33,250 nt of DNA from an uncultured Rikenellaceae bacterium (GTDB taxonomy: Bacteria > Bacteroidota > Bacteroidia > Bacteroidales > VadinHA17), in assembly GCA_964515985.1 (NCBI GenBank), contig CAZEWS010000005.1, positions 1 through 33,250 of the forward strand, in the 5' to 3' direction. Below, one piece after another: positions 1-33,250 of the stretch. The first letter of the stretch is position 1; each line of letters starts with the position of its first letter. Under the pieces are notes generated by a model, which made no database searches, had not been told where the DNA came from, and saw nothing but the letters and a program-made list of their open reading frames with translations. A program made the translations under genes and the position numbers.

Positions 1-160
1 ACATTTTCTTAATCAACCCTTGTGCTTCGCGGTATTAATCCCGCCCTAAGTGTTGCGGGCATGTGCTTTTCTTTTTTTTAGACCTGCCCAAATGGGTTTC
101 AAGCCGTTAGTAATTGTTGAGTTGAACAATTAAAACAGTATAGTAATTGTAGTTTCCTAT

Positions 161-1444
161 TCACCCGCCTGTAATTGAAGAAACCCTTACTGCCCGCCAC
201 GATGTCCTTCCTTTCTTCTTGTCAAAGGATGGCTTCAAATCGAAGTTCACAAGCTGCCCATTTTGTGTTCCATCTGGCAGGTCATCCTTACTGCAAAAGA
301 ATGATTCTTTTTCTCTTGTCTCAATAAAGCAAAAAGGTTTATTGGTGGTCCCAAGCTTAACTTTTCCTTTGAGGTTTCGCGTCTTTTGCTTTGGCGGCGG
401 TCCGTCATTTTCATCAACATTAGCCAGCCATGTTTTTTTACAAGTTTGGATACAATCGCTTGAAGTAGTGGGAAGGTCAACTTTTTGCTCTTTACTTTTC
501 AATTGCTCAATGATTTCAATCAATTCATCTGAAACAAACCATCCCTGCTCTTCTCTTATGCATCGAACTAGTTGGTAATGATAAAGCGCTTCCTTTGGTT
601 TTTGGGTTCGCAGCATTGCGTCAGCAAGGTCCCTAAACAAACTTACCTTGTTGGTTACCGGTCCGAGTGTAATAGCCGCTTTGAACATCGACTTCAAAGC
701 ATCTTCTTCCTTACCGTTCTTCAAAAGCACTTTAGCATATTCGTGCAACATCCACCAATCAACCCGTCCTTTCCTGGTCAGTTTATTATAGATTTCTTCT
801 CCAGCGGTGAAATTCTCTTGTGCAATACTCGCTTTCGCAACCAACCGTTCAAAGAACTTAGCCTTTCCCTTAAACTGGTCTTTAACTTGGTTTACAAGCT
901 CAATTCCTTCATTAAAGTTTCCATTCGCAATTAAGCCAGCCGACCGATAGTAATACCACAATTCCTTATTAGTCCAGTTGCCCTTTACAGCGCTTTCATC
1001 TTGTAATTGGTTAGGGTCAATTTTTATCAACCACTCGTTCATTATTTCCCAATCTCGATTTTTCTTAGCAACCTTAGCAACCTTAAACGCCACCATGTTG
1101 AAGGCGGTTAGCTCAGGATTCATTTCCAAGATATTGTTTGCAATGTCAGTGACAGTCAGGGTATCTATATCTTCCTCTAATCTATACAGTCTGCCAAAGA
1201 TGTTTGCCCAAATACACTCGTTCTTGCACCATTTGAAATCTGAATATTTTTCAAACACAACTTCCGAGAAGGCAAGTGCTTTATCGTGTTGTTTTATTTT
1301 GCGATAACAATGAAGTAATCCGGCTGCTGTGAACTTATCTTTTTTGGCCTCCCAAAGCTCCTCATACAGCTTGACTGCTTCTTCAAATTCCCCGCTTTTT
1401 CTAAGTTCGTTAGCTTCTGAACTCTTCTCTTGATTGGTTGCCAT
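161..1444 (-). CDS. TPR-like helical-repeat protein with a C-terminal cold-shock/OB-fold-like nucleic-acid-binding domain (last gene of the RnlA-like operon)
   Basis: 427-aa ORF. Its ATG overlaps the upstream stop (TAATG at 1444). The N-terminal ~330 aa are helical with TPR-like A/Y/W/L spacing. A Pro-rich linker (DENDGPPPKQK) follows. The C-terminus GKVKLG..KPFCFIE..FFCSKDDLPDG..GQLVNFDL..WRAVRV fits the CSD pattern GxVKxF..GFGFI..D.FvH..G..V.F. Confidence 0.7.
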   Translation of the reverse strand: MATNQEKSSEANELRKSGEFEEAVKLYEELWEAKKDKFTAAGLLHCYRKIKQHDKALAFSEVVFEKYSDFKWCKNECIWANIFGRLYRLEEDIDTLTVTDIANNILEMNPELTAFNMVAFKVAKVAKKNRDWEIMNEWLIKIDPNQLQDESAVKGNWTNKELWYYYRSAGLIANGNFNEGIELVNQVKDQFKGKAKFFERLVAKASIAQENFTAGEEIYNKLTRKGRVDWWMLHEYAKVLLKNGKEEDALKSMFKAAITLGPVTNKVSLFRDLADAMLRTQKPKEALYHYQLVRCIREEQGWFVSDELIEIIEQLKSKEQKVDLPTTSSDCIQTCKKTWLANVDENDGPPPKQKTRNLKGKVKLGTTNKPFCFIETREKESFFCSKDDLPDGTQNGQLVNFDLKPSFDKKKGRTSWRAVRVSSITGG

Positions 1445-2400
1445 TAGTCAAGTACTTGTACGGTGGTTTTAAAATGCATTTTAGCAACATTCGCCAACTG
1501 GTCTTGACCATGCTTTTCAACAAGCAGTTTTGCTTGCTCAACTACCTGTGGAGAGGCTCCTTTACTCAACTCCATTCCGTACTCTTCAGACAAATTCTTC
1601 ATTCTCTCAAGAAATCGTGCTCTTGCTAATATAGAAGCCGCAGCGACTGCAGTATGGCTCTCTGCTTTATGCTCTTGCGTAAGGTTTATTCTTCTGCCCT
1701 TTTCTTGCAACTTGCTCAGAATAAAACGTTCATCTGCAAACTTGTCCGACACCGCATTTTCGCAATCTACCTTTGTCAGAACTTCTTCAATGGCCTTAGC
1801 GTGCCCCCAAGCTAATAGCATGTTAAGATTTTTACCCTCGCGTTGAAATGTGTCATACAAATTGTTGTAGGTTGGTGGGGTTATTTCAATCACCGCATAT
1901 TGGTCATGGCAAATGTTACGTATCGTCCGCGCCAACTCCAATATTTTAGCGTCACTTATCTTCTTACTATCCCTGACACCAATTCTATCCAAAATAGTCT
2001 TAGTCCGAGCATCTACATACACTCCAGCAGCAACAAGTGGCCCAAAATAATCGCCCTTACCTGACTCATCTGTTCCAATGTTTGGTTTGAAGTTATCAAG
2101 TTTGTTTGCTTCGTGTCCATTAGCTCCTTGGTCTGGGGTGCTATCCTTGTGCCCTTCTAGTGCTTCAATGATGCGATGTTTTTTCTCATCCTCTTTAATA
2201 GGGGAGTAGTCATACTTTACTACCCCCTTTTTGTTGCGGTATATACGTATCAGTCCTTTCCAGCCACCTTCTGATATGCTGAATTGCACCCCGTAATCAA
2301 TCTCCTTGTAATCTCGCACGTTAAACCCAGCCTGCTCCAGTGCTGACTTGGAGGTTCCAAATATCTCTTGTAATATTTCCCTGTTGCTCATTTCCATCAT
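1444..2400 (-). CDS. rnhC: RNase HIII-like ribonuclease (TBP-like N-terminal domain + RNase HII/HIII catalytic domain)
   Basis: 318-aa ORF. The N-terminal ~85 aa (..VQFSISEGGWKGLIRIYRNKKGVV..) resemble the RNase HIII substrate-binding domain. GTDESGKGDYFGPLVAAGVYVD is the RNase HIII signature. SDKF and HKAESHTAVAAASILARARF complete a D-E-D-E set. The start overlaps the upstream stop by 1 nt (TAATG at 2400). Confidence 0.85.
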   Translation of the reverse strand: MMEMSNREILQEIFGTSKSALEQAGFNVRDYKEIDYGVQFSISEGGWKGLIRIYRNKKGVVKYDYSPIKEDEKKHRIIEALEGHKDSTPDQGANGHEANKLDNFKPNIGTDESGKGDYFGPLVAAGVYVDARTKTILDRIGVRDSKKISDAKILELARTIRNICHDQYAVIEITPPTYNNLYDTFQREGKNLNMLLAWGHAKAIEEVLTKVDCENAVSDKFADERFILSKLQEKGRRINLTQEHKAESHTAVAAASILARARFLERMKNLSEEYGMELSKGASPQVVEQAKLLVEKHGQDQLANVAKMHFKTTVQVLD

Positions 2401-3059
2401 TACGGATAAATCCCTCCAAATTCAGGCTCGTTAAAGTAGTCAAAGAGCTCCTTCGTGTTCTTTAAAATTTCGTCCAATTTGTCGCTGGCTTCCTCATGTG
2501 TATTTACTTTGGTTACAGTGCTACTGTCACTGTGCATCATAAAGTTTCTGGTCATATCGAGTGCAACAGATAGCTTATCGATATAACTTCCAGCATACTT
2601 TTCCTTCACGATTAAAGCAGTTCGCCTGGAATAGGTTTTATCCTTTAGATTGGTGAAGCCATCTTCCTTTCTGCTAAAATGTGTCGGTGGGTAAAATCCA
2701 ACCGCTAACAAAAGCTTTTTTGCAAACCCCTCAAAAGCCTTAGACGCTGGCATTACTACTGGTGAGTATTCAGGCAGCGGAATTCCGGCAATACGCAGAC
2801 ATTCTGCTGCAACAAACCACTTTTGGTCATGGGGTTCAAGGAACTTGTATGCATCCTGCAATACTCCCATGATGTTGTTCTCTGCAGTTTCAAGAAGTAG
2901 AGGCGTACATGAAGCAGTGAACTTCTCCAGCACTTCCTCATCATGGGAAATAAAACGGATTATGACCTCTTGCTCACTTGGAGTGCCTATTTTTTCGATG
3001 ATGTCACATACATCGTTAAAGAGCTTGTCTTCTTTACCTTGCAAAAAAGAGTGTCCCAT
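2400..3059 (-). CDS. HEPN-domain RNase, C-terminal (Dmd-binding-domain-like) part of a frameshift-split RnlA/LsoA-like toxin
   Basis: 219-aa ORF. Rx4H HEPN motif TRNFMMH (R171..H176) lies in a helical C-terminal region. The N-terminus MGHSFLQGKEDK continues the TBP-like motif of the upstream ORF in the +1 frame. It overlaps ORF 3034..3504 by 26 nt. Confidence 0.7.
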   Translation of the reverse strand: MGHSFLQGKEDKLFNDVCDIIEKIGTPSEQEVIIRFISHDEEVLEKFTASCTPLLLETAENNIMGVLQDAYKFLEPHDQKWFVAAECLRIAGIPLPEYSPVVMPASKAFEGFAKKLLLAVGFYPPTHFSRKEDGFTNLKDKTYSRRTALIVKEKYAGSYIDKLSVALDMTRNFMMHSDSSTVTKVNTHEEASDKLDEILKNTKELFDYFNEPEFGGIYP

Positions 3060-3504
3060 TGTTGAATTGTGTTACTGTTAGCGAGTATTCTGCTCTGATT
3101 ATCTTTGCTCGGTATTCTTGATGTGCAGCAGGGTTTTCTTCTATAGTGAGCGTTCCATAAATATCGTTGAGTTCATTCTTAATGGCTTCCTTTACTTTGT
3201 CGACAATTATCATATACTTCTGTGCGCATGACTTGACTTTAAGCTCCTCGATTTGTCTGAGAATCTCAGGCGAATCGGTCACTTTGGTTTTTAACTCATC
3301 GAACTCTTTCTTCAGTTGAAGCTTGGGACTACCTCCAGGCACGAACTTTCCTGTGTGGTAGAGCATGAGTGATATTTTTTCATAACCATTGGAGATTTCA
3401 TACTTCACGTAACCGTTCTGCTGAGTTTTGTTTACCTGATATTTTTTATCTTGACAGTATTTGTCAAGATAGTCTTCGATGAGATTTGCATGTCCTTCAG
3501 CCAT
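3034..3504 (-). CDS. N-terminal part of the RnlA/LsoA-like toxin: two tandem TBP-like (RNase HIII N-domain-like) repeats
   Basis: 156-aa ORF. YVKYEISNGYEKISLMLYHTGKF parallels VQFSISEGGWKGLIRIYRNKKGV of the neighbouring RNase HIII. The second repeat ends ..SLTVTQFNNGTLFFAR*, truncated inside the expected NGTLxxQGK motif. Confidence 0.7.
   Translation of the reverse strand: MAEGHANLIEDYLDKYCQDKKYQVNKTQQNGYVKYEISNGYEKISLMLYHTGKFVPGGSPKLQLKKEFDELKTKVTDSPEILRQIEELKVKSCAQKYMIIVDKVKEAIKNELNDIYGTLTIEENPAAHQEYRAKIIRAEYSLTVTQFNNGTLFFAR
3043..3048 (-). other. Homopolymer tract (A6 on the plus strand, T6 in the mRNA sense) at the frame junction of the split RnlA-like gene
   Basis: Sense strand reads AAT GGG ACA CTC TTT TTT GCA AGG TAA. 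Removing one T gives ..NGTLFLQGKEDKLF.. and fuses both ORFs into one ~370-aa reading frame. Confidence 0.8.
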
Positions 3505-3943
3505 GATTATTGTAATTAGGTATAAACAATAAATTTACAAAAATTATTCCTTTCATTTCTATTGACTTAAATAATGTAGTCTATATGACGTATTGACAGA
3601 GAGACAATCCTTAACTATGTTCTGATGAAAGCAAATTTTAATTATACAAGCATTGCCCGCAACTTGTTTATAAGGTGAATAAACTTCACATTCATACTCC
3701 GATATTTCCGGATAAGAGGAAGTTTGTTCCACTTTATTACAAATATAATCAAAAATCCATGTCCAAAAAAGGACTATTTATACTTAAATACTTGTTCTTT
3801 TATCTTACAGTTTACCCCGTTGGAAATTCCGAAATTCCTTCGGGGTTTATCTGGGTTAGGTATTTAGATCCCGAATAACTTCTGCCTGCCATAGGCATCC
3901 CTATGGGAAAAGGCATCGCTTTGTGAGCTTTCGGGATAAATTA

Positions 3944-4034
3944 TTACTCACTACGTTCGTGAGATCACTTCGTTAAGTTCCCTTGGGGATGAGATCGGTT
4001 ACTCACTTGGTTCGTGAGAACGCTTCGCTTAGTT
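3944..4034. repeat. Two ~36-bp direct repeats (ttactcacNNNgttcgtgagaNc(a/g)cttcg(t/c)ttagtt), each containing a ctcac/gtgag mini-hairpin
   Basis: Copy 1 is at about 3944-3979 and copy 2 at about 3999-4034. A related inverted copy is at about 19249-19268. Confidence 0.7.
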
Positions 4035-4122
4035 TACTAAGTTCGACTAACAGCCTAGTCCAACGAGCAAAATAAGGAGATCCCGATGAACTCATTCTGA
4101 GTTATCGGGATAAGTTCAACTA

Positions 4123-4159
4123 TAAGATTTTACTGCGCCAAACAGCTTGTAAAATCTTA
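4123..4159 (-). terminator. Hairpin immediately downstream of the mnmE stop (taagattttac / gtaaaatctta, 11-bp stem)
   Basis: Perfect inverted repeat 8 nt past the mnmE stop codon. No clear U-run follows on the minus strand. Confidence 0.35.
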
Positions 4160-4166
4160 GTTTCAC

Positions 4167-5573
4167 TTACTTTCCAATACAAAACTTCGAGAAAATATTA
4201 CCTAATATCTCATCGGTGGTGATCTCTCCGGTGATCTCACCCAGGTAATGCAAAACCTCACGGATATCCTGTGCAAGGAAATCACCGGAAATTTCCTGTT
4301 CCAGTCCGTTCAAAACACGTTGAATGGCTTCCGAGGAATGGACAAGGGCTTCATAATGTCGTGCATTGGTGACAATTATGTCGTTTTCTTCCAGCGCTTT
4401 CAGATTTATAAATTTTACCAGTTCCTGGGCCAGGTCATGAACATCTCCGTGATCGAGGGCCGAGATCAGTATAAATCCATCCTGCTCCCGGAGAGAATCA
4501 AGTTTTTTACGGGTGAATTTCTTGTTTATCTCAGATTCAGCCAGCTTGTCGGTTTTATTTATGACTAGAATAAGCTGCTTGTCGTCAGAAGAAGTCTGTT
4601 TCAGTATTTCCTTAACAGACCCCTGTATTATGTTAATATCATCTGTAGCATCCACCAAAAGAAGAACAATCGAAGCTTGTTTGATCTTCTGATATGTTTT
4701 GCGAATGCCAAGGTTCTCAATGAAATCTGACGTTTCTCTCAGTCCGGCCGTATCAATAAAACGAAACGCAACACCCTCAATAACAATAGTGTCTTCAATC
4801 GCATCCCTGGTAGTACCCGGCACCTTGGAAACAATTGCTTTTTCTTCTTTTACGAGCGAATTCAGAAGGGTGGATTTGCCTACGTTGGGCTTACCTACAA
4901 TGGTGACCGGAACTCCATTTTTTATTACATTTCCAAGCGAAAATGAATTTACTAACTGTTCTATCAGCTTATTGATCTTTAAAACCAGGTCTTTTAATTC
5001 CCTTCTGTCAGCAAATTCAACATCCTCTTCAATGAAATCCAGTTCCAGTTCAATGAGTGATATAAAATTCACCAGTTTTTCCCGCAGTTTTTTTATTTCA
5101 TCCGAAAAGCCACCCCGCATCTGGTTTATAGCCACTTTATGAGATGCCCGGGATGTTGAAGCAATCAGGTCGGCTACTGCTTCCGCCTGTGAGAGGTCCA
5201 TTTTACCATTCAAAAATGCACGCATAGTAAACTCTCCAGGGATTGCAAGCCGGGCTCCATTATTAATGAACAGTTGAAGCAATTGTTGCTGCACATATGT
5301 AGCGCCATGGCACGAAACCTCAACCACATCTTCGCCGGTGTAGGAATGAGGGGCTTTAAAAATTCCAACCACAACCTCGTCAATGATCTTATCTCCATCC
5401 CTGATGGTTCCAAAATGCAATGTATTGGGCTTTTGACTAATCAGCTTTTTCCTTTTTGAATAGAAAAGTTTGTCACATATACGTACAGCATCTTTACCTG
5501 AAAGCCGCACAACAGCAATGGCGCCGGAGCCGGGTGGGGTTGAAATGGCACAAATGGTAGAATCGTCGAGCAT
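4167..5573 (-). CDS. mnmE: tRNA modification GTPase MnmE (TrmE)
   Basis: 468 aa. N-terminal ICAISTPPGSGAIAVVRLSG; G-domain GKPNVGKSTLLN, DTAGLR, NKTD; hallmark C-terminal CIGK. Confidence 0.95.
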   Translation of the reverse strand: MLDDSTICAISTPPGSGAIAVVRLSGKDAVRICDKLFYSKRKKLISQKPNTLHFGTIRDGDKIIDEVVVGIFKAPHSYTGEDVVEVSCHGATYVQQQLLQLFINNGARLAIPGEFTMRAFLNGKMDLSQAEAVADLIASTSRASHKVAINQMRGGFSDEIKKLREKLVNFISLIELELDFIEEDVEFADRRELKDLVLKINKLIEQLVNSFSLGNVIKNGVPVTIVGKPNVGKSTLLNSLVKEEKAIVSKVPGTTRDAIEDTIVIEGVAFRFIDTAGLRETSDFIENLGIRKTYQKIKQASIVLLLVDATDDINIIQGSVKEILKQTSSDDKQLILVINKTDKLAESEINKKFTRKKLDSLREQDGFILISALDHGDVHDLAQELVKFINLKALEENDIIVTNARHYEALVHSSEAIQRVLNGLEQEISGDFLAQDIREVLHYLGEITGEITTDEILGNIFSKFCIGK

Positions 5574-5835
5574 TTGAAACGCTGGTTTTAATGTTGTAAA
5601 TCAGTAAAATATTTTGTGCAAATATACGAAACAATGGGTGAAGAAAAGGTTAAGGTTGAGGTGGCAGCGGAAGGAAGTAGTAAATTAGTACGCAGTAGCC
5701 AGTATGCAGTATGCAGATGGAATTGTGAATTCGAAACCTTAATTGTACAGCCGAATTGTATTTAGCTGGACATAGACCTGGCATAACCGGTAAATCATAA
5801 ACGGGTATGCTAATTCACTGAAAATACTGAGATAG

Positions 5836-7680
5836 TCAGCGGTTAACAGGCATATTGGAATAATTCCGGATTTTCATATTAGCTGTAATCTTTTCAACCG
5901 GTAAGGTAATCATAGACTCGGCGTAAATCTCTGCGAGGTCCTTTACAGGATAAAGACCGGCCATTTGGAAAGTCTTTTTACATAACGGACAACTGGTTGT
6001 TAGTTGTTGAGTATCATTTGTTACAATTTGCTCAATGGTTTCCCGGGCAATTTGCCTCTTTTCTTCGACATCCAGTTCCAGGTCAGCAAGGCTTCCACCG
6101 CAACATAAACCATCCCCAGGAGTGTAATCTTTGTTTTGTAAATAAACCAGTAAGTCCAGCACATTTCTCGGTTCACTGTAAATTCCCAGATCGCGTCCCA
6201 GTTCACAGGGATCATGATAAACAGTTTTTATTCCGTTTTGTTGAGGAATAAATCTTCCTTCTTTTATCAGGGAATTCAGATACTGGGAATGATGAACCAC
6301 AGGCACCTGGTAATAGTAATCATTTTTAAAGGTATTCAGACAAATCGGGCAGGTGGTAACGATTAATGCCGGATTACAATTCAGTATCTTACTCCGTGTT
6401 CTGTTCGAAATTTCCCTGAATGCTTCATATTGTCCTGATAACAGTAAAGGCCGGCCACAACATATGGCCTCATATTCATCAATAAAAATAAAATCTTCTC
6501 CGGTAAGCATAAAAATTTTCTTCATTGCTTCCGTGATCGCCGGGGTTAACCGTGTCAAACATCCGCCAAAAAAAACAATTTTTGATGGAAATGCCGGCCA
6601 TGAAGCCTCATCCAGATATGAGAAATCATAATTCATTTTTCCGTTTATCCTGTTCCTTTCGTTCATTCTTATTGAAAGTGTGTCTACCTGAACCGGGCAA
6701 ACCTGTTTACAACGTCCGCACATCAAACAATTCATAACTGAATTTTCTTTGGGTTTTTTCCCGTTCCGGAGATTTCTGAGGAAATATAACGATTGTCCCA
6801 TTAAGCCGGTTTTAACATTCATTTGACAGGCATCAAGGCATATTCCACATAAAGAACATGCATGTACCTGGAAATTGGTGATGCCGTCATCATGAAGAGC
6901 TTCTATATTGGCATTTTTAAAGAAAATATGCGGTATTTCGGTAAAGATATGCATGTAGCGGGAGAAGGGGAGAAGAATAAAAAATCCTCCCAGAACACTG
7001 GAATAAAACAACCATGCGGCATCTGAAAGGAAATAATAATTTTCCGGAAGATAAATCAGATTACCAAGAAAACCCGTAAAGAAACCACCCCCACCATAAA
7101 CGGTATGATTGAGTGATTCTGCTATCAGCCTGGCCGGGAAAACAAGCCATAAAAAAGCCAGTGCTGTTTTATCCGTACTGCTGTGATTTGCTGTTTTACT
7201 GACACCAAGGAGTTTTGCATTGAACCTTTTATAAATTGCAAGGAAAAGTCCTGATAAAATAAAAATCAAAAGGATATCCATGATATAATTAAACCCGATA
7301 TCCAGCCATCCGGTTTCCAAATATCCCCTTACATAAAAATCAAGGAATATTGCTTTAGATGGAGAGGAAAGAAATGTGCCTGTTTTACAGATGGTTTCAA
7401 GTTGCCCTGCCAATATGAGAAGAAACCACCCGAAAGCCAGGCTCGTATGCATATACCACAGTCGCCGGTTAACCTTAAATATTCTCATGTGTAGCAGGCA
7501 TTCCCTGAATACTTCAGCAAGTGAATCCACTAACCATTTTATTGACAGAGCTTTCTTTAGCCTTACTTTGTTTCTGATACGTAATGTCATGAACCAACGG
7601 GTATAACTGATTATCAATGATATAATCAGAAAAATCAATCCGATTGTGAACGGGATGACGAAAAATGATTCCATATCCAT
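5836..7680 (-). CDS. Membrane-anchored Fe-S oxidoreductase, HdrE/NarI-like TM domain fused to an HdrD/DsrK-like domain (2x[4Fe-4S] + two CCG domains)
   Basis: 614 aa. About 6 N-terminal TM helices. CSLCGICLDAC and CLMCGRCKQVCP ferredoxin motifs. CCGRP and CCGGS cysteine-rich (CCG) motifs. The start overlaps the upstream stop by 1 nt. Confidence 0.75.
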   Translation of the reverse strand: MDMESFFVIPFTIGLIFLIISLIISYTRWFMTLRIRNKVRLKKALSIKWLVDSLAEVFRECLLHMRIFKVNRRLWYMHTSLAFGWFLLILAGQLETICKTGTFLSSPSKAIFLDFYVRGYLETGWLDIGFNYIMDILLIFILSGLFLAIYKRFNAKLLGVSKTANHSSTDKTALAFLWLVFPARLIAESLNHTVYGGGGFFTGFLGNLIYLPENYYFLSDAAWLFYSSVLGGFFILLPFSRYMHIFTEIPHIFFKNANIEALHDDGITNFQVHACSLCGICLDACQMNVKTGLMGQSLYFLRNLRNGKKPKENSVMNCLMCGRCKQVCPVQVDTLSIRMNERNRINGKMNYDFSYLDEASWPAFPSKIVFFGGCLTRLTPAITEAMKKIFMLTGEDFIFIDEYEAICCGRPLLLSGQYEAFREISNRTRSKILNCNPALIVTTCPICLNTFKNDYYYQVPVVHHSQYLNSLIKEGRFIPQQNGIKTVYHDPCELGRDLGIYSEPRNVLDLLVYLQNKDYTPGDGLCCGGSLADLELDVEEKRQIARETIEQIVTNDTQQLTTSCPLCKKTFQMAGLYPVKDLAEIYAESMITLPVEKITANMKIRNYSNMPVNR

Positions 7681-8087
7681 CAGGTTTTGTATATTTCAAA
7701 TATTCTTTTCATTTCTACAATCGCTTTTCTCGTATTAACTCCCCTGGGGCATACCAACCAGCATTTACCACAATACTGACAGTATTTCAATCCTCTTTTC
7801 AGATTTACATACAAGCCGGTTTTTAAATAGAGATGTAATTTTCTGAACCCCATTCCGGTTTTTTCAGATGAATTACAGGTAGCGGTGCATGAACCGCATG
7901 AAATGCATAATGATAAGGAAGGGACCCTTTCTATCATTTCCTTGTAATCAACATTTGGTCGGTCCTGGTCAAGCAACTGATCTTTATGAATTTTGAAGCC
8001 AAAATCTATCATGCTGATCCTGATTTTCAGATATAAAAGAATTTCTAAGAAAATGATGTACCTCAAATGCAACCCTTGATGCTTCAT
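7680..8087 (-). CDS. Small 4Fe-4S dicluster ferredoxin (HdrC-like)
   Basis: CISCGSCTATCNS and CQYCGKCWLVCPRG motifs. The track start at 8087 overlaps the HdrA-like gene by 104 nt. The internal Met (MIDFGFK, about 8012) is the more plausible start. Confidence 0.65.
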   Translation of the reverse strand: MKHQGLHLRYIIFLEILLYLKIRISMIDFGFKIHKDQLLDQDRPNVDYKEMIERVPSLSLCISCGSCTATCNSSEKTGMGFRKLHLYLKTGLYVNLKRGLKYCQYCGKCWLVCPRGVNTRKAIVEMKRIFEIYKT

Positions 8088-9063
8088 TCATCGATTCTGT
8101 AATATTTTTTGGCCCTGTGCAGGCACCTGCAAAGAATAATCCATTTTTTAAAGGGTTTAATGAAAAATCAATTTTACCCGTCCCAAAAAATCCATCGGTC
8201 CCGGTCTGTTCATTTATTAACGGGCATATCTGGCTTACGGATTTATCAAGCTGCATGCCAATCAATAATACTATCATATCCACCGTCATTTTAGCCGGTT
8301 TTCCTGCAAGCGTATCTTCGTATCTTATTACCAATGAACCGTCAACATCTTCATTTGTTTCAGAGAGTCTCCCGCGTATAAATTGTATTTTGTGGCACAT
8401 CTGTGCCATCTTATAATTGTCTTCATAAAATCGTCCGTTCAGTCTCAGGTCCATATACAGGCAACTGACCTGGATTTCGGGAATCCTTTTCCTGAGTTCC
8501 ATAGCTTGTTTAATCCCGGTGATACAACATACCGATGAGCAATATTCACTTCCAACCTTAATGTCTCTCGATCCCACACAATGAATCATTGCGACTTTGC
8601 CCGGAACCTTTCCATTTGTCATTGTAATGTAATTATTTTTAAATTTATCTTCCAGTTCAACAGAAGTAATTACGTTATCATATATCCCATAGCCGTATTC
8701 TTCCTTTCTCCCGGCATTAAAAGGATTAAAACCTGTTGATATAAAAAGAGCAGGGCTTGTGTAGATAGTTTGGTTCTGATCTGCTACTGTAAATCCTTCA
8801 GGACTTTTTGTAATTGTTTCGATTTGTACCGATGTCATTAAGTTTTTTTTCTGATCTTTCAGCAATGGATTAAGAATCTCCATAGCAGATTCATTATGTG
8901 GGAAAAGTGTGTTCCATAGCAATAGTTTTCCTCCCGGATGATCCTCCTTTTCCAGGATATATATTTTATAGCCCAGTGACTGCAGAATTGTGCCTGCTTT
9001 CAATCCTGCCGGACCGGCTCCAATAATAATACAATCAGCTTCTGTTCTTTTCATATTTTTCAA
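7984..9063 (-). CDS. HdrA-like FAD-dependent oxidoreductase (short HdrA/QmoA type)
   Basis: 359 aa. GAGPAGLKAG dinucleotide fold. CVGSRD..YCSSVCC motif typical of the HdrA Fe-S site. 4-nt overlap with the upstream gene. Confidence 0.75.
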   Translation of the reverse strand: MKNMKRTEADCIIIGAGPAGLKAGTILQSLGYKIYILEKEDHPGGKLLLWNTLFPHNESAMEILNPLLKDQKKNLMTSVQIETITKSPEGFTVADQNQTIYTSPALFISTGFNPFNAGRKEEYGYGIYDNVITSVELEDKFKNNYITMTNGKVPGKVAMIHCVGSRDIKVGSEYCSSVCCITGIKQAMELRKRIPEIQVSCLYMDLRLNGRFYEDNYKMAQMCHKIQFIRGRLSETNEDVDGSLVIRYEDTLAGKPAKMTVDMIVLLIGMQLDKSVSQICPLINEQTGTDGFFGTGKIDFSLNPLKNGLFFAGACTGPKNITESMNEASRVAFEVHHFLRNSFISENQDQHDRFWLQNS

Positions 9064-10130
9064 TAAACTTTTAGCAAATCGGGTATTTGGGGTTTTGATA
9101 GTTGTTTGCCTGAAAATCCTATATATTTCAAAGCCGGATCGTAATCCACACCCATTTTTTCCAATAATGGTTCGACCGCCACCTGGTGCATTTGTAATCC
9201 CAGGTCCCAGGGATCATATCCGAGGGCCAGGGCGGCAACTTCTTCGTATGTTAGAACAGGAATTCCATTACCTTCCTCACCATAAGTTTCTCTCTTCGTC
9301 TCACTGATGACATATTGCCATCGATCGAAGAAAAAATTACAGCCGGGACAATTGGTAACTATCAGGTCAGGTTTATAGGGTTCCATGGATTTCATTTTTC
9401 TGTATGTACAGGATAAGGAATACCCCCTGCTTGCCTTTACAATGTATTGTCTGAATCCAAATCCGCAACACATCCTTCTTTCCGGATAATCAATTACCTC
9501 ACCACCCAACGATTCTATAAGACCGGCAAGAACATAAGGATGTTCTGCTCCCCCGATCCCCTTCTCAGGGAACATTTTGGCATAGTGACAACCGATATGC
9601 TCAACCACCTGAAGTGGTTTTCCCGTATATTGATTTATAAGTTTGTATTGCGTTTTGGCTGCGATCTGACCCCTGAATTTAAAGATGATATCACTGGCAT
9701 GGACAAGATTTTCCGGTATTTTAAATTCTCTTCCTGTTGAACGGTACAGGTAATCACGTACCTGTTCCTCAATTTCCGGATGTTTCTCCCATATATCCAG
9801 GATTTCATTATACAAACCAAAGGAAGTAACACAGGAAATTACAAAATTGCGATATCCGGCTTCTGACATCAGGGCAAACTGCCTTGCAATCACTGTCATA
9901 GTTGTTTCAAGCTTTACCAGGTCAACATGATAACCGATCCCTGTACAGGTTGTATGATTGGGATCGTTGTACAAATCTTTTCCCAGATCGTTCCTTAATA
10001 TCCTGATGAATGCTTCTTCAGCACCGGGAAAGAAGTTTTGCCTGACACAACTCCTGACAAAAAAATATTGATCATCGGCAATATCTTTCTGATATTCATT
10101 CCAGAATACTTTTTTACCGTCAACTTTCAT
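9060..10130 (-). CDS. HdrB-like protein with CCG cysteine-rich domains
   Basis: 356 aa. RMCCGFGFR and NCPGCNFFFD motifs. Sits between the HdrC-like and HdrA-like genes with overlapping ends. Confidence 0.7.
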   Translation of the reverse strand: MKVDGKKVFWNEYQKDIADDQYFFVRSCVRQNFFPGAEEAFIRILRNDLGKDLYNDPNHTTCTGIGYHVDLVKLETTMTVIARQFALMSEAGYRNFVISCVTSFGLYNEILDIWEKHPEIEEQVRDYLYRSTGREFKIPENLVHASDIIFKFRGQIAAKTQYKLINQYTGKPLQVVEHIGCHYAKMFPEKGIGGAEHPYVLAGLIESLGGEVIDYPERRMCCGFGFRQYIVKASRGYSLSCTYRKMKSMEPYKPDLIVTNCPGCNFFFDRWQYVISETKRETYGEEGNGIPVLTYEEVAALALGYDPWDLGLQMHQVAVEPLLEKMGVDYDPALKYIGFSGKQLSKPQIPDLLKVY

Positions 10131-10827
10131 CCTCAGGCTGGTTTTTGGAATACATTAACTGGAAATATTCATTCCAGATCGTATCATCATACTCCAGATT
10201 TAGTTTTTTCGCACATTTAGCTGCATCGTTCTCTAATTTTTCAAACCGGTCAGTGCAGCCGGTGATATTAAAAATCGTTTTAAGTTCATTCATGCTCGTT
10301 TTTGAAATTTTCCTGAGTGGACCGTTGCCAGGCTTGTTATATGAATTGCCGAAGAGATTATATATTTCACTGCTGTTTTTTCTTATCCAGTCCCAAACGG
10401 GGCCCTGTTCCGGGAATAAACCGGTATCCACACTATCGGCATGAACACAATAACCGGTAGCCAGAATTGTATCCCCGATAAGCTTCTTTAAAACATACAT
10501 CTGCTTTCCCCTGTGGGAGTGCAGGTACAATCCTGTTTCAATGGAAAGGTTTCGAAGTGCCAATATTAACAATCCGGGGGTATTACCCCGGGGACATCTG
10601 GTTTTACATGACATACACTGTCCGCAATACCATATTTTTTCACCTTTCAGAAGTTCCTCAAGTATTTTCTCATCCTCAACCTGAAGAGCATCGGCAATTT
10701 CCCTTGGGTCGTAATCATAAAAGGAAGCGGCTGGACAAATGGCTGTGCAGGTACCGCAATTAATACACGCTTCCAGTCCTTCACTGAACCGGACATCTTG
10801 TTGTAAACGTTCAAATAACTTTCCCAC
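10120..10827 (-). CDS. HdrC-like 4Fe-4S dicluster protein (apparent GTG start)
   Basis: 235 aa. CINCGTCTAICPA and CGQCMSCKTRCPRG motifs. First gene of the hdr-like operon. Confidence 0.7.
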   Translation of the reverse strand: MGKLFERLQQDVRFSEGLEACINCGTCTAICPAASFYDYDPREIADALQVEDEKILEELLKGEKIWYCGQCMSCKTRCPRGNTPGLLILALRNLSIETGLYLHSHRGKQMYVLKKLIGDTILATGYCVHADSVDTGLFPEQGPVWDWIRKNSSEIYNLFGNSYNKPGNGPLRKISKTSMNELKTIFNITGCTDRFEKLENDAAKCAKKLNLEYDDTIWNEYFQLMYSKNQPEDES

Positions 10828-10910
10828 TTATCCAAAATTTTTACTAAAATAACAAGCATTTAAACAATGGGAAAGCCCTTAAATACTTATTTTTTTCCAG
10901 AAATACGGGA

Positions 10911-10936
10911 TGGTATAAAGTGGTATAGATGGTAAG
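10911..10936. promoter_or_regulatory. Three helically phased direct repeats TGGTATA / TGGTATA / TGGTAAG (about 10-bp period) upstream of the hdr-like operon
   Basis: Repeats start at about 10911, 10921 and 10930. They lie in the 134-bp gap between the response-regulator stop and the HdrC-like start. Confidence 0.35.
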
Positions 10937-10961
10937 TATTTATACTACTATATAAAGATCA

Positions 10962-11606
10962 CTAAATCTCAATAAGTTTGTTTTCAACGGCATACATGAC
11001 CAGACTTGCCGTGTTGTGTGTATTTGTCTTATCAAGGATGTTTGCCCTGTGCTTATCAACTGTCCTCTTGCTTATATTAAGTTCATCGGCGATCTCCAGG
11101 TTGGAATACCCCTTACATATCAAGGCAAGGATCTCATTCTCCCTGGTCGATAAATGAACTTCGGTGGTTTTATCCTTATTGATCTCTTTAATACTCTTAA
11201 CTACATTATATAAAACTTCCTGGCTGAAAAATGTTCCTCCGTTATGCACAGTTTTAATCGCTTTGACCACTTCATCAATACCGGAAGTTTTCAGGATAAA
11301 TCCTTTTGCTCCTGCCTCGATCATTTTCAAATAATATTCTTCTTCACCGTACATGGATAGTGTAATGATCTTAAGGTCGGGATACATCTGAATGGCTAAA
11401 CGGGATGCTTCAATTCCATTCATTACCGGCATTTCAATATCCATCAACACTACATCAGGGGTAGTCTTTTGCAACAATTTACAAAACTCTTTTCCGTTTT
11501 CAGCTTCGCCTGTTATCTCTATTTCTTTTTCCCCTTTCAGTAAAGTAGACAGACCATTTCTGAATAATTTATGATCATCCACCAAAACAACTTTAACCTT
11601 TTTCAT
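10962..11606 (-). CDS. NarL/FixJ-family response regulator (REC + LuxR-type HTH)
   Basis: 214 aa. VVLVDDH..DVVLMDIEMP receiver domain. C-terminal LSTRENEILALICKGYSNLEIADELNISKRTVDKHR. Confidence 0.9.
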   Translation of the reverse strand: MKKVKVVLVDDHKLFRNGLSTLLKGEKEIEITGEAENGKEFCKLLQKTTPDVVLMDIEMPVMNGIEASRLAIQMYPDLKIITLSMYGEEEYYLKMIEAGAKGFILKTSGIDEVVKAIKTVHNGGTFFSQEVLYNVVKSIKEINKDKTTEVHLSTRENEILALICKGYSNLEIADELNISKRTVDKHRANILDKTNTHNTASLVMYAVENKLIEI

Positions 11607-12610
11607 TTTCTTATATCTTTAAGCTTGAGAACAATTTCAGCTTCCATTCCACTTCCCGGTATACTTTCCACCGAGAAACGGCCGTTAACCGATTGCAGCC
11701 TTGAATGTATGTTATTGAAACCCGATCCGGTTGATCCGTCCTTTTCCAATATTTTCGGATCAAATCCCTTACCATCGTCCTTATAATGAATTAGCATCAT
11801 ATCTTCGGTTTTAAAAATCTTTAAGATAGCATTACTTGCCTCAGCATGACGAATAGTATTGTTAATAAGTTCACAAATAGCACGAAACAAGATTATTTCG
11901 ACTTCCGTTTGAAAACGTTCTTTGTTGAGATTGGAACTGAAATGTATCCTGATCCTGCCGGCATAATTGATCCTGTTTACAAATGTACGCAGCATCGATT
12001 CAAGTCCGAAATTACTCAGTATATGCGGACTGAGATTTTCTGAAATTTCTTTCAGACCGTTGATCGCTTCTTCAATAAGTTCGGAGGTATTGTTAATTAT
12101 ATTGCTAACCTTTTCAGTAAGCTCACTTTTCTGTAGTGCAGAAAAAGACATTTTTACTGTGGATAATATAGGCCCTAACCCGTCATGCATATCTTTAGCA
12201 AACCGTTTACGTTCTTTTTCTTCTGTCTGAATTATCGCATTTAATACCCTTCTTTCGGATAATTTTCTGATCTTATCAGCTTCCTTAAGAGATTTAAATA
12301 TCTTTTTAATAAATATAATACTCACCGTTATCAGAACGGACGTACCAATACCTGTCCATGAACTGAGCATAGAGAGGTCTTTTGAGTATGTCGGGAACAT
12401 ATAGGGCAGAAATTCAATTAGTCTGCGAATGGCGGTCAAAAAAAGTGCTATGGAAATCAATATCCACGAGAGATTATATTTTGTCAACTTAGTGAGACTA
12501 ATCGCTATAAAAGCAGCCACAAACTGCAGAATAAAAGAAACGATCAAACCGTAAAATGTTGCCATGATTTTAATTTTAGTTGATTGATTACTTAAAACAA
12601 AGATAAACAA
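11603..12610 (-). CDS. Membrane sensor histidine kinase (HisKA_3 + HATPase_c), with no obvious periplasmic domain
   Basis: 335 aa. H-box FAKDMHDGLGPIL, N/G boxes ELINNTIRHA, DDGKGFD, GSGFNNI. 3-4 closely spaced TM helices. The likely true start is MATFYG at about 12565. 4-nt overlap with the RR gene. Confidence 0.85.
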   Translation of the reverse strand: MFIFVLSNQSTKIKIMATFYGLIVSFILQFVAAFIAISLTKLTKYNLSWILISIALFLTAIRRLIEFLPYMFPTYSKDLSMLSSWTGIGTSVLITVSIIFIKKIFKSLKEADKIRKLSERRVLNAIIQTEEKERKRFAKDMHDGLGPILSTVKMSFSALQKSELTEKVSNIINNTSELIEEAINGLKEISENLSPHILSNFGLESMLRTFVNRINYAGRIRIHFSSNLNKERFQTEVEIILFRAICELINNTIRHAEASNAILKIFKTEDMMLIHYKDDGKGFDPKILEKDGSTGSGFNNIHSRLQSVNGRFSVESIPGSGMEAEIVLKLKDIRK

Positions 12611-12785
12611 AATGCATCTTAAGTAGTTTGCCTTCCAAAGCCAAATATAGAATGACCGTGTGGTTTTCCGGATATTATGTTAAAACCCATAACCCTAAAC
12701 CCGTAACTACTTCATTTAAACTTTACCCCAAAGTATGCCATTGAACCATAAACTGAAAACTGAGAACCATAAACCAAATAATTCT

Positions 12786-12816
12786 TTTGCCAAATAGGAT
12801 AAAAAATATACATTTG
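12786..12816 (+). promoter_or_regulatory. Bacteroidetes-type promoter for sucD (-33 TTTG, -7 TAcaTTTG)
   Basis: TTTG at 12786-12789, a 19-nt spacer, then TACATTTG at 12809-12816, 28 nt upstream of the sucD ATG. Confidence 0.5.
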
Positions 12817-12844
12817 AAGTTGTTATTTTCAAATTAAAACAAGA

Positions 12845-13729
12845 ATGAGCATATTAGTCAATAAAGATTCCAAAGTAGTGGTCCAGGGGTTTACCGGTGG
12901 AGAAGGGACATTTCATGCCTCCCAGATGATTGAGTATGGAACCCATGTTGTAGGCGGTGTTACACCAGGTAAAGGCGGACAAACCCATCTTGATAAGCCG
13001 GTTTTTAATACCGTTGAAGAAGCTGTGAAAAAAACCGGAGCTAATGTTTCTGTAGTTTTTGTTCCGCCCGCATTTGCAGCCGACGCTATTATGGAAGCAG
13101 CCGATGCAGGAATAAAAGTCATTATTACCATTACCGAAGGTATTCCCACAAGCGACATGGTAAAAGTAAATGAATACATAAGGGATAAAGATGTCCATAT
13201 GGTCGGTCCGAATTGCCCGGGTGTTATCACTCCAGGTGAAGCCAAAGTGGGTATAATGCCGGGATTTATACATAAAAAAGGCAGCATTGGTATCGTTTCC
13301 CGTTCCGGCACTCTTACCTATGAGGCCGTTGATCAGATAACAAAAGCCGGACTGGGACAGTCAACCTGTATTGGTGTTGGAGGTGATCCCATTATCGGAA
13401 CATCTATCCTGAAAGCTATTCAATTATTTATGAAAGATCCTGAAACCGAAGGAATTATAATGATTGGAGAAATTGGCGGGAACATGGAAGCAGATGCTGC
13501 GAACTGGATCAGGGAAAATGGTACAAAGCCTGTAGTTGGGTTTGTTGCCGGTAAGACCGCACCAAAGGGACGCAGAATGGGACACGCAGGTGCAATAATC
13601 GGAGGAAAGGATGATACTGCAGCAGCAAAAATTAAAATCATGCAGGAATGTGGTATCCATGTGGTGGAATCTCCGGCGGACATCGGAAAAAGGATGAAGG
13701 AGGTTTTACATCAGAACAAAAATGAATAA
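12845..13729 (+). CDS. sucD: Succinate--CoA ligase subunit alpha
   Basis: 294 aa. [24 protein letters not shown].., [17 protein letters not shown] phosphohistidine loop. Confidence 0.95.
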
Positions 13730-13740
13730 AAAATCTTACA

Positions 13741-14487
13741 ATGAAACTACTCGAAGGAAAAACAGCTTTAATTACAGGAGCTGCCCGTGGAATCGGAAAA
13801 GCCATTGCCCTGAAATTTGCAGGTGAAGGTGCCAATATTGCTTTTACTGATCTGTTCGATAACGACGATTTCCGAAATACACTTAAAGAACTGGAAACCA
13901 GAGGTGTGAAAGCAAAAGGCTATACTTCCGATGCCAGCAAATTTGATCAGACCCAGAAGGTGGTCAACCAGATCGTCGAAGATTTTGGCCAGATAGACGT
14001 TTTGGTAAACAATGCAGGTATAACAAGAGACACTTTATTAATGCGGATGACTGAGGATCAATGGGATGCAGTTATTACCGTTAACCTGAAATCAGTATTT
14101 AATTTCACCAAGTGTGTTCAGACAATCATGCTAAAACAACGCTCAGGGTCAATAGTCAATATCAGTTCTGTGGTTGGTGTTAGTGGAAATGCCGGTCAAT
14201 CGAACTATGCCGCATCAAAGGCAGGAATTATCGGGTTTACAAAATCGGTTGCAAGAGAAATTGGAGCAAGGAGTATACGTTGTAATGCGATCGCCCCGGG
14301 GTTTATTTTGACCGATATGACCGAAAAGCTACCTGAAGAGTTACGAAAGGCATGGATTGAACAAATACCATTGAAGAGAGGAGGTACACCGGAAGATGTG
14401 GCTAACACTGCCCTGTACCTGGCATCTGACCTTTCTTCTTATGTAAGCGGACAGGTCATCAATGTTTGCGGAGCTATGAAAACCTGA
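13741..14487 (+). CDS. fabG: 3-oxoacyl-ACP reductase FabG (SDR family)
   Basis: 248 aa. TGAARGIGKAIA, NNAG, and the S..YxxxK motif (NYAASKAG). Confidence 0.9.
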   Translation: MKLLEGKTALITGAARGIGKAIALKFAGEGANIAFTDLFDNDDFRNTLKELETRGVKAKGYTSDASKFDQTQKVVNQIVEDFGQIDVLVNNAGITRDTLLMRMTEDQWDAVITVNLKSVFNFTKCVQTIMLKQRSGSIVNISSVVGVSGNAGQSNYAASKAGIIGFTKSVAREIGARSIRCNAIAPGFILTDMTEKLPEELRKAWIEQIPLKRGGTPEDVANTALYLASDLSSYVSGQVINVCGAMKT

Positions 14488-14516
14488 TCGCTGTCTTACA
14501 AATCCTGAATAAAAAC

Positions 14517-14555
14517 AAAAGCTGTTTCGATAAACCGGAACAGCTTTTTTTATTT
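14517..14555 (+). terminator. Rho-independent terminator after fabG
   Basis: aaaagctgtttcg / cggaacagctttt stem (one G-U pair) followed by a T-run tttttatttt. Confidence 0.75.
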
Positions 14556-14691
14556 TATCATGGATCATTCAACAAGATTTTTTTAGTATCTTTAAAAATG
14601 AAAATTGAAGACGGTAAAATTGTTGCATACCGTACTAAAATACGTGTATCCTTTAAATTCCGAAAGGAATAAAACTTAAATTTTTTTAGTC

Positions 14692-15156
14692 ATGATTGTA
14701 AAAAAGTTAAAAGAATTTCTCGATAAAAATGGGATTGAATATTTCACCATTAGTCATTCGAAAGCCTATTCAGCACAAAAAATTGCTGCTGCATGTCATA
14801 TACCCGGAAAAGAACTTGCAAAAACAGTGATGATAAAGATTGACGGGAAAATGGCAATGGCTATACTGCCTGCTTTGTACAGGGTTGATTTTGAACTTTT
14901 AAGAGGCGCTACTGGTGCAGGAAAGATTGAGCTTGCAAAGGAACAGGAATTCCAGGATATCTTTCCAAACTGTGAGATAGGTGCCATGCCACCGTTTGGC
15001 AATTTATGGAACCTACCTGTTTATGTTGCAGAAAGTCTTACCGAAAATGAAGAAATTGCCTTTAACGGCGGGTTTCATACAGAACTAATCCGGATGAGTT
15101 TGAATGACTATATGAAACTTGTAAACCCCGAGATTGTAAAATATTCATTGCAGTAG
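14692..15156 (+). CDS. YbaK/EbsC-family aminoacyl-tRNA deacylase domain protein
   Basis: 154 aa. The pattern ..HIPGKELAKTVMIKIDGKMAMAILPA..MPPFGNLW is typical of YbaK/ProX-like editing domains. Confidence 0.7.
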   Translation: MIVKKLKEFLDKNGIEYFTISHSKAYSAQKIAAACHIPGKELAKTVMIKIDGKMAMAILPALYRVDFELLRGATGAGKIELAKEQEFQDIFPNCEIGAMPPFGNLWNLPVYVAESLTENEEIAFNGGFHTELIRMSLNDYMKLVNPEIVKYSLQ

Positions 15157-15161
15157 AACCG

Positions 15162-16208
15162 ATGAGCAGGGCAAAGCGTTGGGTCTTTTTAACCGTTATT
15201 GCAGGATTATTCTTTTTAATCTCCTGCAGCACGTCAAAGATAGTTATTGACATACCAAGACCTTCTGATATTGATATACCCGAAAAAATTAAAAAATTAG
15301 CACTTGTCAAATACAGATTACGTGATGATACAACTTATGTAACCAACGTTATTAGAGAAATGATATCGGGAGAAGGAGCTATGGTCGAAAAGGTAGCTAT
15401 CGATAATGCGATGAATGGTTTTTGGGGAAAAATGAAGGAATATAGCAGATTCACGATAACCGGACTTGAAGAACGTTTGGTTGACCATAAGACAGAGAGT
15501 GGTTTTCCGGAACCATTACCCTGGCAGGAGATAAAAGAAATTTGCGAAAAAAGCAATTCAGATGCCCTGGTGTCTTTGGAAAGCTTTAGAGCATCAACTT
15601 CTGTTAATTACAGTTTTTATTCAAAATCTAAGAAAAAGGTTGAAGAGGGACAATTACGTACTGTGGTTTATGATATCAGGGAACAGGTTGTACATGTTGG
15701 ACAATTATTAGCTGAAGTAGAACTTGGATGGCGGTTTTATTATCCGGCCGAATCAAAAATCCTGTTTATGAAAACCATACAGGATTCAACCATCAGGGAA
15801 GTTAAAGCCAATTCGAAAAAAGAAGCCGAACGGAAATTACCAGGAAAAAAGAATGCTATTGAGGAGGTAAGTTTTATGGCTGGAGAGCAATTTGCACAAC
15901 TTCTGAATCCGGGATACACTACAGTGGAAAGAAGGTATTTCCCAAAAGGAAATGATGATTTTAAAATGGCAAAAACTTATGTCTTTCAGAGATACTGGGA
16001 CAAGGCAGCTGAACTGTGGGAACGGAATTTAAACAACCCCAATCCAAGAATTGCTTCTGCCGCTAAGTACAATATGGCAATGATCAATGAAATGAAAGGC
16101 AAAATGGAAAATGCCCTGGAATTGGCTAAGACAGCCTGGCAGTTAAACCAAAATAAAACCATTGAAACCTATATTCAACTCCTTGAGAACCGTTTGTTAA
16201 ACCAGTGA
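15162..16208 (+). CDS. Lipoprotein with a C-terminal TPR-like helical region
   Basis: 348 aa. Signal peptide with lipobox LISC. The C-terminal YWDKAAELWERNL..AAKYNMAMINEMKGKMENALELAK is TPR-like. Confidence 0.75.
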   Translation: MSRAKRWVFLTVIAGLFFLISCSTSKIVIDIPRPSDIDIPEKIKKLALVKYRLRDDTTYVTNVIREMISGEGAMVEKVAIDNAMNGFWGKMKEYSRFTITGLEERLVDHKTESGFPEPLPWQEIKEICEKSNSDALVSLESFRASTSVNYSFYSKSKKKVEEGQLRTVVYDIREQVVHVGQLLAEVELGWRFYYPAESKILFMKTIQDSTIREVKANSKKEAERKLPGKKNAIEEVSFMAGEQFAQLLNPGYTTVERRYFPKGNDDFKMAKTYVFQRYWDKAAELWERNLNNPNPRIASAAKYNMAMINEMKGKMENALELAKTAWQLNQNKTIETYIQLLENRLLNQ

Positions 16209-17236
16209 AGATACTTATTATTCTGTTTTTCTGTCTGCTATTTACAGCATGTCAAACCACATCCATTATTAAAATCCAAATACTGGAGTCCCCTGAAGTA
16301 TCCTTGCCTCGTGATATTCATGGAATCACCATAATCAACCTGAGCCTGAAAACTAACCTTGTCACTCAAAATCAGGATTCAGGCAGAAATCTGCCATCAA
16401 AAAAATCACCTCACCATTCTGAGGTCACAAACAATTGCATTCAGGGTTTATCCGATCTGTTGATTACCTCACCCTTTATCGACACTGTATTTTACGATTC
16501 CCTGTTATATTATTTTGGTTTAAGTAAAGATTCAACGGGAAAACCATTACCACTTGACTGGCAGGATGTTGAATGGGTTTGTGATAAAACCAACACTGAA
16601 TTACTGATTTCACTTGAAGATTACGACTGTTCAGACACTATTTCTCAGGATATTCATTATAGTTTTTTTCATAATGCTGATGATGCTATTATTAAAAGAT
16701 ATTTTGTTGCATATTTAAATGTAAGCCCCAAAGCATTCTGGAGGATATATGATTTAACAAATAAGAAGATTATTGATGAATATCTCTATATAGATACAAT
16801 TCAATGGGAGAGGTCAGACAATGAATCATCAAAGGCACTGAAACAGTTACCTGAAAAGAATAACGCAATACTGGAAGCGGCTTACTGGGCGGGATATGGC
16901 TACGGTAAAAGAATTGTTCCTTCCTGGCTGGAGGTTGACCGGTTTTATTATAAATCGGGTAGTAAGGAAATAAAACAGGCTGGTAAGGAAGTCTTGAAGG
17001 ATAACTGGACTGGTGCGGTGCAAATATGGAAAAAACTTGCATATGGGGAGAAAAAAAGCCTGGCAGCGAAAGCATCTCTTAACATGGCTCTGGCATCTGA
17101 AATTGAAGACAAGTTGGATATAGCCCTTGAATGGGCAGCAAAATCTTATCGTACGCTTAATAGATCAAGCAGTAAAGAATACGTCTTACTCTTACAGGAG
17201 AGAGTAAAGGAAAAAAGGAAATTACTCAGCAGATAA
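16205..17236 (+). CDS. Lipoprotein, paralog of the preceding gene
   Basis: 343 aa. Lipobox LFTAC. Shared blocks PLPLDWQDVEWVCDKTNTELLISLEDY vs PLPWQEIKEICEKSNSDALVSLESF, and similar C-terminal helices. GTGA start/stop overlap. Confidence 0.75.
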   Translation: MKILIILFFCLLFTACQTTSIIKIQILESPEVSLPRDIHGITIINLSLKTNLVTQNQDSGRNLPSKKSPHHSEVTNNCIQGLSDLLITSPFIDTVFYDSLLYYFGLSKDSTGKPLPLDWQDVEWVCDKTNTELLISLEDYDCSDTISQDIHYSFFHNADDAIIKRYFVAYLNVSPKAFWRIYDLTNKKIIDEYLYIDTIQWERSDNESSKALKQLPEKNNAILEAAYWAGYGYGKRIVPSWLEVDRFYYKSGSKEIKQAGKEVLKDNWTGAVQIWKKLAYGEKKSLAAKASLNMALASEIEDKLDIALEWAAKSYRTLNRSSSKEYVLLLQERVKEKRKLLSR

Positions 17237-17278
17237 TCCTATAAAATATTATTTTTGCACCTTTATTTTTAAATTGGA

Positions 17279-18529
17279 ATGATAAATATGTTTACCACGG
17301 TATTTTATATCATTATTGCGATTTTAATTTTCGACTTCTTATTGGAAAGGCTCCTGAATTACCTGAATAGTACACGCTGGAGTAACGAATTGCCAAAAGA
17401 ATTGCATGGAATATACGATGTTGACCAATATAAGAAATCGCAGGACTATTATTTTGAAAATCAGAAACTGGGACTTATTACCAGTGTTTTGACATTCCTT
17501 ATACTCCTCTTGATGTTGTTTTTCGGAGGATTTTCAAAGGTGGATGGTTGGGCAAGGCTATTAAGCGGCAATTCAATTTTTATTGCCATGCTGTTTTTCG
17601 GGATACTTGGCTTTGCCATGGATATTCTTTCTACACCCTTTTCATTATACGATACATTTGTTATCGAAGAAAAATACGGATTCAATAAAACAACACTGAA
17701 AACCTTTTTCCTGGATAAAATAAAAGGCTGGTTTCTGGCTGCAATTATCGGAGGCGGGTTATTGGCATTGGTTGTCTGGTTTTATGAACAAACTACTAAT
17801 ATGTTTTGGATATATACATGGATACTGGTCAGTGTGTTCATGATCTTTATGACAATGTTTTACTCCACACTTATCGTTCCGATATTTAATAAACAAACAC
17901 CATTGGAAGAAGGAGGATTAAGGAATGCAATACAAGAATTATGCAAGAAAGTTGATTTTAAACTTGATAATTTATATGTAATTGACGGATCTAAACGGTC
18001 AACCAAGGCTAATGCATATTTCAGCGGGTTGGGTGCAAAAAAAAGAATTGTGCTTTTTGATACATTGATTGAAGACCTGACTCAAAATGAGATACTTGCC
18101 GTACTGGCTCATGAAATCGGGCATTATAAAAAGAAACACACAAGGACAGGCATTATTATTTCCATTTTGCAAACGGGCTTAACTCTGTTTATTCTTTCGC
18201 TTTTTATTGGAAATCCGAAACTATCCGGGGCACTGGGTTCCGGTATCCCAAGCTTTCACTTGGGATTAATAGCATTCGGCATTCTTTACAGCCCGATATC
18301 CACTATTATTGGTCTTGGTATGAATTTTTTTTCAAGGAAAAATGAATTTCAGGCCGATAATTTTGCTAAATTTAATTTCAGTGGAGAAGATCTGTCATCG
18401 GCTCTGAAGAAATTATCAGTTAAGAATTTAAGTAACCTTACCCCTCATCCGGCATTCGTTTTTTTTCATTATTCGCACCCGCCATTGCTGGAGCGATTGA
18501 AACGATTGAAGGAAAAAAATGTTGATTAA
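17279..18529 (+). CDS. M48-family (Ste24/HtpX-like) integral membrane zinc metalloprotease
   Basis: 416 aa. Multiple TM helices. HEIGHYKKKH HExxH motif. C-terminal HPPLLERL. Confidence 0.9.
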   Translation: MINMFTTVFYIIIAILIFDFLLERLLNYLNSTRWSNELPKELHGIYDVDQYKKSQDYYFENQKLGLITSVLTFLILLLMLFFGGFSKVDGWARLLSGNSIFIAMLFFGILGFAMDILSTPFSLYDTFVIEEKYGFNKTTLKTFFLDKIKGWFLAAIIGGGLLALVVWFYEQTTNMFWIYTWILVSVFMIFMTMFYSTLIVPIFNKQTPLEEGGLRNAIQELCKKVDFKLDNLYVIDGSKRSTKANAYFSGLGAKKRIVLFDTLIEDLTQNEILAVLAHEIGHYKKKHTRTGIIISILQTGLTLFILSLFIGNPKLSGALGSGIPSFHLGLIAFGILYSPISTIIGLGMNFFSRKNEFQADNFAKFNFSGEDLSSALKKLSVKNLSNLTPHPAFVFFHYSHPPLLERLKRLKEKNVD

Positions 18530-18558
18530 TTTTGTAAATAATACTGTATAAGTCCCTT

Positions 18559-18632
18559 GCCACTTTAGCTCAGATGGTCAGAGCGGTTGTTTCGTAAACA
18601 ACAGGTCACGGGTTCGATTCCCGTAGGTGGCT
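18559..18632 (+). tRNA. tRNA-Thr (anticodon CGT)
   Basis: Hand-folded cloverleaf: acceptor gccactt/aggtggc, D arm gctc..gagc, anticodon arm gttgt-ttCGTaa-acaac, T arm acggg-ttcgatt-cccgt. No encoded CCA. Coordinates +/-1. Confidence 0.85.
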
Positions 18633-18664
18633 CAAATTTAAATCGTTTTCCAAACTGATAAGTT

Positions 18665-18964
18665 TTGTTTTGGGTCTATATTTTATATTCTGTGTCAATT
18701 AACCAATTTTATAAAGGGCAGACCAATAATTTGGGGAACAGGGTATTACGACATAATAGTGAATTTGAAAAGGCGACAAAATCGGGTATTCCCTGGATTC
18801 TGGTTTGGTCAGCTTTAAAGAGTGATCGGTCTTCGGCTACGGTTCTTGAAAGGAAGTTAAAAAATCTTACACGGAACCGCTTAATTGATTTTATGAAAAA
18901 GTATTCTGAAGGCGTCGCCGGTCCTGACGAATTTCTCCTGTTGGAGAAATTGTCAGGATGCTGA
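18665..18964 (+). CDS. Small stand-alone GIY-YIG nuclease family protein (non-ATG start)
   Basis: 99 aa. WVYILYS..NQFYKGQTNNLGNRVLRHN matches the GIY-YIG core (YVYIL..YIGxT.dL..Rl..Hn). Lies between two tRNA genes. Confidence 0.8.
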   Translation: MFWVYILYSVSINQFYKGQTNNLGNRVLRHNSEFEKATKSGIPWILVWSALKSDRSSATVLERKLKNLTRNRLIDFMKKYSEGVAGPDEFLLLEKLSGC

Positions 18965-18980
18965 CCGTAAGCGTCAGCAT
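18958..18980 (+). other. 8-bp perfect hairpin (atgctgac-cgtaagc-gtcagcat) spanning the GIY-YIG stop codon
   Basis: Inverted repeat read directly. The TGA stop lies in the 5' arm. Confidence 0.6.
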
Positions 18981-19455
18981 TCAAGTCCGATGGGAGGCTC
19001 TAAGTAAAGGATGAGTGATGATTGTTGGATAGATGCCGGATATAAGGAAAGTGGCAGTAGCAGCCTGTCCGGCTACTGACGGATAGCAGGGATAAGTCTC
19101 CAGTCAACAGTCAACAGTCTCCAACTGAACTGAAAACTGAAAACTATAAACCAAAAACCATTTAATGTAGAGCCGAATTGTATTCGGCTAGAAAATAGAC
19201 CTTGCACCGTTTGAGAGGGGAATAACCTGCCAGCGTCTGACAACCATTTCACGAACAAAGTGAGTGAAATGTCTCACGAGCAGGTTTGAGCGAAGGACAG
19301 AGGGAGTGAGTAAACCTGGCAGTGTTTGAGAATGGGATAAGTCGCTAGCCTACCCTGTTAAATACGCTATGCCGTATTTTATAATTTAACAGGGTCTGCT
19401 CTATGCTTTCTTTTTTTTTAAATTGTCAATTTTCTTATTTTTGTCGTCTTATTTT

Positions 19456-19527
19456 GCGGGAGTAGCTCAGTGGTAGAGCATCAGCTTCCCAAGCTGAGGG
19501 TCGCGGGTTCGATCCCCGTTTCCCGCT
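19456..19527 (+). tRNA. tRNA-Gly (anticodon CCC)
   Basis: Acceptor gcgggag/ttcccgc, D arm gctc-agtggta-gagc, anticodon arm tcagc-ttCCCaa-gctga, T arm gcggg-ttcgatc-cccgt. Confidence 0.9.
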
Positions 19528-19531
19528 CAAA

Positions 19532-20782
19532 ATGAAAGCCGAAATAATCTCCATAGGCGACGAACTGCTTATTGGCCAGACCATCAACACCAATGCTGCC
19601 TGGATGGGGCAGGAGCTGAATAAAATAGGTGTTCACGTATATCAGATCACTTCCATTTCCGATACAAAAGAACATATTATCAAAGCATTGGATGAAGCCA
19701 AATGCAGAACTGATCTGATTCTGTTGACAGGTGGTCTGGGACCTACACGCGATGATATCACAAAGCATACCCTCGCAGCATACTTTAATTCGAAACTCAT
19801 TTTTAGCCAAGAAGTGTTTGAAAATATAAAAAGTTTCCTGTCAGGCCGATCCATTCCAATCAATGAATTTAATCGCAAACAGGCAGAAGTACCGGAGAAT
19901 GCGAGAATATTTCAAAACAAAAACGGTACAGCCCCGGGGTTGTGGTTTGAAACCGATGGCAGGATTATTGTCTCCATGCCCGGTGTGCCGCACGAAATGA
20001 AAGACTTAATGAAAGAACAAATACTCCCCGCAATTTCTGCCTTCTTCATAACACCGGTTATCCTTCATAAGACCATTCTGACATTTGGAACGTATGAAGC
20101 ACGACTGGCTGAGATACTCACAGATTTCGAACAATCCTTACCGGAAGCCTTTAGTCTCGCCTATTTACCGAAAGACGGAGTGATCAAATTACGTCTGACA
20201 GCAAAAGGAGCAAATAAAACAGCGTTAACAAAACGCATGGAACATACCACCGGCAAACTGTACCGGATTATCCCCGAATACATTTTTGGAACCGGTGAAG
20301 ATACACTGGAACAAATTATCGGGAGTCTCCTTAAAAACGAAAACAGCACCTTATCAACAGCCGAAAGCTGTACAGGTGGTCGTATAGCACATTTAATTAC
20401 ATCTGTCCAGGGAAGTTCAAATTATTACATAGGATCAATTATAGCCTATTCGAACAGGATTAAGGAAAAAATATTAAATGTGGATCCGTCATTGATCAAT
20501 AACCATGGCGCTGTAAGCAGGGAAGTTGTTGAAGCAATGGCACAGGGTGTACGCCAATATCTCAATACCGATTATGCCGTTGCCACTTCAGGAATTGCAG
20601 GACCGGATGGAGGAACAATAGAAAAACCAGTTGGAACGACCTGGATTGCAGCAACAAAGGATCAAAAAATCATTTCGAAAAAATTTCTTTTGGGTAACGA
20701 CAGAAACAGGAATATCAGAAGAGCTTCCCTCACAGCACTAAATATGCTCCGGAAACTAATCTTGAATGAGAAGATTAATTAA
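19532..20782 (+). CDS. cinA: CinA-family competence/damage-inducible protein (MoCF-binding domain + PncC-like NMN amidohydrolase domain)
   Basis: 416 aa. MKAEIISIGDELLIGQTINTNAAWM N-terminus. C-terminal TAESCTGG..SGIAGP motifs. Confidence 0.9.
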   Translation: MKAEIISIGDELLIGQTINTNAAWMGQELNKIGVHVYQITSISDTKEHIIKALDEAKCRTDLILLTGGLGPTRDDITKHTLAAYFNSKLIFSQEVFENIKSFLSGRSIPINEFNRKQAEVPENARIFQNKNGTAPGLWFETDGRIIVSMPGVPHEMKDLMKEQILPAISAFFITPVILHKTILTFGTYEARLAEILTDFEQSLPEAFSLAYLPKDGVIKLRLTAKGANKTALTKRMEHTTGKLYRIIPEYIFGTGEDTLEQIIGSLLKNENSTLSTAESCTGGRIAHLITSVQGSSNYYIGSIIAYSNRIKEKILNVDPSLINNHGAVSREVVEAMAQGVRQYLNTDYAVATSGIAGPDGGTIEKPVGTTWIAATKDQKIISKKFLLGNDRNRNIRRASLTALNMLRKLILNEKIN

Positions 20783-20937
20783 TCCAAGTTGCCACTTTCA
20801 TTAATAAGCGTTAAATGGAACACGGATGACACTGATTTTGCAGATATTCACAGATTAAAGCATATACTATCAGTGAAAAACAGTTTAATCCGCGTCATCT
20901 GTGTTCTATTCAATTAAGTGGCAACTTGAGTTAATTA
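20776..20937. repeat. About 160-bp nested palindromic element
   Basis: Outer arms are taattaatccaagttgccactt (20776-20797) and aagtggcaacttgagttaatta (20916-20937), 20/22 complementary. Inner arms are gaacacggatgac (20818-20830) and gtcatctgtgttc (20894-20906). The left arm overlaps the cinA stop codon. Confidence 0.75.
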
Positions 20938-21124
20938 GTTCCAGTTTGCAGGCTTCTTGTTGCTGAGGTAATTTATACATATTATGAGTTAATTGTTTAT
21001 CTGGAATCTTTTATAACGTTCCAATATTACTCGTTCCCTCAATCTACCACACGATCCACTTGTAAGGTTTGGCTTTACTAAATGTTCCATCTTTCCAATA
21101 TTCCCTTGTTACTCGCTCCCACAA

Positions 21125-21151
21125 GCCACAATCACAATCCCGCTCGTGAGG
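21125..21151. repeat. 27-nt exact dispersed repeat gccacaatcacaatcccgctcgtgagg (copy 1), followed by the hairpin cattctg..cagaatg
   Basis: Identical 27-mer at 24664-24690. The upstream flank tcgctccc is also shared. Confidence 0.85.
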
Positions 21152-21366
21152 CATTCTGTTCGCTTTGCTCTCAGAATGGTTCCAGTATTCCATTTTTTCC
21201 ATAATAACGTATAACTTTTAGCTTCTATCCACCAAAGTTAGATCAAGCTTTTTTCCTTCCATGAAATTCCATGTGTAATAAATTCTTCGATTTATTTGAT
21301 TAATTCAATAAAAATCACGTATTTTGCGCTCTGTTTTGAAAAAGTTGATTTTATTAATTAACAGAG

Positions 21367-21609
21367 ATGTCAAGAGTTTGTCAGGTTACAGGAAAAAGCG
21401 TAATGGTTGGGAATAATGTTTCCCACTCCAAAAGAAGAACGAAAAGAAAATTTTATCCCAATTTGTCTACCAAGAAATTTTTTTTGCCGGAAGAGGATCG
21501 TTGGATTACGCTTAAGGTTTCTGCTGCCGGAATAAGACTTATTAACAAAAAAGGTCTTAAAACCGTGTTAAAAGAGGCAAAAGAAAAGGGATTTATCAAG
21601 AACTATTAA
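21367..21609 (+). CDS. rpmB: 50S ribosomal protein L28
   Basis: 80 aa. [33 protein letters not shown]. Confidence 0.95.
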
Positions 21610-21622
21610 TGATCTAAAAGCA

Positions 21623-21805
21623 ATGGCTAAGAAAGGCAACAGAATTCAGGTCATTTTAGAATGCACTGAACATAAGGAAAGTGGAAAGCCGGGTACATCA
21701 AGGTATATTACCACCAAAAATCGTCAAAATACACCTGACCGGCTGGAAATGAAAAAATATAATCCAATTTTGAAAAAATATACCCTGCACAGGGAAATAA
21801 AATAA
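21623..21805 (+). CDS. rpmG: 50S ribosomal protein L33
   Basis: 60 aa. [36 protein letters not shown]. Confidence 0.95.
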
Positions 21806-21814
21806 TGGCCCATT

Positions 21815-21973
21815 ATGGCGAAGAAAGTTGTTGCAACACTGAAAACAGGTTCAGGTAAAGATTTTACCAAATGCATCAGGATGGTGAAATCAGAAAAAAC
21901 CGGGGCTTACCTTTTTAAGGAAGAAATGGTTCATAACTCCCATATCAAAGACTTTTTTGAAAAAAAATCCTGA
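21815..21973 (+). CDS. DUF4295-family small protein (52 aa, below the ORF-track cutoff)
   Basis: Hand translation: MAKKVVATLKTGSGKDFTKCIRMVKSEKTGAYLFKEEMVHNSHIKDFFEKKS*. It occupies the conserved position after rpmG in Bacteroidota and is followed by a terminator. Confidence 0.75.
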   Translation: MAKKVVATLKTGSGKDFTKCIRMVKSEKTGAYLFKEEMVHNSHIKDFFEKKS

Positions 21974-21997
21974 TAAGGATAAAAAATAACAGAGGAC

Positions 21998-22030
21998 AAA
22001 GCTTTCTTCTTTAAGAAGAGAGCTTTTTTA
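21998..22030 (+). terminator. Rho-independent terminator after the rpmB-rpmG-DUF4295 unit
   Basis: aaagctttcttc / gaagagagcttt stem (1 mismatch) followed by ttttta. Confidence 0.7.
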
Positions 22031-22068
22031 TATCCTGAATATAACATCAGCCCTATAATTTTTACCTC

Positions 22069-23022
22069 ATGACTCCTTTCGGTATCTTCTCAAAAGAAAC
22101 AAAAGAAAACCTTAATAAAGGTCTTGAAAAAACCAAAGAAAGCCTGCTGAAAAAACTTTCAAGGGCTGTGGTTGGTAAATCGAAGGTTGATGATGAAGTA
22201 TTGGATAACCTCGAAGAGGTATTAATTACCTCCGATGTTGGAGTGGACACCACTTTAAAAATCATTGAACGGATTGAAAACAGGGTTTCAAAAGACAAAT
22301 ACCTGAATACAAGTGAATTTAATAGACTTTTAAAAGATGAAATCGCCGGTTTGCTTGAAGAAAACCAAACAGGTGAAGAATTTGATTTTGCAGCCCCCCT
22401 TGAAAAAACCCCATTTGTTATTATGGTAGTGGGAGTGAACGGAGTTGGTAAAACAACCACCATTGCCAAACTGGCACACCAGTATAAAAAAGCAGGCAAG
22501 AAAGTCTTTCTTGGAGCTGCCGATACGTTCCGGGCCGCTGCGGTAGATCAACTTCAGATATGGGCAAACAGGGCAGGGGTAGAGCTAATAAAACAAACCA
22601 TGGGCTCCGATCCCGCCTCTGTTGCATATGACACCCTTAATTCAGCAAAATCGAAAAACATAGACGTAGTTATTGTAGATACAGCCGGCAGATTACACAA
22701 CAAGCAGTTCCTTATGAGGGAACTGACAAAAATCAAGATGGTGATGAAAAAAGTAATCCCCGATGCCCCTCATGAGGTTTTGCTGATACTCGATGGGTCG
22801 ACAGGACAAAATGCCTTTGAACAGGCTAAACAATTTACCGCAGCCACTGATGTAAACTCAATCGCCCTGACCAAACTCGACGGTACAGCCAAGGGCGGTG
22901 TGGTGATCGGTATATCAGACCAATTTAAAATACCGGTCAGGTATATTGGCATCGGAGAAAAACTTGACGATATTCAGGTGTTTAATAAAGCAGAATTTGT
23001 CGACTCCCTCTTTGCTATATAA
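22069..23022 (+). CDS. ftsY: Signal recognition particle receptor FtsY
   Basis: 317 aa. NG domain with GVNGVGKTTTIAKLA, DTAGR, TKLDGTAKGG. Confidence 0.95.
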   Translation: MTPFGIFSKETKENLNKGLEKTKESLLKKLSRAVVGKSKVDDEVLDNLEEVLITSDVGVDTTLKIIERIENRVSKDKYLNTSEFNRLLKDEIAGLLEENQTGEEFDFAAPLEKTPFVIMVVGVNGVGKTTTIAKLAHQYKKAGKKVFLGAADTFRAAAVDQLQIWANRAGVELIKQTMGSDPASVAYDTLNSAKSKNIDVVIVDTAGRLHNKQFLMRELTKIKMVMKKVIPDAPHEVLLILDGSTGQNAFEQAKQFTAATDVNSIALTKLDGTAKGGVVIGISDQFKIPVRYIGIGEKLDDIQVFNKAEFVDSLFAI

Positions 23023-23274
23023 TAGTTGGTCATACGATAGTTATACAATGGTCATACAATTATCACACGATTGTCATTATTAAGTAGTTTACCCCCGTGA
23101 AATTGCGAAGCAATATTTCACTGGGGTCATTAAGTAGTCATTAAAGAGAAGTAAATGACAACAAATGACGTATGCCGCAGGGCATACTAATGACAGCGAA
23201 CGAAGTGAGCAAATGACGCGAGCGTAGCGAGCTAATGACGTTCCATAACTCAACCCATAACATTCTTCATTTAG

Positions 23275-24582
23275 ATGACAAAACCAATAAACAAAATTAA
23301 TATCATTACCCTTGGTTGTGCTAAAAACATTGTTGATTCTGAGGTTTTAATGAAACAACTGGAAAGCAATCAGATAGAGATTGTACAGGATTCAGACAAG
23401 ACCGATGCCAAAACAGTAATTATAAATACATGCGGGTTTATTGAAGATGCCAAGGAAGAATCCATAGAAACGATCCTGCAATTTGTAAAAGCAAAAGAGG
23501 CAGATGAAATTGAAAGACTATTTGTTATTGGGTGCCTGTCAGAGCGTTACAAAAAGGAACTTGAATCGGAAATACCGGAAGTTGACCAGTATTTCGGAGT
23601 AAATGATCTTGCGAAAATTATCCGGTTTTTGGGAGCAGAATATAAGAAAAACCTCATTGGTGAACGGGTATTGATCACACCGAAACATTATGCTTATCTT
23701 AAAATTTCAGAAGGTTGTGACCGTAAATGCTCTTTCTGTTCCATTCCTGATATCAGGGGCAAACACATTTCCCGTCCAATAGAAGATATTGTAGAAGAAA
23801 CCAAAAAATTAGCCGAAAAGGGAGTAAAGGAAATTATTCTTATTGCCCAGGATCTTACTTACTATGGACTGGATCTGTACAAAGACCGGCGATTAGGAGA
23901 ATTAATCAGCCAAATCTCTGATATTAAAGGCATTGAATGGATCCGTTTGCATTATGCTTTCCCCACGAATTTCCCCCTGGATATCCTTCCACTTATCGGG
24001 GAAAAACCGAACATCTGCAAGTATATCGATATTCCCGTCCAACATATAACGGATAAAATGCTGAATATCATGAGGAGGGGAATCAGCAGCAAAGAAACGT
24101 ATCTCCTACTTGAGAAAATCCGTAAGGAAATCCCGGATGTTGCTCTCCGGACCACCATTATGGTAGGGCATCCGGGGGAATCAGAAAAAGACTTCAGGGC
24201 ATTGAAGCAATTTATCTCGGAAATACAATTCGACCGGCTTGGCGTGTTTACCTATTCCTATGAAGAAGATACATATAGCTACAACCATTACAAAGACAGT
24301 ATCCCTGAAAAGCTTAAGGAAAACCGGGAAAATGAAATACTGGAGATACAGGAAAGCATATCCATGCATTTGAATTATAATAAAATAGGAAAATTATTTA
24401 AAGTGATTGTTGATGGAAGGGAAGGTGATTATTTTACCGGACGTACTGAATATGATTCACCGGAGATCGATAATGAGGTGATCATCACAAACACGGATAA
24501 GGAAATAAAACCCGGAGAATTTTACCAGGTAAAGATTACTGACGCTGAAACATATGATCTTTTTGGGGAAGTATTGTGGTAA
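23275..24582 (+). CDS. rimO: Ribosomal protein S12 methylthiotransferase RimO (radical SAM)
   Basis: 435 aa. N-terminal ITLGCAKNIVDSE, radical-SAM CDRKCSFC, C-terminal TRAM domain. Confidence 0.9.
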   Translation: MTKPINKINIITLGCAKNIVDSEVLMKQLESNQIEIVQDSDKTDAKTVIINTCGFIEDAKEESIETILQFVKAKEADEIERLFVIGCLSERYKKELESEIPEVDQYFGVNDLAKIIRFLGAEYKKNLIGERVLITPKHYAYLKISEGCDRKCSFCSIPDIRGKHISRPIEDIVEETKKLAEKGVKEIILIAQDLTYYGLDLYKDRRLGELISQISDIKGIEWIRLHYAFPTNFPLDILPLIGEKPNICKYIDIPVQHITDKMLNIMRRGISSKETYLLLEKIRKEIPDVALRTTIMVGHPGESEKDFRALKQFISEIQFDRLGVFTYSYEEDTYSYNHYKDSIPEKLKENRENEILEIQESISMHLNYNKIGKLFKVIVDGREGDYFTGRTEYDSPEIDNEVIITNTDKEIKPGEFYQVKITDAETYDLFGEVLW

Positions 24583-24663
24583 AAGGAACGGTAGTAGTAG
24601 CACCAGTAATTCGGTAGTAATTAAGTAGTAATTAGCTCGTCGCTTAGTTAATCGCTCCCGCTG

Positions 24664-24690
24664 GCCACAATCACAATCCCGCTCGTGAGG
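24664..24690. repeat. 27-nt exact dispersed repeat (copy 2), followed by the hairpin tttggc-tacg-gccaaa
   Basis: Identical to 21125-21151. Confidence 0.85.
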
Positions 24691-24727
24691 TTTGGCTACG
24701 CCAAATGTTCGCTCCTCGCGTAATAAT

Positions 24728-24820
24728 AATGACGTGAAGGGTAGCGAACAAATCACAGCGCAACGAATGACCACTTAATGACGCGAGCGGTAGCGAGCAA
24801 ATCACAGCGAAGCGAATGCC
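24728..24820. repeat. Two tandem ~44-bp direct repeats (aatgacg(t/c)ga..gtagcga(a/g)caaatcacagcg.a.cgaatg.cc)
   Basis: Copy 1 is at about 24728-24772 and copy 2 at about 24777-24820, roughly 85% identical by eye. A related module aatgacgcgagcgtagcgagctaatgac is at about 23213-23240. Confidence 0.75.
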
Positions 24821-24887
24821 AGTAAATTGAAATACTGAACACGAAATTCCATCTCCTAAAAACACAGAACTCTGAACCCTGAACTTA

Positions 24888-27410
24888 CTATTCTTTTTCC
24901 TGTTTTTCTTTCTGCTTCTTAATAGAGATGGCTATTTCATCTTTTTTCTTATCCAACCCCACAGAAATCACATCGCCTTCTGTCATCGAAGCTTTTATAA
25001 TCACCTCAGCCATCGGGTCTTCGAGGTATTTTTGCAGTGCCCGTTTGAGAGGCCTTGCCCCGAATTGGATATCATAACCCTTTTCTGAAATGAAGTCTTT
25101 AGCAGGATCTGAAATTTTTAACTCGTAACCAAGGTTTGTTACCCTGTCATATAGTCCCTTCAATTCAATATCAATAATCTTGTGGATATCCTGCCGTTTT
25201 AGGGAATTAAATATTACTACATCGTCAATCCGGTTCAGGAATTCCGGTGCAAATGTTTTTTTCAGTGCTTTTTGTATAATACTTTTGGTAAGTTCATCCC
25301 TGGTTTCTTTCCTCGAATCCGTCTCAAAACCAATGCCATGTCCAAAATCCTTAAGTTGTCGTGAACCGATGTTTGAGGTCATGATCAAAATTGTATTCCT
25401 AAAATCAACCCTTCTTCCCAGGCTATCGGTCAATTGCCCTTCATCCAAAACCTGAAGAAGAATATGAAAAATGTCAGGATGAGCTTTCTCGATCTCATCA
25501 AGCAAAACAACAGCGTAGGGTCTGCGTCTTACCTTCTCCGTGAGTTGTCCACCTTCTTCATACCCAATATATCCGGGAGGAGCTCCTACAAGCCGCGATA
25601 CTGAAAACTTCTCCATATATTCACTCATATCAATCCTGATCAGGTTTTCAGTGCTTTCAAAAAGGTATTCGGCAAGAATTTTTGCAAGCTGGGTTTTTCC
25701 AACACCGGTAGGACCCAGGAAAATAAAGGTGCCAATGGGTTTATTCGGATCTTTTAATCCCGCACGGTTACGCTGAATGGATTTTACAATCTTGGTGATA
25801 GCTTCGCTCTGGCCAATTACACTCTCCTGAAGTTCTTCCTTCATTTTCAACAACCGTGTTCCTTCAGCCTGTGCAATACGCTGAACAGGAACTCCTGTCA
25901 TCATAGCAACCACTTCAGCCACTTTCTCTTCGTCAACGGTTTCCCTGTTTTTAGACAATTCCTTTTCCCATTTTTTCTTCTCTTCTTCAAGTAGTTCAAT
26001 ATATTCCTTTTCCCTGTCACGATAACTGGCTGCTTTCTCAAAATTTTGATTCTTTACAGCCATAATCTTTTCCTTTTTTGTCTCCTCAAGTTTCTTCTCC
26101 AGTTCAAGGATCCTCTCAGGAACAACTATATTGGAAATATGAACGCGGGATCCTGATTCATCCAATGCGTCAATGGCCTTATCGGGAAGATGCCGGTCAC
26201 TTATATACCGGTTGGTAAGCTTAACACAAGCATTAAGGGCTTCATCCGTATAAGTGACATTATGATGATCTTCATATCGTTCCTTGATGTTCTGCAGAAT
26301 GTTTATGGTCTCATCTACGGTGGTGGGTTCAACCATTACTTTCTGAAAACGGCGTTCCAAAGCACCGTCTTTCTCAATATGTTGGCGGTATTCATCAAGA
26401 GTTGTTGCACCGATGCATTGTATATCACCCCTTGCAAGAGCAGGTTTTAGCATATTGGCAGCATCAAGCGATCCGGTTGCGCCACCGGCACCCACAATGG
26501 TGTGTATTTCATCAATAAACAATATGATCTTGTCGTTCTTGGCCAGCTCATTTAAAATTGCTTTCATTCTTTCTTCGAACTGTCCGCGGTATTTTGTGCC
26601 TGCAACAATAGAAGCCAGATCAAGCGTAACAACCCGTTTTCCGAACAATACACGTGACACTTTACGCGAGATAATTCTCAGGGCTAACCCTTCAACAATT
26701 GCTGATTTACCAACTCCCGGATCACCGATAAGAATGGGATTATTCTTCTTCCTTCTGCTCAAAATTTGAGCCAGTCGCTCAATTTCTGTCTTCCGGCCAA
26801 CAATTGGATCGAGTTGGTCTTCTTCTGCAGCTTTGGTCAAATCAATGCCAAAATTATCCAATACCGGAGTTTCCGATGCAGACTTTGATGTTGGCTGTGA
26901 ACTTCCTTTACTACCACCAAACCCCTTGGATTCTTCCTCTTCCTCCTCACTTGGAAAATCAGCCCTTATATCGGGAATACTTTCTTCCAACTCAGACCTT
27001 ACCATTTGATAGTTTATGTGTAATTCTTCCAACTTCCTGGTAACCAATGAGTTCTCATCTTTCAGGAGAGCCAGTAAAAGATGACCTGTATCAATGGTAG
27101 ATTGGCTGAGAGATTTTGCCTCAAGATAGACAAGCTTTAAAATCCGTTCCGACTGTTTAAGCAAAGGTATGTTTTCAATATCAGTTAGATCATCGGGGTT
27201 TTCAGACTTAATGCTCCCCTCAATCATTCTTTTCAGATCGTTCAGATCAGCACCCAATGAAACCAAAACATCAATAGCCAGTCCTTCTCCTTCCCTGATA
27301 ATCCCTAAAAACAAATGCTCGGGACCAATATATTTATTACCCAGCCTGATGGCTTCTTCCTTGCTATAGCTCAGAACATCTTTTATCTTTTGTGAAAATT
27401 TTGCATCCAT
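24888..27410 (-). CDS. clpC: ATP-dependent Clp protease ATP-binding subunit ClpC (class I AAA+ with Clp_N repeats and a UVR-like middle region)
   Basis: 840 aa. Walker A motifs GDPGVGKSAIVEGLA and GPTGVGKTQLAK. N-terminal Clp_N repeats. Confidence 0.9.
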   Translation of the reverse strand: MDAKFSQKIKDVLSYSKEEAIRLGNKYIGPEHLFLGIIREGEGLAIDVLVSLGADLNDLKRMIEGSIKSENPDDLTDIENIPLLKQSERILKLVYLEAKSLSQSTIDTGHLLLALLKDENSLVTRKLEELHINYQMVRSELEESIPDIRADFPSEEEEEESKGFGGSKGSSQPTSKSASETPVLDNFGIDLTKAAEEDQLDPIVGRKTEIERLAQILSRRKKNNPILIGDPGVGKSAIVEGLALRIISRKVSRVLFGKRVVTLDLASIVAGTKYRGQFEERMKAILNELAKNDKIILFIDEIHTIVGAGGATGSLDAANMLKPALARGDIQCIGATTLDEYRQHIEKDGALERRFQKVMVEPTTVDETINILQNIKERYEDHHNVTYTDEALNACVKLTNRYISDRHLPDKAIDALDESGSRVHISNIVVPERILELEKKLEETKKEKIMAVKNQNFEKAASYRDREKEYIELLEEEKKKWEKELSKNRETVDEEKVAEVVAMMTGVPVQRIAQAEGTRLLKMKEELQESVIGQSEAITKIVKSIQRNRAGLKDPNKPIGTFIFLGPTGVGKTQLAKILAEYLFESTENLIRIDMSEYMEKFSVSRLVGAPPGYIGYEEGGQLTEKVRRRPYAVVLLDEIEKAHPDIFHILLQVLDEGQLTDSLGRRVDFRNTILIMTSNIGSRQLKDFGHGIGFETDSRKETRDELTKSIIQKALKKTFAPEFLNRIDDVVIFNSLKRQDIHKIIDIELKGLYDRVTNLGYELKISDPAKDFISEKGYDIQFGARPLKRALQKYLEDPMAEVIIKASMTEGDVISVGLDKKKDEIAISIKKQKEKQEKE

Positions 27411-27720
27411 AATAAAAAAGATGGTATACTATTTGTTAACTTGTGGATTGTTAAATTACTGAAATTAAATGTTTTAAGCCTCACTTTTCTTGTTTTTCAA
27501 ATGCCCGGTAGTAACACCCCATTTAATTTGAATATTTTACCCCCTGAATTTAACGATCCGATTCCAAATTAATTGCAAAGTTAGTAATCAATTATAAACA
27601 TACAAGTGTTGATAATTAAGGCTCTGAATCACCTGTTAATACATAATAAATAGCTATTTTCGCAGTTTAGGATCCGGAGAGTAAGGAGAACATTATCTGT
27701 TAGAAAAATTTAATATCAAA

Positions 27721-30225
27721 ATGCCTGAAAACGAGAAGATTATAAAGATCAACATTGAGGAGGAAATGAAATCTGCATATATCGATTATTCTATGTCGGT
27801 TATCGTTTCCAGGGCTTTACCTGATGTTCGCGATGGATTGAAGCCCGTTCACCGGAGAGTTTTATATGGCATGTCGGAATTGGGAACCCTGTCAAACAAA
27901 GCATATAAAAAGTGTGCCAGGATAGTAGGGGAGGTGTTGGGGAAATACCATCCCCATGGTGATTCTTCGGTATATGAAGCCATGGTCAGAATGGCACAAA
28001 ACTGGTCGCTTCGATACCCTTTAGTTGATGGTCAGGGAAACTTTGGTTCAGTCGACGGAGATAGTCCTGCAGCTATGCGGTATACCGAAGCACGATTGAA
28101 AAAAATTGCGGAAGAAACCCTTTCAGACCTTGATAAAAACACAGTCGATTTTCAACTCAATTTTGACGACACACTGACAGAACCCACCGTTCTGCCGACA
28201 AGAATACCCACATTACTCGTTAACGGAGCATCCGGAATCGCGGTAGGAATGGCTACCAATATGGCACCGCACAATTTAACGGAGGTAATCGATGCCATTA
28301 TAGCTTATATTGAAAACAAGGATATCGAAACAAGTGAACTGCTTAATTATGTAAAAGGACCGGATTTTCCTACAGGAGGCATTATATACGGCTACCAGGG
28401 TATCAGGGATGCATATGAAACGGGGAGAGGCAGAATTGTAATGCGTGCAAAGACCAATATTGAAATCACACCTTCGGGCAGGGAAAAAATTATTGTCACC
28501 GAAATCCCGTACATGGTAAATAAAGCTGAATTAATCCGTAAAACAGCCGACCTGATCAACGAAAAGAAGATTGAAGGGATCTCTTATATCAACGATGAAT
28601 CGGACCGTACGGGAATGCGTATCGTAATCATCCTTAAAAAAGATGCTACATCCAACATTGTTCTGAATAATTTGTATAAATATACCCAGCTTCAATCCAC
28701 TTTTGCCGTTAACAATATAGCCCTGGTTAATGGAAGACCTAAAGTCTTGACACTTAAATTGTTAATCAGCTATTTCGTAAAGCATCGCCATGAAATTGTT
28801 TTAAGGAGAACCCGGTTTGAAATGGAACAGGCAAAAAAACGGGCACATATCCTTGAAGGATTGTTAACTGCACTCGATCACCTGGACGAGGTCATCCAGC
28901 TTATCCGTTCTTCAAAGACTCCGGAAGAAGCAAAAAACGGACTCATGGAAAACTTCGATCTGACCGAAGTGCAAGCAAAGGCAATTCTGGACCTTCGCTT
29001 ACAGAAGTTAACCGGGCTTGAGAGGGAAAAAATCAGGGAGGAATATGAAGAACTGAAAAAACTGATCGAACATCTGAGCCAGATACTTCTTGATGAAAAC
29101 CTCCAAATGAACATTATTAGGGAAGAATTATTTGAAATTAAGGAGAAATATGGTGATAACAGAAGAACCGAACTTGTTCCTGATGAAGGAGAGTTTAATC
29201 CGGAAGACTTCTATGCCGATGAAGATGTTGTAATCACCATTTCGCATCTGGGATATATAAAACGTACACCGCTTACTGAATTTCGCCGCCAAAGCAGGGG
29301 AGGTGTCGGTGCAAGGGGTGGAACAACCCGGGATGAGGATTTCCTTGAACACCTTTACATTGCCTCAATGCATAATACTATGCTGTTTTTCACCGAAAGA
29401 GGTAAGTGTTACTGGTTAAAGGTCTACCGGATTCCTGAAGGGACAAAATATTCCAAAGGAAGAGCTATCCAGAATGTGATAAACCTGGAACCCGAAGATA
29501 ATTTAAAAGCATATATAAACGTTAAAAAACTTGACGATCAGGAATACGTGAATAATAACTTTATCGTTCTTTGCACCAAAAAAGGAGTTATTAAAAAGAC
29601 TTCCTTAGAAGCATATTCCCGCCCAAGGCAAAACGGTATCAATGCCATCACTGTAAGGGAAGGAGACCAGTTACTCGAGGCAAAGATGACTAATGGCAAT
29701 CATGAAATACTTCTGGCTGTAAGATCCGGGAGAGCCATCCGGTTTTCCGAAAAAAAGGTCCGGCCCATGGGCAGAACAGCTTCAGGAGTCAGGGGAATTG
29801 TTCTTTCCGGTGAACAGGACGAAGTCGTTGGAATGGTTTGTGTTGAAAATGAAAGCGAAAATATCCTTGTGGTTTCGGAAAATGGATTTGGCAAGCGATC
29901 AAAAATAGAAGATTACAGGATCACAAACCGGGGTGGGAAAGGCGTGAAAACCATAAATGTTACCGAAAAAACCGGTAGTCTCATTGCCATTAAGGGAGTA
30001 ATTGATACCGATGACCTGATGATCATTACCAAATTGGGCCTGACGATCCGTATGCCGGTGGCTGATATGAGAATTATGGGCAGGGCAACCCAGGGTGTAA
30101 AGCTGATCAATCTTAAGGAAGACGATTCCATTGCATCGGTTGCCTATGTTGAAGTGAATAATAATGAAGAAAATGGAAATGGACATGAAAACGGGGATGT
30201 CATTGAACAGAATGATTCCAAATAA
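27721..30225 (+). CDS. gyrA: DNA gyrase subunit A
   Basis: 834 aa. [12 protein letters not shown], catalytic-Tyr motif [11 protein letters not shown]-terminal beta-pinwheel repeats and an acidic tail. Confidence 0.97.
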
Positions 30226-30311
30226 GGTTAAATTGGCAAAGTATTTGAACATTTGTATTTAAAAAAATAGTATTTTTGAAAAACTATTAATAAACTTTAA
30301 ATCATATACAT

Positions 30312-31739
30312 ATGAAACGAATAACAATTTTAATCATGCTTTTGGTTGAGTTTTCCCCGGTTTTTGCACAAAAAGGCAAGGTGACCAGTGCATTGAACTA
30401 CATTACAGCCGGAAATCTGGAGAAAGCAAAGGAGGCGATCGAACAGGCGATAACCCATGAGAAATCAAAAGACTGGGCTAAAACATATTATGCAAAAGGA
30501 AGAGTTCTCCAGGCTGTTGCCGAATCAAAGGATCCGAACACCATGAAATTATACGAAGATCCTTTACCAGAGGCATTTAAGGAATATCAAAAGGCCATTG
30601 AACTGGACGAAAAAGGGAAGATGGAGAAACTTGTAACCCTTCAGTACCCATTATTATCAAACGATTTTATCCAGCTTGGGATTGAAATGTTCCAGGCAGG
30701 TAAACATAAGGAGGCCATGGAAGCCTTTGAATACTCACTCGAAATCGGAAAAACACCTATGTTTGGTGGAACTGTTGATACCAATGTTGTATTTAATGCC
30801 GGACTTTCAGCTTTCAATGCAAAAATATGGGACAAGGCTATCGTCTACTTTACACAGGCAAAAGATCTGGAATATGATGATCCGAACCTTTATCCACTGA
30901 TGAAAGAGGCTTACATGGAATCAGGTGACACATTAAGCGCTGTTAAATGCCTGCAGGAAGGTTTTGAAAAACATCCTGAAAATGAAGCGGTAATTATTAA
31001 TCTGATCAATTATTACATTGAATCAGGCGCTAATGAAGAAGCCCTTGAGTACCTTAATTTTGCAATAGAAACTGATCCTGATAACTATTCTTATTATTTC
31101 GGTATGGGTCTTGCATATGAAAAGATGGATAGTATAGACGATGCCATAAAATCCTATAAAAAATCGATTGAACTCAAGGATGATTATTTTAATACCTATT
31201 ACAATCTCGGAGCATTATATTTTAACCGGGGTGTTAAACTGATCGAGATCGCCAATGAAATTATGGACAATGAGGAATATATGAAAGCTAAGGCAAAAGC
31301 GGATGCCGAATTTGAAAAAGCATTGCCATATATGGAAAAAGGGCATGAAGTCAACCCGGAGGATGTTTCAACCATGGAAACCCTGAAGATATTATACTAT
31401 CGTATGAAAATGATGGACAAACATGAAGCAATGACAAAAAAAATAGAAGTATCCCAACAGGCTGGGGAAGTAAAATATGAGGTAAATTGCTCTCCTGGTG
31501 GATTTAGTGTGACTTATCAAAATAGTCAAGGTGGGACTGAACAAAGAACTGTTTCATCTGGTAGTTGGTCAACTTCATATTCTCATTACTTGAGTAATTT
31601 TGTCTATTTATCTGCCCAAGCAGATAATGAAAATTCCTCAATAAATGTAAAAATTTATTATAACGGAAAAGTTTTCAAGGAGTCTTCAAGTTCGGGTGAT
31701 TATGTAATTGCTGAAGCATCCGGGTCTTTGAAAAATTAG
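30312..31739 (+). CDS. Secreted TPR-repeat protein with an extra beta-rich C-terminal domain
   Basis: 475 aa. Signal peptide, multiple TPR units (..AYEKMDSIDDAIKSYKKSIELKDDY..), then about 90 aa EVKYEVNCSPGGFSVTYQN..INVKIYYNGKVF. Confidence 0.8.
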   Translation: MKRITILIMLLVEFSPVFAQKGKVTSALNYITAGNLEKAKEAIEQAITHEKSKDWAKTYYAKGRVLQAVAESKDPNTMKLYEDPLPEAFKEYQKAIELDEKGKMEKLVTLQYPLLSNDFIQLGIEMFQAGKHKEAMEAFEYSLEIGKTPMFGGTVDTNVVFNAGLSAFNAKIWDKAIVYFTQAKDLEYDDPNLYPLMKEAYMESGDTLSAVKCLQEGFEKHPENEAVIINLINYYIESGANEEALEYLNFAIETDPDNYSYYFGMGLAYEKMDSIDDAIKSYKKSIELKDDYFNTYYNLGALYFNRGVKLIEIANEIMDNEEYMKAKAKADAEFEKALPYMEKGHEVNPEDVSTMETLKILYYRMKMMDKHEAMTKKIEVSQQAGEVKYEVNCSPGGFSVTYQNSQGGTEQRTVSSGSWSTSYSHYLSNFVYLSAQADNENSSINVKIYYNGKVFKESSSSGDYVIAEASGSLKN

Positions 31740-31979
31740 AAATAAATAAGACATAAACATAGGGGAGGCATTTTTTTGAACCCTTTAAATGCTTCGCTTT
31801 ATTTTTACATCCTCTATTTAACATAATATATATTATAGGACAAACACACGAGAATTTGCGATCACCGCGTGATTAACATAATTTCAGATACTTATTTTAA
31901 TTCTCTCACATTTGAATATTTGCCAATTCTTGCATAATATATTTAAATACCTTGCTTATTTCAGATTATTTTAAACATC

Positions 31980-33250
31980 TTAATATTTTCCAATAATTTT
32001 TATTTTTCTTGTTCTGGATGATACAGGAATATGTAACTCCCGGCTAAATTCTGATGTATCTTCTTTATATTTAGTCCATTTACCGTTTACAAGTACAATA
32101 AATTTACTACTTGCTTTTTTTAATCCGCAATCCATAATTGTTCTCGGAATAGAAACAGATAGAATATCCTTTTTTATATTTTCTGTTTTTATTATTAAAC
32201 ACGGTGATTTACTAAATCGTAATAAGGAGAATCTCTTTCTAATCAGAATCTCTTTAAAGTCAGCAGCATTTTTTGAAATATTTATTCCTTTTGAAAATGA
32301 ATTAAAACCACTAATCAATTTATCAAACTTAATTTGACCAGATATATATGCATTAATATGATTTTGTAATGTAGGATAAATAATTTTCATTTCCTCAAGG
32401 CATATTGTACATGGATAAGGCTCATCTTTATAAGGTATTTCAATTTCAGTAATTAGTCTACGTTGAATCAGGAATTGAACTACAGATATTATTTTCTTAT
32501 CATCAATTCCTTCCCAAAAATTTACTGCATGAAAATCTTTTTTATGAACACAAGCATTTCCTGGAACACCAATATCATTTGCTTGATCAGGGTTGTAATT
32601 CAATGGACAATTATCTTCAGCATTAACAATTGAATCACCATCTGCATCTGTAATTCCAGCAAAACAACCATAAGTCAAACATGGTTCAACAAGAAAGGAA
32701 CTAGGATCACTTGAATCCATAACCCAGTATCCACTTGTCTTCGGAATATCATAATCTGTGTCTGATTCATCATCCTCACAAGGAGGTAAGCTACATTCAA
32801 CGCAAATAACGTTTACAGGTAGTTCATAAAAATAAATTACCGGCATATTCAAATGTTCTTCAGGATTTTTATTGATTATATAGTTGTTCTCTAAAATTGG
32901 AGGTACGGGATTTGTTATTTCTTCAAGTATATAAACCTTAACCATTCCCGTGTATGAAAAACAATTTGGTATTGATATTGTATAAATCTCTTCAGTCCAG
33001 GTTATTCCTGTAGGTTCAAGTTCACCGTCTATAACATAATGAAATATTATATTTTCCGGTGTGCCATCTATTTGACCATCTCTTAGTAATTCTTGTATTG
33101 ATATATGGCCGACTTCCAGATCAAAATACTCATTACCAGATGAGTGCTCACAATATTCTGAAACATTATCTGTTTCAACAGTTACATATATTGCATATTT
33201 TTGTGAAATCTCCTGATGGTTAATTAAACTTACTGTTATCGCAGCTGCTC
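31980..33250 (-). CDS. Cys-rich hypothetical protein with a thrombospondin type-3-like Ca-binding repeat; probably 5'-partial (frame open to the window edge)
   Basis: The track ORF is 31980..32945 (321 aa). By hand translation, the same frame stays open for about 100 further codons to 33250 with no stop and no upstream ATG. Motif DADGDSIVNAEDNCPLNYNPDQAND. AT-rich region. Confidence 0.6.
   Translation of the reverse strand, partial: AAAITVSLINHQEISQKYAIYVTVETDNVSEYCEHSSGNEYFDLEVGHISIQELLRDGQIDGTPENIIFHYVIDGELEPTGITWTEEIYTISIPNCFSYTGMVKVYILEEITNPVPPILENNYIINKNPEEHLNMPVIYFYELPVNVICVECSLPPCEDDESDTDYDIPKTSGYWVMDSSDPSSFLVEPCLTYGCFAGITDADGDSIVNAEDNCPLNYNPDQANDIGVPGNACVHKKDFHAVNFWEGIDDKKIISVVQFLIQRRLITEIEIPYKDEPYPCTICLEEMKIIYPTLQNHINAYISGQIKFDKLISGFNSFSKGINISKNAADFKEILIRKRFSLLRFSKSPCLIIKTENIKKDILSVSIPRTIMDCGLKKASSKFIVLVNGKWTKYKEDTSEFSRELHIPVSSRTRKIKIIGKY

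Follow-up and report, generated by a model that had tools for sequence, protein, structure and literature searches.

A chain of four minus-strand open reading frames (ORFs) at positions 161–3504 of the 33,250-nucleotide window (the whole stretch of DNA analysed here) raises the question of what these genes encode and whether they form an undescribed toxin–antitoxin or anti-phage module, as a preliminary description had proposed. In the list of open reading frames, successive ORFs overlap by 26 nt (ORF1/ORF2), 1 nt (ORF2/ORF3) and 1 nt (ORF3/ORF4), and both 1-nt overlaps read TAATG. The coordinates and overlaps given earlier were reproduced, but the number of genes was not: a single gene is broken into ORF1 and ORF2, so that the cassette comprises three. 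Its features are as follows.

3034..3504, minus strand: ORF1, 5′ fragment of the RnlA-like gene (156 aa); merged residues 1–153, TBP-like domain 1 and most of TBP-like domain 2
3043..3048, minus strand: T6 homopolymer with one extra T, the frameshift splitting the RnlA-like gene
2400..3059, minus strand: ORF2, 3′ fragment of the RnlA-like gene (219 aa); last strand of TBP-like domain 2 and HEPN (RnlA DBD) RNase domain
2532..2549, minus strand: HEPN catalytic motif R319-N-F-M-M-H324 (Rx4H), invariant in 30 homologues
1444..2400, minus strand: ORF3, RNase HIII-like enzyme (318 aa); ~90-aa N-terminal domain and RNase H2-fold catalytic domain
161..1444, minus strand: ORF4, TPR–CSD protein (427 aa), a TOTE hallmark; TPR solenoid and cold-shock-like barrel
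3505..3700, minus strand: upstream non-coding region, putative cassette promoter (sigma-70-like match)

Highly significant homologues exist for every ORF of the cassette. At the DNA level, similarity to the closest locus (73%) covers exactly window positions 3508..212, which is to say the three genes and nothing more; because it ends at 3508, the leader is not conserved. The promoter probably lies within 3505..3700, as suggested by a sigma-70-like match at 3670..3641 (10 of 12 positions), although the count of such sites in this region does not exceed that in shuffled sequence. The GC content (0.415 versus 0.387) is unremarkable, and the flank visible in the window is of a housekeeping kind (mnmE, Hdr-like Fe-S proteins, a two-component system, sucD and fabG). 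Nothing in the local context therefore points to a defence island.

Proteins encoded by the cassette

The protein obtained by merging ORF1 and ORF2 has 367 amino acids. A search gave 374 homologues at E ≤ 1e-3, and the alignment covers the whole length in hundreds of intact homologues of 361–372 aa. Among the 120 that were listed, nearly all are 361–372 aa long, and seven have exactly 367 aa. An AlphaFold model of the closest intact homologue among the matches listed (P0001, 82% identical to the merged protein) matches E. coli RnlA over its full length, in the order TBP1–TBP2–HEPN (Foldseek E ~1e-9, ~365 columns), which bears out the earlier assignment of ORF1+2 to the RnlA/LsoA type. ORF2 scores 27.3 bits against PF19034 (gathering cutoff, 27), and RnlA structures 4i8o/6y2p are matched at E ~9e-4, with query residues 204–270 aligned to RnlA residues 204–270. 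In NCBI records, homologues carry the name ‘type II toxin-antitoxin system RnlA family toxin’. The Rx4H motif was found where it had been predicted, at merged residues 319–324 (RNFMMH; window 2549..2532), and its HEPN partner residues K255 and E258 lie in a stretch starting at window 2741. The window copy has all four residues (K255/E258/R319/H324), which do not vary in an alignment of 30 family sequences; they correspond to R255/E258 and R318/H323 of RnlA, which are essential (PMC8266594). The product of the first gene is an RnlA-type protein with two TBP-like domains and an HEPN RNase domain whose predicted active site is complete.

ORF3 scores 207 bits against TIGR00716, the NCBIfam rnhC equivalog (cutoff, 161), and matches PDB 2d0a at 4.5e-40. 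The four DEDE residues (D111, E112, D219 and E247) are all there and do not vary across the family, and ORF3 is annotated as rnhC in public records. As the preliminary description had it, the second gene encodes a predicted RNA:DNA-hybrid nuclease of the RNase HIII type, its DEDE site complete. Its N-terminal domain of ~90 aa might be TBP-like, to judge from TBP-TOTE matches in 4 of 18 family members (best E, 7e-4); an hhalign comparison of this domain with TBP1 of the RnlA-like protein was not significant.

The AlphaFold model of ORF4 (pLDDT 92) consists of 18 helices and then a five-stranded barrel at about residues 357–423. The TPR solenoid occupies residues 4–341 (window 422–1435), and the cold-shock-like barrel (window 176–376) carries the RNP-like motifs KPFCFI and SFFC. 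DUF7017 matches 23 of 24 family members and S1CSD-TOTE-2 matches 12 of 24, while one relative (P0348) matches Pfam CSD (PF00313) at the gathering score. Model and matches agree with the architecture first suggested for ORF4, and the third product is a fusion of a TPR solenoid with a cold-shock-like OB domain in which the RNP-like aromatic residues are kept. PADLOC recognised this protein in the locus (PDLC01170, 1.7e-25, a model for TPR repeats joined to a cold-shock-like domain) but no complete named system. The TPR–CSD family is small, with 344 clusters at E ≤ 1e-30 among 1.84 billion representative proteins. One recorded product of 754 aa fuses RNase HIII-like and TPR–CSD parts, and distant TPR–CSD genes lie with AEP-TOTE, Mu-Gam-TOTE, Cas1, Cas2 and Csm6, or else with NERD helicases.

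Conservation of the trio and its class

Metagenome loci (n = 80) were found with an RnlA-like profile and genome loci (n = 49) with a TPR–CSD profile. The ordered trio RnlA-like > RNase HIII-like > TPR–CSD is present in 58 of the 80 metagenome loci; a further 13 contain the first two genes and then reach the contig edge, and only 4 loci with room lack a partner. About 23 of the 49 genome loci contain the ordered trio, including loci from Bacteroidota, Chloroflexota, Desulfobacterota, Spirochaetia, Planctomycetota, Nitrospirota, Ignavibacteriales, ANME and Methanothrix. The spacing between trio genes, in the loci inspected, ranges from −4 to about +15 nt. As a unit, the three genes recur in many bacterial phyla and in archaea. 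The flanks of trio loci share no conserved fourth gene; they are variable and often contain restriction or other defence genes: EcoRII/Vsr/Dcm with a weak SIR2-like match (L055), nSTAND3 (L001), GmrSD (L051) or a methyltransferase (L019), and in L030 the trio is inserted between type III mod and res genes. This survey shows the strong conservation and the frequent defence neighbours for which the preliminary description had proposed to look. Its remark that an RnlB/LsoB-like antitoxin gene is missing also holds, as none was found in the window and none is conserved beside 81 complete trios. Separate from these are three loci, here called class B, in which RNase HIII, TPR–CSD, canonical RnlA and RnlB genes occur together: two from Bacillaceae (Cytobacillus oceanisediminis, L029; Bacillus sp. 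BR3 plasmid NZ_CP152438.1, L137) and one from a Pseudomonadota MAG (L032).

The combination had been thought undescribed, a claim that does not stand. A class termed TOTE (TPR, OB, TBP, Effector) was named by Aravind, Iyer and Burroughs (2022), as cited in PMC12458937, according to which TOTE systems often include RNase H domains. Three TOTE-named Pfam families (S1CSD-TOTE-2, TBP-TOTE and AEP-TOTE) match trio proteins or their relatives, as does DUF7017, which has no TOTE name; PDLC01170 likewise covers the TPR–CSD protein. Judged by these family names and the secondary citation, the trio is a TOTE-type cassette, a computationally named, predicted class of conflict system. No experimental work on any TOTE system was found in the searchable literature.

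Proposed mechanism

The explanation that we favour as a whole, with some confidence, is a TOTE-type defence cassette in which a TPR–CSD sensor or scaffold works with two nucleases. We infer its sensing step, complex formation and target as follows. The CSD would bind RNA or DNA that an invader exposes in single-stranded form, and the TPR array would hold both nucleases. The TBP-like domains would guide these enzymes to RNA:DNA hybrids, for instance replication primers, R-loops or transcription bubbles, a role proposed from the known function of the RNase HIII N-terminal domain; the fusion of TBP-like and RNase LS HEPN domains, and the idea of hybrid targeting, have been described (PMC3710099). 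RNase HIII could then cleave the hybrid's RNA strand, and the HEPN domain the associated single-stranded RNA, with invader-specific restriction or abortive infection as the outcome. In E. coli, RNase HI binds RnlA at its second TBP-like domain, stimulates the toxin and is needed for control by RnlB (PMC5308261), a link that the preliminary description had pointed out and that is present in the literature. By analogy, the built-in RNase HIII and/or TPR–CSD protein probably takes the place of RnlB in regulating the HEPN toxin.

State of this copy and alternative explanations

The window copy probably lacks a fully functional HEPN effector, as read from its sequence, whereas the ORF3 and ORF4 genes are intact. 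At the ORF1/ORF2 junction the minus strand reads ACA CTC TTT TTT GCA AGG TAA, and removal of one T from the T6 run (3043–3048) gives ...NNGTLFLQGKEDKLF...; the resulting T5 restores NGTLFLQGKED, and the motif NGTL[FL]LQGK.D occurs at the same position in every intact homologue compared. The cassette may be a decaying remnant, its frameshift real and inactivating, with no full-length HEPN RNase and the locus idle or reduced to RNase HIII and TPR–CSD, a serious possibility that we stop just short of favouring. The RnlA-like gene is a single ORF in all 80 metagenome homologues, RnlA without TBP1 loses substrate binding (PMC8266594), and further copies are degraded (L011, L054, L038, L036 and L033). 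Programmed frameshifting is unlikely, since the closest homologue reads CTA TTT CTA CAG at this position and the T-run is thus not conserved. The frameshift has been seen twice, because the peptide MGHSF..., encoded only in the shifted frame, also occurs on another NCBI contig, 3,918 nt long; however, indels in homopolymers are frequent sequencing or assembly errors in MAGs, and a systematic error could be common to both contigs. Moreover, ORF2 could yield a HEPN-only product from its own ATG, and the 367 codons contain no other lesion, which together with the 82% identity to an intact homologue indicates that any inactivation is recent. This reading concerns the window copy alone and is compatible with a TOTE-type defence role for the family.

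For the family as a whole, the cassette could be an RnlA-type type II toxin–antitoxin or addiction module, in which the RnlA-like HEPN RNase is the toxin, the RNase HIII-like and/or TPR–CSD protein is a new protein antitoxin replacing RnlB, and the main role is element stabilisation or growth arrest rather than the sensing of invader nucleic acid. The NCBI name of the homologues, the fold and active site of RnlA, the bona fide RnlB beside canonical RnlA in class B loci and the help that RNase HI gives RnlB in E. coli (PMC5308261) all point this way, and in both the window and L011 the broken gene is the toxin-like one, as expected for a costly toxin. We nevertheless regard it as improbable. 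Both putative antitoxins are large, and one is a nuclease with an intact conserved active site, unlike a labile antitoxin; only one plasmid record carries the cassette; and TPR–CSD also pairs with AEP primase, Cas1–Cas2, Csm6 and NERD helicases, which are not toxin-like and so indicate a sensor or adaptor role. As E. coli RnlAB is itself an anti-phage system, this reading overlaps with the TOTE-type defence explanation. Far less credible still is a housekeeping operon for RNA:DNA hybrids (primer or R-loop removal, RNA turnover), with ORF3 an ordinary RNase HIII and its neighbours accessory RNA-binding or RNA-degrading factors. The score above the rnhC cutoff and the rnhC annotations, the housekeeping flank and the absence of a compositional anomaly would suit it. 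Set against these are the patchy distribution over distant phyla and archaea with only three genes common to loci, the R-M, GmrSD, nSTAND and CRISPR genes among the neighbours, the recurrent pseudogenised copies, a partner from a known anti-phage toxin family and the small size of the TPR–CSD family.

Comparison with known systems

The E. coli RnlA–RnlB and LsoA–LsoB toxin–antitoxin, anti-T4 systems (PDB 4I8O, 6Y2P and 5HY3) share the TBP1–TBP2–HEPN architecture with the merged protein, which has 367 aa against 357 aa and aligns collinearly; sequence identity is only about 15%. Equivalents of the catalytic E258, R318 and H323 are conserved in the RnlA-like family, whereas R255 is replaced by an invariant lysine. 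A functional link to an RNase H enzyme is common to the E. coli RnlA system and the trio; however, the E. coli partner is an unlinked housekeeping RNase HI of type 1, and that in the window is a linked RNase HIII of type 2 fold. Where E. coli has an RnlB/LsoB gene, the window has RNase HIII-like and TPR–CSD genes downstream. In class B loci these two genes are orthologous to those of the window (E 1e-74 and 6e-137, window-based queries) and are likewise joined to an RnlA-family HEPN toxin, but the genes are arranged in another order, with a canonical RnlA as the toxin (PF19034, about 95–106 bits, plus HEPN_RnaseLS and RnlA_toxin_N) and a true RnlB antitoxin after it (PF15933, 87–92 bits).

Bacterial RNase HIII (rnhC; the Geobacillus stearothermophilus enzyme, PDB 2D0A, is an example) and ORF3 have in common the catalytic domain, the DEDE residues, the overall length and the two-domain layout, although their N-terminal domains do not align at sequence level. 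Bacterial rnhC is a standalone housekeeping gene, whereas the ORF3-type gene is always inside a mobile cassette. TALON and the window cassette share the TPR–CSD fusion and TBP proteins, but the TALON core is a YprA helicase and a NERD nuclease, and the RNase H-fold domains of TALON are inactivated; the window cassette lacks a helicase and has an intact RNase H-type enzyme. All four elements that give TOTE its name are found in the trio: in ORF4 a TPR array joined to an OB domain of the S1/CSD type, in the RnlA-like protein TBP-like domains joined to an effector, and nucleases (HEPN and an RNase H-type domain) as effectors. Relatives of ORF4 also adjoin AEP-TOTE and Mu-Gam-TOTE proteins. The window copy differs in its frameshifted effector.

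The cassette and its frameshift

A preliminary description of this DNA read four chained open reading frames (ORFs) on the minus strand. The coordinates and overlaps of these ORFs (26 nt, 1 nt and 1 nt, with TAATG at both 1-nt overlaps) were confirmed, but the ORFs represent three genes, and the 26-nt overlap is due to a frameshift.

Features of the cassette
3034..3504, minus strand: ORF1, 5′ piece of the RnlA-like gene, 156 aa
2400..3059, minus strand: ORF2, 3′ piece of the RnlA-like gene, 219 aa
3043-3048, minus strand: T6 run with one extra T, which splits the RnlA-like gene
1444..2400, minus strand: ORF3, RNase HIII-like, 318 aa
161..1444, minus strand: ORF4, TPR-CSD, 427 aa

The RnlA-like gene of the window has no intact reading frame and is present as ORFs of 156 aa and 219 aa, at whose junction the minus strand reads ACA CTC TTT TTT GCA AGG TAA. 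A T5 run in place of T6 fuses both frames into a 367-aa protein (hereafter, the merged protein), with the junction reading TQFNNGTLFLQGKEDKLF. A search with the merged protein returned 374 homologues at E ≤ 1e-3. Among the 120 homologues listed, nearly all are 361–372 aa long and 7 are exactly 367 aa; the best homologue among the matches listed exhibits 82% identity across 99% of the merged-protein length. Every intact homologue compared carries NGTL[FL]LQGK.D at the junction position. Because intact homologues span the junction and a T5 run joins the frames, ORF1 and ORF2 are pieces of one gene. The cassette thus consists of three genes, of which the RnlA-like gene is broken by a +1 T.

The frameshift has been seen twice, as a peptide encoded only in the shifted frame (MGHSF...) is also on record for another NCBI contig, 3,918 nt long; a homopolymer error common to both contigs may underlie it. 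Programmed frameshifting was rejected because the closest homologue lacks the T-run at its junction (CTA TTT CTA CAG) and every other homologue is encoded by a single ORF. One further locus (L136) encodes an ORF3 identical to the window copy and ends short of the ORF1/ORF2 junction, and exact-product look-ups for ORF4 and ORF2 returned no record. Broken copies also occur elsewhere: a Flavobacteriaceae MAG (L011, 7958-9048) has its RnlA-like gene in three pieces, in L054 all three cassette genes are fragmented, and L038 (10001-11315), L036 and L033 have a split TPR-CSD gene. Long-read assemblies, with their tendency to indel errors, may be among these MAGs.

An RnlA-type HEPN protein

In profile searches, ORF2 matched Pfam PF19034 (RnlA-toxin_DBD) marginally, at 27.3 bits with a gathering score of 27, and HEPN_RnaseLS at 13 bits. 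PADLOC, PHROGs and NCBIfam gave no informative match to ORF1 or ORF2, and an NCBIfam search with the RnlA-like ORFs gave no match. Intact RnlA-like homologues carry precomputed matches to PF15935 (RnlA_toxin) and/or PF19034, some with DUF3378. Against PDB sequences, the merged protein matched RnlA entries only (E 4e-4 to 3e-3), with residues 204-270 aligned to RnlA 204-270; the RnlA-like family profile gave E values of 0.012–0.02, weaker than the single-sequence query.

The closest intact homologue (P0001, 82% identical to the merged protein) yielded an AlphaFold2 model with a mean pLDDT of 87.6. The top nine Foldseek matches to this model were RnlA structures, with E values of ~1e-9, ~365 aligned columns and TM-scores of 0.52–0.55 (0.70, target-normalised, for the NRD–HEPN fragment 7aex); LsoA (5hy3) was matched at E 5e-4. 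The relationship to RnlA was considered settled because this fold search matched RnlA where the family profile against PDB was weak, and the RnlA/LsoA-type order NTD(TBP1)–NRD(TBP2)–DBD(HEPN), initially read from the sequence, was borne out.

Residues K255, E258, R319, N320 and H324 are invariant in a 30-sequence RnlA-like alignment and are retained in the window copy, in which RNFMMH lies at 2549..2532. In E. coli RnlA, R255, E258, R318 and H323 are essential (PMC8266594); E. coli RnlA thus has an arginine at position 255, whereas the RnlA-like family has an invariant lysine there. The Rx4H motif that had been noted in the HEPN domain, with its R319 and H324 invariant in the family, is intact in the window copy and forms the predicted effector site.

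The RNase HIII-like and TPR-CSD proteins

ORF3 scored 207 bits against the NCBIfam rnhC equivalog TIGR00716 (cutoff, 161 bits) and matched Geobacillus stearothermophilus RNase HIII (PDB 2d0a) at 1.4e-26 as a single sequence and 4.5e-40 as a profile. D111, E112, D219 and E247 (DEDE) are invariant across 18 cassette homologues of ORF3, in agreement with its preliminary designation as an RNase HIII with intact catalytic residues; the predicted RNase H2-fold DEDE site is intact. The N-domain of ~90 residues matched the Pfam family TBP-TOTE weakly in the window copy (E 0.013) and in 4 of the 18 family members; it had no match to DUF3378, and its homology to TBP1 of the RnlA-like protein was not significant (hhalign, E 0.087).

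Residues 6-81 of ORF3 also match, weakly, the C-terminus of the PADLOC candidate PDC-M16A (E 0.006) and the NCBIfam CRISPR-associated primase-polymerase type B (E 0.034), and ORF4 weakly matches PDC-M16B. On the strength of the two PDC-M16 matches, PDC-M16 may be a TOTE-like candidate system.

ORF4 matched the PADLOC profile PDLC01170, titled ‘TPR repeats containing protein fused to cold shock-like domain (OB-fold)’, at 1.7e-25. Among 24 members of the TPR-CSD family, DUF7017 was found in 23 and S1CSD-TOTE-2 in 12 (best E 3e-6); the window ORF4 is sub-threshold for S1CSD-TOTE-2, at 18 bits with a gathering score of 27. In the AlphaFold2 model of ORF4 (pLDDT 92), 18 helices, which match TPR superhelices, are followed by a five-stranded barrel at residues 358-423 that keeps the RNP-like aromatic motifs KPFCFI and SFFC, and a relative of ORF4 (P0348) matches the canonical CSD PF00313 at the gathering score. 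The model and the PDLC01170 match uphold the initial assignment of a TPR array joined to a cold-shock-like OB domain. The family is modest in size, with 344 clusters (50% identity) at E ≤ 1e-30 among 1.84 billion representatives.

All 24 TPR-CSD homologues share four cysteines of ORF4 (C46, C335, C372 and C384), of which the TPR part contains two and the RNP-like motifs of the CSD the other two; the four may form a metal site or a redox-sensitive interdomain contact. In one recorded 754-aa product (P0256), an RNase HIII-like part with 54% identity to ORF3 is joined to a complete TPR-CSD part; the fusion may be genuine or may have arisen in assembly or gene calling. If genuine, it suggests joint action of the RNase HIII-like and TPR-CSD proteins.

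Conservation and limits of the trio

Scanning one genome per species with the TPR-CSD profile gave 49 loci, distributed over many bacterial phyla and archaea. By HMM annotation, about 23 of these loci carry the ordered trio RnlA-like > RNase HIII-like > TPR-CSD, and in a scan of metagenomes with the RnlA-like profile the complete ordered trio was found in 58 of 80 loci; the three genes thus co-occur in both collections. The trio occurs in Flavobacteriia, Cytophagia, Ignavibacteriales, Dehalococcoidia, Syntrophaceae and other Desulfobacterota, in Spirochaetia, Planctomycetales, Nitrospirota, WOR-3, ANME-2 and Methanothrix, and in at least one cultured strain, Reichenbachiella agariperforans DSM 26134 (NZ_FRAA01000001.1, ~27.8–31.2 kb). 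In a further 13 of the 80 metagenome loci, the contig ends after the first two genes; three lack TPR-CSD despite room for it, and one lacks the RNase HIII-like gene. Intergenic distances in the trio loci inspected are about -4 to +15 nt, and the window shares 73% nucleotide similarity with its closest relative over 3508..212, which is exactly the three genes. Across bacteria and archaea, the trio forms a compact module that is widespread and strongly conserved.

When the ORFs flanking 81 complete trios were clustered, neither a fourth gene nor a small antitoxin proved to be conserved. No cluster covered more than 8 of the 81 loci; among the largest were a type III methylase and a conserved non-coding leader in translated form. 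In seven loci (L017, at 7840-7913, L083, L093, L102, L106, L116 and L135), this leader of ~75 nt lies immediately 5′ of the RnlA-like start codon and reads GTTATGTGCAATGCCTTTGGAAGTAAGTAATGAAAGAGGTTATATCATAGAAATACTT.AGGAGGTTTAAGAGATG. Its similarity breaks off abruptly on the 5′ side, and the window has no counterpart. The leader may be a promoter or 5′ UTR, and may mark the left boundary of a mobile cassette in that clade.

Genomic neighbourhoods

In other genomes, the neighbours of the trio are often defence genes. The trio lies near an EcoRII/Vsr/Dcm restriction-modification set and a weak SIR2-like match in L055, near GmrSD in L051 and near a DNA methyltransferase in L019, and is adjoined by nSTAND3 in L001. 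In an Ignavibacteriales MAG (L030, 5326-14051), it is inserted between type III mod and res genes, encoding a type III-like DNA methylase of 868 aa and a Res-type helicase/restriction subunit of 923 aa; this methylase has homologues beside the trio in 8 of the 81 loci.

Two distant TPR-CSD genes have other company. In a Sumerlaeota MAG (L037, 6738-12676), the gene lies between Cas1–Cas2 and a CARF–HEPN Csm6 and is preceded by a TPR/AEP-TOTE primase/Mu-Gam-TOTE protein; this locus is a TOTE variant embedded among CRISPR adaptation and ancillary genes. In L015, the gene occurs with NERD helicases.

In the window, the visible flank of the cassette is of a housekeeping kind and comprises mnmE, Hdr-like Fe-S proteins, a two-component system, sucD and fabG; past ORF4, the contig runs for a further 160 nt before it ends. 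The GC content is unremarkable. The cluster names of MnmE indicate a Bacteroidales/Bacteroidota MAG.

Features of the window flank
5836-10827, minus strand: heterodisulfide reductase-like cluster (Fe-S, CCG-domain and pyridine-nucleotide-disulphide-oxidoreductase genes), adjoining mnmE
10962-12610: LuxR-type two-component pair, after the Hdr-like cluster
18559-18633, plus strand: tRNA-Thr(CGT), far from the cassette
19456-19528, plus strand: tRNA-Gly(CCC), far from the cassette

No sign of cassette integration at a tRNA was found in the window, and promoter and terminator scans gave counts no higher than in shuffled sequence. Phage origin was rejected: neither ORF4 nor the RnlA-like protein has relatives on IMG/VR viral contigs, and ORF4 is absent from GenBank phage records. 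Plasmid origin was likewise rejected, with a single plasmid record matched, a 665-kb Bacillus plasmid.

RnlB is absent from class A and kept in class B

The preliminary description had also remarked on a missing RnlB-like antitoxin, which is correct for the window: the cassette has no space for an RnlB/LsoB gene, and the sole small ORF upstream, of 57 aa, has no RnlB match. As the flanks of the 81 trios share no conserved gene, the absence of RnlB is a feature of the whole class to which the window belongs (class A, the trio). RnlB (PF15933) was found only in a second class (class B).

Class B loci
L029, 9045-12822: Cytobacillus oceanisediminis; RNase HIII, TPR-CSD, canonical RnlA, RnlB
L137, 7054-10813: the 665-kb Bacillus plasmid (Bacillus sp. 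BR3, NZ_CP152438.1, 646241-650000); RNase HIII, TPR-CSD, canonical RnlA, RnlB
L032, 275-3061: Pseudomonadota MAG; TPR-CSD, canonical RnlA, RnlB

Class B RnlA scores 95–106 bits against PF19034 and also matches HEPN_RnaseLS and RnlA_toxin_N; RnlB follows, at 87–92 bits against PF15933. The RNase HIII-like gene lies 5′ of TPR-CSD in L029 and L137; its position in L032 is not visible because the contig begins just upstream of TPR-CSD.

A proposed mechanism and its alternatives

Starting from the domain identities, the intact active sites, the tight linkage and the absence of RnlB, we infer how the trio might act. The TPR-CSD protein would serve as sensor and scaffold, its CSD binding single-stranded nucleic acid and its TPR array binding partners. 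The TBP-like domains would guide the nucleases to RNA:DNA hybrids, where RNase HIII would cut the hybrid RNA and the HEPN domain would cut single-stranded RNA, with invader restriction or abortive infection as the outcome. The regulatory role of RnlB in E. coli and in class B would pass to RNase HIII and/or TPR-CSD. The overall picture, a TOTE trio in which a sensor/scaffold TPR-CSD protein directs two nucleases against an invader, is the one we favour as probable; TOTE membership is more certain than this picture, and the mechanistic steps are less certain.

More tentatively, the RNase HIII-like protein and/or TPR-CSD could have replaced RnlB in class A and hold the HEPN RNase inactive, releasing or activating it only upon an encounter of the complex with RNA:DNA hybrids from the invader or with single-stranded nucleic acid; we regard this as possible but doubtful. 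If true, the trio would be a three-component hybrid-sensing abortive-infection or restriction system, class B, still with RnlB, would be an evolutionary intermediate, and the dependence of E. coli RnlA on RNase HI would have a mechanistic explanation. An alternative, which overlaps with the explanation that we favour and which we consider unlikely, is that the trio is simply an RnlA-type addiction module whose antitoxin is new.

The window copy is itself flanked by housekeeping genes and the trio elsewhere often by defence genes; that the cassette is a housekeeping operon processing RNA:DNA hybrids seems very improbable. A separate matter is whether the window copy is a decaying remnant with a truly inactivated HEPN gene. 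The reading frame is broken, and the break may stem from a homopolymer error; we give decay slightly less than an even chance, and it is compatible with the favoured picture of a sensor/scaffold directing two nucleases.

Comparison with known systems

The combination had been put forward as undescribed, a claim that did not survive. Pfam families named for ‘TOTE conflict systems’ (S1CSD-TOTE-2, TBP-TOTE, AEP-TOTE and Mu_Gam-TOTE) match window proteins or their relatives in the same neighbourhoods, and these families, with the definition of TOTE as TPR, OB, TBP, Effector that the YprA preprint (PMC12458937) cites from Aravind, Iyer and Burroughs (2022), already cover such systems. The preprint also states that RNase H domains are often part of TOTE systems. 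Literature searches found no papers on DUF7017, TBP-TOTE, S1CSD-TOTE or PDC-M16 and, in the searchable literature, no experimental work on TOTE systems, which have been catalogued by computation.

By the Pfam names and the definition as cited in that preprint, the window cassette is a frameshifted TOTE member. ORF4 has the TPR array fused to an S1/CSD-type OB fold; the adjacent RnlA-like protein supplies TBP-like domains, through its TBP1–TBP2 fold match; and the linked nucleic-acid effectors would be the predicted HEPN and RNase H2-fold domains. The neighbourhood is conserved, with variable effectors round a TPR-OB core and the trio dominant. TPR-CSD loci outside the trio carry AEP-TOTE with Cas1, Cas2 and Csm6, or NERD helicases, or canonical RnlAB, and the AEP-TOTE/Cas and NERD-helicase loci are as expected if the TPR-OB core is constant and the effectors vary.

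The window copy adds little beyond one more, damaged, family member. The interest lies in the clean and widespread trio, which is directly testable in the cultured R. agariperforans DSM 26134, in its RnlB-containing sister class and in a testable coupling of an RnlA-type toxin with an RNase H. A 2013 survey of HEPN domains described a TBP-like domain fused to the RNase LS HEPN domain and proposed that it targets RNA within RNA:DNA duplexes (PMC3710099). The E. coli link between RNase HI and RnlA, mentioned in the preliminary description, is documented: RNase HI binds the RnlA NRD, stimulates RnlA and is required for inhibition by RnlB (PMC5308261). Class B, which still has RnlB, ties the module to this well-studied RnlAB system and offers a route to why the activity and control of RnlA depend on an RNase H enzyme.

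What the first reader, a model, noticed from the sequence alone, without database searches (positions are those of the whole stretch)
3034..3059. RnlA-like gene is split by a 1-nt frameshift in a T6 run; removing one T restores a canonical NGTLFLQGK motif
ORF 3034..3504 ends ..TVTQFNNGTLFFAR*. ORF 2400..3059 starts MGHSFLQGKEDK in the +1 frame. The sense strand reads AAT GGG ACA CTC TTT TTT GCA AGG TAA. Deleting one T from the T6 run yields ..SLTVTQFNNGTLFLQGKEDKLF... That recreates the (S/N)G(K/T)(V/L)xxQGK ending typical of RNase HIII-type TBP-like domains and makes one continuous ORF. Possible explanations are a homopolymer sequencing error, an inactivated toxin (pseudogene), slipped-strand phase variation that switches a toxic RNase ON and OFF, or +1 ribosomal frameshifting.
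Basis: seen in the sequence. Interest (0 to 1): 0.7.

Follow-up and report, generated by a model that had tools for sequence, protein, structure and literature searches.

The report
Frameshifted RnlA-like RNase in defence operon
One extra T in a short T-run splits an otherwise perfectly conserved RnlA-like RNase gene, the first gene of a three-gene predicted defence operon; this is most likely an ordinary recent inactivating mutation (less likely an assembly error), not a programmed switch.

Summary
On the minus strand, ORF 3504..3034 (156 aa) and ORF 3059..2400 (219 aa, +1 frame) overlap at a T6 run (3043-3048). Removing one T gives a 367-aa protein that aligns end to end with several hundred single-ORF homologues of about 361-372 aa and restores the near-invariant NGTLxLQGK strand. 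A high-confidence model matches E. coli RnlA over its full length (TBP1-TBP2-HEPN).

The gene is not part of an RnlAB toxin-antitoxin pair. It heads a conserved operon: RnlA-like, then RNase HIII-like, then TPR-S1/CSD. This architecture fits the predicted "TOTE" conflict systems.

- Orthologues have no frameshift and no conserved homopolymer at this site.
- No frameshift-stimulating signals were found.
- T6 is short for phase variation.
- The repaired protein keeps 81 of 81 highly conserved positions, so the lesion is recent or artefactual.
- Exact-protein look-ups imply a second NCBI contig with both split ORFs, and no intact allele of this lineage is on record.
- Another 76 coding homopolymers of 6 nt or more in the window sit in long uninterrupted ORFs.

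Verdict: most likely a real, recent T5-to-T6 insertion that inactivates the HEPN effector. Assembly error is the main rival. Low interest.

The parts
3034..3504 (-). N-terminal fragment ORF (156 aa) of the RnlA-like gene. It holds TBP-like domain 1 and most of TBP-like domain 2, and ends with the aberrant residues FAR* after the frameshift.
   Evidence: The model has strands and helices for residues 2-157. Foldseek matches RnlA TBP1/TBP2.
3043..3048 (-). T6 homopolymer carrying the 1-nt insertion. The inferred ancestral reading is CTC TTT TTG (T5). The run lies inside the last beta-strand (residues 151-157) of TBP2.
2400..3059 (-). C-terminal fragment ORF (219 aa from an ATG in the +1 frame; NCBI called 214 aa from TTG). 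It holds the end of TBP2 plus the complete HEPN RNase domain.
   Evidence: (P0009). Pfam RnlA-toxin_DBD scores E 1.1e-5. Colinear with E. coli RnlA residues 205-269.
2532..2549 (-). HEPN Rx4H catalytic motif, R319-N-F-M-M-H324 in repaired numbering. It is intact.
   Evidence: R319, F321 and H324 are invariant and N320, M322 and M323 are at least 90% conserved in 51 sequences. They correspond to E. coli RnlA R318/H323 (PMC8266594).
1444..2400 (-). RNase HIII-like gene (318 aa). Its start overlaps the rnlA-like stop as TAATG. The predicted catalytic residues D111, E112, D219 and E247 are conserved.
   Evidence: TIGR00716 rnhC E 3.6e-61, above cut-off. PF01351 E 1e-35. Bst RNase HIII 2d0a E 1.4e-26. 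Invariant residues in 24 homologues.
161..1444 (-). TPR protein with a C-terminal S1/cold-shock-like beta domain (427 aa), the predicted sensor or scaffold. Its start overlaps the RNase HIII-like stop as TAATG.
   Evidence: PADLOC PDLC01170 'TPR fused to cold shock-like OB-fold' E 1.7e-25. TPR models, DUF7017 and a sub-threshold S1CSD-TOTE-2 hit. Five-strand beta domain at residues 358-424 in a low-confidence model. TAATG overlap.

Best explanation
A genuine, evolutionarily very recent single-T insertion (T5 to T6, the usual replication-slippage indel at a short homopolymer) has frameshifted the first gene of a three-gene, TOTE-like predicted defence operon: RnlA-like TBP1-TBP2-HEPN RNase, then RNase HIII-like, then TPR-S1/CSD.

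**Consequences.** Translation from the native start stops three codons after the run. The result is a 156-aa TBP-only fragment that lacks the end of TBP2. The HEPN domain could be made only by internal initiation, at the fortuitous +1-frame ATG created by the conserved Asn-Gly codons or at the TTG. It would then lack the TBP domains. In E. coli RnlA, TBP1 is needed for RNA binding and activity. So the HEPN effector is most likely lost or strongly reduced, and the translationally coupled downstream genes may be down-regulated.

**Shown:** the lesion, the repaired protein's family and fold, the operon, the absence of the shift in orthologues, and the absence of other decay.

**Inferred:** that the extra T is in the DNA rather than the assembly, that the fragments are inactive, and that the operon is a defence system.
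For: - **The lesion and its repair.**. 374 homologues; the 120 listed are single ORFs apart from the window's own fragment. NGTLxLQGK and the HEPN motif are conserved.
- **Fold.** The AF2 model has pLDDT 88, and Foldseek's best match is E. coli RnlA over the full length.
- **Recent event.** The repaired protein matches 81 of 81 columns that are at least 90% conserved in 50 homologues. That is the joint best score in the alignment.
- **Against a generally error-prone assembly.** 76 other homopolymers of 6 nt or more lie in long uninterrupted ORFs in this window, including 14 runs of 7 nt and 6 runs of 8 nt. The intergenic gaps hold tRNAs and small ribosomal-protein genes, not broken genes.
- **Reproducibility.** The exact 156-aa ORF ending LFFAR is recorded on two contigs. 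The exact 219-aa ORF is recorded on an NCBI contig of 3918 bp. No intact 367-aa allele closer than 82% identity turned up in the search of the roughly 15-billion-protein collection.
- **Base rate.** 3 of 68 metagenomic homologues (L052, L053, L054) carry unrelated frameshifts, two of them at A-runs.
- **Function of the missing domains.** E. coli RnlA lacking TBP1 is inactive, with about 100-fold weaker substrate binding (PMC8266594).
- **Translational coupling.** TAATG overlaps join all three genes.
Against: - No reads could be inspected.
- The DNA of the second contig could not be retrieved, and it is unknown whether it is independent of the window's assembly.
- The complete lack of any other decay fits an assembly error equally well.
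- The only other sequence of this population, JGI contig L002 (99.9% identical), stops 460 nt short of the site.
- Two scans of JGI metagenome contigs found no conspecific sequence over the T-run.
- Inactivity of the fragments is inferred from a homologue only about 15% identical.
Confidence: 0.6

Rival explanations
1. Sequencing or assembly artefact: the real genome has T5 and an intact 367-aa gene, and the extra T is a consensus error at a homopolymer.
For: The gene is otherwise pristine, with 81 of 81 conserved positions and an intact HEPN motif. The lesion sits in a homopolymer, the classic error site. The record is evidently an uncultured-organism contig; its nearest relatives are MAGs. 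One broken gene among 77 coding runs of 6 nt or more would fit an error rate of about 1% per run.
Against: All 20 coding runs of 7-8 nt sit in uninterrupted ORFs, and length-dependent homopolymer error would hit those first. The same two split ORFs are recorded on a second NCBI contig of 3918 bp, and no intact allele of this lineage was found. The fragmented contigs suggest short-read assembly (inference), where T6 consensus indels are rare.
Confidence: 0.22
2. Slipped-strand phase variation: the T tract toggles between T5 (ON) and T6 (OFF) in the population, switching a costly HEPN effector.
For: The lesion is in a homopolymer and is reversible by a single slippage event. Both halves stay perfectly conserved. 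Defence effectors are plausible targets for ON/OFF control (inference).
Against: The tract is only 5-6 nt, whereas known contingency tracts are usually 7-8 nt or longer (established knowledge). 57 other 6-nt runs occur in genes of this window, so the tract is unremarkable. Relatives carry runs of 2-5 nt, mostly 3, at this site, so there is no selected mutable tract. The two records implied by the look-ups are both T6, and no T5 allele was found.
Confidence: 0.07
3. Recoding: +1 ribosomal frameshifting at TTT TTT G, or transcriptional slippage on U6, yields some full-length RnlA-like protein from the T6 allele.
For: A +1 slip of tRNA-Phe from the first TTT would give exactly ...LFLQGK.... The zero-frame stop lies only two codons downstream.
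Against: The shift is absent from every orthologue examined. There is no hungry codon: AGG is the commonest Arg codon, at 12.3 per 1000. TTT TTT occurs in frame six times in other genes. The downstream RNA fold is no better than shuffles, z -0.6. The stop is not at the shift site as in prfB, and a 6-nt run is short for efficient transcriptional slippage (established knowledge).
Confidence: 0.03
4. Functional split: the two ORFs are expressed as separate TBP and HEPN polypeptides that still work together in the operon.
For: The C-terminal ORF has its own ATG or TTG close to the upstream stop and holds a complete HEPN domain. Downstream genes are intact.
Against: The break lies inside the last beta-strand of TBP2, not at a domain boundary. 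The +1-frame ATG is a by-product of the conserved AAT GGN codons found in most relatives. None of the 84 related loci has a two-gene arrangement at this point. E. coli RnlA without TBP1 is inactive.
Confidence: 0.05

Closest known systems
E. coli RnlA (RNase LS) and LsoA HEPN toxins (PDB 4i8o, 6y2p, 7aex, 5hy3; Pfam PF15935, PF19034)
   Same: Same length of about 360 aa and the same colinear TBP1-TBP2-HEPN architecture. The HEPN Rx4H motif (R319/H324 versus R318/H323) and E258 are conserved. Foldseek gives E 4e-10 over about 370 columns, and TM 0.70 to the TBP2-HEPN fragment. The TBP2 strand ends ...LQGK here and ...IQGRP in RnlA.
   Different: Only about 15% sequence identity, and the Pfam scores of the window protein fall just under the gathering cut-offs. 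There is K255 in place of R255. There is no RnlB antitoxin gene. The partner genes are an RNase HIII-like gene and a TPR-S1/CSD gene. The copy in this window is frameshifted.
TOTE (TPR, OB, TBP, Effector) conflict systems, predicted by Aravind, Iyer and Burroughs 2022 (as cited in PMC12458937; Pfam PF22721 TBP-TOTE, PF22707 S1CSD-TOTE-2)
   Same: A TPR protein fused to a cold-shock/S1-like OB domain, TBP-like domains, and nuclease effectors including RNase H-type domains, all in one operon. That operon is conserved across bacteria and archaea and is sometimes next to restriction or abortive-infection genes.
   Different: Hits to the TOTE-specific Pfam models are below threshold: S1CSD-TOTE-2 in 10 of 22 homologues with best E 1.3e-4, and TBP-TOTE in 1 of 24 at the 0.01 cut-off. 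The original description could not be read here. Whether this exact RnlA/RNase HIII variant is listed there is unknown. I found no experimental test of any TOTE system.
Housekeeping RNase HIII (rnhC; Bst RNase HIII 2d0a, Aquifex 3vn5)
   Same: The downstream gene passes the TIGR00716 cut-off and keeps the residues that align with the catalytic motifs of Bst RNase HIII.
   Different: It is always encoded between an RnlA-like gene and a TPR-S1/CSD gene, in a variable region. Its N-terminal approximately 100 residues do not align to the rnhC model.
prfB-type programmed +1 frameshifting and homopolymer contingency loci
   Same: Two overlapping ORFs in the 0 and +1 frames at a homopolymer.
   Different: The shift is not conserved, there is no stop or rare codon at the shift site, there are no stimulators, and the tract is short and not conserved.

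Membership tests
RnlA/LsoA (RNase LS) HEPN RNase family | Three-domain TBP1-TBP2-HEPN fold | tested here: met
   AF2 model pLDDT 88. The Foldseek top 10 are all RnlA/LsoA, with 4i8o at E 4e-10 and 370 columns; TBPs come next.
RnlA/LsoA (RNase LS) HEPN RNase family | HEPN Rx4-6H motif and catalytic residues (RnlA R255, E258, R318, H323) | tested here: met
   R319, H324, E258 and K255 are invariant in 51 sequences. K replaces R255. Residue roles are taken from PMC8266594.
RnlA/LsoA (RNase LS) HEPN RNase family | Pfam PF15935 / PF19034 at or above the gathering score | tested here: inconclusive
   The repaired window protein scores 26.2 and 18.6 bits against a cut-off of 27. Most homologues carry precomputed PF15935 and/or PF19034 hits. 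A profile search against PDB gives RnlA at E 0.006-0.01.
RnlA/LsoA (RNase LS) HEPN RNase family | Adjacent RnlB-type antitoxin gene (type II TA pair) | tested here: not met
   The next gene overlaps as TAATG and is a 318-aa RNase HIII-like protein. The same arrangement is seen wherever related contigs are long enough.
RnlA/LsoA (RNase LS) HEPN RNase family | Uninterrupted reading frame | tested here: not met
   T6 frameshift at 3043-3048.
TOTE (TPR, OB, TBP, Effector) conflict systems | TPR protein | tested here: met
   TPR_14, TPR_19 and DUF7017 in 22 of 22 homologues. Foldseek hits are all TPR proteins.
TOTE (TPR, OB, TBP, Effector) conflict systems | OB (S1/cold-shock) domain fused to the TPR protein | tested here: inconclusive
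   PADLOC profile 'TPR fused to cold shock-like OB-fold' at E 1.7e-25 over the full length. Pfam S1CSD-TOTE-2 is sub-threshold, E 0.0029 here and present in 10 of 22 homologues. hhalign to CspA gives E 0.004 but probability 9%. There is a five-strand beta domain at 358-424 in a low-confidence single-sequence model.
TOTE (TPR, OB, TBP, Effector) conflict systems | TBP-like domain(s) | tested here: met
   Two TBP-like domains in the RnlA-like protein (PMC8266594). The TBP-TOTE model hits the RNase HIII N-terminus only weakly, E 0.013.
TOTE (TPR, OB, TBP, Effector) conflict systems | Nuclease effector(s) in a conserved operon with the TPR-OB gene | tested here: met
   HEPN and RNase HIII-like genes precede the TPR gene wherever the related loci (84 fetched) extend far enough, in bacteria and archaea.
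TOTE (TPR, OB, TBP, Effector) conflict systems | Demonstrated role in defence or conflict | not testable with these tools
   Only context is available: EcoRII/Vsr/Dcm, RhuM, DUF3800 and Ymh-HEPN neighbours in some loci, housekeeping genes in others. The operon lies in a variable region next to mnmE.
Programmed +1 ribosomal frameshift (prfB-type) | Frameshift conserved in orthologues | tested here: not met
   The listed homologues are single ORFs. The 3 genuine frameshifts among 68 metagenomic loci lie at other sites.
Programmed +1 ribosomal frameshift (prfB-type) | Slow or stop codon at the shift site plus stimulatory elements | tested here: not met
   AGG is the commonest Arg codon. TTT TTT occurs in frame six times elsewhere. 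The downstream fold has z -0.6.
Homopolymer phase-variable (contingency) locus | Long tract, conserved in relatives | tested here: not met
   The tract is T6 (inferred ON state T5). Relatives have runs of 2-5 nt, mostly 3. 57 other 6-nt runs lie in genes of this window.
Homopolymer phase-variable (contingency) locus | Tract-length heterogeneity within the population | not testable with these tools
   No reads are available. The two records implied by the look-ups both encode the T6 products.

The most novel reading that the evidence does not exclude
The T5/T6 tract acts as a low-frequency reversible switch, or the T6 allele is decoded at low level by +1 slippage at TTT TTT G. Either would keep a self-toxic HEPN effector of an uncharacterised TOTE-like defence operon mostly OFF while preserving both halves under selection. 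This would explain why the gene shows no decay apart from the single extra T.
Probability: 0.08. Interest if true: 0.5.

Novelty: new member of a known kind. Interest (0 to 1): 0.2.

Why it matters
**For annotation.** The two ORFs should be merged and flagged as one frameshifted RnlA-family gene. 'Type II toxin' is misleading here, because there is no RnlB partner and the gene belongs to a three-gene operon.

**For biology.** The frameshift is an ordinary example of loss, or mis-assembly, of a potentially self-toxic defence effector.

**The more useful by-product** is the operon itself. RnlA-like HEPN RNase, RNase HIII-like and TPR-S1/CSD genes are strictly linked in Bacteroidota, Chloroflexota (Dehalococcoidia), Syntrophaceae, spirochaetes and methanogen/ANME archaea. 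I found no experimental work on this system. From my own knowledge and one cited title (Naka et al. 2017, listed in PMC8266594), E. coli RnlA/RnlB function depends on RNase HI. A hard-wired RnlA-RNase H partnership would therefore be a reasonable system to test.

Tried and rejected
**Looking for an independent sequence across the T-run.**
- An exact-pattern scan allowing T5-T7 found nothing in JGI metagenome contigs or IMG/VR.
- A protein-guided scan of metagenome contigs returned 68 relatives, all at most 57% identical.
- A GTDB representative-genome scan returned 14 relatives, at most 70% identical, and not the source genome.
- Exact-protein contig look-ups for both fragment ORFs, the TPR protein and MnmE found nothing retrievable.
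- Only the RNase HIII protein led to a conspecific JGI contig (L002). It ends 460 nt before the site.

**An apparent clustering of breaks that dissolved.** Three of six split homologues seemed to break near the same residue. On inspection, L060 and L062 are NN scaffold gaps, as is L064, which breaks elsewhere. L052 is a 1-nt deletion outside any homopolymer, six codons upstream.

**Other negatives and dead ends.**
- A Ty3-like +1 shift at GCA AGG T was considered and dropped, because AGG is not rare.
- Rfam found only two tRNAs in the window.
- A tblastn search of plasmids found no match, and there are no relatives in viral contigs.
- The Aravind 2022 TOTE review is not held.
The single-sequence model is low confidence, and its Foldseek hits are TPR proteins only.

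Full report
**1. The observation**

On the minus strand the sequence reads ...CAA TTC AAC AAT GGG ACA CTC TTT TTT GCA AGG TAA AGA....
- ORF 3504..3034 encodes 156 aa and ends NNGTLFFAR*.
- ORF 3059..2400 encodes 219 aa, starts MGHSFLQGKEDK, and lies in the +1 frame.
- The run is exactly six T, at window 3043-3048. Deleting one T gives a 367-aa ORF reading ...TQFNNGTLFLQGKEDKLF....

**2. The two ORFs are one gene**

- The repaired protein finds 374 proteins. Of the 120 best listed, all but one are single proteins of 361-384 aa, and the best is 82% identical at E 2e-193. The exception, P0009, is the 214-aa C-terminal fragment called on this very 33,250-bp NCBI contig.
- In a 51-sequence alignment the strand NGTL[LF]LQGK is almost fixed. 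Q146, L152, G156 and K157 are invariant; G150, T151 and Q155 are at least 90% conserved. The repaired reading matches the consensus on both sides of the junction.
- The closest relative (L001, 75% nucleotide identity) reads CTA TTT CTA CAG GGT AAA in frame.
- Among the fetched related loci, 70 gave a match. 64 give a single hit. Of the six split ones, three are NN scaffold gaps and three are unrelated frameshifts at other sites.

**3. What the gene is**

- Pfam gives sub-threshold hits to RnlA-toxin_DBD (E 1.1e-5) and RnlA_toxin (E 0.0023).
- A family profile hits E. coli RnlA colinearly, residues 205-269 in both proteins.
- An AlphaFold model built on the alignment has mean pLDDT 88. Its ten best PDB matches are all RnlA or LsoA. 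4i8o scores E 4e-10 over about 370 columns. The TBP2-HEPN fragment 7aex gives TM 0.70. TATA-binding proteins follow.
- The HEPN motif R319-N-F-M-M-H324 and E258 are conserved. These correspond to RnlA R318, H323 and E258. K255 replaces R255 (PMC8266594).

The protein therefore has the RnlA architecture TBP1-TBP2-HEPN. The frameshift lies inside the last beta-strand of TBP2 (residues 151-157), not at a domain boundary.

**4. Context: not a toxin-antitoxin pair**

- The next gene (2400..1444) overlaps the stop as TAATG. It is RNase HIII-like: TIGR00716 E 3.6e-61, above cut-off, and Bst RNase HIII 2d0a E 1.4e-26. D111, E112, D219 and E247 are invariant in 24 homologues.
- The third gene (1444..161) is again joined by TAATG. 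It is a TPR protein with a C-terminal S1/cold-shock-like beta domain.
  - PADLOC 'TPR fused to cold shock-like OB-fold', E 1.7e-25.
  - Pfam TPR models, DUF7017, and a sub-threshold S1CSD-TOTE-2 hit.
  - A five-strand beta domain in a low-confidence model.
- The same three-gene order recurs in every related locus long enough to show it. These include Flavobacteriaceae, Gilvibacter, Reichenbachiella, Syntrophaceae, Dehalococcoidia, Spirochaetia and Methanosarcinales/ANME genomes.
[quoted passage not shown] The TOTE-specific Pfam models are hit only below threshold, and the original paper could not be read.
- Some loci sit beside restriction or abortive-infection genes: EcoRII/Vsr/Dcm, RhuM, DUF3800 and Ymh-HEPN. 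Others sit beside housekeeping genes.
- In this window the operon lies at the contig end. A relative with about 93% nucleotide identity (GCA_030605195.1) is syntenic through mnmE, diverges at about window 3650, and begins a different gene whose first 20 residues looked integrase-like to me (not tested). The operon is therefore accessory.

**5. What the frameshift is**

Four lines of evidence bear on this.

(a) It is lineage-specific. No orthologue has it, and the site carries runs of only 2-5 identical bases in relatives, mostly 3. This argues against an evolved recoding site or a selected mutable tract.

(b) There are no recoding signals. AGG is the commonest Arg codon here. TTT TTT occurs in frame six times in other genes of the window. 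The downstream RNA folds no better than shuffles, z -0.6.

(c) There is no other decay. The repaired protein matches 81 of 81 columns that are at least 90% conserved in the other 50 sequences. The lesion is therefore very young, or reversible, or not real.

(d) On artefact versus mutation:
- The window holds 77 homopolymers of 6 nt or more inside its long ORFs, including 14 of 7 nt and 6 of 8 nt. Only this one interrupts an ORF. Full length of the other genes was not checked against homologues.
- The large intergenic gaps contain tRNAs and small ribosomal-protein genes, not broken genes. Length-dependent homopolymer error is thus not evident.
- The exact 156-aa product ending LFFAR is recorded on two contigs. 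The exact 219-aa product is recorded on an NCBI contig of 3,918 bp. The search of the roughly 15-billion-protein collection returned no intact allele closer than 82%.
- I could not retrieve that second contig or establish its independence. No conspecific metagenome contig covers the site.

**6. Most likely mechanism**

A replication-slippage insertion changed T5 to T6 and truncates the protein after TBP2 strand residue 153, adding FAR.
- The HEPN domain could be made only from the +1-frame ATG or TTG. That ATG is simply a by-product of the conserved AAT-GGN (Asn-Gly) codons.
- E. coli RnlA lacking TBP1 is inactive and binds substrate about 100-fold more weakly. By analogy, the HEPN effector is probably lost.
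- All three genes are coupled by TAATG overlaps, so premature termination may also lower expression of the RNase HIII-like and TPR genes (inference).
- Three of 68 metagenomic homologues carry other frameshifts, two at A-runs. Disrupted copies of this effector are therefore not rare.

**7. Verdict**

| Explanation | Probability |
|---|---|
| Genuine recent inactivating mutation | about 0.6 |
| Assembly error | about 0.2 |
| Phase variation, recoding or functional split, together | about 0.15 |

This is a routine frameshifted member of a known family inside a known, though experimentally untested, class of operon. Interest is low. The operon itself is the more worthwhile subject.

Noticed in passing
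window 161-3504 (minus strand); L001, L003-L084: The RnlA-like, RNase HIII-like and TPR-S1/CSD genes form a strictly conserved three-gene operon found in Bacteroidota, Dehalococcoidia, Syntrophaceae, Spirochaetia and methanogen/ANME archaea. It appears to be a TOTE-type system. I found no experimental characterisation of it.
   Followed up: partly
window 2400-2404 and 1444-1448: Both gene junctions of the operon are TAATG stop/start overlaps. This implies translational coupling and a possible polar effect of the upstream frameshift.
   Followed up: partly
window 2452 (L002 position 130): The only nucleotide difference between the window and the 99.9%-identical JGI contig (metagenome 3300008517) is nonsynonymous in the C-terminal RnlA-like ORF: K351M in repaired numbering. 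The 957-nt RNase HIII-like gene has no difference. With one event this is not significant, but it would fit relaxed constraint.
   Followed up: partly
window about 3650-4166; L085 9400-10176: Synteny with a relative of about 93% nucleotide identity (GCA_030605195.1) runs through mnmE and stops at about window 3650. The relative instead begins a gene (MKKKSLRNRMISEMQIRNYS...) that looked integrase-like to me but was not tested. The mnmE-proximal site seems to be a variable insertion hotspot.
   Followed up: partly
L053 1630-1660; L054 4770-4790; L052 590-610: Three metagenomic homologues of the RnlA-like gene carry their own 1-nt frameshifts: one at an A7 run, one at an A5 run where A6 is expected, and one non-homopolymer deletion. 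L060, L062 and L064 are merely NN scaffold gaps.
   Followed up: yes
window 18559-19528: tRNA-Thr(CGT) and tRNA-Gly(CCC) flank a 99-aa ORF (18665-18964, + strand) that looks GIY-YIG-like by eye. Part of this spacer (about 19051-19192) has short matches elsewhere in the relative's contig.
   Followed up: no
window 5836-12610: A cluster of Fe-S/CCG-domain and pyridine-nucleotide-disulfide oxidoreductase genes (heterodisulfide-reductase-like by my reading) followed by a HisKA_3/GerE two-component pair, judged from Pfam labels on the syntenic relative L085. The 104-bp overlap of ORFs 7680-8087 and 7984-9063 is probably an over-extended TTG start.
   Followed up: no
L001 350-4174: In the closest relative, the operon sits directly beside an EcoRII-like endonuclease, Vsr and a DNA cytosine methylase, plus a LexA-like repressor. 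This is a defence-island-like context.
   Followed up: partly
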